Source: Guillardia theta CCMP2712
Taxonomy: Eukaryota > Protista > Cryptophyta
Direction: 5' to 3'
Assembly: GCF_000315625.1 (NCBI RefSeq)
Contig: NW_005434659.1
Location: 699,848 to 763,847, forward strand
DNA length: 64,000 bases
Shown: one piece after another, positions 1 to 64,000 of the stretch
How positions within the stretch are numbered: position 1 is the first letter of the stretch
Layout: every line of letters begins with the position of its first letter
Position numbers and translations under genes: made by a program
Notes under the pieces: model-generated
What the model saw: the letters and a program-made list of their open reading frames with translations, nothing else
The model's database searches: none
Told to the model about the DNA's origin: nothing

Positions 1-820
1 CCCAAGCAAGCCCTCCATCCCGACCCCGGCGTACTTGCTGCGCCTTCTCCATCCTCGCCCTCCTCATCCTCCTCCTCCTCCTCCTCCTCCTCCTCCTCCT
101 CCTCCTCCTCCTCCTTCAATCTCAGCAGTAGCAGCTGCTGCTGCTGCGATTCAATCTCTCAACTGGTTGACTCGCTTCTATCGACTGTCCTGGTCATCCC
201 GCGTCTCATCCTCATTTACTCACCAAGTGCGCTGCCTCCTTGGAGCAGAGAAGAAGTGACTTTGAGAAATGAGCCTGCTGCCTCTCAGCCTCCTCCACAC
301 CTCCGCCCCGCCCCCGCCCACTTCCTCTCCCTCCTCTCGATTTCCTCTCCTTGTCCTGTTCCATCCCCCTCCTCTCTTGTCTCCCTCCTTCTCTCCTCAC
401 CAGGAGTTGCGCGCGGATCGCTCTCGAACACGTTCTCGTCTCCTTCCTCCATCGCCTGGGCAAACTCGTAGAGATCATCCAAGGACACAACTCGATGCTC
501 GTCCACATCCAAGGGGACCTGCCGGGCTCAGTCAACTTTGCTTCATATCAGGCGCTCCCTCCCTCCCTCCCTCACTCACTCACTCACTCACTCACTCACT
601 CACTCACTACTCCTTTCCCTCTCGAATCGCTTCTGACACTGAGCTCCCACGCTCCTCGCTCCCTCTTGCTCTGTTTACCCGCGAGCTGACAGTCACCCGA
701 GGAAGGCGGATATTTCCTGCGACTGCTGCGGTGGCCATGGCGAGCACATCGCTGGCCTGTGCAGAAGATGAGGAGGGGTGACTGAGAAAAGTGGAGGACG
801 AGGACGAGGACGAGGACGAG

Positions 821-862
<42 letters not shown>

Positions 863-2335
863 GACGAGGACGAGGACGAGGACGAGGAGGACGAGGACGA
901 GGACGAGGACGAGGAGGACGAGGACGAGGACGAGGAGGACGAGGACGAGGACGAGGAGGACGAGGACGAGGACGAGGACGAGGAAGAGGAAGAGGACGAG
1001 GACGAGGACGAGGAAGAGGATCAAGAAGACAGGAATCTTACGCTGCCTTTCTCCCTCCAATCAATAACAAGAGGTTGTGTGTGACGATCCGGCTGGAAAA
1101 GTTTCACAGTCTCGGACGCTCCTCTGGTCAGATTCACCTGCAGGAGGAGGAGGAGGAGATTCTTGAAAAGCTCCTCATCCAGCTGCTCAATCATCCTCCG
1201 CGCTTTTTCGCAGACTTTGACTCCTTCCTCTTCAATCCGCCGCATGCACAGGGAGGGAGGCGCAAAGAGAAAGACGAGCACGTCGGCTCCTGGGTATTCG
1301 CCTTCCACTCCGTCCAAGCTCAGCTCCGAAGGGAGGATCGCGTGTCGTGCGTTTGCTCGAAGGAAGGCTGAGGAGGAGAAGGTGGAGGAGTCGACGACGA
1401 AAGATCGACCATGAGACTGAAAGTCTCGTACAAGCTGAGCGGAAAGCCTGACAGAGCCGTCACAGCCAGGAGAGATGACAAGGAAGCAAGAGGAGGTAGT
1501 GGTGAGAAGGGGAGGGAGGAAGGGAGGAAGGGAGGAAGGGAGGAAGGGAGGAAGGGAGGGAGGGAGGGAGGGAGTGAAAACGGGAAGGGGGCACAAGGAG
1601 TAGGGAGGTGGGGTCCGACTAAGAGAGAGGACAGTGAGCAGGAGGGAGTTAGTGACCGGGAGGCTTGGATGGCAGCGATCTGCAGAGGACAAGTAAGAGA
1701 GGAGGGGAGGAAAGAGCAGAGCAACTAACGCTTGCTGACATCGCGTACTTGCTGTAATCTTGAAGGAAGCTAGAGGTCAACCAACTTGGAACGGAGCAGC
1801 AGGGAGGGGGCAGCGTCGTCGGTGCGGCCTGCAGGCATCGCAGGAGCTGATCGGAGAGGAGGGAAGTGCCAACTCCGAAGTTTCCTTCCAAGCTCAGGTG
1901 AAGCCCATGATGTTTGCCGGGCTGAACATCTTGGAACGCTGACTGTTGCCGGGGGTATGAAACATCGACGTTGCTGCAATCAGCCAGGCGCGAAATCATC
2001 GTCATCATGTTGCCCATCCTCTCCCCTGCTCGTGACCTGCCGTCGACAGTACCCTCTTCCACCCTCTCCCATTCTTCCACAAGCCTTGCCGCCTCCTCCA
2101 AGATCCCTTGCGCTGCCTCCTTCCCTGACAGCTGCCTCGCTCCCCCTGACGTATCTCGCAACGTGCTCCTGGCTCCACTCTGTGACATGTCTTCCTCCCA
2201 ATGTATCGCTGCCTCGTCGGACGACTTCGACGAGCTTGCCCGCTCCTTCTTCACAGCCATGGCAACTCCATCCGCTGTCATGCTCGTCAAGTGTGCGCTC
2301 GATGGACGGCGGAAAGAAGAGGAGATGAAAGAAGG

Positions 2336-2384
<49 letters not shown>

Positions 2385-3659
2385 GGCATCTCACCAATGG
2401 GGTCTAGGATGAAGCTGACACGAGGGTCCCTTGCCATCTTGTCATTGAGCAGGATAATAGATCTCGTCTCTTCATCCACCGCATCCGCCTCCCCCACCAC
2501 ACGCCCTGACCTGCAGACGCGTCAGCCCGACTCCCTCCCCTTCCCCTCCTCTTCCGAGGACCATAGAGCATCGTCAAGCAGCACAACCCCACCCTCTCGG
2601 AGGAGGAGGAGGGCGGCCTCGTAGTACTCGTCGTAACTCTCCTTGTCTGCGTCGATGAAGATTGCATCAAACCCTCCCTCTCCGTCTCTGATCATTCTCT
2701 CCATCTCTGCAAGACCCGGCCCCAACCGCAGCTCTATCCTCTCCTGCAGCCCTGCTCTCCCCCACGCTTCTCGAGCTATCGACGTGTACTTCTCGCTCAC
2801 GTCCAGACAGACCAGTTTGCCGTCAGCTGGGAGGGAGCTGGCAATGCAGGTGCTGCTGTAGCCCGTGAACGTTCCGACTTCCAGCACAAACCTTGCTCGT
2901 ATGGCTCGCATCATGCTCTTCAGCCACTGCCCCTGCTCCGGGTAGACCTGCATCGAAGCTTCTTCCGCACTGAGCGTCTTCACCGTATGTGAGCGAATCC
3001 ACCGCAGGGTGTCGTCTTCGGAGAGCAGAGCTTGCTGCCGCAGATACTCGGCGGTTCCGTCCTTGCAGACGCTGGGAAGACAGACTTCAAGGATCGGACT
3101 AGCAAAATTTCGTAGACCTTGGTTTGTACACGCTCTGGAACTCGTTGGCAATCATGTCCCATCCATCGCTGCTATCAAAGACCATCTCATGCAAGGAAGA
3201 GAAGTCCAAGTCTGCTTGTAAGCAAGGTCATCGCCGCAAACATGCGTTGATGGAGGGCAGAGAATACTCACCTTCAGGTTGCAATTGCGCTTTGAGGTTA
3301 CTGTTAAGCTGCCTTGCCTCGCGCCCTGACGCCACTTTGAATGCAGGAAGACGAGGAGGAGTTCGAGTGATCGATCTCTTTGGAAGAGATCTGATCCAAC
3401 TTTGATGATGGCTGAACGATAACGCCGATCCTTGAGCAAACCCTCCTTGTTCAATTCATCAGTACTCACCTTCAATCCAGACCCTTCCCTCTCGTCTCCC
3501 TCCTCTCATTTCCTCTCATTTCCTCCTCTCCTCTCCTCTCCTCTCGTCTTCTTCCTCTCTTCTCTTCTCAACTTCTCCTCTCAACTTCTCCTCTCTTCGC
3601 TTCTCACCTGCATGCGCGAGACAACTCACGCACAACAACTTCGCTAGCATGGCCGCCAT
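1..3659 (-). CDS. Multi-exon gene: signal-peptide-like start, caffeoyl-CoA/COMT-type O-methyltransferase domain, then a long C-terminal region of unknown function; probably runs off the left edge
   Basis: ORF 2522..3151 has VLEVGTFTGYS, LVCLDV, IELRLGPG, FDAIFIDADKESY and LLREGGVVLLDDALW (Methyltransf_3 motifs). The frame continues through canonical acceptors near 2511, 1447, 781, 519 and 273 with no stop found. Likely start MAAMLAKLLCVSCLAHA at 3659. Confidence 0.75.
795..1020. repeat. (GACGAG/GAG)n tract inside a minus-strand intron
   Basis: Visible directly; flanked by minus-strand splice sites near 781 and 1075. Confidence 0.9.
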
Positions 3660-3813
3660 GGCGATAAGTCCCAACTCATCTCCCTCATTCACCCCGGCCC
3701 GGCCGGAACCCACTGGGAACCCACTAGGGAACCACCGGGCACTGGAAGGTGAAATCATCCCCCTCAGTCTCAACCCTTATATCGTCAATGCACAAGGTCC
3801 TCCGAAGGATTCC

Positions 3814-5834
3814 ATGGTAAGGACAGGAGCAAGGGGAGGGAGGGAGGGAGGGAGGGAGGGAACGAGGATAAGCAGGGCAGGTAGGTTCAGGAGGACAAGG
3901 TAAGTCAGGACAATGAATAGGATGTGCTCGACGAGAGATCCCGTGGATTGCCAGATGAAGAGAAAGAGCCTGTACTGATGCTGTAGGGCAGGACTCGCTG
4001 TAGAAGCCTCGTGCGAGGCTTCACCAGCAGGACTAGACCTGCTCAGGCGCTCGCAGGCTGGGGGTCCGTAGGCCTTGTAGGAGTTTTTGCAGGGGGGCTC
4101 GGAGGGTTTGCGCTCAGTCAGCCGTCCAAGGAGTCGGACGAGCTGCCCCAGGGCTCGCAGGTCTTGTCGGGGAAGGAAGACTTGTACGGGGGGGTTCTGG
4201 TAGAGACCAGCAGCATGTCCAAGGATCCCGCGAGCTTCAGTGAGCAGCTCTCGAGGTCCGTCCATGGCTGCCCGGAGCAGTGTAACGCAGGGCCAGCAGG
4301 TCCCTGGAGTCCTGGAGGAGGGAGAAGAAGAAGGGGATCTGGATCACGATCGCCCCCGACATGGCCGCGCACATCCCCGTCGCTGTCGAGCAAGGGTGAA
4401 GCTCCCTTGACGAGATGGTCATCCCAGTCACGCGACTCTGACTTGACAGGTTCCACTTCCATCATGCGAGCAAGGACAAGGGAGTCACCATGTACACATG
4501 GCTGTCAGAGGCTATATGTAACATCCCCAACAACGCATCCCACTACGTGACCGTCTCCTCCTCTTCCTCCTCCTCTCTGACGAGCGCAGGTGGGTGTCGG
4601 TGTGGCGGTCATGGACGATCAGGACAGGATCCTCGTTGTGCAGGTGGGAACGCAGGCAGCCCTATTCGGATACTGAGCTAGCGAGTAGGAGAAGTTTGGT
4701 CCTGCTGCAAGGCGAGGGAAGGACTTCTGGAAGGCAAGTGCAGCATGCGAAGTCCTGCAGGTTGTCAAGTTCGCTCAGGTGCCAACGGGCCTGGTGGAGA
4801 GTGGAGAAGACATTGCTGAGGCAGCTGAACGAGAGGTGAAGGAGAAGATCTAGCATCCGCCGGTGGATCTTCTCATGTCCGCCCAGGTCTTTGAGGAGAC
4901 AGGAATCAGAGTTCACTTCGAGGGAGTCCTCGCCTTCCGGCAGTGAGTGGGAGCGGAGGAGAGCGGAGGAGGGTGTGGAGGCTGCAGTGCTGATCGTTGT
5001 CCATTCTTTCCAGGCAACACGGTGCTGGCATCGAGGTAGAGAGAGGTTTTGACTCGTGTGTGGAGCTGAGTTGGCTGCAGAAAAAGACAGACCTGTTTTT
5101 TTTGTGCAAAGGAAGGCCTCTCAACTCCAACATCGTCCCTCAGGCAACAAGTCACACTGAAGTCCTGTCTTGTTGAGATTGGGATGGCAGGACAATGAGA
5201 TTGCGCGGGTAATGCAGCCTGAAGGGTGTTGGGGGTGGAACGCTTGCGGAAGAGGAGGAAAAGGAGTGGAGTGGAGTGGACGAGGAGATGAGAGGACGAG
5301 CACGAGGAGTAGAGGACGAGAGGGAGGAGGAGGACATGAGTAGACTTTCTTTCAGGCGGAATGGATGCCCATCCAAGAGTTTCTCAGCAAGCCGATGACG
5401 CCCGAGGGGTCAGGTACCTGCAGCAGCTGAGAAAGTTGCGAGTCCTAAGATTTCCCTTTCAGCCTACTGGTTTCTCAACAGATTGGCCGCCGAGTCTTTC
5501 CTTCAGGGTAGAGGGTAAGAACAGCTCAACGACTGATCCTGTCTAACTTGATCTGCCAGTGATCTTCCAGGCATCCGCCTACCTCGCAGGTGCTCCTTCA
5601 CTGCACCATCTCTCCCCCTGATCTGCCTCAAGTCCCGTGCTGTTCGTTCCGGCCAAGATGCCCATCGGCTTTCGTCCAGGTCTTCACTTCCGCTCGCTCC
5701 GCTCCCTTTCCCCCTCACTGCAGGAGCAGGTCACAACTTCATCTACGCCGACGGCTCCTGCCATCTCCCTTCGGCTGGACAGAGCAAACTTTGAGGAGCT
5801 CGGCAATACATACTTTATTCATGCAACTCCTTGA
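3814..5834 (+). CDS. Nudix hydrolase, plant NUDT2/7/8-like (N-terminal pre-Nudix domain), multi-exon
   Basis: Spliced peptides: EDLYGGVLVE, GIWITI, FHFHHA, YTWL, ASHYVGVG..ILVVQEKFG..FWK, Nudix box PTGLVESGEDIAEAAEREVFEETGI, TDLFFLC, AEWMPIQEF. The start is uncertain. Confidence 0.85.
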
Positions 5835-5884
5835 CACACGGAAAAACAAGATGAAACATCATTCATAGTCATGGTACTCTGCGA

Positions 5885-8555
5885 TCAATAAGTGACGCGG
5901 GTGTTACCAATGGAGCCATTGCTGTACTGTTCGTACACCGAGTAGCTGTAGTTGTTTGTCCTGATTCCACTCTCTCCGGGCATGACCTGCCATCGTGTGA
6001 ACAGAAGCGAACGTGAAAGAGCGATACATACGTGCGAGGCTGCTTGATAATTTGAATAGTTGAGGACTGGAGGGCATATACGTTGGAGGGTAACATTGAA
6101 AATTCTGCAGTCCTCGCGTCAGAGCAACATGGTTGATGACTTGAGATCTTACTCGTCTCCTCTCATCATCTGCAAAGTACAGTAGGTGTCCACAGGTCCA
6201 ACAGTGAGCTGAAGGCAAAGATTCAGTTCAATGGAGGGCGGCAAGTAAGAAACGGCGATACATGTTTGATGACGTCAAGCTCTATGTTATGGACAGCCTG
6301 CTGGTCGACTGCTACAAGGATATCGCCAACCTGACAGGTTCGGTTTCAGACAAGTTCCAAATTGCAATGTCATACCTGGAAACTCCCGCTTTTCTCGGCT
6401 GCAAACCCAGGAATAATCTCATGAACCACCACGTCTCTTGACTATTCAGCAGTTCAGTCAACTAGCAAACGTTGCCCTGTGAGTTACATTGCTTGATCGC
6501 TCCAGAGCAAGACCAAGTCCAACCATCTTTCCTGAAATTCATGTTTTTAGAATCTGAAAATCATATTGCAACCTCGCAAAAGAACGATTGTACCCGTAGG
6601 TTTCTTCTCTATTTCCTTATACACAACCCTCTCAACAGGAACCTGGAGAAAAAGTCCCTTGTCAGGAAAATTCGCAGAACAGAGCACAGATTGAAGTTCA
6701 CCTTCTGATAAACAACTTTTTCTCTTTTTCTCTCTTCATCCAGCAACAACTGCACAGACATGAATGAACAGTGAACCAAGGCATTCTTGAAACCTGGAGA
6801 TGTTGTACTTGGAGCAGAAGATCATCGTACTTCTGTCTATCTACGTAGAGATCCCAATTTGGCTGGATAAGGGAGAAATCGTCAGGATGCAAGCTATGCC
6901 ATGACATCAACGACTTGCCTCGATCTTAACCTCATTGGTGATGACCTTCTCAACGATCTTTTCCTCGATGACAGGAACCTGAGATCATACGCATAAGGAT
7001 CTGAACAGACACTGGGCAGAAAAGCCTCGCCTCTTTCTCTTTGATAAAGACTCGGTCAACTGGAACCTCAATAGCTTCCTGCTGCACTTGCACTACGACC
7101 CGCTCAACTTCAACTGGAACCTATCGAGCCTCAGAATCAGCAGGACAAAATTGACGTAGCATTCACTCAGATACCTCCTTGACGACGATCTTCTCGACAG
7201 GCACTTCAACGAACTCTTTCACGATCCTCTCCACCGGGACCTGCTTGTTGTTAAACTGACATAAGGTCAACTGGAAGCCTCCAATCACCTGAACTTCTTC
7301 CTTGACAATTTTCTGTACTGGTACCTCGACCTGATACGTAGAATGATCGAGAAGCGAATGCAAGAAAGGTCTTCACATCTTGTCTGATGATCTTCTCAAC
7401 AGGAACTTCGTTGACAATTTCTCTCTCAATGACTCTCTCGACCACTCTTTCGACTGGAACCTGAAATCTGCTCATGAATACAACACAATCTGCTTCCAAT
7501 GATAGCTACCTCAATTTCCTTCAATACAATCTTTTCGATCGGAACCTTCAAACAAACATGTCTTTGAGTTCTCAATTTGACAGGGAATGTGAGTCATACT
7601 TCCACTTCTTTCACAACAATCTTCTCAATTGGCACAGCTGAATATTAAATGTCAGCGGAGAGTCTGTTAGACGCTTACTTGAAATTCACCAATCTCCTTG
7701 TGCACTATCTGAATGTCAAAACAATCACTTGCGCAACTGTGAAAACAAGGAAATCAAGCAATTGTTACTCACCTTCTCAATTGGAACTTCAATGAAACGA
7801 TCAACAGGCTTCTCTACCTCAACCTGATCATTCCAGGTGAAAAGTACAAAAATGTGAAGAAGGTGCTGATACGATTTTTTCGATAATCTTGGGCGATTGA
7901 GGAGGTGGTGGTGATGGCATATCTACAATCTGAACCGGATGCATCTCAACCGGGTGCATCTCAACAACTTGTACTGGCCGAGTGTATTGCTGAATGATCG
8001 GCAGCCCACTTGTCTGCAGCCATATCAACTTGGCAGTACCCCAACCACAAACTCAGGAAACCTGACTGTAGCTAGTGACAGGCATGCTGCTTGATGTGTA
8101 TACAGTCTGAATTTGACCGAATCCCTGCATACTTGACCCAGTCTTGACGAGATCTGCTGCAACATATCCTGAACTAGACGCCCTTGTTGAGTAGGAAGAG
8201 CTGACACCGTTCATGCTCCGATTCTGGGGAGGCAAAAGTAAGTATCATCAACATCTTGAGCTAGGTAGGAGCATCGTGGAGCAATCAAAGCTGATGAATG
8301 AATCTCAGTTTCAAGCATGTTGCAAAACATGACAACTTCGATCATCGTGCCATCAACATCCCTCAGCTAGAAAAAGCAAAGTACAAGCATCGGTTCTTCC
8401 CGGGGAGAAAGAGCATGCTAGTGAGACGTCAAGTGCGCATGACATTGAACACGCAGGACCAGGAGTTGAGGAGGAGATGGCGGTCTTCTGCTCTCGGAGC
8501 TTCTCCACAGGTTCGAGACGTCGATGTCTCTTCCGTCCTCCATGCTCATAGCCAT
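5885..8555 (-). CDS. Articulin/alveolin-like VPV-repeat protein with C-terminal PDZ domain (about 20 small exons)
   Basis: Repeat exons VPVERVVERVIEREIVNEVPVEKII and VPVERIVKEFVEVPVEKIVVKE. Later exons GKMVGLGLALERSSN|SRDVVVHEIIPGFAAEKSGSFQ|VGDILVAVDQQAV..|LTVGPVDTYCTLQMMRG form a PDZ domain. Stop near 5885. Confidence 0.8.
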
Positions 8556-9791
8556 CAGGAGCCTTCGATCCTCTGTTCCTACCAGCACCACCCCTCCATG
8601 CACCACCCACCTCTGAATCACCCCACCCCTGTTAACTAGGACCTTTGTGTCCTTGTTACCTCCGAGGGTAACCAACTCCCCCTTTTGGATGACAACCCAC
8701 CATATGAGATTAGGCGTGATATCAGTCTATTGATGGGGTACTTGACACTACCACCCGGTGACTCTGTGAATTGTAACTTGGTTCGGATCTTGCAACATCT
8801 GACCACCCCTCATTGACGAAATACCAGGGGTACTCCCGATGGTACCTCCCTACTACTACACGGGTTTTCCAGAGAACGGAGGGGTGGATCTAGGGTGGGT
8901 AGGTAGAAAGGGGTGGGTGTTGGTCAGTTCATTTTTGGTCAGGCACATACGTGGGTGGGGGTGGGATCAGAGGGGGTTGTGCCAAGTGCAAAAGGGGGTG
9001 GGTCACAGCACTCGGGTGGCATGAAGTGACCTCCTTGCACCCCCCCCACCGTACTGATATCGCCGGGCCCTAAGGGGTACCGTGACCGATGATGCTAACG
9101 CCCGGCCGCCCAGTACCGGTCATTTTAACCTACTGACAGTAGTAAAAGGGACCGGTACTGGTACTAGACTTGATGGTGCCATCACCGACCCGAGACAGGT
9201 CGGCCGACTGGGGCAGGCCCACTGACTGACTCGCCGATCGCCCCGGGCGCCGCCGGGGCCGTCCTGACACCATCGGACCGACCGTGGTCCGATCGACCCT
9301 ACCACTGTTGCATTACGGCGTACCGTCGGCCACGCGCAAGTCACTAAGAAAAGACAACCGTGGCAACCGGCTTTTAGGTTCGCCTAACGCGAAAGCGAAA
9401 TCCAATTTTCCTGGAACTAGTTGAACGTGAACTTAGTATCCTGCCCAGTCGGACGGACACGGTCGCCGCCGGGGGCCGGGCCGCCGGGCCCAGTGATCCA
9501 TTTCCGATTTGAGTCACCTAGCGGCTTTCATTCCGAGTTCAAGATGGGGTGGGGTAGGTAGTACCACCCACCTATTCCTGGGTCTTAGCCAGGGTCCAGA
9601 TCCCCTACCGCCTCGTTCGGATCACGGTCTTGATCTGCCTCCCCTCCTGCTCTCTTCCCCCTCCCACTTCACTGGTACTTCCCCTCCCTCCCTCCCCCTC
9701 CCTGCCTCCCTCCTCTCTCCCCGCCAGGACTCCTCTGCTCTTTCCTCCGCCACCTTTCATCTCTTGGTGCTGGCGGGGTTAGGAGGGTACG

Positions 9792-12279
9792 ATGACGGCA
9801 ATGGCACTGGAAAGCCCGCAGCTTCAAGAGGAATTGCTGCGGTTAAGGCATGAAAATGAATCCATGAGGAGACGTTTGACCTCTCTCCTTGTGCCCCCCT
9901 CTGGTCCTCCTCCTGTGAACCACGAGATTCATCTGAATGACGCACGTAAGGAACTCCAAGGGTTTGAACGGGCGATGGTGGTGAAAGCAGAGGAGAACGA
10001 GGGGTTGAAAAGGCTGGTGGAGGAGGGAAACAGGCAGAACGAGGTGATGAAGAGACAGCTGGAGGAAGCGAAAAGGATGCAGGTTGAAAAGGATGGTGAG
10101 CTGCTGGATTTGCGTGCCAAGGTAGCAGAGCACGGGAGTTTGATCTCAAGGAACGATTTCCTGGAGCGCACAGCGACGAACATGCAGCGAAAGATTGAAG
10201 AGCTGGAGGGACACGAAGGGACTGCACGGTCAGAGACGGAGAGGTTGAAGAGGGAGCTGGGAGCAGCCGCGCAAGAGATCAAGGATCTGAGGCAGTTCAC
10301 TGTCAGGGTAAAAGAACTGCAGGACAGCTACGAGAGGGTTTCGAAAGAGCTCGTGGAAGCCAAGGCTTCCTTATTAGCAGCTTCGTCGAGGAATGAAACC
10401 CTCGCAAAGGCCCTGGGGCAGTTGGAGAGCAGGAGGAGAGTCCTCGAAGACGAATATGAGCACGCCAAGCAGCGACTAGCTGAGCAGGACGCTGCTTTGA
10501 TGCAGGCGAGAGAAGCAGCAGGTCGAAGCCAGAGGCTAGCGGAGCGAGTGGAGAAGTTGGAAGAAGCACTGAGGGACAGGGAGACCTCTGAAGCTCATAT
10601 GAAGCAAGTGATCGCAAGCATGCGGCAAGAATGTCAGCAGCATGCGCAAACCCGGCAAGAGCTTGAGAGGAACCTGAGCCAAGCAAAACAAAGACTGGAA
10701 GATCAGGATGCAAGGACCAGAAAAGTGCAAGAGGAAAGAGATCTGGTGAGGAAGGATGCAGAAAACTGGCGTCTGCAAACAGAAGCTGCAAGGAGGGAGA
10801 ATGAAAGCGTTGTCCATGAACGCAGCAAACTTCAAGATTATGTTGCAAAGCTGTCGGACAAAATGGAGAAACTTGTTGAAGATGCTCATAATCGCGAGAA
10901 GGTGCTGTTGTTCTGTTGTGCCTCTATTTGCTTGATTCGTCACACGAACAAGCAAAGGAGGTGCAACACCTCCCCACGTTCTAAACTTTCTTCAGGTCAG
11001 TGAGCACTCCAACACCATCATAGCAAGGTTACGAGAAGACAACGATGGGCTGAGATCAGAGCTACTTCATGCAAGGACAATGATTGATCAACTTGAGGAG
11101 GAAAAGAATCTGCTGATGGAGGACGTGTCCTCAAAGCTGGCAGAGAACAACAGCTCGCAGGATGCCGTGAAGCATTTGTCGGAGCGAGTTTCAGAGCAGG
11201 CGACGATTATCCGTGACAAGTCAAAGTTGATCTCAGAGCAGCAGGAGGAGCTCGAGAAGCTGCAGGAGACGGTGAGGAAGAAGAAAGACGCAGAGAAGGC
11301 ACTGGCAGAGGTGGAGCAGAAGCTGACCATCGCCACGGCCACGTTGAGCGCCAAGGATGCTGTGCTGATGGAGAAGGAGGAGGAGCTGATGTTGCTGCGA
11401 GACTCGTCGAGCCAGCAAGGGCTGAAGGAGGAGCTGATAGAGACGAAAGCTGCAAACGAGGCGCTGAAGGGGGAGGTGAGGCATCTCTCCAGCATGCTGG
11501 TGGATTTGGAGGAGAGGAGCTTGATGGACAGGGAGAAGCTCAAGGACCTCAAGGAGGAAAGTCAGAGCAAGGAGCGTATGCTGGTGCAGGAGCAGGCAGA
11601 GCTGCAAGCTACGATCTCTACGTTGAAAGAGGAGGTGGCGAACCTCGAGCAGGAGGTGGAGGTGAAGGAGGAGATCAACAACCGCTCGAGGTCCGTCATT
11701 GAGATCCAGAAGGAGAGGATACGCGAGCTCGAGCAGTCGATGGAGGAGAAGTCGGAGGTGGACAAGGAGGTGGACAAGAGCCTTACCAGTGCTGAGGACG
11801 AGATCTCCTCCCTCCGCTCCGAGGTTCAAACTCTTACCCAGCACAACACGGCGCTCGCTCGAGCACTCAAGAATGCTCGGGAGAGCCTGGAGGACGAGGA
11901 CAGAGACGCGCTAAGGAAGCAGCTCAGCGTCGCCATGGAGCGAGGACGAGAGATTCAGCGGGAGAAGGACGAGGCCCTCCAGGTTCATCTCGCCCCCAGC
12001 AGGGTTGTCTTTGCGTGCTGAGCAGGTTGAGCAGGTCGCCTCAAGCACCATGACGGCATGTCAGACCTACAGGAGGAGGCTGCTGGAGACGCAGACGAGG
12101 AGCATCCGCCACCTCATCGGCATGAGCGACTTTCTGGTGCTGCAAGAGGCGATCGCGAGGTGGAGCAAGGTGAGAGGATCGTTTCTTACCCAGCTGCCGG
12201 TCCACCTGACGATGTCCTGCGGCAGATGGCGGAGATGATCAAGACGGAGCGAGTGCTGCAGGAAACGGGGACGGGGTAG
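9792..12279 (+). CDS. Long coiled-coil protein of unknown function
   Basis: ORFs 9792..11003 and 11080..12021 are E/K/Q/L heptad-rich and joined by short introns; last exons lie near 12025-12279. Confidence 0.8.
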
Positions 12280-12287
12280 CGAGAGAT

Positions 12288-13886
12288 TCATGCATTGAAG
12301 ATGAAACGTCCGAGCGAGCAGACTGTGTCCTGTAGAGCTTCGTCGTCGTCCGCCAGTTCCAAGGCCAGCATGTAGCGCTGCAGAGCTTCGGCAAGCTCCT
12401 TCCTCCCTTCTGCCTCCTTCCCTTCCTCCACGTGCCTGTTGTACCTCCGAGTCTCCTCCACCGTTAGCTCTGCGCGCGTCCTGGTCCATACCAAGGAGGG
12501 TGAAGGAGAGGGGCGGGAAGGCACAGGGCTCTCCGCTGCTGCTCCTCCCTCCTCGCCTTCGTCCTCAGCGCTCGTGGGGTCAGCCTGCGGTTCGCAAGGG
12601 CTGTCGCTCTCGCTAAGCTCCTCCTCTCCTCCTCCTCCTCCTTGCTCGTCTTCGCTTTCAGATCTCTTCGGTGACGAGTCATGCACAAAGCTCTCATCTT
12701 CAGCTCCTCTCGAGCCATCAGCAACATCCTTAGCAGGTGCTACAGCTGGAGCTGGAGCTGGAGCTGGAGCTGGAGCTGGCTCGTACTCATCGCTGATCCT
12801 GTATCGGTCAAGGAAGTCTTCGTGCTCCCTCGCTCTGCTGACTGTCGGCCCCCTCACCTTTTCCTTCTCCTGCTTGGGCTTCTTCAGGTTGATCTTCCTC
12901 GGAACCGAGGAGAAGGCGCCGTGTTGGGAGGAGGAGGAGGAGGAGTCATCGGGCCCCTCGGTAGGAGGAAGGAGCTTGGAGAAGAGCAGGTGGTAGTCGC
13001 TGACTCCTCGCACCATCGCCCCCCCGCACCTCTCGAGGAAGACGCGATGCTGCTCATGCTCGCACTGCTCCCGCTGCTCGCCGTGCAGCTCTTCGAGCTC
13101 CCTGTGTGTTTCAGAGCTCTGCATGTTGCCGATGGCGAAGAGAGCACGGAGCTGCTGCTTGCTGAAGTAGCGGAGCTGGTTCTCCTGCTGCATCACCACC
13201 TTGTTGAGGCCCCTCTTGAAGATCTGGTTCCGCAGGATCTTCTCCTCCACGGTCCCGCAGGTGACCAGCCGGTAGACCTGAGACGTCACCGTAAGGAGAC
13301 GAGCAGCTGCTGCAGGAAGAGCGTGCGGGGGATCGGGAGAAGTCTCTCGGGGGCGGGGGGGGCGGGGAGATATGTCAAGTATGAAATCAAGAGGAGGAAA
13401 GCGGGAGGGGGGGGGGGGGGGGGGGAAGGGGAGAAAGGGCCGGGAAAAGGGACGAACAGGTGAACCTGGAGGCAGAGACAGAGCAGGTTGATCTGAACTC
13501 CCTCTCCATCAGCTTCGAACTGCAGGCTCTGAAAGTCCCTGGATCATATCTAGAGGAGTACTACGGGGTGGATCTACNNNNNNNNNNNNNNNNNNNNNNN
13601 NNNNNNNNNNNNNNNNNNNNNNNNNNNNNNNNNNNNNNNNNNNNNNNNNNNNNNNNNNNNNNNNNNNNNNNNNNNNNTCGCACTTCTCCCCCTCTGCGCT
13701 TTCACCATCGCCCCCCTGGCCATCCCGATGCCGTCATTCTTTTACTGATTGAGAACCTTGTGAATGGTCACCCACCCCTCAATTAGACAACCAACAGACG
13801 TGTGACCCCGTACTCAATAACTTTGACAAAAGTACCCTGATATGGGGGAAGGAGAAGAAAGGCGAGGAGAAGGAGATGACAAGGAT

Positions 13887-13920
<34 letters not shown>

Positions 13921-16462
13921 AGCAGAGCAAGAAGAGGAAGGAACAGAGGGCGGAGAAAGACAAGGAAGAGGGAGAGAGGGAGGAGGAAGAGGGGGAGGAG
14001 GAAGAGAGGAAGAAGGAAGAGAGGGAGGAGGAGTATCCAAGTGGTCGCACCAGCACAGGACGCGTCTGCCCGACTCTGTAGGCGCGATCGACCGCCTGCG
14101 CGTCAGTCGCAGGATTCCAGGAGGGATCGTAGATGATGACCCGGTCCGCTCCCGTCAGGGTCAGGCCCACCCCTCCTACCCCAGTCGTGAGGAAGAGGAC
14201 CTTGACAGACTCCTTGCTGTTGAACTTCTTGACGATCCTCTCCCTGTCCGCCAGCTTGTTCACCTGCCCGTCGAGAAAGAGCGAGCTGATCTTGAGCGTG
14301 TCCGTGCAGGACCGCAGCAGCCGGAGCATCCTCGACGACTGGCTGAAGACCAGCGTCTTGTGCCCTCCCCTCTCGAGCTCCTGCAGCAGGTGGAGCACAA
14401 ACAGCATCTTGCTGGAGGCTACAGCAGCCCCGATCAGCTCCTTGGCCGCGGACGCAGGGAGAGCGTCCTGTGTGATGACGTGCTCCTGCTTCTTCCACGT
14501 CTCCAGCATCCTGCGTACAGAGAATGTATCCTCCTCCAGAGTCTCAGCCTCCTGCTCCTCGTCTGCCTCCCGCAGGGCCTCAAGGGAGCTCACTTCGGTA
14601 GCCTTCTGCAGGAGGTAAGGATGATCGCAAATCTTCTTGAGGACCGTCAGAGCTGCCAGGGGAGAGCGCGAGCTGCTGAGGGCTGCATGGACCACGTCGG
14701 AATCGAGGAACTGGCGGTAGACATGCTTCTGGAAGGACGTGGGCTCGAGCCACACGATCCACTCCTTCTTTGACACCTCCAGCCCGACCTGGATCCGAGC
14801 TCCTCCCTGCTCCTCAGGCCTCTCCTCTTCCCCTCCCACCTTCTTGTCTTTGTTGAAGACGTCGGCCTTGGTCCTCGCCAGCTGATACGGCATGAAGATG
14901 TCCCGCAACTCCCTCGCCCTCCTCTCCCCCAGCTGCTTCTCGGATGCTGCCGCAGACTTGTCATGTCCGTCTGCGATAGGACGGGAATAGTGAGCCTTGA
15001 ACTCCTGCTGGGGGGGGAGGAGGCCAGGGACCGCAAAGTCCAGCAGGGCCCAAAGCTCGTCGAGGTTGTTCTGGACGGGGGTCCCAGTGAGGAGCAGGCG
15101 ATGGTCAGCTGGGATTGTCCTGAGCTTCTTCGAAGTCTGGATCGACGGATTTTTCAGCTTGTGCCCCTCGTCGCAAACCACGTAGTCCCAATTCACCCTC
15201 GCCAGCTTCTCCGCTTGCGAGGAGGCCAGGCCGTAGGAGGTGAGAAGGACGCCCCCTCTCTTGTACACGGACTTGAGATTGTCGTCCCTCTCCCTCGTGT
15301 TGGCGCCGTGGAAGAGGAGGGGACTCACGTCCTTGCAGAACTTGCGGAACTCTCCCTCCCACACGGACAGCACAGAGACAGGGCAGACGATCAGAACGTG
15401 AGAGACCTGCTGCCCTTCAAAGCAGCCTCCTAGGAAGGTGATGGTCTGACAGGTCTTCCCCAGCCCCATCTCGTCCCCTAGGATCCCTCCTGCTCCTCTC
15501 TGGTGCAGCTCCCACAGCCATGCGACGCCCTCGCGCTGGTAAGGCAGCAGCCTCTCGTACGACTGCTTGCTGAGCGAGAAGGGCTCGGACCCCTCCAGCT
15601 CGTACCTTTCGTCCTCTCCGTCATAGCGCCAACCCTGCTGTGCTGTGACTCCCAGCCCCTCTCTGATGGCGGCCTTGCTCTGCCTCCTGCTCTGTCTCCT
15701 CACTTCCAGTAGGTTCTGAATCTTGGTGATCTTCTTTCGAAGCTTACTGTCCATATCCCACAGAGAGAACGCTTGCTGGTAGAACGAGAGAGCGTTTCTC
15801 AGGTCTCCTTCCCTCTCACAGCTCTGAGCCTCTTTGATGAGGTCGTTGTACGCTGTTCGAACTGCTTTGCAAGGTTTGTTCTCCTCCTTCTCTTCCTGCT
15901 GGCAAGGCGAGTTCGGGTCCCTGTTTTCGTCTCCCAGCTTGAACCTGGGGTTCAACTCCTGACGGGCAGAAGGGCTTTCATGTTCATCATCATAATTGTC
16001 GTCAGTTCCTTGATCAACGTCGTTCCTCGATGACATTGAGGGTTGGACCTGTTTCTGGCCCAATGGCGACCTCCCTGAGTCACAGAGTTCGCCACTGCTG
16101 TCCGGCTTGTAGCTGAGGCTCAGTCTACTCATACTTTCAATGAATTCACCACCATCTGCGTTTCGATCTCCGCATGATCTTGCAAGCTCGTTGCTGCAGG
16201 GATGATCTGCAAGCTGGTTTTCACCTTCACAATCTCTGACTTCGAAATCAGCTTCATCAGGCTTCTCATACAATCCTCCATCTTCGCGCTCATCTTCAGC
16301 GCTCTCGTCTTCTGATGATGATGTGTTTCCCCCAGCCTGATATGTTCGAGAAGGGAGGAAAGATAGAAGGTTGATCTCCTCCTCCTCCTCCTCCTCCTCC
16401 TCCTCCTCCTCCTCCTCCTCCTCCTCCTCCTCCTCTCGCTCTTCTTGCCATCTTGGTGCCAT
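12288..16462 (-). CDS. ERCC6L: SNF2-family DNA translocase, ERCC6L/PICH-like
   Basis: GGILGDEMGLGKT, VVCDEGH, LLLTGTPVQNN, LVFSQS, GGVGLTLTGADRVIIYDPSWNP, QAVDRAYRVGQ|VYRLVTCGTVEEKI. TPR-like helices at both ends (AYNDLIKEAQ..ALSFYQQA; YNRHVEEG..ALQRYMLAL) as in PICH. One intron, 13278..14050, spans the gap. Confidence 0.85.
13578..13677. other. Assembly gap (100 N)
   Basis: Run of N. Confidence 1.
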
Positions 16463-17776
16463 AGTTTGAATCGGCGTGGCAAGAAAAAAAAGCAAAACAA
16501 AAGAATAAATTGACTGTAAAACAAATCTTTTTCTTTTGTCAGAGGATCGTAGAGGACCCCACCCCATATAAGACCATTTGACCCGTAGGGTCCCCCAAAG
16601 ACCCCCCATGAAGAGATGAAATATGGCATCATCGTACCCCTCACATGACTACCCACCCAATTGAGATAGCCTGTACCTCCAACCACCCCTCATTCAAGGT
16701 CACTCTGAGTGTTACCAGAGTGAAGGTATTAGTTAAGTTTGGGGGACAGCAGTCGGCAGGATTAGGTTTGGTTCTCGCTGTCTTTTCCCTTCTCGCCGTT
16801 TGGCCTGTGCGACAGTGTCAGGGTCAAGCCTCCTCGACTCTCCTGATTGTCCTCGTACTGATTTTTAACTTAACTTTGAGTAAAGTGTTACCAGTCACTG
16901 AGTACCCCTGTTTACTTTAACAACCAGGTTGGGGTACTTGGGAACGATGTATCGAAGGGGTGGGGTAGAAGAATAGACATGTCAATGACTTCAGGGGTAG
17001 CGAAACAAAAAGGGATTTGTTCCTTGGACATTAGGGTGGGGTACTAATTGAAGGGGTGGTGAGAAATGGACACTCCTTGTGTGTAGGTAGGGTAGGGTGT
17101 TAGACGCTCGTTGGATGGTGGTGGGGTATAAATAGAGATAGTAGGGGGGTGGGGTGATAGTGGTATGGGGAGAATGGTCGAAATGGCATGTATGACCCCT
17201 AGGAAGGCAAGAGAGGAGGGGAGGAAGGAGATAGACGGAGAGGAAGACAATGTTGAGAAGATTATCCCTCTTGCTGAGGACCATGTGAACGTTTCTGAGT
17301 CGAGGTTGAGACTGGCATGAGAGAGAGTTAGGTTCTCGTGGTTATCTGACTGGACGGATGTATGAAACTTGCAGAGGAGCCGAGGGAATGGTACGCTAAG
17401 ACGCACAGGGATGTCCCATGTTTCTTGTATGTCATGATAAGAATGTTGGTTGATCTTAATATTGCGAGGATAACAGAAGAGGAGAGTATCAGTTTGCAGC
17501 AAGTCACCCAGGTTATCAGTGTCCTGTATGAGGGAAGGAACGACTAATAGGGAGGAGAATGAGGAGAGATGGCAGGGAACTTGTTGGTGAGGAAGACACT
17601 GATCCACGCTAAGGAAGATTGAGACAGTTGGAAAGTTTGATAGCACGCGGGTAGAGTATTCTAGTTCCCACAAAGAAGATTTTATTTCAAAGCAGTAGTA
17701 TCGCTCTACATACCAACCAGCATCTTCGTTCCACTTCACTCACTCTTGTGCTTCGTGCAGGAGGTAGTTGGGGGAG

Positions 17777-19324
17777 ATGGCTACCAAGAAGGATAACTCA
17801 CAGAGCTTGCGGGTTCATTTCGGGGGGCTGGATGACGAGTACGAGGTAACGAAGCAGCTGGGAGAGGGAGCGTACGGCGTGGTAGCAGCAGCAAGACACA
17901 AGGCCACCAACACCAAAGTTGCCATCAAGAAGATCAAGGATGCCGTGGAGGACAAGGACCAGGGGAAGCTGCTGCTGCGAGAACTGAAACTTTTGCGCCA
18001 CTTCCGCGGCCACGAGAACATAATCTGCATCAAGGACATCATCGAGAGACCGGAAGGCAAGAGCAAGTTCAAGGACATCTTCATAGTCACCGACCTGATG
18101 GATACTGACCTGCACAAGATCATCCGGTCCTCCCAGCCCCTGTCGGATGATCATGTACGATACTTCGTCTACCAGATCGTGCGAGGGCTCAAGTTCATTC
18201 ACTCTGCCAACGTGATGCATCGCGACCTGAAGCCGAACAACCTCCTTGTCAACGCCAACTGCGATCTCAAGATCTGCGACCTCGGCCTCGCACGCCTCTC
18301 TGCCGAGCTGGAAAACTCCTTCTCCATGACAGTCTATGTGGTCACCCGATGGTACCGCGCCCCTGAGCTCCTGCTGGGGAAGCGAGATTACGACAAGTCC
18401 ATCGACATGTGGGCTGTTGGGTGCATCCTAGCAGAGCTGCTCGGACGAAAGGCTCTGTTTCCCGGAAGAGACTACGTGGACATGCTCAAACGGCAGATCG
18501 CTAAGATAGGAAATCCCCCCATTGAGGATCAGCAACACGTCTCTGAGAAGGCGAAGAATTTTCTTGCAGGTCATTCTCATCTTCCTGCATGCTTCAGCTC
18601 TTTTGTAGTTCTATTCACCTCCTCCATCCTGCTCCCAGGATCTGTTCTTCATTCACTCCCCCTCCCCCTTCTCTCCAACCCTTCTGTCCTCGCTTCCCTA
18701 CTTAGTGATGAGGTGATGAAATTCATGGTGCAGGTTTTCCCAAGGAAACTCCACCGGGATGGAAGCACGAGTTCCCTAACGCCTCCTCTCAAGCTCTCGA
18801 CCTCCTCGACAGTCTCCTCCAATTTAACCCGAGAAAACGGCTGACAGCAGCACAGGTTGCATTTCCTTCTGCTGTAGAATCCTCCTCCTCCCTCCTCCTC
18901 CTTCTCCTCCCCCTTCTCCTCCTCCTCCTCCTCTTCCTCCTCTGCCCCTGCTAATCGATCTTTTTGTTTTGCATGTTGATGTAACTGCAGGCATTGTCAC
19001 ATCCTTACATGGCAGAACTGCACGATCCTACCGACGAGCCCGAATGCGACCAGGTTGGTGTGGAGGAGGAAGAGGAGGAGGAGGAGGAGGAGGAGGAAGA
19101 GGAAGAGGAGGAGGAAGCGGCACGAGGGCTGACGATGCACAGGAGTTCGACTTTGAGTATGAGAAGAAAGATAACCTCAGCGACGCAAATATCCGGGACC
19201 TTGTGTTCCAGGAGATCAAACAGTACTCGCATCCTGGCGCTAAGGTAGACCTGAGTGATGACGTGGCGGAGGTGCTAAGGGTCTGCAGGCCAAGGGGCGG
19301 ACATAGGCTCAGGTCCATGCGTGA
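17777..19324 (+). CDS. Mitogen-activated protein kinase (ERK/plant MPK-like)
   Basis: LGEGAYGVV, VAIKKI, LRELKLLRHF, HRDLKPNNLL, KICDLGLAR, MTVYVVTRWYRAPE, and the CD domain ALSHPYMAELHDPTDEP; four introns in the 3' part. Confidence 0.95.
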
Positions 19325-19552
19325 GAGCCATCTGATATGACAAGCCGGGAATGAGTTGCAACATATTGTTTTTTTGAGCAGCACATGAAGAATTGCAATC
19401 TTGACGGGATGAGCGATACCACATGAGGAGGAGAGTTTTGAGGGACTGAAATATGAAGAGTGTGAGAAGGGAGGGAGGGTGTTCAGCAGTTCAGGGAGGA
19501 TATTTGGAGGAGAAGCAGCAACACAATGTTTTGATCGAGTTTTCTTCTCTCT

Positions 19553-22429
19553 TCATTTCGACGGAACTCGTTTGATGCTCATCGAACGTCTCGCCAGCCC
19601 TGCCACCAGGTTGCCAGCTGAACTGACGCGTGAGAAGCTGAAAGAAGCTCTAGAGCTCGACCGAGACATCCCGCTGGGTGCACGTGAGAAACTTCCTCGC
19701 GAGAAGCTCTGCGGAGGAGGGCGAAATGCAGCCGCCTTGAGCTCCTTCGAGACATGCACGTCCGGCATAAATCGGAGGAGAAAATTCTCCAGAGTCTGAG
19801 GTATAAGAAGGTCAATCGCGCAAGAGGACAGAAGGGTGAGCTGGGGAAGAAGGGGAAGAAAGCGATGTCAGCACGGCAGGAGATGCAAAGGAGGAGAGTG
19901 GAATGGGACAGTGCGAGTGCCGTACAGGGGAGGAGGAGGAGGAGGAGGAGGAGGAGGCACCTCTGGGAAGTTGATCTTGTTTGGGTATCCAGTATGGTGA
20001 TCTGCCAGCCTGTAGTTGCAAGTCAGGGAGGAGCTCTGAGCGAGCAGGAGAGACCGGAAGAGAAGCTCAGCGTACTCGTCGTAGGTCAGACAGGCGTCAA
20101 GGTTGCGCTTGTTGCCCTCTACCTGCTCGTAGCTGTCGTAGAGGGAGCTGTGGTAGAGGCGGACAACCTTGAAGGGAGTCAGGGGGGGCGAGCAACGGCA
20201 GGAGGGACCTCAGGAAACTCGCTGCTGCTAACAATCACGTTGTCCTTGAGCCAGAGCTCGAGCACCTCGCAAAGGTAGAGGAAGTCTCGGCCCCTCGCCT
20301 TGCTCTCCTCTTGGAATCGCTTCCTCATGCGGGGCTCGAAGGCCTTGGTCACTACCTTGCAGACAGGGTCGTCCAACTTCTTGCTGACGTCAACATGTCA
20401 GCGATCCTGCCGACAAGCCGCACAAGACGTACGGAAGGTCATCCTTGCTCTCCCTGCCGGCCAAGGGAAGGATGTAGTGGGTCAGCAGCTGGGCGAGTCG
20501 GTCGCTCACTCGCAGAGCATGCGGGATCTTGAAGTTGGCGAGGCGGACGAGAGCCTCTTGGAACTGACGGTAGATCATCTTCCTCTTGCGATTCGCCTCT
20601 CCGATAGTGCTGCCGGCCGTCGGGTCGATCTGCATAAAGATGCGATCGATCTCTGCCAAGTTCAACCTGCAGCATCGTCAGACCTCGCGACTCGCTCCAC
20701 GGCCTCCCCTACTTGTTGTCTGGCAGTCGACAGTCTTTGGCAAACTTCCAAAAGTCGATCATCTTCATCGCAAACGAGTTCTCCACCTCTTGCTGCTTCA
20801 TTGTGTCAGCGCAGCAACACGTTCTCGTTCCATCTCCCTCACCTCCTTGCTGTTGGTCATCTTCGTCGCGATGCTCGAGCTGCTTCCTTGAGATGTGGTT
20901 TTAAAGCTTCCCAAGGGCTGCCATGACGAAATGAGAGAGCGAAGACATGGCAGGGTCCAACCTTGGCTTCTTCTATCTGCGAGTAGGAGCGGAAAATCTG
21001 CTTCAGCTCCGTCGCGTGCTTCACAAACAGATTCTTGATCTTTCTCAGCTCGAGCTCAGGGTTGCTCTACGATCTCCATCACACCAAGGAAGCAAGTCAC
21101 CAACACACTCACGTCATCCTCGAGAAGGTCGGAGATGTAGAGGATGAAGTCATGAGAGGTGCTCTGGACGGGACCGTCAAGCTCGTCTGCTGGTATCACA
21201 AGTCACCTTGATCTTCTTGTCCGGCAGCTTGTCTTGGGCTACACTGCCCGCGTACGTTCTTCCATCAGGATACAAGTACTTGCCGAAGCCATCCTGATAG
21301 GCACACAAGAATGAAATGATAGTCCGAAAGCTGCAAGAGAGATTCTGCGTACCTTGTGGTTCTCGTTCCATCCTCCCTCATAGACGGTTCCATCTGCGTA
21401 TTCAAATCGTCCTTGCCCGTGTCGCTTCCCCTTCTCGAATTGACCCACGTATCGGTTGAACGTCTGGAAGTTGATGCTGTTCGTTCCCTCCATGATCCAG
21501 ATGTGCTCCCCCTGCGCCATGTCAGACCCCTTGCTCGCTGCTCGTCGCCCTACCTGCCCATGCTGCTTCCCGTCCTCCCATTCCCCCGTGTAGATCTCGT
21601 TTGAGTTCCAGATCATCTGCCCGCGCCCGTGCGGGTACCCGTCCTTCCAGTAGCCTACAGGGCTTCAGCTGCCCCCCTTGAGCCTCTGCCTCCTACCTGT
21701 ATACTGGTTGCCGGACTTGTACAACATGGTCCCCCGTCCATGTCGCAGGTTATTCCTCCACTCACCGTCGTACCTCTGCTTGCCGTCGCTGTCGTAGGAC
21801 AGCACACCATGCCCGTGCCGCTTGCCGTACCTCCACTCCCCATCATACGTGGTCACCGCGCTCTCATCCAGCTCGTTGGCGTCGGTCATGACAAGCTTCC
21901 CCTTGCCGTGCCTGTACCCGTCCAGCATCTCTCCGTCATACGCGTGGCCCCCCGGCCATCGCAGCTGCCCCTTCCCCACCAGCTTCGCGTGGTCGAACGG
22001 TCCTCTGTACGTGGTTCCATCCTTCCACTGCAGGCTCCCACTCCCGTGCATCAGTCCCTGCTTCCACTCCCCCTCGTACGACAACCCCTGATGCAACGAC
22101 GCCTTGCCGTTGCCTGACATGCGTCCCTCGTCGTCTTTCTCGCCCTCATAGTCCACGAGGACAGTCTTGGACAGCATCTCGCTCACCTCGACCGAGCTTC
22201 TTGGAGGGTTCAAGGGAGGAGGAGAGTCTACCTGCATGCTGCTGGAAAGTATGCTCTGCATTCTGTCGAAGCTCCATCCTGTGCTTTTGATTCCGTAAAG
22301 CCTTTCTTCCTCTCTCCTCGCCCGAGCCCTAACCCTTCCAGCTCTGCCTCGCACCACTCGTTGGATAGTTAAGGCACATGTTTCTTCCGTGTTCTGCTCT
22401 TCTTCGGCATCATTTTCTGACGTCGCCAT
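19553..22429 (-). CDS. IQ + MORN-repeat protein, radial spoke head 10B-like
   Basis: IQ-like TIQRVVRGRAGR; about 10 MORN repeats (YEGEWKQGLMHGSG etc.); C-terminal LKQIFRSY, FWKFAKDCRL, LNLAEIDRIF and YRQFQEALVRLA resemble RSPH10B. Confidence 0.8.
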
Positions 22430-22494
22430 CTAGCGAAGCTGACGGTGATCCCACCTGGATGCCTGACACTCCCAGACACAAACTACCGTGATCT

Positions 22495-22757
<263 letters not shown>

Positions 22758-23182
22758 TAATGATTGGTCGGCAGCCCACAGCCGTTGAACCTCTACCCCC
22801 TCTCCCTGGTACCCTGGAGCCGCCATATTGATACCACCCCTCCCTCCCCTTTTGAGTTCCTCGGGCCTACCGTGACTCCGACCCGGGGCCGATTACTAGA
22901 ATCTTTACTCAAATAATGGCCTGTTGCCCCTCATTCAGCCCTCCGTTAACATTCCCTGTCGAGATCCTGGTTGAGATCAGTGTCGAGATGGTCGAGATCC
23001 GCCCCGACATGGTGTGCTGTCACTGGCGCGAGACGATGAGAGGGAGGGGAATGAGGAGGTGAAGAGAGAGGAGACAGAGCAGAGCTGTACCTCAGACACG
23101 AGCATGCGTGCCAGCAATCAAGATCAGGGCAGCTGACCCTACCTCCTGCCAGCTTCTCCTAGCTCCTCACCCATCCCTTTCC

Positions 23183-25700
23183 ATGCTCCTCTTTCTTACC
23201 GCCTGCATTCTCGGGAACCATGCTGGTCTCTCCGCAACGAGCACCCACTGCTACGACCCGCCAGGCTTGAAGGGGAAGATGGGTGTCAAGTCGCTGGTTT
23301 CATGCTCCATATCCAGCAGCACTGAGCCATTGAGGATCAAATCGCTCTTCCCACCTGACCCCCCCGACAGTCTCCCGCCATTCATCATACACATAAGGAG
23401 CGAATCCTCCAAGAAGAAGCTGTCAGAGGTAAGTTTGATGTCTCTGACATGCTATGGGCTAAGAGCAGCAACAAGGTCATCATGGAGGAAACAGGCATGG
23501 ACGGAAAACTTGTGAAAGAGCTCGTCAAGTTTGGAGCTGTCTACACCGGTCCTCCGCAAGATGCCATGGACAAGAAGCAGTCACCGGTCAAAGCTGTTCG
23601 AACCATGCAGGATGTGGAGCTGCTTCCTGGGTCTTATGTCAGAGTGCACGCCCAACCAAAAAGATGTCTGTCTGTCTACAAGGTAGCGCACAAGAACAGC
23701 TAAGATGATGACGATCATGATCGAGAAGGAGAAGGAGAAGAAGCAACAATGAGGAGGAGGTGGTGATAGGATCCACAACGCAGAGAAGAAGAACAAAATG
23801 ACGACTGAGCTAGCTTCGCCTGACGCCCACAAGTGTGATCGACTCTCACAGCATGACTCAGATTGACTGGAGCGCGAGAGTTATCCGCGAGAGCCAAGAC
23901 TTCATCGTCATTGACAAGCCCCCAGGGTGAGTCCAGCTCGGCATCCAGCGCTTCCCACGTGCCGGGGATGACGTTCAAGTCTCGATGTGACAGGGTGCCA
24001 AGTTTGACAACCATCGACAACGGCGTGGAGTGTGTGATGTCACAAGTGGAGAAGGTCTGAGGGGCGAGGAGAGGAGTAGCGATGAGGGTGTACGGCAGAT
24101 GAGAAATATCAGCCTGATGCCAACCAGCCGCCTCGACGTCTGCACAGCTGGAGTGTTGATCTTCGCCAAGACAAGAGACTTCTGCTTGAAGACCAACAAG
24201 GCGATGAGTGAGAGGCGGTAAGGACGGGCGCTGTGGAGGAGGAGGACGCTAGGAGGAGCATGACAGAGAGATAAGATGGTAGAGCACCCGACGGCCTGTG
24301 AGGACAAGAGCTGAGGCGGGCCATCCTCGTCGTCTCGCTCACTTGCTTCCTGGCAGGTGTGACAAGGTCTACCTGCTGCTGAGCGAGAGAGAGTTGCCGA
24401 GAGGAGAAGTGCGTCATCTTTTCTGTCGGTGATCATCCTGAAGCCGCATCCCCGTCTTCGCCTCCTCCTTGCTGCTTCTCCTCACCGGGGGGGTACGGCA
24501 GGAAGAGGAGCGGACACAAGAACTCTCGTCCCACGCTTCTCCGAGCATGGCAGGACTTGAGGAGCAGGCAAGACCTGCAGGAGGAGGGTAAGGCTGGCGG
24601 CTCGTCTACTAGAGAGATCTCGGAGCTCGTCTTCTCCTCTCATCGCTTGCCTGGGTCTTGTAGCTCGCTTTGATAGTCTCCGTCAGGCTGGCAAGATGCC
24701 GTGCTAGAGATTCTGGACTGCCGGGTAAGCCGCTGAGCTCAGACACTCAGAGGAGGAGGAAGATTGCGATGATGGATCAAGATGATGATGATCTTGACGA
24801 TGTGATATCGTGTTGTTGTCATTATCTTGTAGTTTGTACTGATGATGACAATGATCCGGCTGGTGGTGATGACGACAACAACCCTGATGCTGATGGGGTC
24901 AGTGTCTGCTTACCTTTCTGCAGCCGTTTGATCTCAAGCAGCAGGGAGGACGCAGAAAGGTTGTCTGTCTCCTCGCTGTCTCGCAGATGAACAAGCATGC
25001 AGGTCTTCGAGTACTCCGTCCGGCTCATCACAGGGAGGACACACCAGGTCAGGAGATGTGGAGAGCAGCAGGGTCATGACAGGGAGGACGTCGCAGATTC
25101 GCCTGCAGTTTGCGGCTCTAGGAGCTCCCGTGCTCGGAGACACGCGGTACACGCCAGCAGCTGGGCTTTTGTTTCAGGTCTAGTCCGCCTGCTGTCTCCC
25201 TGCTCCTCCTCTCACTCGTGTCTGTCTTGCTCTGCTGCCTCGCTTCTATCCGCCTCCTCGCGGCTTCTCCTCTCGTCGCGTCAAGGCTGATCTCTGAGCA
25301 GAGCGTCGACGATGCGATTGGAGACGGCAGCCGCGTGTTTGGGCCTGACCCCGACGTGATCTTCCTGCAGGCAAGACGAGAAGGCGCGGGGAGGGGGAGG
25401 AGCTGAGAAGAGTAACAGGCGCATCGGGTGACGATAGAGGGGGAGGAGAGTTTATCGTTCGAGGTGCGAGGAGGCGAGGGGTCTTGTCGCCTTGACCCGA
25501 AGATCAGGCGGGAGCACCTTGGTGGCGGGACGAGAGGGAGACGAGCAGGAGGCAGCAGGGGGAAGACGCTGGCGATAGGGATGAAGGAAGTGAAGGAAGC
25601 AGTTGAACAAGGGGGAGAGGTCAGACAGACTTTGGCGATCAAGCTCGCGGGGACTCAGAGGAAGCAAAGAGAGGACAGGCGTTTGTTAGACATGAGGTGG
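23183..25700 (+). CDS. RNA pseudouridine synthase, RluA family (plant plastid PUS6-like), multi-exon
   Basis: LVKFGAVY, YVRVHAQPKR, IDWSARVI..FIVIDKPPG|VPS..IDN, catalytic TSRLDVCTAG, VRLITGRTHQ|IRLQFAALGAPVLGDTRY. Hydrophobic N-terminus. The 3' end is uncertain. Confidence 0.85.
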
Positions 25701-25910
25701 TAGAGCTGGAGCGATATTTGCTTTCGCAGATTAATCAACAGTTTGCACCTAACTGCTGAATGCCAACTAATTGCACTATATTCTCTCTCATGAGAACAAG
25801 ATGCTTCAGTACTTGAGTCACCCAATACAAGCAGCTGCTATTAGAACAGCCGAGCCCAAGATCGATGTGATTGAATATCGCACTAGGCGCTAGGACCCTG
25901 CTATGACAGC

Positions 25911-28900
25911 TCATATTTGGATTGGATAGCTGCATAGATAGCGATTTCTGTTACTCGTCTGGTAATTCCCCCATTCCCCCTGGCTTCCCACAAACACACC
26001 ATACTCATACTGACTGTACCCGGAAGGTGGTACACCATTGACTCCCCAGAAGCTCGGAGATCCTCCGATGACCCAACGGTAGTCAAACGCTGATGCTGCT
26101 GGACTTCGAAGTCCGATCCACGGGTTAGACGCACCGACACCGAGACGAGATGTCACATCAAGGTATGTCCGACTATCCGGAAAGTACGCCAGATGTCCTT
26201 CTCTTCCTATCCCATTGCACCTCGACTCCGCGTCCCACCACGTCAGCCCACTCGTGTAGTAGACGTAGAGATAGTCGCCTGCCTGCATGCATGTGCCTCC
26301 GCTCCCCGTGACATCCGAGCATGACTGCACTGACGGAGATGTCATGCTGCAGTCAGCTGAGGTCGAGCTCGCGCATGGCATGGAGAGAGAGAAGTCCTTG
26401 AGCCCCCAGAACGTCTTGGCGCTCGAAGCTGACACCTCCCAGTAGTCGTAGTCTACTCGGATCATCGCCTCCACGTAGTCTTCCGTGTGATACACTCGCA
26501 CCGCACGCTCGATCAGCTCGTCGCCGTCGCTCTTCCCGCACTCAGACGGCCAGGACGCCATGGCTCCCGCCGTCTCGCTCCAGACCTCCTGGCGGTTCAC
26601 GTACAGACGCAGCGTCACCGGCTGCACCAGGTCGACGAGCAGCAGTCGCATCTTGACGTACACGAGGCCATGCTCGCACAAGCCCGTGAACGTCTTGCTC
26701 ACGCTCGCGTGCTCGCCCAGCACGTTGAGCCCTCCCAGCACTGAGCCGTATGCCCCGCAGCTCGAGGTCTTGTCCGCGCCCCTCCAGCCCATGCTGCCGT
26801 TGGTGCCGAAGTCTCCCTCCACCCACTCCATCCTCCTCGCGTAGGTGCCGCTGGGGCAGGGGCTGCAGCCTCCCTGCGAGGCGTTGAGGAAGTAACCTGC
26901 AGGAGCAAGACACGCCCGTCAGAGCTCGGCAGCGTCAGGCTCCAGCCGCGTCACCGGAGTCGCACATGCAGCTCGACCGATCCTGAGCTTGGAAGGAGGA
27001 CTGGCTGTGGGCGGGGCACGAGGAGCAGTTGCCTGTCTTGCCTGCGGGACGTGTGAGGGCTGCTGGTAGCGCTAGAGCGGGAGGGACGAGAGGCGGGAGG
27101 GAGCATACCGTACTGGTTGTTGGCGCACGTGCATCGACATACTCGGACGTTGTTGGCGTTGGCGGCGCTACAAGTGCCGGGCAAGCCATTGCGGTAGAAG
27201 GCTTGACCTGTGACGGGGTTGTAGGAGGGAGCGTCTGCGCTGTTGGTAACGACAATCTGGGAGACAGTGACACCCCAAGAAGAGAGAAGAGCAGACAAGA
27301 AATGTTGGGTGATAAAGGGCTGAGCCTCGTCTAGACACGCCAGGCTCCTCGACCCGCAGACAGCCGAGCATGAGGCTCCTGGCTGACTGCCAACGAATAT
27401 CTCTTGCTCGATCAGCTCGCACTGGTCGTGAGGGGACGTGACCTGCCTGCTGTACCCCGTCGCTCTCACGCCGAAGCCTGCATGACAGAAGCAGTCTTCG
27501 ATCGACCTGCTTCCAGCTCGCGACGAGCTGAAGGCAGGACAAGACGAGCAGTTCCCAGCTGACCCGTAGCTCCCTGCATCCACCTTGTCACACCCACATG
27601 TGGCTCGACGAGGCGAGCTCGCGAGCGTCACCCACCTGCCTCGCACATGCAGTCCTCCACCGACGAGCTCGCGAACGGCGAGAGGAGACCTGACGGGCAG
27701 GAGGAGCAGGAGGGCCCCTGATCCAGGTAGTAGCCTACGCGTCCGCTCCCCGTCAGCGCCAGCACGAGCAAGCTCAGGCCCTACCGCCGATGCACTGGCA
27801 CTGGTTGACCCAGGAGCTGCCGGTAGGCGACCAGGCGTTGGCGGGGCACGAGTCGCAGGAGCCCTGGGGGCCCCAGGGAGCGTCGGAGGAGTTGACGTAG
27901 AGGTACAGTCCTAGAGCAGCAGCAAGCAGCGTCAGATCCTTGTCCTCCCGCCCCTCGCAGGCCCGAGGCGGCTGAGGCGGGCTACCTTGATCGCAGGAGC
28001 AGTCGCGGATGGAGGAGCTGCCGGGCTGCGACTGAGAGTAGAAGGGACATGGGAAGCACTGGTCGGCTTGACCTGCGAGCGTCTCGAGCGTCAGGCGCGA
28101 GCACAAGCCAGCAGCAGTCGCTACCGTAGAAGTTCTCCAGGCACGGGGCCGAGCACACGCACACCCGGCTTGCTCCGAACATGCTCGCGTCGCAGGTTGA
28201 CTGATAGACCTGAGAGCGGAAGAAGCAGCCGAGGTCTGACACGTAGGGAGACATTGTATTGATGGCTGCGGTAGATGTGCCGCAGGAGACGTTGAGGGTG
28301 TGGTTGTAGGGGGCGGAGCTGCCAGCAGACAGCTTCTGCATGAAGTGACTCGACACGGCTCTCATCTCATCTGCCCGCAACGCTCCTCGCCAGATCGCTA
28401 CCTCGCTCAACGCCCAGTCCGAGCTCTCAAGGAAGTAGCCGTAGTCAGGTTGCCAGCCGATTTCGTTGATGGTGAGCTGAAGGCTGTCCGGCAGGCTCCC
28501 AGCTGATCGATCATACTCCACGCCGTTGAGGAAGAACTTGCCCTCCTGGTAGTTCTGCCCGCACAGCACCACCCACGCGTCTGCCGTCGCGCTCAGGTCC
28601 TGCTGGAGACTCCAAGAGCCGCTATAGTAGGCCTGTCCTCCTCCTGCGCTCCAGTGACCATGCACAAAATTGTCGTCTCTGCCTTGCAGGATTCTATTCC
28701 TCCTATCGCCGTTGTAGCGAGAGATGGAGCAGAGGGTGAAGACAGGGCCCGGGATGCTCATGGGGGGGAAGGAGACGACGTCATGGAAGGAGCCGTTGAC
28801 GTACTTGAGCTTGCCATCCGACATGACCCTCAGAGGCTCCTCGCTCTCGTCCCTCATCTCCCCGACTGAGATCCTCCACGTCGATCGCCCGTTGTAGCTG

Positions 28901-31526
28901 ATGCTGCTATAGTAGATGGCGATGGGTCCGACTTGACTTCCGACAGCTGTCAGAGGAGGAAGATCAATCCTACCGTTGAGCTGACTCAAAGGAGTCGTGG
29001 TGGAGAAAGGAAATACTATACCTCCATATCCGACTTTTGCTTGTTGAACTACGTTTGCCTTGTCAAAGCCCTCGATGGTTACGCTGACCGTTATCATCCT
29101 CGAGCTCTGCAGCTCGACCGGCATATCCACATAGAAGTTCTGAGTGATGTAACAACAAGTTCGCCCTGCGTTAGGACCTGACTGAGGTACAAGAGGAAAG
29201 TTGGTAGCCCCGTGCTCTACGTATCGTCGACGCTTCACGTGCCCGCTGCTTGCCGTCAGGTCCTGCAGTCCGTCTCCTCCGTGCTCGTGAGCTCCCGCGC
29301 TTACCCGCAAGTGAAGGCCCCCCGGCCTCTGCTGCGGCTCCGTCATCGCTCCTCGGATCCGTCGATCGGACGCGATGCTCGCCGCCCTCACGGCCGATCG
29401 CATCGCCTCCTCGTTGTCGATCTGGTTGATCGCCGAGCTCACGCACGTCTTCCCTTCTGCCGCGCAGGTCTGAGCGCATGACATGCCCGACGCTCCCAGC
29501 CTGAGCCAGCGCGACTGCTCCTCGACGTTGGAGAAGATGGGCGAGCAGCGGTCGGCAGCGCTCGAGATGGTCCCGGAGAAGCCTGCGGACAAGCCTCGTC
29601 AGCCGCCTGCGCATGAGAGGAGGCGCCTCCCGCCCCCTCACCGTACTCGCACTGGCAGTCCGTCACCCGCTGGCTTCCCGCCGCTGACGACGACCCGGGA
29701 GGGCACGCGCTGCAGCTGCTGTCTGCCGTCCCGTAGTAGCCGGGCGCGCACGAGCTGCAAGACGTCTGCCCGAGCCCGGAGGTGTAGAGGCCCGCGGGAC
29801 AGGCGACGCAGGAGCCCGAGGGCGACGCCGTGTCCAGGTAGAAGCCTGCGGCCCCGCACGAGGACGTCAGAGCGATGGCGACGCGAGCCTCTCTCTTCCT
29901 CACCCTCCTTGCACAAGCACTCGAAGCTCCCCTCCGTGTTGACGCACGTCCTCGCGGCATCGCACAAGCCTGTCTGCGTCACGCACTCGTCTTCGTCCTC
30001 GCACACGGTCCCGGACCCCACGTACCCTGACCCTCTCGCGTCAGCGTCGCTGCGGGTGGGGGCGAGGCAAGGAGGGGCTACCTGGCTTGCAGCTGCACTC
30101 GAAGCTCGAGTAGGTGTCGATGCAGCTCGCGTGGGTCGCGCAGTTGTCGGTGTGAGCGGCGCACTCGTTGATCAGGGTGTAGTTACAGCCCGACGCTCCC
30201 GTGCAGGCTTGGAAGGTCCTCGGCTTCGACCCCTCGCACATCCCCTCCCCCACCTCCACCCCGTCCGACCGCACGCACATCACCGACCGGTACTGCAAGC
30301 CAGCCCCGCAGGTGCTGGAGCATGCTTCCCAGGCGGAGGTGGTCCAGCGGTAGGAGCAGGAGGAGAAGTTGGCGCAGGGCTGCGCATGCCGTCAGTCGCA
30401 AGCTCGCTCGCTCATCCTCCAGCACCTCCTCCCCGACGGGAGCTGATCCCAAACACTTGGCTGCCTCGACGGTGACGCCGTCGCTCCTCCGGCATGAGAC
30501 GGGGCGACGGCGAAGGCCTTGGCCGCAGCCCGTGAGACACTCGCTGTAGGGGCCGACCTCCCACTCGTAGGAGCACTGGGAGAGGTTGAGGCAGGGAACC
30601 TCCGCCAGAGGCCTCGAGCGGTTGGAGCAGCGAACGTCCTCGACCTGCTCGAGGAGCTTCGAGATGCACGTGATGCTTCTCCTCGCCACTCCGCTGCCGC
30701 ACAGGCTGCTGCACTCGCTGAAGCTGCCGGCGCTCCACAGGTAGCCGGGCTCCAGGTAGTACTGGTCCAGCAGCTGCTGCACTTGCTGCTGGCTCACGCA
30801 CGACCCCCCGCATCCCCCCGAGCGGATCTCCTGCTGGAGGGCCTTGAGCTGGGCGAGGATGTTGGAGAGGGCCAGGTCGGGCTGGAAGGGTCCTTGCTGG
30901 AGGAGGCTGAGGGTCAGCGCACGAGGAGAGATCAGAGCTCAGGCAGCTGTTTGCCTGCGTGAGGAGGAGCTGCGAGTCAAGACCCCACGGGAGGAAGACT
31001 TCCTGCACCTCGTCGAAGACGAAGCACATGGCGTCTCCTGCCTGCTGCACACAGCGGTTGTCGTAGTCGCAGACCCAGACCTCGTACCTGGCAGCAAGCA
31101 TGTCAGCCTCTGCTGATGCGCTAGAGGAGGAGAGAACCTGTCCATCTGCATGAGGTGGCCCAGGCCTCCGATCTGAACTCTTCCCTCGTCCTCTTTGTTG
31201 ACGATCTGAGACCAGTTGTAGGGGAGGGAGCAGCGAACTACGCTGGAGGTGAGGTTACCCCAGGGAAGCTGCGGCGAGGAGGCGACAGAGGCGTTGAGGC
31301 TTCGAAGCTCCTCGAGGGTAGCGGAGAGGCTCTGCTTGATGCTGCGGATCTCCCACTCGAGGGCTGCCAGAGCATGCCGATCAACGTCACTTGTGGGGGA
31401 AGACGAGGCAAGGGGAGGAGAGAAGGACAAGAGGAGCAGGGGAACCAGCAAGCTGGTCGAGAGCACGAGGGACGAGGATCGGACGTGGTCGAGCATGACT
31501 GCGCTGCTGCTGTCGAACCCCTGCAT
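25911..31526 (-). CDS. Large secreted multidomain protein: signal peptide, 3x TSP1, 2x Ca-EGF, GCC2/GCC3 Cys repeats, LamG-like domain, C-terminal C-type lectin
   Basis: Hydrophobic leader LLVPLLLLSFSPPLAS; WSAGSFSECSSLCGSGVARRSITC; DEDECVTQTGLC..CVNTEGSFEC; CSACPPGSSS..DCQC; SDWALSEVAIWRGAL; LTWWDAESRC..HLA..WIGL..YLC. Confidence 0.8.
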
Positions 31527-32547
31527 GATGACCCTACCCCCTTGTAATGATCATGATCCTCACCCCACCCCCCTCTCTCGCCTCCTACACCCTATTGTTC
31601 TTCTGTTGACCCCTCCATATGACTCTCTTTTGACCCCTTTGGCGACCCTTCTGGTTCCCTTCTCACCCACCCCTTCATCGTCCACTTACAAGGGATCACT
31701 AGGTCTATCCTTTGCAAGATTCGATGACCCCTTCCCTGGAGCGTCCAGCAAGGCCGTGGGGCTACTGGGGTGGCAGGCTAAGGGGGTGGTGCATGCAGGG
31801 TGAATGGGTCACAAGATTGCAACTCATCTCGGGGGGTAAAGGTGGGGTGGTTAGCAGTCAATCAGGGGGTAAACCTGTCCAGCTGCGTATCATCACATCC
31901 CCCACAAATATCTTTCCAAGTACCCACCCCTTATAGGTCAAAAGAAGGGGTAGCTGCGGACACTTGTTGAGTAAAGATTTGAGTACTAACAAGCCTGCTT
32001 GAAGCAATCCTTTCTTGATGGAGTTGCAACCGGATCCGTCTCTGAGTTCAGGTCTGCGGTATAGAATGTGCAGTGAACTTGTAACAATGTCAGGTCACCA
32101 TGATAACGATTGGTGGAAGGTGTGCATGTATGAATCGAAACCACCATTCCTTGGTTGAAACACATTTGTCGATGTCTGCTTGGATAGCTTGCATTTCCCG
32201 GAATAACATTTTCGGGTCTCATGCACTTTGCGGCCTTCTTCCAAACCAAAGTAGTTTGCTTTGTCATGACAATGATTGCATTTCTCTGAAAGGAAAATTT
32301 CAAAATGTGATCCTCCTGCCAACCATCGGTTTCGGAGTTTTATGCATTCGTCGATGATAGTTTCCAATATCTCGACCACATGCCGGGTATATGTGACATA
32401 TAGCAAGCTCCATGAAGTTCCTCATCATCGGATACAGTCTCCATCGTTGCTGAAACAAATTCAGTCGCCATAACAAGTATTTTCATTAAACAACGTATTC
32501 GAAAAAATAGCCGCGGTATTAGGCTAGAGTCGGCCCTCAGCTACAAG

Positions 32548-40417
<7,870 letters not shown>

Positions 40418-40916
40418 CGCCCTATCGCCATGCCCATTACTAGATTCAACGGCTTGTCAAAATGAGTCAGGAAATCTAGCTAGCTACTAGCTAGGTCTGT
40501 TTCTTGAGCTGAACTTGGGAGGATAAAACATTCCTCATGTCAGTTGTAAAGCAATGATACAAAAGTTCCTGTCACCACGGACACACTGTGAAGGTTGAAA
40601 GGTGAGCCATATGAGGGTTGAAAGGTAAAGGTTCAAAGTATGTGTGTTTAGTTGACCGCATACCAAGGGTTCAAGTACAACTTGATTGCAAGTTGAGCTC
40701 TACAGGAAGCGGGAGGAGCAGAAAGGAAATCTTGATGTAATCCCAAGCATGCCATGATGTTCAATGACGGCTGGTTCAGGTGACAACCGAATGAGGGCAA
40801 ACATCATCACCGACGAGATTGAATTCCAGCCATTGTCACAGCACAATGATCCGAGTGGATCAGGTTTGAAAGTGTTGTTCATGCATTATCTCATAAGAAT
40901 ATACTGAGGGGTGTTG

Positions 40917-41920
40917 TCAACCCTCGTAAACATGCTTCTTCGTGTAAGGCTCGTGAGGTTTGACATACGAGGCTCTGCCCCGGATAACAGGAATCTTGAA
41001 CATCGGGATGGCGGGGTTGAAGCCGATGTCTTCACGGATGAAGACAGAATTTGAAGAGAGCGCAGGATTGTTCAAGTCCTTCAGCTGGAAGGGAGCAAGT
41101 TAGTCAGGAGCAGGAGGAGGGGGTCGGAGACATACCTCGGAGATTCGGAAAGCGTTCCTGCTGAGGGCCTTTGCTGTGTTGAGGAAGATCTCGCTATCTC
41201 GAAACTTCTTCAACCGTATGCTCTGCTGTAACGTCTCCTCGTAGAAGCTGAATGCTTTCTTCGGCAATCTCACTTTGTTGACAATGTCTGGAAATGTCTT
41301 CTTCCGCTCTTTCAGCTTCTCGCTCCTCTCGCTGTGAACAATTTCCTGCAACTTCTTGAAGTTGTAAAACCCATCGCTGTCCAGACAGGGTGACAGCAAT
41401 TCTTCAATCTCTTCCTTGGTATAGTTCGGGATGGTCTTGAGTTTGTCATCAGCCTGCGACAGGATCTCCTCCTGCTCCGATGGCTTGAGCACAGCATCCC
41501 CAACGTAAACTTTCAGGACATCCTCCCGTATCATCTCATCGATCATGTCAGACAGCTCTTGTTCTGTTACAATGTGTTGGCCCTTGTACCCTGCTCGGAG
41601 GCTCATCCATCCATCCCGTACCCGCACCAGAGTTGGCCCGTACTCAGCGAATATATACAGTCGGGCGGTTGACTTGGAATGGTAGAACCCACTTGGGAAC
41701 AGAAACTGAAGCAGCTCACTCGGATCTACCTTGTCACTTGTTGCGCTCTTCTGTTTGGGCTCGGGGAGCGGAAGGCTGGCAAGCCCCGAAAACTTCAAAC
41801 CTGTTACCTTCTTCCGCATGGCGACACGAGCTGCAACTGAAACTCTCAAAAGTTTGTTGGCCTTCTACCGGAGGATCTCCAAACAACGGGAGGACGGACC
41901 TTCAACCCGTTCTCTTCTTC
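40917..41920 (-). CDS. Hypothetical protein with a possible degenerate EF-hand
   Basis: ORF 41100..41849 reads as a natural globular protein (..EIEELLSPCLDSDGFYNF..) and splices to a last exon LKDLNNP..HVYEG*. The 5' end is unresolved. Confidence 0.65.
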
Positions 41921-42149
41921 TTCTAGCTCTCTCACCTCCCACCTCCTTCCATCTCCCTCACTCGCCCTTCCTCGTCCTCCCTTTCGCCTCCCCTGGCCTC
42001 TTTCCCCATGGCTACAATGTCAGTTGGCAACGACATCACCAGGGGCAGCGATTTTCCTTCTAGCAGTGGTTTTTTCTGCCTTTTTTCCTGCGCCGAGCCC
42101 GCCGCCGGGCACTGACTGTACAACTGATCAGTGCCACAGCTGCTGATCA

Positions 42150-43174
42150 CAGACAAAACCGTGAACAGGGACGGACTTTCAACCTCGGGCCTTCATCCCG
42201 TTCTCTTCTCCACCATATGATCGGTGACTGGGGGAGCTCAGCGGCCAGGAGAGGACGAGGAAGGGTGAAGATTGATTCGTCACACGAGTTTATCGTGAGC
42301 CTACAGCAGCCGGTATCGGCCAACTTGTACAGTGAGTGGCGAGATTTTATTCGGAGGATAGTGTAATCTACAGAGAAGAAGGAGCTAGCAACGTAGCTGC
42401 AGACTACCGACCAATTATCGCCAATCTTCTCCCCCATCCTCCATCCACATCAATAGAAAGTTGAATGACGTCAGTAGCCGTCGCTTGACAAGAGACCTGG
42501 GCTACTTGGAAACCTCTGCCTTCCCCTTCGTTCGTCGACGGTCCGAAGAAAGGCATGCTCTTGGCCATGAATCCTGGTTGCATGGCTGTAGTGCCCTTCT
42601 TGAACTTGCAATTGAATCGAACAGATATCACCCCCTGATCGGAGTGTGACAAGGAAAACTTGAAATAAATATTTCTAGCACACCTTCTGTGGTCTTCCAC
42701 CCGCCAAAATGTAAGTCACACCTTCTGCACGCCCCATTTCACTTGTGCTCTTTGTGTTCTTGTTCAGCTCTGCAATGGCTCTGTTTACCACGTTCAAACA
42801 TTCGTTTTGCTCCTGCGCTGTGGGGAATTGTTGAATCACCTACGAAAGCGCAAACAAGGTCATCTTTCAGCAGACAAGACACGATTTCTAAACCAGATTC
42901 GGAATAGGAGTATGCGGAAGTTACCTGAGGAGCGACATCAAGCTTCATCTTCAAAGCGTTTGTCCTTCCACTCCTTGATCTGCAAGAGTGTCTGCCCGAT
43001 GCAATACTCAGGGAGCCCTAGAGGAGAATCACAGTCATATAACTCTTACCCCAAGTTCTGTCGCATTCCTGCAGAGAGAGTAGTTGTTGGAAGAGTGAAG
43101 CTCAAGGCATGATCGAACATGATCATCGCTACACTCGCTATCAAGCACACTCTGCTGAATACGCTTGTCCCCAT
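42150..43174 (-). CDS. Small multi-exon protein with a plastid-type bipartite leader
   Basis: MGTSVFSRVCLIASVAMIMFDHALS|FTLPTTTLSAG: signal peptide with +1 Phe, then an S/R-rich transit-like exon (GSLSIASGRHSCRSRSGRTNALKM). The 3' end is uncertain. Confidence 0.6.
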
Positions 43175-43224
43175 CGCGTATCCCAACATCACAGAGTCAC
43201 CGTCTAGCGGACAATTCATATGCA

Positions 43225-43660
43225 GGGGTCGGGATACCCACGGTGGGTCATTGGATAGTAAAACTGGGGGTACTTGATGGTCGAATCAGGGTTTTTGATT
43301 TGATGGGGTGGGTTCTTCCCCTCGTGTAGGTACCCTACCCCTGTGACCACCTTAGTAATGTACTACCCTAGTGAGGCAAGAGCATGTTTTCCGGTACAAA
43401 TTCTGTATCTATACCCCTGTCTTTTCAAGTACCCTACCACAATAATGTACACTTCCCCTATCCCGGGATACCCTGCACTTGACCCCGGCCACCACATCTA
43501 GTACCCCCTTCTACGGAAAAGTACCCTAGTCAATTTATGTATACCCACCTTTTTACTTATAAAGTACCCTCCAAACTTCTATGATTCTCCTGCCTTGATC
43601 TACCTCCACCTCACCAAAGTCCTACCCTACCCCCTTTCTCACTACCCACCCTCCTCTACC
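43225..43660. promoter_or_regulatory. Divergent promoter region dense in TACCC/GGGTA/ACCCC words (one example of a motif cluster recurring upstream of most genes)
   Basis: More than ten TACCC/GGGT copies between two head-to-head start codons (43174 and 43685). Confidence 0.45.
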
Positions 43661-43684
43661 TGACATACGCTCGCTCACTCCGCC

Positions 43685-44383
43685 ATGCGGCCGGCCAATG
43701 TGCTGACGGCGGCAGCAAGCTTATGTGTGCTGATGATGGCACATGCTACTCCGCTCACTCATCATGCTCTGATCCATACGCCCGTCCTTCCCCGCCTTCC
43801 TCTCTCCTGGATCTCTCCGTCAAGCGAACCAGCGCACACTAGCCTCATACGTGCGAAAGAGGGGCTCATGGTAGCGCTCCGTGCCAAGGCAGAAGCAGTG
43901 AAGAGTGCGGAAGAGATTCAAGCGGAGAAGATCAGGAAGATTGCCCGCAGCGTCGATCAAGTTCTAGGATCTGTGATAACTGGGTTCATTGGCCCCTGGG
44001 TCATCGGCTGGATCTTTGGTACGATGACAGGCTTCAAAGGAAACGGATTCAAGGGAGCAATGAGCAACGGATTCTCCACAGGGACAGCATGGGGCTCAAT
44101 GAGTGCAGCTTTTTGTGGCGTTGAGGTGCTTGCACGCGAGATCAGAGGCAAGACTGACAAATGGAACAACATGATGGGAGCCTGCTCTGCAGGTGTGGTT
44201 GGTAACTGCGGCAAAGGAGTTGGCGCAATGGCTTCGGGTTGCGTGAATTTTGCTGTAATGTCGTACATCATTGATCTTTTCATCGACAAGAAGCAAGATC
44301 CGTTCGAAGAATATGCAAAAAATCCTAATTCGCAGGAGAAGGATCTGTTGCGAGCACAAAATACAAACAAGAAAGCTGAGTAA
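43685..44383 (+). CDS. Tim17/Tim22/Tim23 (PRAT) family membrane protein with N-terminal signal-peptide-like leader
   Basis: Intronless. GxxxG-rich helices and the PRAT signature WGSMSAAFCGVEVLAREIRGKTDKWNNMMGACSAG. Confidence 0.85.
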   Translation: MRPANVLTAAASLCVLMMAHATPLTHHALIHTPVLPRLPLSWISPSSEPAHTSLIRAKEGLMVALRAKAEAVKSAEEIQAEKIRKIARSVDQVLGSVITGFIGPWVIGWIFGTMTGFKGNGFKGAMSNGFSTGTAWGSMSAAFCGVEVLAREIRGKTDKWNNMMGACSAGVVGNCGKGVGAMASGCVNFAVMSYIIDLFIDKKQDPFEEYAKNPNSQEKDLLRAQNTNKKAE

Positions 44384-44879
44384 TGCGAACATATCCTTGC
44401 AAGGCCCCAAGAAGCGTTTCTTGGTTTTACTGCTCTTGCATGGATATTACGTCCTTGGATCTAGGATGATGCACAAGACAAGAAACGGCCACATTGTTTG
44501 TTCGAGCCGGAGTCCATCACTTTGTTTTTGGAAGCATGCAAGGTTCATCAGGATTTTTTTCTGGTTTGTTGGATGTTATCAGTTCAGACCAGCAGAACTT
44601 GAATCCAAGAAGTAGCTGCTGTTTTACATCATGCCGCAAGACTTTAATCCCTTCTTGTTTACCAAACTCGCAGCCATGGGCCATCGACCGTGGACCTGAA
44701 GTTGAGATCCGTGTGACCTGTTGTACCCCAACGAGAATCTTGTGTTATGGGCGGGTGCTTACAAAACTTGTTTACAAATCTAATGCAACATGGGTTCATA
44801 AAATAAAAAGTTGGCTGGACCGTGTTGCTGTTCTTCTTCTTGAAATTAGAATGTTCATCTGGTTTGTCCTGCAGTGTAG

Positions 44880-45690
44880 TTTGACATCCGTATCCCCTTC
44901 ATTCCATGTTACTCACAGTCAATCTCACATGTGATCCACCTCCCTCCTTACCACCAATCCGTTCTCGCTAACTGCTTCCTACCCATCCTCTCCCTCTGCA
45001 TACCTGAGGAAGCGGATGTGTCCATTTCGCTCCTTGACTGAGGGCTTGTTGAGGGTTCTCTTTCATGCTCCATTTCCTCTGAAGCTCCACATATACCAGC
45101 TGCGAGAGCTCACTCCTCTGCAGCCCCAGCCGCACAGTCGTTCCTTCTTGACCCAGTATAAGCGGAGCCAGTTGGCTGACTGGCCTGGGATCATGAGGTA
45201 AGAGTAGACAGTACCCAGCCCTCACTCCAGGAACCTCCTATATACGAAATGTCCGTCGATCTCGTGGAGAACATCTCCAATCTGCATCGAAACGGCTCAC
45301 TGTCTAACTGACAGCCGGCATTATCACCTGCACACTCCCTGACAACTCTGCTGGTCCTCCCACTGCAAGAGACTTGACATGGAGAGCACCGGTTGAATCT
45401 GGCTGAAACACTATCCCTACTCCGACATGCTTTGCAGCTGTGGTCAGTCTAACCAGTAGAAACAAAATGGTGAAACCTTTCCAGTTTGACGAGGAGCTAA
45501 GACTTGAATGGACGTGTCTCCTGCGTACCTGAGTAAAAAATGAGTAATGTATTGTTGTAATTTCCACATGGAATTCCAAGTTTTAGAAACAACTTGTGCC
45601 CAACACGATACGTTCCCACAAACCCGCAATCAATGATAGGCCCACAGGTCATTAGAGGTACACTGGTATGAAGGTTTTCAGACATAGAAT
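44880..45690 (-). CDS. Small PDZ-domain protein
   Basis: HVGVGIVFQPDSTGALHVKSLAVGGPAELSGSVQ|IGDVLHEIDG..|PVSQLAPLILGQEGTTVRLGLQR. Both ends are approximate. Confidence 0.8.
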
Positions 45691-47327
45691 CACAGTCCTT
45701 CCGAGTCCGGGAAGGTCCGATTTCAAGAAAAGCATTTTTTCTTGAATCGGATGAAAAACACTCACTCTGCGCCATGCTTGGGCACGTCTCTCGACCCGCA
45801 GCAATCAAGCATCTTGAGAAGACTCAGAAACCAAGAGGATGACCACGAAAGAATTCAGAAAGCAGCAAAAACATACCATATGGATAAAAAGATTATGACG
45901 ACGGCGGCGCCGAGTGGATCGGATCAGAGGGACCTGAAAGGACGAGCAGGGGATGATGACACTGAAGCAGGAGAATCTGAGAGTTCAAGTAGGAGGAGCC
46001 AGGGGCAACGATCACACGCAAGTCTCTCAGTCACGTTGCTACGGTATCAGTGCAGGCGAGGACGCAAGACTGTGACTGGTTCAGGAGGCGTCAAAACTTG
46101 ACTCAAGCTTTGATTTGCTGAAACCGGGACCGTTACAGTGAGACAATAGCCAAATAACGGACCGGGCCGCCCGGCCCGTCGGGTGACAGAGCCTTCCAGT
46201 CAGGTGACCCTGCTGAAGCTGATGAGGGGATGAGGGCCTCGGATCCGAGTCACCAGATCTAGTACTACCGGTGGATTTATCTAGAATGACACGGGTGATA
46301 CTATGATATGTATGGGGTGGTGTTGTTTTGCAGGTGCAACTCTATGACATCTGATAGGGGGTAAGGGTAGCTTCTTCTTACAAAGTACCCCCTCTTTTGA
46401 TAAAAAATTCTGTTATTGGACTAGGGGTACTTCAAAAAGATACCTGTCAAAGAAGGGTAGGGTACATAGCCCTGATCCCAGAAGTACCCTACCCCTGATC
46501 CGGATGGAACCCTATTGTGATGTACTATGGAGGGTGGGGTCATGACTTTCGGGGGGTGGTCTTCGTTCCATTTGTAGTGATTTGTAGAGGGAAAAGGGGG
46601 TGGGTGATTCGTAGGGGGTGGGGTAGGTTGGACAAGTGGGTTGGCCTCCGGTTCTATTCGATTCCAGAGGATTTGTGAAGGCCAAAAAAGAGAAAGAAAA
46701 AGAAAAAAGAAGACAGGATGGGGTATGAAGAAAGGAACATGCGTACAAGAAGGAGAGAGAGAGAAGAAGAAGAAGCGAGCTCGACTAGGCAGAGATGTCA
46801 AGAGGGAGAGGGATATCAAGAAAAACATAGATACAATCACCTAGAGATCATGGAAGGCAAGGAACGCAACAGAAAGTATGAAGGGCGGGGATAGCGGGAA
46901 CGAGCAAACGAGACAGGATCACAAGATCCAAGTATTCAAAATGATGGAGAACCAGGAGGCATGCAACCGAACATCAAAGAAATATACCAGAGGTGGTGGG
47001 ACGTAAGAAAGATAGTTCTAAGAAAGCGAAGGTGAATTCTACGGGGTTCATCACAATTTCAGGGGATCAGGCTATTCAAGGTAAACTGGAAGTTCTAGAG
47101 CTCATAAGTAGGGTGAGGGGCAAGGTCTCGATGGCTAGTCGAGATTCTCGGAATGTTTGTAGACTTGTTGTGCATTTGTTCCATGTTTGTGTTGTTGCGC
47201 CCCACTCCTCCGACGGTGGGCGCAAATCATGTTTCCACCTCTATTCCCACATTACTCAGCTGTTTTTTGAGCACTTTCTGTTTAATCCTTCGATTTTGAT
47301 CCCATCTCTTCAGGACTGTTCTACAGA

Positions 47328-48743
47328 ATGCAGACCATAATCCTAGCAGTCGCTCTGGTTTCCTCGATAGCGTGGACGAATGCAGCACAGGGCCCTCTGT
47401 TACTCCCTGCTCAGGAATCTCTTGCAAAGATCCAACGACATGGCTATGTGCCGTTCAAGAGACACATTCCTTCCAACTTGAATCTTCGCGGTGGAGGAAA
47501 GGGTAACGTTCTCATCACCGGAGGTGCTGGGTACATTGGTACGCATTGTGCTGTTACGTTGCAAGAAGCTGGATACACAGTGATGATCCTGGACAACTTC
47601 AGCAACTCATGCAAGAAGAGTATTGAGAGAGTTGGAGAGATCACTGGGAAGTCGATCGAGAAAGTGTTTGATGTGGATATTCGTGACAAGGCAGCGCTGG
47701 ATAAAGTGTTCAAGGAAAACAAGGTTGACGCGGTAATTCACTGTGCGGGCTTGAAAGCTGTGGGCGAATCGGTGAGAGAGCCAATCGCATATTATGAAAA
47801 CAATTTTGTTGGAGCTCTCAATTTGATCAAGGCCATGTCTGCAGCAGGATGCAAGAAAATCGTCTTCTCTTCGTCTGCCACTGTGTATGGGAACCCTGCC
47901 AAGGTACCTATTACCGAGGATTTCCCACTGCAATGCACAAACCCCTACGGGAGAACCAAGTTCTTCATCGAAGAGATGTTGCGTGATGTAGCCAATGCAG
48001 ATCCAGAATGGAAGGTCATCAACTTGAGATATTTCAATCCTGTGGGAGCACATTCGAGTGGCAAGATCGGAGAGGACCCATCGGGCATTCCCAACAATCT
48101 TATGCCTTACGTGACCAAGGTTGCAATCGGCAAGCTCGAGAAGTTGACTGTGTTTGGAGACGACTACGACACTCCCGACGGCACCGGAGTCCGCGACTAC
48201 ATCCATGTGATGGATCTTGCCAAGGGACATGTTGCTGCTGTGGACAAGCTCTTCTCGATCGAAGGGGAGGTGAGCGACATGCGTAGTGTCGCTCTTGCAC
48301 GCTGATAGCATGCAGGTTGTGTACAACCTGGGAACTGGTCATGGGTACTCCGTCCTTGATATGGTCAAGGCGATGAAGGAGGTGATGAATCTTTCAGTCT
48401 CGTTTTGTTTGGAGTTGACGAAGGGGAAAACTCGATCAGGCGAGCGGCAGAGAAGTTCCATACGTGATTGGGCCGCGTCGATCAGGAGATGTGCCCACGT
48501 GCTATGCTGATGCAGCAAAGGCAAAGCAGGAGCTGGTCAGTCGATCGAAGTGTTGAGATGGTACTCTGACATCCTACTTAGCACTGGGAGGCCAAACTTG
48601 GGGTAAAGGAGATGTGCCAAGACGCGTGGAACTGGCAGGTAGAGCCCTTCCCCTCCTTACTCCTTCCCCTCCTCACTCCTTCGCAGTGCAAGAACCCCAA
48701 TGGCTACCGGGAAGAAGCTGAGCTCGCTGGTGCGAAGAAGTAA
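47328..48743 (+). CDS. GALE: UDP-glucose 4-epimerase with signal+transit leader ending in LRGG
   Basis: [58 protein letters not shown]; four introns at the 3' end. Confidence 0.95.
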
Positions 48744-49041
48744 TCTGATCGGATCAGGCTGAGGCCTTGAGGCGGCACACACATGTTCGCCTCATTTGCT
48801 GATGAGCACGTATGGGTCACATCGCTTGTCCGCCATCACCACGAGGATGTCAAGGGCAGGGCATGACTACCTCATATACGTTAGCCCTGTTTACTAAAAT
48901 GAAGTATGAGCCAGTTCGTCCCCAGGCTGCTTCAATCAGGAAAATCTCTCCCGTCCATGGAGGCTCCAACAGCAGCTTCTTCAACTATGGACCATCCTCT
49001 CCTCGCTCTTTGTGTGCTGTGATATCCCTGTCTTCTTCGAA

Positions 49042-51273
49042 TCACAGGGGGCTGCCCTCCACCGGCTGTCCCAGTAGAGGATCCATGCTTTCTTCCATCT
49101 CCTCATACGTCCCCTGTCAAACGGCACAGTCAGACCTGCAGCAATCTTAGCAAGAACCTGAGCTGACCTGGTACCAAGATAAGGCCAGGAGTCCGATGCT
49201 CGTGGCTCCGAGGATACAGGCAGCGACCAGCAGGCAGATGACGAGAAGCGAAGGTCCACCATGCGGCACCGCGAAGATGGCGAAGACAGAGCTGCCAGTA
49301 TCGAGGATGACGTGGATTCCCTTCTGCCTTGGGGTTCCAACCTCAAGGATGGCATAGTAGATGTAAGAGTTGCTCGTCGTCATAGGAATCCTCTCCACGT
49401 CGTGCGTGAACCCCAGGAGCCTCCTTTGCCCACCCAGCGATGGGTTGTGCAGGGGCGGCTCCTCATCACTCACCATCATCCCGTTCTGTACAGGATACGC
49501 GCCTCCCTGTTCTGCTGGCATTTGTGGGCTCGCGTACTGAGGAGCGTACTGGCCCGCCGCTGAGTAGCTCCCCTGCTGCGGCGGGAAGGCAGGGCCGGCG
49601 TCCATGGGATGAGACACGAAGGTCTGATATTGGACCTGCTGCGAGCCCGGGCTCGGTATCATGGGTTGGACACGCTGACTTGCGCTTTGAACCACAGGGG
49701 AGATAGACTGCTGCTGCTGCTGCTCCTCAGGACGGATGGGAATCGCCGGGATGGTCATGGGCTGAGGTTTCTGAACCTTCTTCTTGCCGAGAGGAACATG
49801 GTTGCGATCCCCAATCTTCTTGAACTGAGTGGTGAGCTGATAGCCAGGGGCTCGTTGGCCAAGCGTGACCTTTGGTTGCATCGGATCGTTGAGGTCATGT
49901 ACGACTACCATCCTCCGGAAGAAGACATCTCCGAGCAGGAAAGTTCGAGGAGTTGACTTCATCTTCATCACGCAAGGCTTGTCGTCCACCATGTAGTCGT
50001 CGTACGGCAGGGAGAACGTCTGCCCCTCGATGGTGATGTAGATGGTGGGCTCATCGAGATCACCGAAGTACTTCTGGAAGGACTTGAAGGGGCTTGCAAG
50101 TAGCCCCCCCTCAAACGTGTCGTCGGGAACCACCAGGCAGGATGTACCGGAGTCAAGGATGGCCTGGATGGCGATGGACTGATCCCGAAACTGCAGGAGC
50201 TCGTGATCACCGATCTTGAGGCTCTGCACGTCGATCATGTAGTGCATGAATGCTGATGTGCCGTCGCCGAGCGGGCTGGCCCTCACCCCTGTCGTCACCG
50301 TCTTGCCCTTCACTGAAGATGGGTCGTATCCTCCCAAGACCAGCTCCCCCCGGTCCTCCGAGAGCATAAGGGTGAACACTCGATTCATGAGGATGTTGCT
50401 GTTGTCCTCGTCTGCTTTCGTTGGGTCTGTGAGCGCCCAGAACAAAGGATAAGGAACGCTGCGCAGAGCCGCTGCCGGGAAACCCATGCCGAGAATGCCG
50501 TCTGCCTGCGCCCAGTCGTGTCCCTTGCTCTTGGTCACGCATCCGAAGCGTGTGTTGACGTAGTAGCTGCCCAGTTGCACTACGTCCTTGGCTACGAAGC
50601 CAGTGAGAGAGGCGTCATCGAGGTACTCGACCTTGAAGAGCTGCTCTTCGTTGTAAAAGGATGTGCTCTTATTCGGATGAAATTGCCCGCACATGCTTGA
50701 TGCCACGAGCGAGACAAGAATCAAGCTCTTCAACAGCCCGCCAGTGAAGGTTGGCGAACATATCGGACGACAGTGGGCGGCCACGTGCGAAGCTAGTCTC
50801 ATCCTCGAGTCCTGGTTCATACAGGTAGTGTTGCAAGTGATAGATGATGGCTCAGACGCAAGAAGGGAAGGAGGGCATGAATGATAGGTCTGGGAGGGAG
50901 TGTGGACCACAGTAGAATCCATTGCAAGATCGAGAGGGCACGGAGATGCTGGTGACGAAGAGGATGGCAGCACCTCAGAGAGAGGAGGAGGAGGAGACTC
51001 CGAAGAAGCAGCAAGCAGCTCCTCCGGCCCCCCTCCATGGTAGAGGCAGCCGCCGCCTCCCTCTCCTGCCCCCATGACGTGGGTGCTGTTTGGTGTAATT
51101 TGACCCCATCCCCACTCATTCCCTTGAACTTCATTGTAGCCCTCATCCCCTAACATATAATCCTCAGAGGCAGAAAGGCGGGCTCTATGCAGCAGGAACG
51201 GGGCATGCGGAGAGATAGCGCTGAAGATGCTGCCGCTGCTGTCAGGAGAAGGTGGACAGGATGGTTCTGTCAT
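49042..51273 (-). CDS. Pepsin-family (A1) aspartic protease, membrane-anchored, apparently circularly permuted
   Basis: ORF 49147..51273 contains DGILGMGF, AILDSGTS and FLLGDVFFR, later YYAILEVGTP..VILDTGSS, then a TM helix. Probable last exon GTYEEMEESMDPLLG..* ends at 49042. The start may be M158 (50802). Confidence 0.85.
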
Positions 51274-51427
51274 GCCATGATCTCTGATTGATACTTCCTC
51301 GTCCTCGTTGGGTTGTCTTCCGAGAGAGATACGAAGAGATAAAGAATAGGGTTGGGAGAAGGAAAGGCGGATCTGGATAGGAAGGATAGAGATACAGAGA
51401 GGAAGACATCTATTCCTCTGTATACAG

Positions 51428-53547
51428 ATGTCACAAATAGATGTTTCTTGCTCAAACTTGTTGCTGTTGAGTTTACTCTATCCTATGCTTGCGCAAGGGT
51501 GGTCAGGTCGATGGCACCAATGTGTCTCAGGTTTTCGACCCACGATGAGGCTCCGATTGAGGGGAGGGAGCGACGAAATGGAGTATGGCACAGGAAACGC
51601 GAGTAAATTCTGCAAAGACATTCATGAGATTCCGGACGATTCATCGTCATGGATACGGAGGAATAAGACTGATGTTTCCTCATATGCCATGGATGTTGTC
51701 AGGATAAGATTCGGCAGACATGATCAGTTAGAGAGTGGAAGGCTGGTGGGATACAAGCCACTGTTTGTTCACCAGGTATTCGGGTACGATGAGCTCATCG
51801 ATGGATACATCGACCCATCTTGCAACGTCACATATGCAGAAGATGATCTCCGACCGCTCATTTCCTTCTCAAGCAAGGGCAAGCACCCAGATATAGAAAA
51901 GTCTGGACTGAACTTGACCGATGTGGTTGGAAGCATCCACGAGCATGCTCCTGCAGATTACATTGCCGTCCAAGAGGCTGGCAAGAGGTATCCGCCTTTC
52001 AAGCCAATGGGACAGTACCTGAATTATTACTCTGGATATGACATTGGTCTGTGTGAGAGGGAAGTGACGGAAATGAACGAGCAAAGGGGAGGATCTGTCA
52101 GATTCGAGATGTACCAGTGCCATGTTTCCTCTGATATGAGCCCGGAAATCAAAAACTTCTTCATGCGCACACAAAGTCTTGCCATCTGGTTCATCGAAGC
52201 CCTCTCCTACATTGAGCTCGACGACCCTGGATGGTCCATTGTACTGACTTACGAGGCAACCACTTTGAATTCAAAGAAGACAGCCAACGTGGAGGAAGTT
52301 AGATATCGACTCGTAGGGTTCGCCACTCTCTACCGTCATCGGCTTGTCAATGTGTGGGTTGAGTTCGAGGGGTGACTTTCTGACTCCTCCTGTAGACGAC
52401 GATGGAAAAGGTAAAGGATATCACACCCAACCTGGAAGATGTCGTTGGACGGAATGATATATTCCGTTTGAATATCAGTCAGTTTTTGATTCTTCCTGAG
52501 TATCAGCGAAAGGTGGATTGCTTTGATACTTGCAATGAAGCAAGAAAGTAATGATGTCCTAGGGACATGGCGCCCAAATGATGCGACAAATCTACAAGAT
52601 TGCCATGAAAGATGACAAGGTTGAAATCAACCTTGTTTTTGAGGTAAAAGTAATATCTATTTCAGTTGCTGGATCTACAAGTGGAAGATCCAACCGATGG
52701 ATTTCAAGAGATGAGGGTAAAATTTTCGTACGATCGATCCTCAACTCACTCCCACGAAGATGAAAATAGAGCTGGACATGCTGAGGGAGTCGAAACTCAT
52801 GGATCAGCTTCGCGGAAATTCACCTTCCTGGGGATCTTTACAGAAAAAGTGAAACAGGCTTGAATATTGAGAACATTCATTGAGCAATTGAGTTTTTATG
52901 TTGATCAGGTATAAGTTCCACATGGTAGAACTCTTTGATCTGGCACAAAAGTTGGGCTGTAAGGTGAAAGTCTGACCCGTAACATGTTGAGATTGTGCTC
53001 ATTTGATCTCCTGTGCTACTTTGAGCAGGTGGGCAGAAGAGGCGTCAAAGAAGATTCGTCTGGCATGAAGACAGTTGCTGGAGTTGTTGTCAACATGACC
53101 TACGTTTACGAGGTGAATTCAATCCTGACATGTCTCTCGACTTTAGTTGCCTTTTCTCTTGACTTCCCTTGCCTGCATTTCGCAGAGATCTGCCATCGTA
53201 GGCTTCACCATGTCAGAAGTGGATGATGTCCTGCAAGCCATTCTCCCAGAGGATCTACGTCAAACGACCGGTCCACAAGACGCGGCTGAGAAACTCCTGG
53301 TCGCAATATACATGGCGGTTGTTGCCGACTACGGGCAGGTTGGTTTGGTCTGCTGCTCTACCTTGCAAGTTGCTGACTTCCACAGGCGGAGGGCCTCTCA
53401 GATCAGCAGGTCGATCAGCTGCTGGAGAGTGTGGACTCCGGTCGCCTTAAGGAACTCCAAAGTCCTCGAGACATCGCCAGATTGGTCTTGCCGCTGATTG
53501 GCATGATTAAGAAAGGTCTCAACCCCAAAGCAATGACGGACGATTGA
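51428..53547 (+). CDS. HAT1: Histone acetyltransferase type B catalytic subunit (HAT1-like) with signal+transit leader ending in RLRGG
   Basis: Hat1_N FVHQVFGYDELIDGY; IWFIEALSYIELDDPGW; LVGFATLY; RLNISQFLILPEYQRK|GHG; LQVEDPTDGFQEMR. Confidence 0.88.
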
Positions 53548-53592
53548 AGTCAATGAAACATGATTCACTTGGAGAATTTATGTGACAATTTA

Positions 53593-54501
53593 TCTATTTG
53601 TTACTCAGTGCTTCAAGATGCCGAGGAACACTGCTAGGAAAGGCTCAATTTCTGACTTCTTTACCTTGGAAGTGTGCTGGATGGAGCGATAGAGAATCGC
53701 ACGCCCTGCAAACCCTACAGGAGAAATTCATTGCAACATTCGGACCGTTCGCCTTCACCCTTACCACGTTCCGTCCCCTCCGAACTTCCCCCAATTTGGT
53801 TAGGGCCGAGAGATATTCATCGATCTGGACTTTCCCGATCCCTGTCTTGGAAGCGATGTCTGAAGCTTTCATGGGGTTTGAGCTTTCAGAGATTTTCCTT
53901 AAAACCTGTACAGAACTTAGTAGTTGATGGCTGCTAAATTCCTTGCTGCGTACCATCTCTAATTGCTTGAGGTGAAGTGTTGTATGAAACTGAGCCCTGT
54001 CAGAGTTCTGCCTTGTCCAAACAAGTTCTGGCACACCTTCTTTGGAAGTTTTTCTTTGAAGAACTCTTGGATTTGTGAGGAGCTGGGTAGCTTCACTGCT
54101 GCTGTTTCCGAGATGTCATCTTGCTCGACGTCATCGTGCAGTTCATCGCTCCCTAATGATCTGTTCTCCTTCTCTTGAACCGCCTTCTGTGTATTCTGAT
54201 TCATCAACAGCTCGATCTCAGCAGAAATTTCAATCAAAAAGATGCGAAGACACCTTGCTGACATCGAGATCTAGAGCAACAGCTGCCGTAACTACCCCAT
54301 TGAGCAATTTCTCCATTCCAGCATTGAACCTGGAAAGGAACCGTTCGATCAGCAATGGTCGACTTGTGAGATGACAAGAGAACTGTGTATCTACCCTATG
54401 ATGGATGTATTGACGTCCTTGAGTCGCTTCATGGCAACTGTCGCTTCCTCCGTTGCCCTCCGCGTCTCGTCCAGCAAAGCCGACACCCGCTCCCACGCCA
54501 T
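53593..54501 (-). CDS. Hypothetical protein: N-terminal coiled coil, C-terminal winged-helix-like segment
   Basis: MAWERVSALLDETRRATEE..; VLRKISESSNPMKASDIASKTGIGKVQIDEYLSALTKLGEVRR has a wHTH pattern. Confidence 0.6.
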
Positions 54502-55635
54502 TTCAAAACTCTTCTTCCTTTCGATCACCCCACCTCATCAGAAACAGGAGATGACTACCCCTGTTGCAAATGATGACCCCCCACCCCTTATGTCAGATGC
54601 TGACTACCCTACCTATGTCGACTGAAACTCGGTCTACCCTCCGTTTCCCCTTCCAACACACCCCTCGCATCTTACCACTGAACCGTTCATGAAATATTTC
54701 AAGTTGTCTTTTATTATTTCGTTACTTTGCCTCTGAAATTTAAAGTTTTGCCAAAAGGCGGGGGTTGCCGTGCCTACTCAAGTTCCTAGTACCACAATAG
54801 CACAAATCTCATATAGAGAGGTGATAGGACATTAAATGTGAAATGTGCGAGGCTGCCGTACGGACAGAGGGGTGGGGGTACTTTGGAAGGCACAATGGGT
54901 GGTCATTTTCATGGGATATTCCGGGTTGTTCATAGAGAATATGAGGGTGGGTACTTGCAGGAAGGGAGGTGGGGGTTACCAAGGTAAGGGTTCCGAAAGG
55001 TTGGTGGGCAGGTTGGTGGGTTCGAAAACATGGCGTGTAGAACGAGGAGCAGAGGGATGATGGGAGGCGAGAAAATGCGAGGAGAGAATGAAGAGGAGGA
55101 GTGATGAGACGATTATGAATGAAAAGATAATGGTGCAAAGCAGTGCTGACGTAAGAAGTAGGTTCGACCAATCTTCACCCTTCTTTCCTCGCCCTTTCCA
55201 TATCTCACTTTCTTTTTGACAATGCAGTTTATCCTTTATCCTTTATCCTTGATTATTAATCGCCATGACCTGTGTCCCAACTCGATTTGACTATCCTGTA
55301 GCTTAGTTTCTTCTTCTTGCTGACGAAGATCTTTTGATATTCTCTCTTTTGGTCTGTCTCATTTTTCAATTTAGACTATCTCATCCAACCATTCCGTGTA
55401 TGTCCGTCTTTGTCTACCCATTACACCACTTCCTGACCTTTCCTCACACTCCAATCCTTTTCTTTATAAACTTTATCATCATCATTCTACCCTACTTTGC
55501 TCTTCTCCCTTTTGTCCTTATGTACGAGCAGACCACTGTTTGAAAATTGGAGCGATACAACGGCCCCTCCGAGAGCAAGAAGACCTTTGCGAGCAAGGAG
55601 TAGAATATAGATCTTATTCGTAGAAGCAAAAATAG

Positions 55636-57426
55636 ATGAAATCAAAGTTTGAAGGATCATCAGAGCTAAGGAATTTCAATATCTTTGTCCTGAACGATTC
55701 TTGCAGAACTGGCAACATGGCTTGCCAAAAGTACCGGCTGCCGCCTTCGGAGCAGGAGATCTTGAAGAATGATGCATTCTTCTGCCGATTGAAGACAATG
55801 CCTTATACAGGGCTCCAGGTGTTGGATGTTTCGAACGGGAAGATCCCCAGGTTTTCGGAAAATCAGGGTCAATCCAAGCTTTCCCATCAATTCATCCCAC
55901 CAGTGTGTGTGGAGAGACTCAAAGAAGTTTGCTTGCTCGAGCCCGTCTGGAGCTGCAGCAACGAAGATGATGAAAATCTTCGGCATGAACTTCTAGACTG
56001 GACTGTGCAAATCCCGGAGAAGCTCCTCAATGGGGAGGTTTTCGTCAAGTTCTTAGATGGGAACTCGGCTGCCTTCGCAATATCCCATCCCTCCATCGTC
56101 CAGCATCTGTATGCAAACTGTGGATCAGATTTCCTCCATCCCAACTTCCAGATGTGGAGCCATCATCCTCCTCGCACCCTCGTGAGGCCGGTGCATGGCT
56201 CCGTCTACTTCATCTCCACCGCCGAGTCAGATCTGAGTCCCAGCATGTGCAAAGGAGGAAGCCTTTTCAAATGGAAGCAGTCGGGAGCAGCCCAGTACCT
56301 CAAAGTAAGCTTGCCTTTCTCTCCCTTTACTGGAAACCTGTCGGATCATCCTCCGATGCTGCACTACATCCCCTACGAGTGCACTCAGCCCGTCATGAAC
56401 AGTGAAGGAGCTGGTCAGCAGGAAGCGGAGAAGTGCTTCCTGATGCGCGTTTACACGCTCCACTCCTTCTCCTGCCCCTGCAAGTACTGCATTACTGCCA
56501 AGACCGGCAGCAAGGTGGAAGGGACCAATCGAAGTAATGCCAAGGAAAGGATGTACGATGAGATCTATGGCAAGGTCGCGCTCGTCCAGGTAATCCTTCT
56601 GTTTATGACTGTCTGCTCGTGAACCTGGGCCTCCCCATGTACCTTCTTCTCCTACCCCTTCTGCTTCTTGGATTTACGTGCTCCATCAGATCCTCGACTA
56701 CGAGTGGTCTAAGGGACAGAATCCATCGCAGACGTCGGGCAGCAGCCTGCCTCCAACTCCCCGCCTGACGGACAGGGCAAGCATGCTATCTCCTCTCTCC
56801 CCTGACTTGATCATCCACGCCAAGAGAAATTTGAGCGAGCAAATCCTTTGCCAGGAAGCAGGGAAAAAGACTCCTAAGGGGAAGGAGAACATGAATCCAC
56901 ACTCATCCTCAAACATTTCAGAGCTCAAGTCATCTATGGGAAAGCGTTTCGGGGTCAGGAAAACGTTCAAGACTTTGCCGCCGCATCTTTCTCTGCATGC
57001 AAGGCAGAGGTCACCCTGCTCAAAGCTTTCACCCTGCTCAAAGCTTTCACCTGATCGCTCCCTGGTCAACCATGAGCCTCACCGGTGATGTTCTGCTTTC
57101 CGATGCTCTTGCATGAGTTCGAGTCGCAGATCTCATCCGCTTGGCGAATTTCTGCTCAGCTCCATGAACTTGCCAACAGCTGAGGACGTGTCGGTGCATA
57201 CTGGAGCTTCACTGCTATATTTTTCAGAGGACACCTCCGACACCAGATCGAGCTTCTCCTCCTGCGAGACAGGAGCAAGCGTCCTCTCCGATGAAGCCTG
57301 GCAAAGCGAAACTTCACCATGGTGTCAAGGACTGGGTACCCCCCAATCAGGTGAGACCAGTCAATCCCGTTTTGACTCTCAACCTGCCCCGTCACGAAAG
57401 CCACTTTTGCTCTGCCATGGTCGGTG
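55636..57426 (+). CDS. Hypothetical protein with S/P-rich C-terminus
   Basis: 328-aa ORF plus downstream ORFs 56678..57088 and 57113..57427 joined by plausible introns; no family recognised. Confidence 0.55.
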
Positions 57427-57559
57427 ATGATTTTCCTTTAGTACTCAACTCGGAATTCAATTTTGAGTCGACAAGTCTAGAAATCACCAGGTTCTTTCCC
57501 TCTCCATTTTCTTGCTCCTCTCTTCCTCTTCCTCACCTTATCCTTCTCCTCTTTATCTC

Positions 57560-58437
57560 TGTTTCACGCTTTCAATGACATACCGACAGTGAGGAGACTT
57601 TGGAGTTGGAACAGGACTGGTTTGCTTTGCCGATCGGCAACAACGAAAAAGAGGTCTAGAGTAGGGGAAGGAGATAGGGGCTCTTTCAGCTTGTTTATTG
57701 TCTCCCTTCCTCCCTCCGCATGCTCCTGAGGGCCAGCAGCCACCTCAGACGCTTTGGAATTCCATGCTGCGTGTAAGATAATCGATATACAAAAGAACAG
57801 GCTTACCATCATGCCCATCGACGACCTCCGGTAGCAGAGGGCCTTTATGAGCTTCCTCCCATCTCCTGCGAGGCGCAAGGAGGGAAGTTTGTGTGATGCT
57901 GACGCGTTCGGCTCCTTTCCAGCGGATCTTGGCAGCTCTTCCCCAAAGGCCTTTAGTAGTCCTTTCCAGCCAGCACGAGAGAGATGCTGTGCTTCCTCCT
58001 GGTCGAGAGTCGCGTCGATGTCTTGGTCATCGATATCCTCCTCCTTGTCGACATCCTTGTACTTCTCCTCCGCTCCACCTGCGAGTCCAACGGGCCGTCC
58101 TCCACTCAGGAATCATCAAGGTGAAGATTCAGAGTCACCCCATCCACCCTTGTCCGCATGTGTCACCATCGCTTGGATCTCCTTGGACAATTCTGCCAGC
58201 GTTTTCTTATCCCAGAAACTCGTTGGGTCAACCTTTTCCTCTGGTTACTCCGAGCTCGCTAGCAGTGCAGGTACCTTCTCCTTGGTATCTGCGCTTCCCT
58301 CCTTGCCGCTTGTAGGTTTTGGAGCTTCAGGGGGCGGAGGAGGTTTCTTGACAGAGACGAAGACGAAGGTCTTGCACAACTTTGCCTCCTGCTCGCTGGC
58401 TGCGACGAAAGTCTTGGCATCAGCCTGCTCCACCATG
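57560..58437 (-). CDS. Hypothetical multi-exon protein (acidic/proline-rich)
   Basis: Exon-like peptides MVEQADAKTF..KEK, EEKVDPTSFWDKKTLAELSKEIQAM and YKDVDKEEDIDDQDIDATLDQ between splice signals. Confidence 0.45.
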
Positions 58438-58784
58438 TGAGATCTCAACAGCTGAAAAAGGGACGTCAACCTTGGTGGTCTGATGTCGATACCCCGGATA
58501 CAATCTTTGATCAAAAGGAATAATCTTGCGGAGGATGAGCCCTGATCGCAGTCAAGGGGAGCAGGAGCAGGCGAAGGAGGAGCAGGAGGAGCAGGAGGAG
58601 GAGGCAAAGGAGGAGGAGGAGGAGGAGGAGCAGGAGGGGGAGGGCAGGAGCAGAAGCAGGAGGCAGGAATAGTGGTCACCTGCTTCTTTCGCTCTCTCCT
58701 CTACACCCCATTCCGAGTACGGCGGTCTCACCTTAATGGTGACGTGGATTTGTCCTTCGTCTCTGACTACCAGTCACTGCCGAC

Positions 58785-59887
58785 ATGCCACTACCACCAT
58801 CTCCTGAACCTCAGGAAGTCCCTGGCACTCCTGAAAAAGTTGAGGAGGAGCTCCCTGTTGAGATGGACGCGCTGGCTGCTCATCAGAACAGGCCCTTCAT
58901 TCCTCAGTCACGCAACCTGGTCCCCGCAGTGGGGGAAGTTGAAAATGATTCGATCGAACCGCTCGCTGCGGTCGTCGTCAGATCAGACGTCTCACCTTCC
59001 TCTGTGTACCTCTTGAAGGATCTTTCCAGCTTCGTTGCATCGACGTTGTGGAGAATCTAGCCAAATGTTCTCAGTGCTCTGACGTGCTCTACATCGATCT
59101 TACATTAGCATGCGCCTGTTTAAGGAATTGTAGGTTCGCCGGCGCCGAGTTATACTTTTGCAAGACGGTTTGCGAAGAATCCAGCGATGTAGCATACAAC
59201 TTCTCTCCTGACCCAATCCTCTTCGCTAGGCCCCTAGCGAAGGAAAAATCCCCATCGCCCACCACGAGGATCAGAGATTTGCTGTCGTAAGGGCACTGCC
59301 CGACAGGCGCGTAGGAACGATCACGGGTTGGAGTGGACAGGGTTGGTTTGTTCGGCTTGAAGTCTGAAGATGCAATAAGGAGACATCAGATCTCAGCCTG
59401 ACCCACAACTTCACAACCTTTCTTGAAACTTTTCTTCGCCTGCACCTTCTGCCGCAGCTTCTTGGCTCGAGCCTGTGGGACCCTTAAGTTCGTGCGATCG
59501 AGGAGGAGGAGGATCAGCGAGCTCTGTTGACATGACTAGAGATGCTACAGCAATTGACACATCCTCACTCAAAGCTTCACTGCACAAGAGTACGCAGAGA
59601 AAATGTTTCAGGGAAAACAAGATGTTTTTCGGAACTTTCATAGATTCATGCAGATCAGTATACACAGTCGCAGCCGCGAGGAGACCAACAGGATGATGAG
59701 CTACGACACAGCAAGACACGTTTTCCCATGCTCCTTCTGCTCTTCTGCCATCGTATCCTCTCCTTTCAGCGTGTTTCCTGCATCGCCTTACCTTCTCCCG
59801 CTGCCCCATGGCGAACGAGTAGCGGCCCCCCAATCTTCCGGGCCCTCATCCGGGCCCCGGCTGAGAGGCTCCGAGGCTGGCATTTGA
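58785..59887 (+). CDS. Hypothetical multi-exon protein
   Basis: Chain of short + strand ORFs (58785..59060, 59048..59290, 59603..59887); structure unresolved. Confidence 0.35.
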
Positions 59888-60207
59888 CTCAGTGAGTCCA
59901 ATTGCCCGGGACTCTGAAAAATGAACTTCTCAAAAATCGAGTTGAGAACTTCTACCGTACTCAAAAGTTCTAGAACTTCTACACGGCCCGCCTCACCTTG
60001 CCACTGGCATGGATTGAGATGGGGTACCACTACGATTACCCTACCCGGCTTTCTATTCACCCTACCCCATTTCAATCTCAAATTTGGGTGAGGAAAAAGG
60101 GGGTATTTTTCACTACCCCCTTACAAGTTCGTTGAAGCCCACCCCCCAGCAGAGATGGTGTTTTAAAGAAGGACGGTGAGGTGGAGGGGGTTAGCAAGGA
60201 AGCGAAT

Positions 60208-62161
60208 ATGCGCGTGCTAGTGACGGGAGGAGCGGGCTTCATAGGGAGCCACACAACGCTGGGATTACTCATGCAAGACAAGCAGGGAGACCAAGAGTCC
60301 TACGAAGTTGTTGTGGTGAGTTCCTCTCGTCTTCTAACCACATGATGAGGGAAGAGTCTCCCAGCGAGGAGCTCCGGTTGAGGGAAGCTGACCAAATTTG
60401 TGACGATCAAGTTCTTATCGATGGCTAAGACATTGTCTCTTGAGACATGATTATGAGCACATTTTCATGCCGAAATTCGTTGGATTGATGTTCATGGTTG
60501 TGTTCATTGAACTATGGGAAACAGGTGGACAACTTCAGCAACTCATCGCCAGAATCGTTGAAAAGAGTCATGGAAATCACGGGAAAGACCGTGGAATACC
60601 ATGACTTGGATCTCAGGTACTTGGATAGATTGAAATGTACCATTCCCCCTCAATCTCATTCGCTTACTCTCGTTTTACTTTTCAGGAACAAGTCTGCAGT
60701 GAAAGAATTTTTTGACTCTCAGAAGCAAAAGTTTGATGCAGGTTGCCATAGCTCTGTCTTGATTGACGAAGTCTTGACATCGATTCATTCAGTTGTTCAT
60801 TTTGCCGCGCTCAAAGCAGTCGGAGAGTCGGTGCAGAAACCGCTTGAGTACTATGAGAACAACTTGACTGGTGCCCTCAATCTCCTCGAGGTATCTCATT
60901 CCTACCTCTCGGATCATGCCATCTGATGATTCTAATTTTCTAGTGCATGCGGGAAAGTGGGTGCAAGGCCATCGTGTTTTCCTCCTCTGCCACTGTGTAC
61001 GGGAATGCAACCAAGGACTGCGACAAGATTACCGAGGTTGAAGGGACTGTTGTCCTGCGAAATTATCCTTGACAGAAGAGCAGGATGCTCCAATCAGTGC
61101 GACGAATCCATATGGACGCACAAAGCTCTTCATCGAGGTCAGTTGACACATTCTAGGCAACGGATGAACTGATAGAGCTCACAGGAGATCTTGAGAGACC
61201 TTTGTAAGTCCGACAAGGATTGGAAGGTTTTCAACCCTTGCGTGCTGTCGTTTCGCAAGTGATGACAGGCCCGACTATAGGCTATCAATCTTCGGTACTT
61301 TAACCCAGTTGGTGCACACGAGAGTGGCAGAATCGGCGAGGACCCTGCAGGTACCATTCATCTCCCATTATTTTGCGATAGCTCATTGGTTCTTTTTTCA
61401 AGGCATTCCTAACAACTTGATGCCATATGTTTCCAAGGTCACATGCGGGTTTATGCACTATGTATTCATTCTGATCGAGAACTTCAGGTTGCTGTCGGCA
61501 AGCTCGAGTACCTGACAGTGCACGGAAACGATTATCCCACCCCAGACGGAACCGTAAGATGACAAGATTTTTAAATGTTCGTCTCACATTGCGTGCTTGT
61601 AGGGTGTTAGAGATTACATCCATGTCATGGATCTTGCTGAAGGTGGGCAGTTCTTCAGGCTGTAGAGAATGATTCTGAGATGAATCTGTTTCAGGTCACA
61701 TCGCTGCCATCAAGAAGTTGTCATCACTACAGGGGGAGATCACCGTGAACCTCGGAACAGGTACAGCCAGCGGACTAGTCTTGCTCCTTGGCCGTGTAGA
61801 CCATTTCCTCCTCGTGACTCGTATTTTTCACAGGCCGAGGTTACAGCGTAGTTGAGATGGTGGAGGCGATGAGGAAAGCGAGTGGAGCTGAAATCCCTTA
61901 CAAGATTGGCCCGCGCAGGTGCTCTTCCGCGCTTCGACTTATATGCCCTTACAAAGCTTTCTCAGGGAGGGAGACGTTGCGATGTTGTGTGCAAGCACCG
62001 AGAAGGCAAAGAGAGAGCTTGGGTGGGTTGCTAAGAAGAACCTAGAAGACATGTGCAACGACTTGTGAGTTTTGCTCATCCTCGTCGCTCACCTCTGATT
62101 CTTTCCCTCATATTCAAGGTGGAGATGGCAGAGCGCGAACCCCAACGGGTACCGTCAGTAG
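60208..62161 (+). CDS. GALE: UDP-glucose 4-epimerase, leaderless (presumed cytosolic) paralog, about 15 exons
   Basis: Starts [15 protein letters not shown]; [13 protein letters not shown]; FSSSATVYG; NPYGRTK; [14 protein letters not shown]; [12 protein letters not shown]; ends [13 protein letters not shown]. Confidence 0.93.
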
Positions 62162-62607
62162 GAACCGGGTTCATTTCAGAAACACAATGATGCCATGATT
62201 CGAGTCCGAAATTTTTGATAGAGTCAGCATTTAATGAATTAAGCCAGTTAATCGCTACTGCCAGTGCCCAGAACTCGCCGGAGGCCCGGCGGCCCGGCGC
62301 GCAGTGCCAGACTACTGTCCGATCGAACTGTCCGCCAATGACCTGCCGGGGCCCCCGCGTTTGAAGTGTGCGGCAGGCCGCCGGGCGGGCACTGGCAGAA
62401 ATCGACCCTGAGGCGGACCCGGAATCTCGGATGCGGGCGGGGATGAGGCAGATCGCAGTGCGGGTAGACCATGGCGTGTCAGGGGAACGGGTGGTAGGAG
62501 GCATCATGGCGGAGATTGAGAAGCAGAGCATGTGATGGAGCTCGTTTGAAAGATAATGATAGCGAAGAAGAGGATCCGATGAAGATGAGGCGAGAAGCTC
62601 GAAGGTT

Positions 62608-63961
62608 GTGATGAGTCAAAGGAGCAGGACGGAAGAATCCTCACGTGAAGGTGGAGCGACGATGGCGACTGGAATGTTGCGGGTGGTGGGGAGGTTGAGG
62701 GACATCCTAATCAAAGCGATAGAGACAGACGAGGGAGATGTGAGGGAGGAGATCTTGAATGATCTTCTCTCGGATGTGTGCAGCCCAATCGAAGAGGAGG
62801 TCAGACATACTGGGGAGCTCAAAGAATACGGCGAGGAGTGCAGATACTACTACGAGGCAATCAGCATGTTTGTTGTGAAAGAGAAAGATGGACTGGAATT
62901 CACAAAAAGTTTGGTGACGCTCTTCACTTGTCTTTGGGACGTGTGGGAAGTCAGATGCACATACGCACTAACGATGCACCGATGGCTATTCCGGAACAAC
63001 TTTGAAGAGCACAGTTTGAAATCCATGATGGTCATGATTAAGGGCGCGAACTCTTTGTTTTGGTCAGACGTCAATGCTCTCTCAGAGCTTTACCGTCCTC
63101 TGTTTGTTTTCCTTATTTCACAGCTCACAAACCAAGAGGACTGCCTCGGAGACATGGACACGGCGGTTTACGCCGATCTCTTGAAGCTTGCATCTCGATT
63201 CATTTGTTACTACGACCTGTCGGGCTGTGAAGCATCTCACCTGCAAGATCTGTCGACGTTCATTTCTATGATACACTCAAGTCAATGGTTCCATCGAACT
63301 TGCGACGAGGATGAAAGTTCTTCCATGGGGCTGAACGAGGGATCCTCGGGGTGTGTCATTGAACCAGCTTCTATCGTGGTGATGGAGATCGTTCATCAGC
63401 TGAACAGCATCTGTATCGAGGAGGCCTTGTGCAGATACGTAGAAGGGGTAAGCTCTTTGAAGCCAGAGCTTGTCAACTGTCTGGATTGGCAAACGAGAAT
63501 CAAGTTACAGGTTTGACCTTTGACTTCTGCCGTCGTCTAGATGTAACGTCGCATCAATAGGGCATCTTACACGGGCTGGGATCACCTGGGGGGCCTCTAT
63601 ATCCTCCTCGGCCGGTCAGGGTACGAGCTCGGAGGACGATGGACTTCCTGTTTCCCAGGGGAAGGCACGGGAGGAGGCTGGTGAATTTAACTTTCAGACT
63701 TTTACATCCCTACCGCTGGCCCATGTCGTTGGCTCATTGGTGAGAGCGATGGTGTCCTGTGCTGTGTTGCGGGGAATGTTGACGGTCCCGTGCGCTTGCA
63801 GGATTACAGTCCAGCTGCCGCGGGAGGTCTGGGCGAAGGCGCATGAGATCTTGCCAACGGGGGTCAGCACACGGATCGCTTCAGCAGCAACTTCGTCGCA
63901 CCAGCTGGCAGTCAAGGTAGCCCAGCCCTCTGCTGTGCCGCCAGCTCTGAGGATCCGTTGA
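62608..63961 (+). CDS. Conserved hypothetical protein
   Basis: 302-aa ORF plus second exon GSPGGPLYPPRPVRVRARRTMDFLFPRGR..LTFRLLHPYRWP, which resembles, from memory only, an uncharacterised plant/algal family. Confidence 0.65.
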
Positions 63962-64000
63962 TGGCAGATCGTTCAAGTGCCGTCCAAAGTGTGGAGGTTG

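What the first reader, a model, noticed from the sequence alone, without database searches (positions are those of the whole stretch)
49042..50802. Circularly permuted pepsin-family aspartic protease
Seen in one uninterrupted ORF, in this order: hydrophobic signal (GLLKSLILVSLVASSMCG); QFHPNKSTSF (the 'FDPSKSST' segment that normally FOLLOWS the first catalytic Asp); flap FKVEYLDDAS; DGILGMGF; second-lobe AILDSGTS (D at 50152-50154); FLLGDVFFR and the end of the fold KVTLG. Next come HVPLGKKK (~49777-49800, like the VPLxKK start of pepsinogen propeptides), a Q/P-rich linker and RRLL (~49414-49425). Only then come RIPMTTSNSYIYYAILEVGTPRQKGIHVILDTGSS (first-lobe strand, D at 49300-49302), a TM helix and a tail with YEEM. 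Established: A1 proteases run propeptide, YY..IGTP..DTGSS, then DSG/DTG. Inference: the propeptide and the first ~45 mature residues have moved to the C-terminus with both catalytic Asp intact. This gives a permuted zymogen whose internal propeptide could be cut at RRLL (a site-1/subtilisin RxLL-type site), leaving a two-chain enzyme tethered by the small DTG-bearing chain.
Basis: partly seen in the sequence, partly recalled or inferred. Interest (0 to 1): 0.92.

Follow-up and report, generated by a model that had tools for sequence, protein, structure and literature searches.

The report
Circularly permuted pepsin-like protease family
This Guillardia theta gene is expressed and encodes a pepsin-type protease whose first ~45 residues, including one of the two catalytic aspartates, sit at the C-terminal end next to a membrane anchor; every pepsin-type gene examined in this alga that could be read in full has this order, and I found no published description of it.

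Summary
Window 50802..49042 (minus strand, one 54-nt intron) encodes a 568-aa protein, in this order: signal peptide; pepsin fold from about canonical residue 47 to the end, with the flap Tyr and the second catalytic motif DSG (D217); a 134-aa linker; the canonical N-terminal ~45 residues with the first catalytic motif DTG (D501); a TM helix; and a cytosolic tail with YEEM.

- **Expression:** transcript contigs from three studies are colinear with the genome, and they end about 280 nt upstream of the start codon with no further exon.
- **Orthologs:** they begin with a signal peptide followed directly by GQFHPNK.
- **Same genome:** 18 of the 21 A1 loci examined show the same order. No N-terminal piece was found at the other three, and none is canonical.
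- **Other organisms:** more than 200 proteins share the order. They come from at least seven cryptophyte genera, Ancoracysta, Cochliopodium and environmental data.
- **Conservation:** both catalytic Asp are invariant in 78 aligned sequences.
- **Structure prediction:** AlphaFold2 and a two-chain test with controls place the C-terminal piece in the N-lobe against the second catalytic loop.

The linker shows no significant similarity to pepsinogen propeptides. Cleavage at RRLL is untested. I found nothing on a permuted A1 protease in the literature searched. This scan had not noted it elsewhere.

The parts
48877..51084 (-). mRNA as seen in RNA data. The 5' ends of the transcript contigs lie at 51069-51084 and a poly(A) site lies near 48877.
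   Evidence: Contigs of runs X1, X2 and X5 (three studies) cover 51083..49167 and 49112..48700 with no mismatches. Raw RNA reads of X19 carry loose poly-T ends at 48877.
49167..50802 (-). Coding exon 1 (545 codons, counting from the ATG at 50802). The start codon is not settled: in-frame ATGs also lie at 50820 and 51075.
   Evidence: Orthologs P0002 and P0003 have 41-47 residues before GQFHPNK, which fits a start at 50802 or 50820.
49113..49166 (-). Intron of 54 nt, GT..AG, phase 0.
   Evidence: The joint 49112/49167 is seen in 5 raw RNA reads (X19) and in one contig each of X1, X2 and X5. Protein P0001 (92% identical) reads SWYQ|GTYEEM across it.
49042..49112 (-). Coding exon 2: cytosolic tail GTYEEMEESMDPLLGQPVEGSPL plus the stop codon. 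YEEM fits a YxxPhi sorting signal.
   Evidence: A YxxPhi motif is present in the tails of 62 of the 119 family members that have a TM segment.
50689..50802 (-). Signal peptide, or signal anchor (residues 1-38, hydrophobic core LLKSLILVSLVASS).
   Evidence: Sequence. Orthologs P0002 and P0003, and paralogs L002, L004, L005, L007 and L010, have an N-terminal hydrophobic signal followed by the F-P-x-x-S-x-x-F segment, with no DTG before it.
49810..50688 (-). Body of the pepsin fold (residues 39-331). It corresponds to canonical residues ~47-326 and holds flap Tyr60, DGILGMG at 101 and the second catalytic motif DSG at 217.
   Evidence: Pfam Asp model positions 38-307, E 1e-37. Chymosin residues 50-319. 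AlphaFold2 pLDDT above 90. Foldseek top hits are pepsin and chymosin, E 1e-15.
50152..50154 (-). Codon of catalytic Asp217 (canonical Asp215, motif DSGTS).
   Evidence: Invariant in 78 aligned sequences.
49408..49809 (-). Linker (residues 332-465). It has a conserved basic motif HVPLGKKKVQK (335-345), a Q/P-rich low-complexity insert, and a conserved EEPPLHNPSLGGQRRLLGFTHDVE just before the N-terminal strand.
   Evidence: AlphaFold2 pLDDT below 50 for 332-465. Motif alignment. The family's linker has a median of 38.5 aa, against 134 aa here by these residue bounds (137-273 aa in this orthogroup by the HMM-based measure).
49414..49425 (-). RRLL (residues 460-463), a candidate processing site.
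   Evidence: Conserved in P0001-P0003, and as RRLS in Ancoracysta P0026. Cleavage was not tested.
49261..49407 (-). Relocated N-terminal piece (residues 466-514). It corresponds to canonical residues ~1-43: the N-terminal strand, YY..EVGTPRQ, the first catalytic motif DTGSS, and strand VFAIFAV.
   Evidence: The family profile matches chymosin 2-42 at E 2e-9. hhalign against canonical N-termini gives E 5e-20. AlphaFold2 pLDDT 87-96 with four strands. Two-chain test.
49300..49302 (-). Codon of catalytic Asp501 (canonical Asp32, motif DTGSS).
   Evidence: Invariant in 78 aligned sequences. Thr502 is predicted to touch Ser218.
49174..49242 (-). Transmembrane helix (residues ~521-543), starting six residues after the relocated piece.
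   Evidence: AlphaFold2 helix 519-547. 119 of 131 family members with enough C-terminal sequence have a hydrophobic segment after the N-piece.

Best explanation
The gene encodes a real, expressed, circularly permuted member of the pepsin (A1) family. It belongs to a sizeable family with the same permuted order.

**Order of the chain.** The chain break lies in the surface loop that holds the Cys45-Cys50 disulfide in pepsin. The order is: signal peptide; canonical residues ~47-326 (flap Tyr, rest of the N-lobe, whole C-lobe with the second catalytic Asp); a linker; canonical residues ~1-43 (the N-terminal sheet strand and the psi-loop with the first catalytic Asp); a TM helix; a short cytosolic tail.

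**Shown.**
- The order in the DNA.
- Colinearity in the mRNA.
- The same order in paralogs and in other organisms.
- Both catalytic motifs are invariant.

**Predicted.** The C-terminal piece inserts into the N-lobe and pairs its DTG loop with the DSG loop, so one normal bilobed active site forms. This can only happen once the whole ectodomain has been made.

**Inferred.**
- It is an active, acid-working endopeptidase.
- It is held on the lumenal or extracellular face of a membrane by the small DTG-bearing segment, as a type I protein.
- Its YEEM tail sorts it to endosomal, lysosomal or phagosomal membranes.
- The linker is longer than the connection appears to require (an expectation from known pepsin structures, not measured here), and it has conserved basic and RRL motifs. 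It may act as an internal prosegment. If so, it would be cut, by the enzyme itself or by another protease, to give a two-chain enzyme held together non-covalently. Cathepsin D has such a two-chain form.

**Likely origin (inferred).** A tandem duplication and fusion of a canonical gene, followed by loss of the first N-terminal piece and of the second body.
For: **Sequence and RNA**
- Motifs and coordinates are as described.
- Pfam Asp matches model positions 38-307 at E 2.8e-37.
- Transcript contigs from three runs of three studies are colinear from 51083 to 48700 with no mismatches and only the 54-nt intron removed. Raw RNA reads show the same joint and a poly(A) site.
- Orthologs P0002 and P0003 start with a signal peptide followed by GQFHPNK.

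**Same order elsewhere**
- In the same genome the Pfam model hits positions 1-3x downstream of positions ~40-310 in the same frame at 8 other loci.
- With two HMMs, 18 of 21 loci read body then N-piece, and none reads the canonical order.
- The same HMMs sort 136 permuted proteins from 68 canonical ones among the first hits. The canonical set serves as a positive control for the method.
- They find 67 more permuted proteins among 131 newly fetched representatives at 50% identity.

**Conservation and homology**
- D217, G219, D501, T502, G503 and S504 are invariant in 78 sequences.
- Family profile against chymosin: positions 362-402 match residues 2-42 (E 2e-9) and positions 35-314 match residues 50-319 (E 8e-17).

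**Structure prediction**
- AlphaFold2 gives pLDDT above 90 for residues 40-330 and four confident strands at 470-511, with a disordered linker between them.
- Foldseek top hits are gastricsin, pepsin and chymosin at E 1e-15.
- Two-chain test, body 40-331 against piece 464-516: score 0.90, best of 3 controls 0.03. That mark was reached by 51 of 78 solved complexes and 2 of 108 mismatched pairs. The runs agree in at least 94% of contacts, and the partner's pLDDT is at least 84.
- Predicted contacts include 218 with 502, 104-106 with 499-502, and 153-155 with 471-472. These are the pairings I expect from known pepsin structures.

**Family traits and tree**
- 119 of 131 members have a TM segment after the piece.
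- In trees built on the body alone, the permuted proteins form one side of a single branch, SH-aLRT 99.
Against: - No biochemical or structural experiment exists. The fold completion is a prediction. Two-chain A1 proteases have been solved, so the two-chain score may partly reflect memory of those complexes. It shows likeness, not binding.
- The window's own C-terminal piece is a weak Pfam match on its own (18.5 bits, cut-off 19.9) and finds nothing in the PDB by phmmer.
- The start codon is uncertain. An in-frame ATG at 51075 lies 9 nt from the contig ends. If it is used, the hydrophobic segment becomes an internal signal anchor.
- The prosegment role of the linker has no statistical support.
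- Subcellular location is inferred from a four-residue motif only.
Confidence: 0.82

Rival explanations
1. The fold is permuted and complete, but the protein is not a working protease. It could be a binding protein or inhibitor-like protein that has kept the pepsin fold, as the xylanase inhibitor TAXI-I and the pregnancy-associated glycoproteins have.
For: Pfam TAXi_N also matches (E 1e-7). No activity data exist. The window's copy has diverged around the flap (YLDDAS instead of the paralogs' YADGT).
Against: Both catalytic motifs are invariant in 78 sequences. The flap Tyr and the DGILG strand are kept. That pattern is not expected if catalysis had been lost. The TAXi_N match covers only the region it shares with the Asp model.
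Confidence: 0.08
2. The C-terminal piece is only the stump of a second, truncated tandem domain and does not join the first. The body would then lack its first catalytic Asp and would need a partner chain, for example a dimer, or would be inactive.
For: Tandem N-B-N-B proteins exist in nature (P0157, P0268, P0310). So truncated tandems are conceivable.
Against: A useless stump would not keep G-TP-Q and DTGS invariant across 78 sequences. The family also holds the linker near 38-39 aa. Both structure predictions place the piece in the N-lobe with high confidence, against controls at 0.03.
Confidence: 0.05
3. It is an artefact: a misassembly, a read-through of two neighbouring genes, or a missed upstream exon that carries the normal DTG.
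For: The genomic open frame runs on upstream to 51273 without a stop. NCBI gene models of several paralogs are truncated.
Against: RNA contigs from three studies are colinear and end at 51069-51084. The neighbouring HAT1 transcript starts at about 51183 on the other strand. Orthologs from other sources and 17 further loci in this genome show the same order.
Confidence: 0.01

Closest known systems
Canonical pepsin-like (MEROPS A1) aspartic proteases: pepsin, chymosin, gastricsin, cathepsin D
   Same: Bilobed fold (Foldseek E 1e-15). Two Asp-Thr/Ser-Gly loops, the flap Tyr and the DGILG strand. 23-26% identity to pepsin and chymosin over the body.
   Different: The first ~45 mature residues, with Asp32, follow the C-lobe instead of preceding the rest. 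The Cys45-Cys50 loop is replaced by the new chain ends. No recognisable N-terminal propeptide follows the signal peptide.
BACE1/BACE2 (memapsins): type I membrane-anchored A1 proteases with a cytosolic sorting motif (from general knowledge)
   Same: Signal peptide, lumenal A1 domain, a single C-terminal TM helix and a short cytosolic tail with a sorting signal. BACE matches the N-piece part of the profile.
   Different: In BACE the anchor follows the C-lobe of a canonical-order domain. Here it follows, after six residues, the strand that carries the first catalytic Asp. The two are not close relatives.
Two-chain forms of A1 proteases (cathepsin D light and heavy chains; plant cardosin and phytepsin after removal of the insert) (from general knowledge)
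   Same: A small N-terminal chain carrying Asp32 is held non-covalently to a large chain. This is the arrangement proposed here if the linker is cut. The body and the piece dock as separate chains in the test.
   Different: In those enzymes the chains arise by cutting a canonical-order precursor. Here the small chain is encoded last. Cleavage is not shown.
Swaposin, the plant-specific insert of plant aspartic proteases: the textbook circular permutation linked to this family (PMC3320104, PMC8683733)
   Same: A natural circular permutation found in an A1 protease gene.
   Different: There the permuted unit is the inserted saposin-like domain, not the protease fold. The family here has no such insert.
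Engineered domain-rearranged pepsinogen (Lin, Koelsch, Loy and Tang, Protein Science 1995; recalled from memory, not retrievable)
   Same: It shows that a pepsin fold with reordered segments can fold and be active.
   Different: It is man-made, and whole lobes were swapped rather than a 45-residue piece.

Membership tests
Peptidase family A1 (pepsin-like) | Significant match to the family model | tested here: met
   Pfam PF00026 scores E 2.8e-37, 129 bits, against a cut-off of 19.9. All 78 aligned members match it.
Peptidase family A1 (pepsin-like) | Bilobed pepsin fold | tested here: met
   AlphaFold2 model with pTM 0.70 and pLDDT above 90 over the fold. Foldseek against the PDB puts gastricsin, pepsin and chymosin on top, E 1e-15, TM 0.62-0.68 by target. 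This is a prediction only.
Peptidase family A1 (pepsin-like) | Two catalytic Asp-Thr/Ser-Gly motifs, one per lobe, facing each other | tested here: met
   D217-S-G and D501-T-G are invariant in 78 sequences. Ser218 is predicted to touch Thr502, and residues 215-221 lie in the interface with 495-513. The geometry is predicted, not solved.
Peptidase family A1 (pepsin-like) | Flap with the conserved Tyr (Tyr75 in pepsin) | tested here: met
   Y60 in FKVEYLDDAS. It aligns with the Y of xYADG in the family consensus.
Peptidase family A1 (pepsin-like) | Canonical order: propeptide, N-terminal strand and first DTG, then flap, then second DTG | tested here: not met
   The order is swapped. I therefore file it as a topological variant of A1, not an ordinary member.
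Peptidase family A1 (pepsin-like) | Pepstatin-sensitive endopeptidase activity at acid pH | not testable with these tools
   Needs expression and an assay.
Natural circular permutant | Two segments, each homologous to the canonical protein, in swapped order within one polypeptide | tested here: met
   Profile positions 362-402 match chymosin 2-42 and positions 35-314 match chymosin 50-319. One mRNA carries both segments.
Natural circular permutant | No copy of the moved segment is left at the original place | tested here: met
   There is no DTG or N-piece match between the signal peptide and the body in this gene, its orthologs or its paralogs. The transcript contigs end about 280 nt upstream of the ATG with no further exon.
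Natural circular permutant | The moved segment takes its original place in the fold | tested here: met
   Prediction only. AlphaFold2 gives pLDDT 87-96 for residues 470-511. Two-chain test 0.90 against a best control of 0.03, with contacts to the DGILG strand, the sheet strand 153-155 and the DSG loop.
A1 zymogen with a prosegment | A segment homologous to the A1 propeptide that precedes the mature N-terminal strand | tested here: inconclusive
   No PF07966 hit in 78 members. hhalign of linker against propeptide gives E 0.21. A conserved basic motif does lie at the matching distance, and it is predicted as an ordered strand in paralog P0073.

The most novel reading that the evidence does not exclude
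The permuted, membrane-anchored form is an old lineage of A1 proteases. It is shared by Cryptista, Ancoracysta and Amoebozoa, and in cryptophytes it has replaced the canonical pepsins altogether. The linker is the retained prosegment of the second copy in an ancestral tandem gene. It works as an internal inhibitor and is excised at the conserved RRL site, leaving a soluble heavy chain held on the membrane only by the 45-residue strand that also supplies one catalytic Asp. Release or exchange of the heavy chain would then be a new way to switch such an enzyme on or off.
Probability: 0.2. Interest if true: 0.85.

Novelty: new variant of a known kind. Interest (0 to 1): 0.72.

Why it matters
Pepsin-like proteases are among the best-studied enzymes, and their chain order is treated as fixed. 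This finding bears on four things.

- **Protein folding.** A large natural family builds the same active site from a chain that starts after the first catalytic loop and ends with it. The fold therefore tolerates a break at the Cys45-Cys50 loop. The active site also cannot form until translation is complete.
- **Zymogen control.** It gives a natural test case for whether a propeptide can work as an internal linker.
- **Annotation.** Domain models report these proteins as partial Asp domains, and gene predictors cut off the C-terminal piece, as in GUITHDRAFT_122682. An active-site residue goes missing from the record as a result.
- **Cryptophyte biology.** The A1 loci that could be read in full in Guillardia theta are all of this type, mostly with a membrane anchor and tyrosine-based sorting motifs. 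That points to a distinctive endolysosomal or surface protease system.

Tried and rejected
- **Propeptide homology of the linker.** No Pfam A1_Propeptide hit in any of 78 members. Profile-profile comparison of linkers with canonical propeptides gives E 0.21 and probability 0.3%.
- **The window's C-terminal 111 residues alone.** Pfam Asp is just under its cut-off, and phmmer finds nothing in the PDB. Only the family profile makes the match strong.
- **Tandem N-B-N-B proteins as intermediates.** P0157, P0268 and P0310 nest inside canonical clades as recent duplicates. They are not sisters of the permuted clade. They illustrate the route but are not the ancestor.
- **Single origin including Cochliopodium.** The P0370 branch is very long and its place is unresolved. 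Its nearest sequence relatives are canonical pepsins at E 1e-11. One origin is neither shown nor excluded for it.
- **Literature.** Six full-text searches found no report of a permuted A1 protease fold. The hits concern swaposin. The library lacks most subscription journals, so this is not proof.
- **Earlier notes of this scan.** None concerns this protease.
- **Geometry.** Model coordinates could not be read, so the Asp-Asp distance and the position of the linker strand were not measured. Only contact lists and confidence values were available.
Full report
**1. What is in the sequence.**
On the minus strand one open frame runs from 51273 to 49150 (708 codons). Pfam finds the eukaryotic aspartyl protease domain at E 2.8e-37. 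It matches only model positions 38-307 of 315, so the stretch that carries the first catalytic motif is missing at the front.

The Asp codon of DSGTS is at 50154-50152 and that of DTGSS at 49302-49300. HVPLGKKK lies at 49800-49777 and RRLL at 49425-49414. Names attached to related proteins identify the genome as Guillardia theta CCMP2712. It has 87 Mb in 669 contigs.

**2. The gene model, from RNA.**
Assembled transcript contigs from three runs of three different studies lie on the window from 51069-51084 down to 48700. They have no mismatch and a single 54-nt gap, 49113-49166, bounded by GT..AG on the coding strand. Raw RNA-seq reads of a fourth data set show the same joint in five reads and a poly(A) site near 48877.

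A 92%-identical protein from an independent source reads straight across this joint. So the body, the linker, the DTG piece, the helix and the tail lie on one mRNA.

The contigs stop about 280 nt upstream of the ATG at 50802. The divergent HAT1 gene's transcript begins about 100 nt further on. That leaves no room for an upstream exon, and none is seen.

The orthologs P0002 and P0003 begin with an ordinary signal peptide followed at once by GQFHPNKS. The start codon in Guillardia is not settled. In-frame ATGs lie at 51075 (9 nt from the contig ends), 50820 and 50802. Ortholog lengths favour one of the last two.

**3. It is a family trait, not an accident of this locus.**
A six-frame search of the whole genome with the Pfam model found 29 matches. 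At eight other loci a match to model positions 1-3x lies downstream of a match to positions ~40-310 in the same open frame. No locus has the 1-3x piece upstream.

I built two HMMs from the family, one for the body and one for the N-piece, and ran them on 21 loci. Eighteen read body then N-piece, including four genes whose body is split by many introns. In three loci no N-piece was found in the stretch fetched. None is canonical.

The same two HMMs work as a control. They read 68 canonical proteases (cathepsins D and E, plant and fungal enzymes) as N-piece then body, about 10-15 residues apart. They read 136 other proteins as body then N-piece.

An exhaustive profile search across the junction found 251 representatives at E 1e-10 or better. 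Of the 131 proteins newly fetched from its top hits, 67 are permuted; most of the others are fragments.

Named sources of permuted proteins are:
- cryptophytes: Guillardia, Hanusia, Rhodomonas, Hemiselmis, Baffinella, Cryptomonas paramecium and Teleaulax;
- Ancoracysta twista;
- one sequence from the amoebozoan Cochliopodium minus.

**4. Where the chain was cut, and what was kept.**
The family profile aligns to chymosin in two pieces. Profile positions 362-402 match chymosin residues 2-42 (E 2e-9), and positions 35-314 match residues 50-319 (E 8e-17). The break therefore falls in the short surface loop after the strand that follows DTGSS. From general knowledge of pepsin, this is the Cys45-Cys50 loop.

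In 78 aligned sequences D217, G219, D501, T502, G503 and S504 are invariant. So are the G-TP-Q of the N-piece and the GD.F of the C-lobe. The flap Tyr is present. That pattern is what selection for catalysis would leave.

**5. Does the piece complete the fold?**
AlphaFold2, run with the 78-sequence alignment, gives pLDDT above 90 for residues 40-330. It gives four confident strands for 470-511 (block means 87-96). Residues 332-465 are disordered, and a helix spans 519-547. Foldseek puts gastricsin, pepsin and chymosin on top at E 1e-15.

I then tested the body (40-331) and the piece (464-516) as two separate chains.
- The score was 0.90, against 0.03 for the best of three controls.
- That mark was reached by 51 of 78 solved complexes and by 2 of 108 mismatched pairs.
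- The runs agree in at least 94% of contacts, and the partner's pLDDT is at least 84.

Three sets of predicted contacts stand out:
- Ser218 with Thr502, which from general knowledge is the link between the two catalytic loops;
- residues 104-106 of DGILG with 499-502;
- the sheet strand 153-155 with the relocated N-terminal strand 471-472.

Two-chain A1 enzymes have been solved, so this pass may draw on memory of them. It shows that the piece looks like the missing part. It does not show that it binds in the cell.

**6. The linker.**
Across the family the linker has a median of 38.5 residues, with a sharp mode at 38-39. This gene's orthogroup carries a Q/P-rich insert that stretches it to 137-273 residues.

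Two parts of the linker are conserved:
- a basic motif at its start, HVPLG-KKKVQK here, in the same columns as APKS-KLSLIK in paralogs;
- the residues just before the N-strand, with RRL shared between this orthogroup and Ancoracysta.

In the short-linker paralog P0073 the whole linker is predicted as ordered (pLDDT 90-97). The basic motif forms a nine-residue strand, followed by a short helix.

This fits a retained prosegment, but the similarity is not significant. I could not see where the strand sits in the model. The idea remains an inference, and so does cleavage at RRLL. Pepsin-like enzymes prefer hydrophobic residues at the cut site, so a cut at Leu-Leu or Leu-Gly by the enzyme itself is as plausible as one by a site-1-type protease.

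**7. Membrane anchor and tail.**
Of the 131 family members with enough C-terminal sequence, 119 have a hydrophobic segment after the piece. It is usually followed by Arg-rich residues. Sixty-two have a YxxPhi motif in the tail.

In this gene the helix starts six residues after the piece, and the tail carries YEEM. From general knowledge, YxxPhi motifs bind clathrin adaptor complexes. A type I protein sorted to endosomal, lysosomal or phagosomal membranes is the likeliest reading, but it rests on the motif alone.

**8. Origin.**
Trees built on the body alone place all permuted proteins on one side of a single branch (SH-aLRT 99). The exception is the very long Cochliopodium branch, whose place is unresolved. 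These are quick-search trees with long branches, and the canonical sample was limited to what the searches returned.

Tandem N-B-N-B proteases exist in environmental data. They show that the first step of the usual duplication-and-trimming route does occur in this family. They are recent duplicates inside canonical clades, not ancestors of the permuted family.

**9. Comparison with what is known.**
The protein passes every test of A1 membership that can be run here except chain order. I file it as a topological variant of A1.

Functionally, the nearest analogue is a membrane-anchored A1 enzyme such as BACE, with the difference that the anchor follows the Asp32 strand. The circular permutation classically linked to aspartic proteases is that of the saposin-like plant insert (PMC3320104, PMC8683733), which is a different domain.

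Six full-text searches found no report of a permuted A1 fold. That library is incomplete.

**10. Verdict.**
The permutation is real, expressed, conserved and widespread. The zymogen and cleavage details remain hypotheses.

Circular permutation as a phenomenon is well known, and function here is still only predicted.

Noticed in passing
window 51038-50817 (minus strand): An upstream ORF of 73 codons lies in the mRNA leader, in another frame. It starts MEGGRRSCLLLLRS. Its TGA stop (50819-50817) overlaps the in-frame ATG at 50820 as ATGA. That layout could allow termination and re-initiation at the protease start.
   Followed up: partly
proteins P0157, P0268, P0310, P0330, P0338, P0372: Environmental A1 proteases made of two or more complete canonical units in tandem (N-B-N-B). 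The two halves are 87-100% identical. This is the kind of intermediate from which a permutant can arise.
   Followed up: partly
protein P0373: An NCBI record (MGB1592005.1) calls a permuted family member a 'pepsin-like aspartyl protease' of a Promethearchaeia (Asgard) MAG. It sits in a 90%-identity cluster with a Teleaulax amphioxeia protein, so it is probably cryptophyte DNA binned into the archaeal genome.
   Followed up: no
protein P0121 against P0038: The NCBI gene model GUITHDRAFT_122682 (414 aa) lacks the C-terminal DTG piece that the transcript-derived protein of the same cluster (512 aa) has. Gene prediction may trim other members of this family in the same way.
   Followed up: no
protein P0370, Cochliopodium minus: An amoebozoan transcriptome holds one permuted A1 protease with the same layout: signal, body, linker, N-piece, TM eight residues later. 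It also holds a canonical one (P0416). Its relation to the cryptophyte family is unresolved.
   Followed up: partly
protein P0155: A 709-aa environmental protein combines a papain-like C1 peptidase (PF00112, PF08246) with a canonical A1 domain.
   Followed up: no
window 48700-48900: The 3' ends of the protease mRNA (minus strand, poly(A) near 48877) and of the convergent NAD-dependent epimerase gene (plus strand, ORF 47328-48305) overlap or abut. Transcript assemblies join the two genes into one contig.
   Followed up: no
window 51084-51183: Only about 100 nt separate the 5' ends of the protease transcript and of the divergent HAT1-like gene (Hat1_N, E 1e-17). This is likely a shared bidirectional promoter.
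   Followed up: no

What the first reader, a model, noticed from the sequence alone, without database searches (positions are those of the whole stretch)
51428..53547. HAT1 with a secretory signal and an RLRLRGG-ending leader: candidate host-encoded nucleomorph chromatin enzyme
Seen: MSQIDVSCSNLLLLSLLYPMLAQG|WSGRWHQCVSGFRPTMRLRLRGG (to 51568) precedes the Hat1 domains in frame. Established: HAT1 acetylates new histone H4 in the cytosol or nucleus and has no use in the ER lumen; in cryptophytes, bipartite leaders route proteins to the periplastid compartment (PPC), which holds the nucleomorph. Inference: the host supplies histone acetylation to the endosymbiont's relic nucleus. The predicted +1 residue is W (aromatic), so a stromal destination is not excluded.
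Basis: partly seen in the sequence, partly recalled or inferred. Interest (0 to 1): 0.8.

Follow-up and report, generated by a model that had tools for sequence, protein, structure and literature searches.

The report
Organelle-targeted second HAT1 of Guillardia
The cryptophyte alga Guillardia theta has, besides an ordinary histone acetyltransferase HAT1, a second copy with a transcribed, conserved import leader that the public gene model omits; the leader ends in the ubiquitin tail LRLRGG and probably sends the enzyme to the compartment holding the relic red-algal nucleus.

Summary
The window is Guillardia theta CCMP2712 nuclear DNA. The gene is GUITHDRAFT_104111, with 9 exons and 8 GT..AG introns seen in spliced RNA contigs from three studies. 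Its public model starts at M40, but the mRNA reaches at least 184-245 nt upstream of the in-frame ATG at 51428.

That ATG adds a hydrophobic signal-like stretch, a basic acid-free spacer and RLRLRGG. A Hanusia phi transcript keeps the leader. The same layout (signal, basic spacer, LxL[RK]GG, acidic start) occurs in all ten members of one well-supported HAT1 clade and in none of about 140 other HAT1s. The mature part has the HAT1 fold (TM 0.78 to human HAT1) and its catalytic motifs.

G. theta also encodes a leaderless HAT1 (GUITHDRAFT_99389, 26% identical), so this is a dedicated organelle-directed paralogue.

Import into the periplastid compartment, to acetylate nucleomorph-encoded H4, is the best reading (about 0.5). 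It is not shown: the conserved W at the predicted +1 position fits the stromal rule, and nothing has been localised.

The ubiquitin-tail junction also sits on the neighbouring UDP-glucose epimerase and on neighbours of the orthologues. The scan's first readers noted such LRGG leaders 28 times elsewhere in this genome. I found no paper describing the motif.

The parts
51183..51427 (+). 5' UTR as far as RNA contigs reach. It holds six short uORF ATGs (51187-51277), all closed by about 51290, followed by 137 nt without any ATG.
51428..51499 (+). Signal-peptide-like segment, aa 1-24. The hydrophobic core is LLLLSLLYPML (mean Kyte-Doolittle 2.25) and A-Q-G sits at positions -3 to -1.
   Evidence: heuristic only, no SignalP
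51500..51568 (+). Transit-peptide-like spacer, aa 25-47. It starts with W, has net charge +5, and contains no acidic residue and no lysine.
51551..51568 (+). LRLRGG, identical to ubiquitin residues 71-76 (recalled, not aligned here), placed exactly where the sequence changes from basic to acidic.
51545..51547 (+). ATG of M40, the start codon of the public model GUITHDRAFT_104111. Four other ATGs lie between it and 51428.
51428..52351 (+). Coding exon 1 (leader, disordered acidic linker, Hat1_N domain at 51680-52198).
52396..52512 (+). Exon 2. It ends within the acetyl-CoA motif (..EYQRK | GHGA..).
52563..52619 (+). Exon 3.
52666..52716 (+). Exon 4. It carries the catalytic VEDP motif.
52760..52848 (+). 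Exon 5.
52909..52963 (+). Exon 6.
53029..53112 (+). Exon 7.
53186..53338 (+). Exon 8.
53386..53547 (+). Exon 9, including the stop codon.
47328..48302 (+). First exon of a neighbouring, unrelated UDP-glucose 4-epimerase-type gene with the same leader type. It has a signal-like aa 1-19 (..WTNA|A), a spacer, and LNLRGG at 47478-47495; the Epimerase domain starts 5 aa later.

Best explanation
GUITHDRAFT_104111 is a dedicated, organelle-directed paralogue of the type-B histone acetyltransferase HAT1. Translation starts at ATG 51428, not at the annotated M40. The first roughly 24 residues act as an ER signal peptide. The next 23 residues are basic and acid-free and act as a transit-peptide-like sequence that carries the protein across the periplastid membrane (inferred). 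The protein most probably stays in the periplastid compartment, the endosymbiont's relic cytoplasm. Nucleomorph-encoded H4 is translated there, which is where a type-B HAT would meet new H4 before nuclear (here nucleomorph) import (inferred). The leader ends in L-x-L-[R/K]-G-G, a copy of the ubiquitin/NEDD8 C-terminal tail. I propose that a ubiquitin-tail-specific protease of that compartment cuts after GG, removing the leader and so ending further import (inferred, about 0.4 on its own). Shown: transcript structure, reading frame, conservation of the leader layout, HAT1 fold and catalytic motifs, and existence of a leaderless paralogue. Inferred: ER entry, destination, substrate and cleavage.
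For: The mRNA includes ATG 51428 and shows 8 spliced introns in three studies. ATG 51428 is the first ATG after 137 ATG-free nt, and four ATGs would have to be skipped to reach M40. Hanusia phi keeps the leader. All ten members of one clade (SH-aLRT 99) have signal-like stretch, basic spacer of 18-54 aa, LxL[RK]GG and an acidic start, whereas none of about 140 other HAT1s has this motif preceded by a signal-like stretch, two BAH-type ones (P0011, P0015) having only a loose xAVRGG. Hat1_N scores E 1e-17 and the GNAT core is present. FIEA, QRKGHGA and VEDP align with yeast Hat1. The AlphaFold model matches human HAT1 2P0W at TM 0.78, and the segment carrying RLRLRGG is disordered, outside the fold. 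A second, leaderless G. theta HAT1 with a KRARF basic patch exists. As a precedent, nucleus-encoded H2A with signal plus transit-like leader localises to the G. theta nucleomorph (PMC5443833). The nucleomorph encodes H3, H4 and an Asf1-like chaperone, and import of further HATs has been suggested (PMC4822330, PMC6559170). The same leader type sits on the neighbouring epimerase and on an RRM glycine-rich protein next to the orthologues. The diatom stromal cleavage motif (A/S-L-x|) differs from LRGG (PMC3774753).
Against: With cleavage at G24|W25 the +1 residue is W, conserved in Hanusia, and one orthologue (P0006) has F. The published rule sends aromatic +1 proteins to the stroma. The signal peptide was judged by hydrophobicity and the (-3,-1) rule only, and the n-region of the G. 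theta leader has no net positive charge. The first AUG has a weak context (C at -3), and six uORF ATGs lie in the longest 5' UTR form. There is no localisation, proteomic or N-terminal data. Raw RNA reads were too few (7) to map the transcription start. The taxa of the orthologues are unknown; if they include nucleomorph-less algae, a histone substrate cannot be the general function. Most deubiquitinases need the ubiquitin fold, which the 23-residue spacer lacks. No ptDUP homologue is known in cryptophytes (PMC12412216).
Confidence: 0.5

Rival explanations
1. The protein is a stroma-targeted lysine acetyltransferase. The leader is a full bipartite plastid signal with W as the +1 aromatic residue, and LRGG is the cryptophyte stromal processing site. 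The enzyme would acetylate plastid proteins, for example the plastid-encoded HU-like protein (recalled, not checked here), rather than histones.
For: GWSG-W is conserved between Guillardia and Hanusia at the predicted cleavage site. The spacer is basic and acid-free like stromal transit peptides. P0006 has ..SNA|F.
Against: Seven of the ten orthologues have no aromatic residue at the likely +1 position, and several have acidic residues early in the spacer, a PPC-type trait. No HAT1-type enzyme is known in any plastid stroma. The same leader type sits on nucleo-cytosolic-type proteins such as an epimerase and an RRM protein, and, by unchecked first-reader notes, on an importin. NASP is noted only with a signal peptide. 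The diatom stromal cleavage motif differs.
Confidence: 0.2
2. The protein is resident in the periplastid compartment but is not a histone enzyme. The clade would acetylate lysines of non-histone proteins there, for example import substrates or SELMA components. It would also exist in algae that have lost the nucleomorph.
For: The orthologues come from gene-dense, intron-poor contigs of 0.60-0.62 GC that differ from G. theta, and their taxa are unknown. The clade is very divergent from canonical HAT1 (26-33% identity).
Against: No named genome of a diatom, haptophyte or pelagophyte appears in the clade's 90% clusters. The orthologue contigs also carry an RRM protein with the same leader, which suggests RNA metabolism in the target compartment. 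The H4-type catalytic and substrate-groove motifs are kept.
Confidence: 0.15
3. The protein stays in the secretory pathway or ER. The hydrophobic stretch would be a signal anchor or plain secretion signal, and the protein would never cross the periplastid membrane.
For: Only the hydrophobic segment has direct sequence support. A Golgi-anchored type-B HAT (HAT4) is cited in the literature (ref 87).
Against: A basic, acid-free spacer follows the signal in all orthologues, whereas ER residents start acidic (PMC3017844). Acetyl-CoA-dependent histone-type enzymes have no known substrate in the ER lumen.
Confidence: 0.08
4. The leader is untranslated 5' UTR. M40 or M51 would be the real start, and the protein would be a second cytosolic or nuclear HAT1.
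For: The public model starts at M40. M40 and M51 have better -3 contexts than M1.
Against: In-frame protein-level conservation of the upstream 39 codons in Hanusia, and of the layout in nine further proteins. Four ATGs would have to be skipped.
Confidence: 0.04

Closest known systems
[quoted passage not shown] 2017, PMC5443833)
   Same: Both are host-nuclear genes for a chromatin protein carrying a signal peptide plus a transit-peptide-like extension, alongside leaderless host paralogues. H2A was localised to the nucleomorph by immunofluorescence.
   Different: This gene encodes an enzyme, not a histone. The H2A leader lacks an aromatic +1 residue, whereas this one has W at the preferred site. 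Whether the H2A leader ends in LRGG could not be read here.
Canonical HAT1/KAT1 (yeast Hat1 1BOB/4PSW, human HAT1 2P0W)
   Same: It shares the Hat1_N plus GNAT fold (TM 0.78), the acetyl-CoA motif and the catalytic Glu / Glu-Asp motifs.
   Different: Identity is only 19-22%. It has an 83-residue N-terminal extension (leader plus disordered acidic linker) and a C-terminal region without a Pfam match. It belongs to a separate clade whose members all carry a leader.
GUITHDRAFT_99389, the leaderless HAT1 of the same genome
   Same: It is from the same organism, the same family, and the same larger 21-member clade in the tree.
   Different: The two are 26% identical. GUITHDRAFT_99389 has no signal, an acidic N-terminus and a KRARF basic patch, so it is presumably the host cytosolic/nuclear enzyme.
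Ubiquitin, NEDD8 and ISG15 precursors, and viral LxGG polyprotein sites cut by deubiquitinase-type proteases (recalled from general knowledge)
   Same: The junction hexamer matches ubiquitin 71-76. Positions L71, L73, R74, G75 and G76 are conserved across the orthologues, while position 72 varies (R, A, T, I, N), as it does between ubiquitin and NEDD8.
   Different: No ubiquitin fold precedes the tail. Cleavage has not been shown.
SELMA import with the deubiquitinase ptDUP in diatoms, and the postulated 'TPL peptidase' of the periplastid compartment
   Same: This gives the compartment ubiquitin machinery and a need to remove transit-like leaders (PMC3101018, PMC5756292).
   Different: ptDUP is absent from cryptophytes (PMC12412216). 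No leader motif of this kind is described in the papers searched.

Membership tests
HAT1 / KAT1 type-B histone acetyltransferase | Hat1_N domain | tested here: met
   Pfam PF10394, E 1e-17, 65 bits against a cut-off of 22.9, covering profile positions 3-157 of 157.
HAT1 / KAT1 type-B histone acetyltransferase | GNAT core with Q/R-x-x-G-x-G/A acetyl-CoA motif | tested here: met
   QRKGHGA aligns with yeast QNKGHGS. The Acetyltransf_1 match is weak, at 20.0 bits against a cut-off of 20.7.
HAT1 / KAT1 type-B histone acetyltransferase | Catalytic acidic residues (Glu in FIEA, Glu-Asp in VEDP; residue numbers are from memory) | tested here: met
   WFIEALSYI and QVEDPTDGF align with yeast FIEAANYI and TVEDPNEAF. 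These columns are invariant in the clade alignment A1.
HAT1 / KAT1 type-B histone acetyltransferase | Overall three-domain HAT1 fold | tested here: met
   The AlphaFold model has mean pLDDT 76. Its best PDB matches are human HAT1 2P0W/6VO5 (E 5e-24, target TM 0.78-0.79) and yeast Hat1; the next family (MYST) scores only E 1e-7.
HAT1 / KAT1 type-B histone acetyltransferase | Acetylates free H4 at K5/K12 and works with Hat2/RbAp46 | not testable with these tools
   This needs an enzyme assay. A partner was not searched for.
Bipartite (signal + transit-like) leaders of cryptophyte complex plastids | N-terminal ER signal peptide | tested here: inconclusive
   An 11-residue hydrophobic core (KD 2.25) with A-x-G before the putative site is present in all ten orthologues. 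No SignalP was available, and the n-region is not positively charged.
Bipartite (signal + transit-like) leaders of cryptophyte complex plastids | Basic, acid-poor transit-peptide-like segment after the signal | tested here: met
   The segment has net charge +5 and no D or E over 23 residues. The orthologues have +1 to +9 with 0-3 acidic residues.
Periplastid-compartment class of such leaders | No aromatic residue (F/W/Y) or L at +1 of the transit-like part | tested here: not met
   With cleavage at G24|W25 the +1 residue is W, conserved in Hanusia. It would be met only if cleavage is at S26|G27. Seven other orthologues do lack an aromatic +1 residue.
Ubiquitin-like modifier precursors cut by deubiquitinases | C-terminal L-R-L-R-G-G tail | tested here: met
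   LRLRGG lies at aa 42-47, and LxL[RK]GG is present in all ten clade members.
Ubiquitin-like modifier precursors cut by deubiquitinases | Beta-grasp ubiquitin fold before the tail | tested here: not met
   Only 17 residues lie between the signal-like part and the motif, and this stretch is disordered in the model (pLDDT 24-29).

The most novel reading that the evidence does not exclude
L-x-L-[R/K]-G-G at the end of signal-plus-spacer leaders is a ubiquitin/NEDD8-tail mimic that serves as the processing signal, and thereby the retention signal, of periplastid-compartment proteins in cryptophytes. A deubiquitinase-type protease would cut it, making that enzyme the long-postulated but unidentified 'TPL peptidase'. 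Through such leaders the host would supply the H3-H4 deposition pathway (HAT1, and by unchecked notes NASP and an importin) to the nucleomorph.
Probability: 0.35. Interest if true: 0.85.

Novelty: new variant of a known kind. Interest (0 to 1): 0.7.

Why it matters
Which host proteins run the nucleomorph is largely unknown, because targeting predictions are weak and many gene models lack their true N-termini. This gene is an example of the second problem: its public model lacks the leader, so a prediction run on that model could not flag it as targeted. A host-encoded type-B HAT in the endosymbiont's cytoplasm would put deposition-linked histone acetylation of the relic nucleus under host control, alongside the already shown host-encoded H2A.

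The conserved ubiquitin-tail junction gives a simple sequence marker for finding such proteins. It also offers a concrete, testable candidate for how transit-like leaders are removed in the periplastid compartment. That step has no known enzyme, and cryptophytes lack the diatom deubiquitinase ptDUP.

Tried and rejected
- The word-index protein search reached only Hanusia and a few unnamed metagenome proteins, in all three searches.
- The taxa of the orthologues P0003-P0009 could not be named. Cluster look-ups of the proteins and of six neighbouring genes gave no organism names. The atlas search gave only family names. The run id SRR14578327 appears in no paper. A 53-kb contig showed only conserved synteny UbiE-RRM-HAT1.
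- Raw RNA reads (X19) gave 7 reads, too few to map the transcription start.
- The ASAFind 2.0 supplements hold nothing on these gene ids, and the supplements of PMC6559170 are not held.
- RxLR or PEXEL readings of the motif were rejected by inspection, because the residue spacing does not fit.
- The LRLRGG at window 15209 and four other six-frame hits have no signal-like start and were set aside as chance.
- The Tim17/22-like gene at 43685 has a leader but no RGG motif.
- No red-algal versus host origin is claimed, because the tree rows are mostly unnamed. The tree shows only that both G. theta paralogues sit in one 21-row clade, with Phytophthora just outside.
Full report
**Identity and gene structure**

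The window is nuclear DNA of Guillardia theta CCMP2712. The exon-1 ORF (51428-52351) matches GUITHDRAFT_104111 at 100% identity over 87% of its length. The public protein has 524 aa and starts at 'MRLRLRGG', which is M40 of the ORF.

I laid Logan contigs of three independent RNA data sets on 50900-53800. They show eight GT..AG joints: 52352-52395, 52513-52562, 52620-52665, 52717-52759, 52849-52908, 52964-53028, 53113-53185 and 53339-53385. Joining the nine exons from ATG 51428 gives 1692 nt with one terminal stop. The product is a 563-aa protein whose last 524 residues equal the public model. The coordinates in the finding (51428-53547, leader to 51568) are therefore exact.

**Is the leader part of the mRNA, and is it translated?**

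- The transcript contigs begin at 51189 (X1, one contig spliced through all eight introns), 51183 (X2) and 51244 (X3). All are well upstream of ATG 51428.
- Contigs of the upstream, opposite-strand aspartyl protease gene stop at 50993-51083, and almost no depth lies between the two genes.
- The longest 5' UTR form holds six short uORF ATGs (51187-51277), all closed by about 51290. Then come 137 nt without an ATG, then ATG 51428.
- Between 51428 and the annotated ATG at 51545 lie four more ATGs, three of them out of frame. Under scanning, M40 is an unlikely main start. ATG 51428 does have a weak context (C at -3), so some leaky scanning cannot be excluded.
- The raw-read RNA run gave only 7 reads, so it could not map the 5' end.

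The strongest argument for translation is evolutionary. The Hanusia phi transcript-derived protein P0002 starts with its own Met and a hydrophobic stretch. It then reads ..RG-WSG-E-W.., a spacer and RLRMRGG, with 51% identity to G. theta over aa 18-81 and no frame change.

**What the protein is**

- Pfam finds Hat1_N (E 1e-17) and a weak GNAT core.
- phmmer against PDB sequences finds yeast Hat1 (E 6e-17) and human HAT1 (E 3e-13). The acetyl-CoA motif aligns (QRKGHGA against QNKGHGS), as do the acidic catalytic motifs (FIEA; VEDP).
- An AlphaFold model built on a nine-sequence alignment has mean pLDDT 76. Its best PDB matches are human HAT1 (2P0W, E 5e-24, target TM 0.78-0.79) and yeast Hat1, far ahead of MYST enzymes.
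- The first 37 residues of the public model, which carry RLRLRGG and an acidic linker, are disordered (pLDDT 24-29). The motif therefore lies outside the fold.

**A clade defined by the leader**

An exhaustive HMMER search found 176 relatives. The closest after Hanusia are P0003-P0009, at 34-42% identity. All of them have:

- a Met followed by an 11-residue hydrophobic core (KD 2.05-2.98);
- an 18-54-residue spacer with net charge +1 to +9 and few acidic residues;
- the hexamer LRLRGG, LRMRGG, LALRGG, LILRGG, LTLKGG or LALKGG;
- an acidic stretch directly after it.

Among all 175 proteins then held, the motif L/I/V/M-x-L/I/V/M-R/K-GG occurs only in this group and its near copies. Two loose matches occur in BAH-type HAT1s. 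In a maximum-likelihood tree of 103 HAT1s the ten leader-bearing proteins form one clade (SH-aLRT 99). The spacer is otherwise not conserved, so the hexamer is under selection.

Positions equivalent to ubiquitin L71, L73, R74, G75 and G76 are kept. Position 72 varies (R, A, T, I), as it does between ubiquitin and NEDD8; that comparison is from general knowledge, not a tool result.

**A second HAT1**

The sister groups in the tree include a leaderless set. One member, P0075, is GUITHDRAFT_99389 of G. theta (495 aa, XP_005841716.1). Another cluster holds Cryptomonas paramecium transcripts. P0075 has an acidic N-terminus with a KNKRARF patch and is 26% identical to the leader-bearing protein. G. 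theta has one host-type copy and one leader-bearing copy.

**Destination**

Published work gives the rules.

- Proteins with a signal plus a transit peptide whose +1 residue is F (or W, Y, L) go on to the stroma. Those without it stay in the periplastid compartment (PMC12136025; PMC5756292; PMC5443833).
- PPC-type leaders tolerate acidic residues, whereas stromal ones are acid-free in their first 15 positions.
- A nucleus-encoded H2A with such a leader, lacking the aromatic +1 residue, was shown by immunofluorescence to sit in the G. theta nucleomorph.

The (-3,-1) rule allows cleavage of this protein at AQG|W or at GWS|G. The first is the more usual spacing, and it puts W at +1, as in Hanusia. 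One orthologue has ..SNA|F. The other seven have A, S, G, I, D or R at the likely +1 position, and several have early acidic residues. The sequence rule therefore does not settle PPC against stroma for G. theta.

The functional logic favours the PPC. The nucleomorph encodes H3, H4, H2B and an Asf1-like protein (PMC4822330, PMC6559170). These are translated in the PPC, which is where a type-B HAT would act. No HAT1-type enzyme is known in a plastid stroma. The nucleomorph is reported to encode a GCN5-type HAT and one further 'histone acyltransferase' of unstated type. I could not test for absence of a HAT1-type gene there.

**The LRGG junction is not peculiar to HAT1**

- In the same window, the UDP-glucose 4-epimerase-type gene at 47328 has a signal-like start (..WTNA|A), a 31-residue spacer and LNLRGG. 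The Epimerase domain begins five residues later.
- In the whole six-frame translation of the window, the motif occurs seven times. Only these two hits are preceded by a signal-like start.
- On the marine-metagenome contigs that carry the orthologues (L001, L005, L008), the divergently transcribed neighbour is an RRM protein. Its first exon reads signal, short spacer, LQLRGG or LRLRGG, then a glycine-rich stretch. L001 holds a third such ORF.
- Across these sequences, 9 of 20 motif hits are preceded by a signal-like start, against 7 of 61 hits for eight control motifs. Four of the nine are the HAT1 genes that brought the loci in, so the independent enrichment is modest (5 of 16).
- The scan's first readers noted LRGG-type leaders in 28 findings elsewhere in this genome, on an importin-like gene among others. 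Separately, they twice noted a signal-bearing NASP, which is the HAT1 partner chaperone. These are unchecked notes on DNA I could not read.

**Mechanism proposed**

The hexamer sits exactly where the sequence changes from basic leader to acidic mature part, and it copies the tail that deubiquitinase-type proteases recognise. The simplest reading is cleavage after GG in the PPC, which contains a ubiquitin system (SELMA). The literature postulates a 'TPL peptidase' there without naming one. It also reports that cryptophytes lack the diatom deubiquitinase ptDUP and must use another enzyme. Removing the leader in the PPC would also explain how a protein with W or F at +1 could still be retained.

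Against this, most deubiquitinases need the ubiquitin fold, which is absent here. Nothing shows cleavage. The diatom stromal processing motif (A/S at -3, L at -2) is different, but the cryptophyte one is unknown. Searches for LRGG, LRLRGG or RLRGG together with periplastid, cryptophyte or transit-peptide terms found no paper that holds the motif. The library does not cover subscription journals.

**Open point: who are the orthologues?**

They come from Tara Oceans and JGI metagenomes and from one transcriptome run. The contigs have 0.60-0.62 GC, are gene-dense and have fewer introns than G. theta. None could be named.

Three things hint that they are marine cryptophytes. The leaderless paralogue clade has a parallel branching, with G. 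theta next to three unnamed metagenome proteins. No named diatom, haptophyte or pelagophyte sequence appears in the clade. An RRM protein carries the same leader. I put this at roughly 0.6-0.7. If they are not cryptophytes, the histone role cannot be general.

**Verdict**

This is a dedicated, leader-bearing HAT1 paralogue, most probably imported into the complex plastid. The periplastid compartment and nucleomorph is the best-fitting destination, but it is unproven and is contradicted by the +1 rule. The ubiquitin-tail junction is the most novel element, and a first-reader note on this window and others elsewhere in the genome had already flagged it.

Noticed in passing
window 47328-48302 (+): A UDP-glucose 4-epimerase-type gene has a signal-like start, a 31-aa spacer and LNLRGG (47478-47495) five residues before the Epimerase domain. 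Its +1 residue is A. It is a candidate periplastid enzyme, which fits UDP-glucose-based starch synthesis there (recalled, not checked).
   Followed up: partly
window 49147-51273 (-): The 708-aa aspartyl-protease ORF starts at 51273, but its RNA contigs end at 50993-51083. The first 60-odd codons of the ORF are therefore probably not in the mRNA, and the real start lies further in.
   Followed up: partly
window 51187-51290 (+): A cluster of six upstream ATGs with uORFs of 2-34 codons lies in the longest 5' UTR form of the HAT1 mRNA. They may belong to a minor long isoform, or they may regulate translation.
   Followed up: partly
window 53645-54264 (-): A convergent downstream gene has a minus-strand intron (53714-53763, CT..AC on the + strand, seen in run X2). 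Its 129-aa ORF has a weak winged-helix match (FaeA/ArsR-type, E 3.5e-5). Its transcript abuts the HAT1 3' UTR.
   Followed up: partly
L001 7709-7849 (-), L005 near 9825 (-), L008 near 8971 (-): The divergent neighbour of each HAT1 orthologue is an RRM glycine-rich protein whose first exon reads signal, short spacer, LQLRGG or LRLRGG. The gene order UbiE-methyltransferase / RRM / HAT1 is conserved across three unnamed marine eukaryotes.
   Followed up: partly
L001 near 13165 (+): A third ORF on the same 13-kb contig has a signal-like start, a spacer and LILRGG. It is cut by the contig end, and its family is unknown.
   Followed up: no
window 43685-44383 (+): A Tim17/22-like membrane protein has a signal-like start and a long spacer but no RGG motif. 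Not every leader in this window is of the LRGG type.
   Followed up: partly
P0010-P0012, P0015, P0020 (proteins): A sister group of HAT1-like proteins carries a BAH-like C-terminal extension. P0011 has a hydrophobic stretch followed by CAVRGG far upstream of the domain. Their taxa are unknown.
   Followed up: no
window 15209-15226 (+): An exact LRLRGG occurs in a 145-codon open frame without any signal-like start. It is probably chance or the wrong frame or strand.
   Followed up: no
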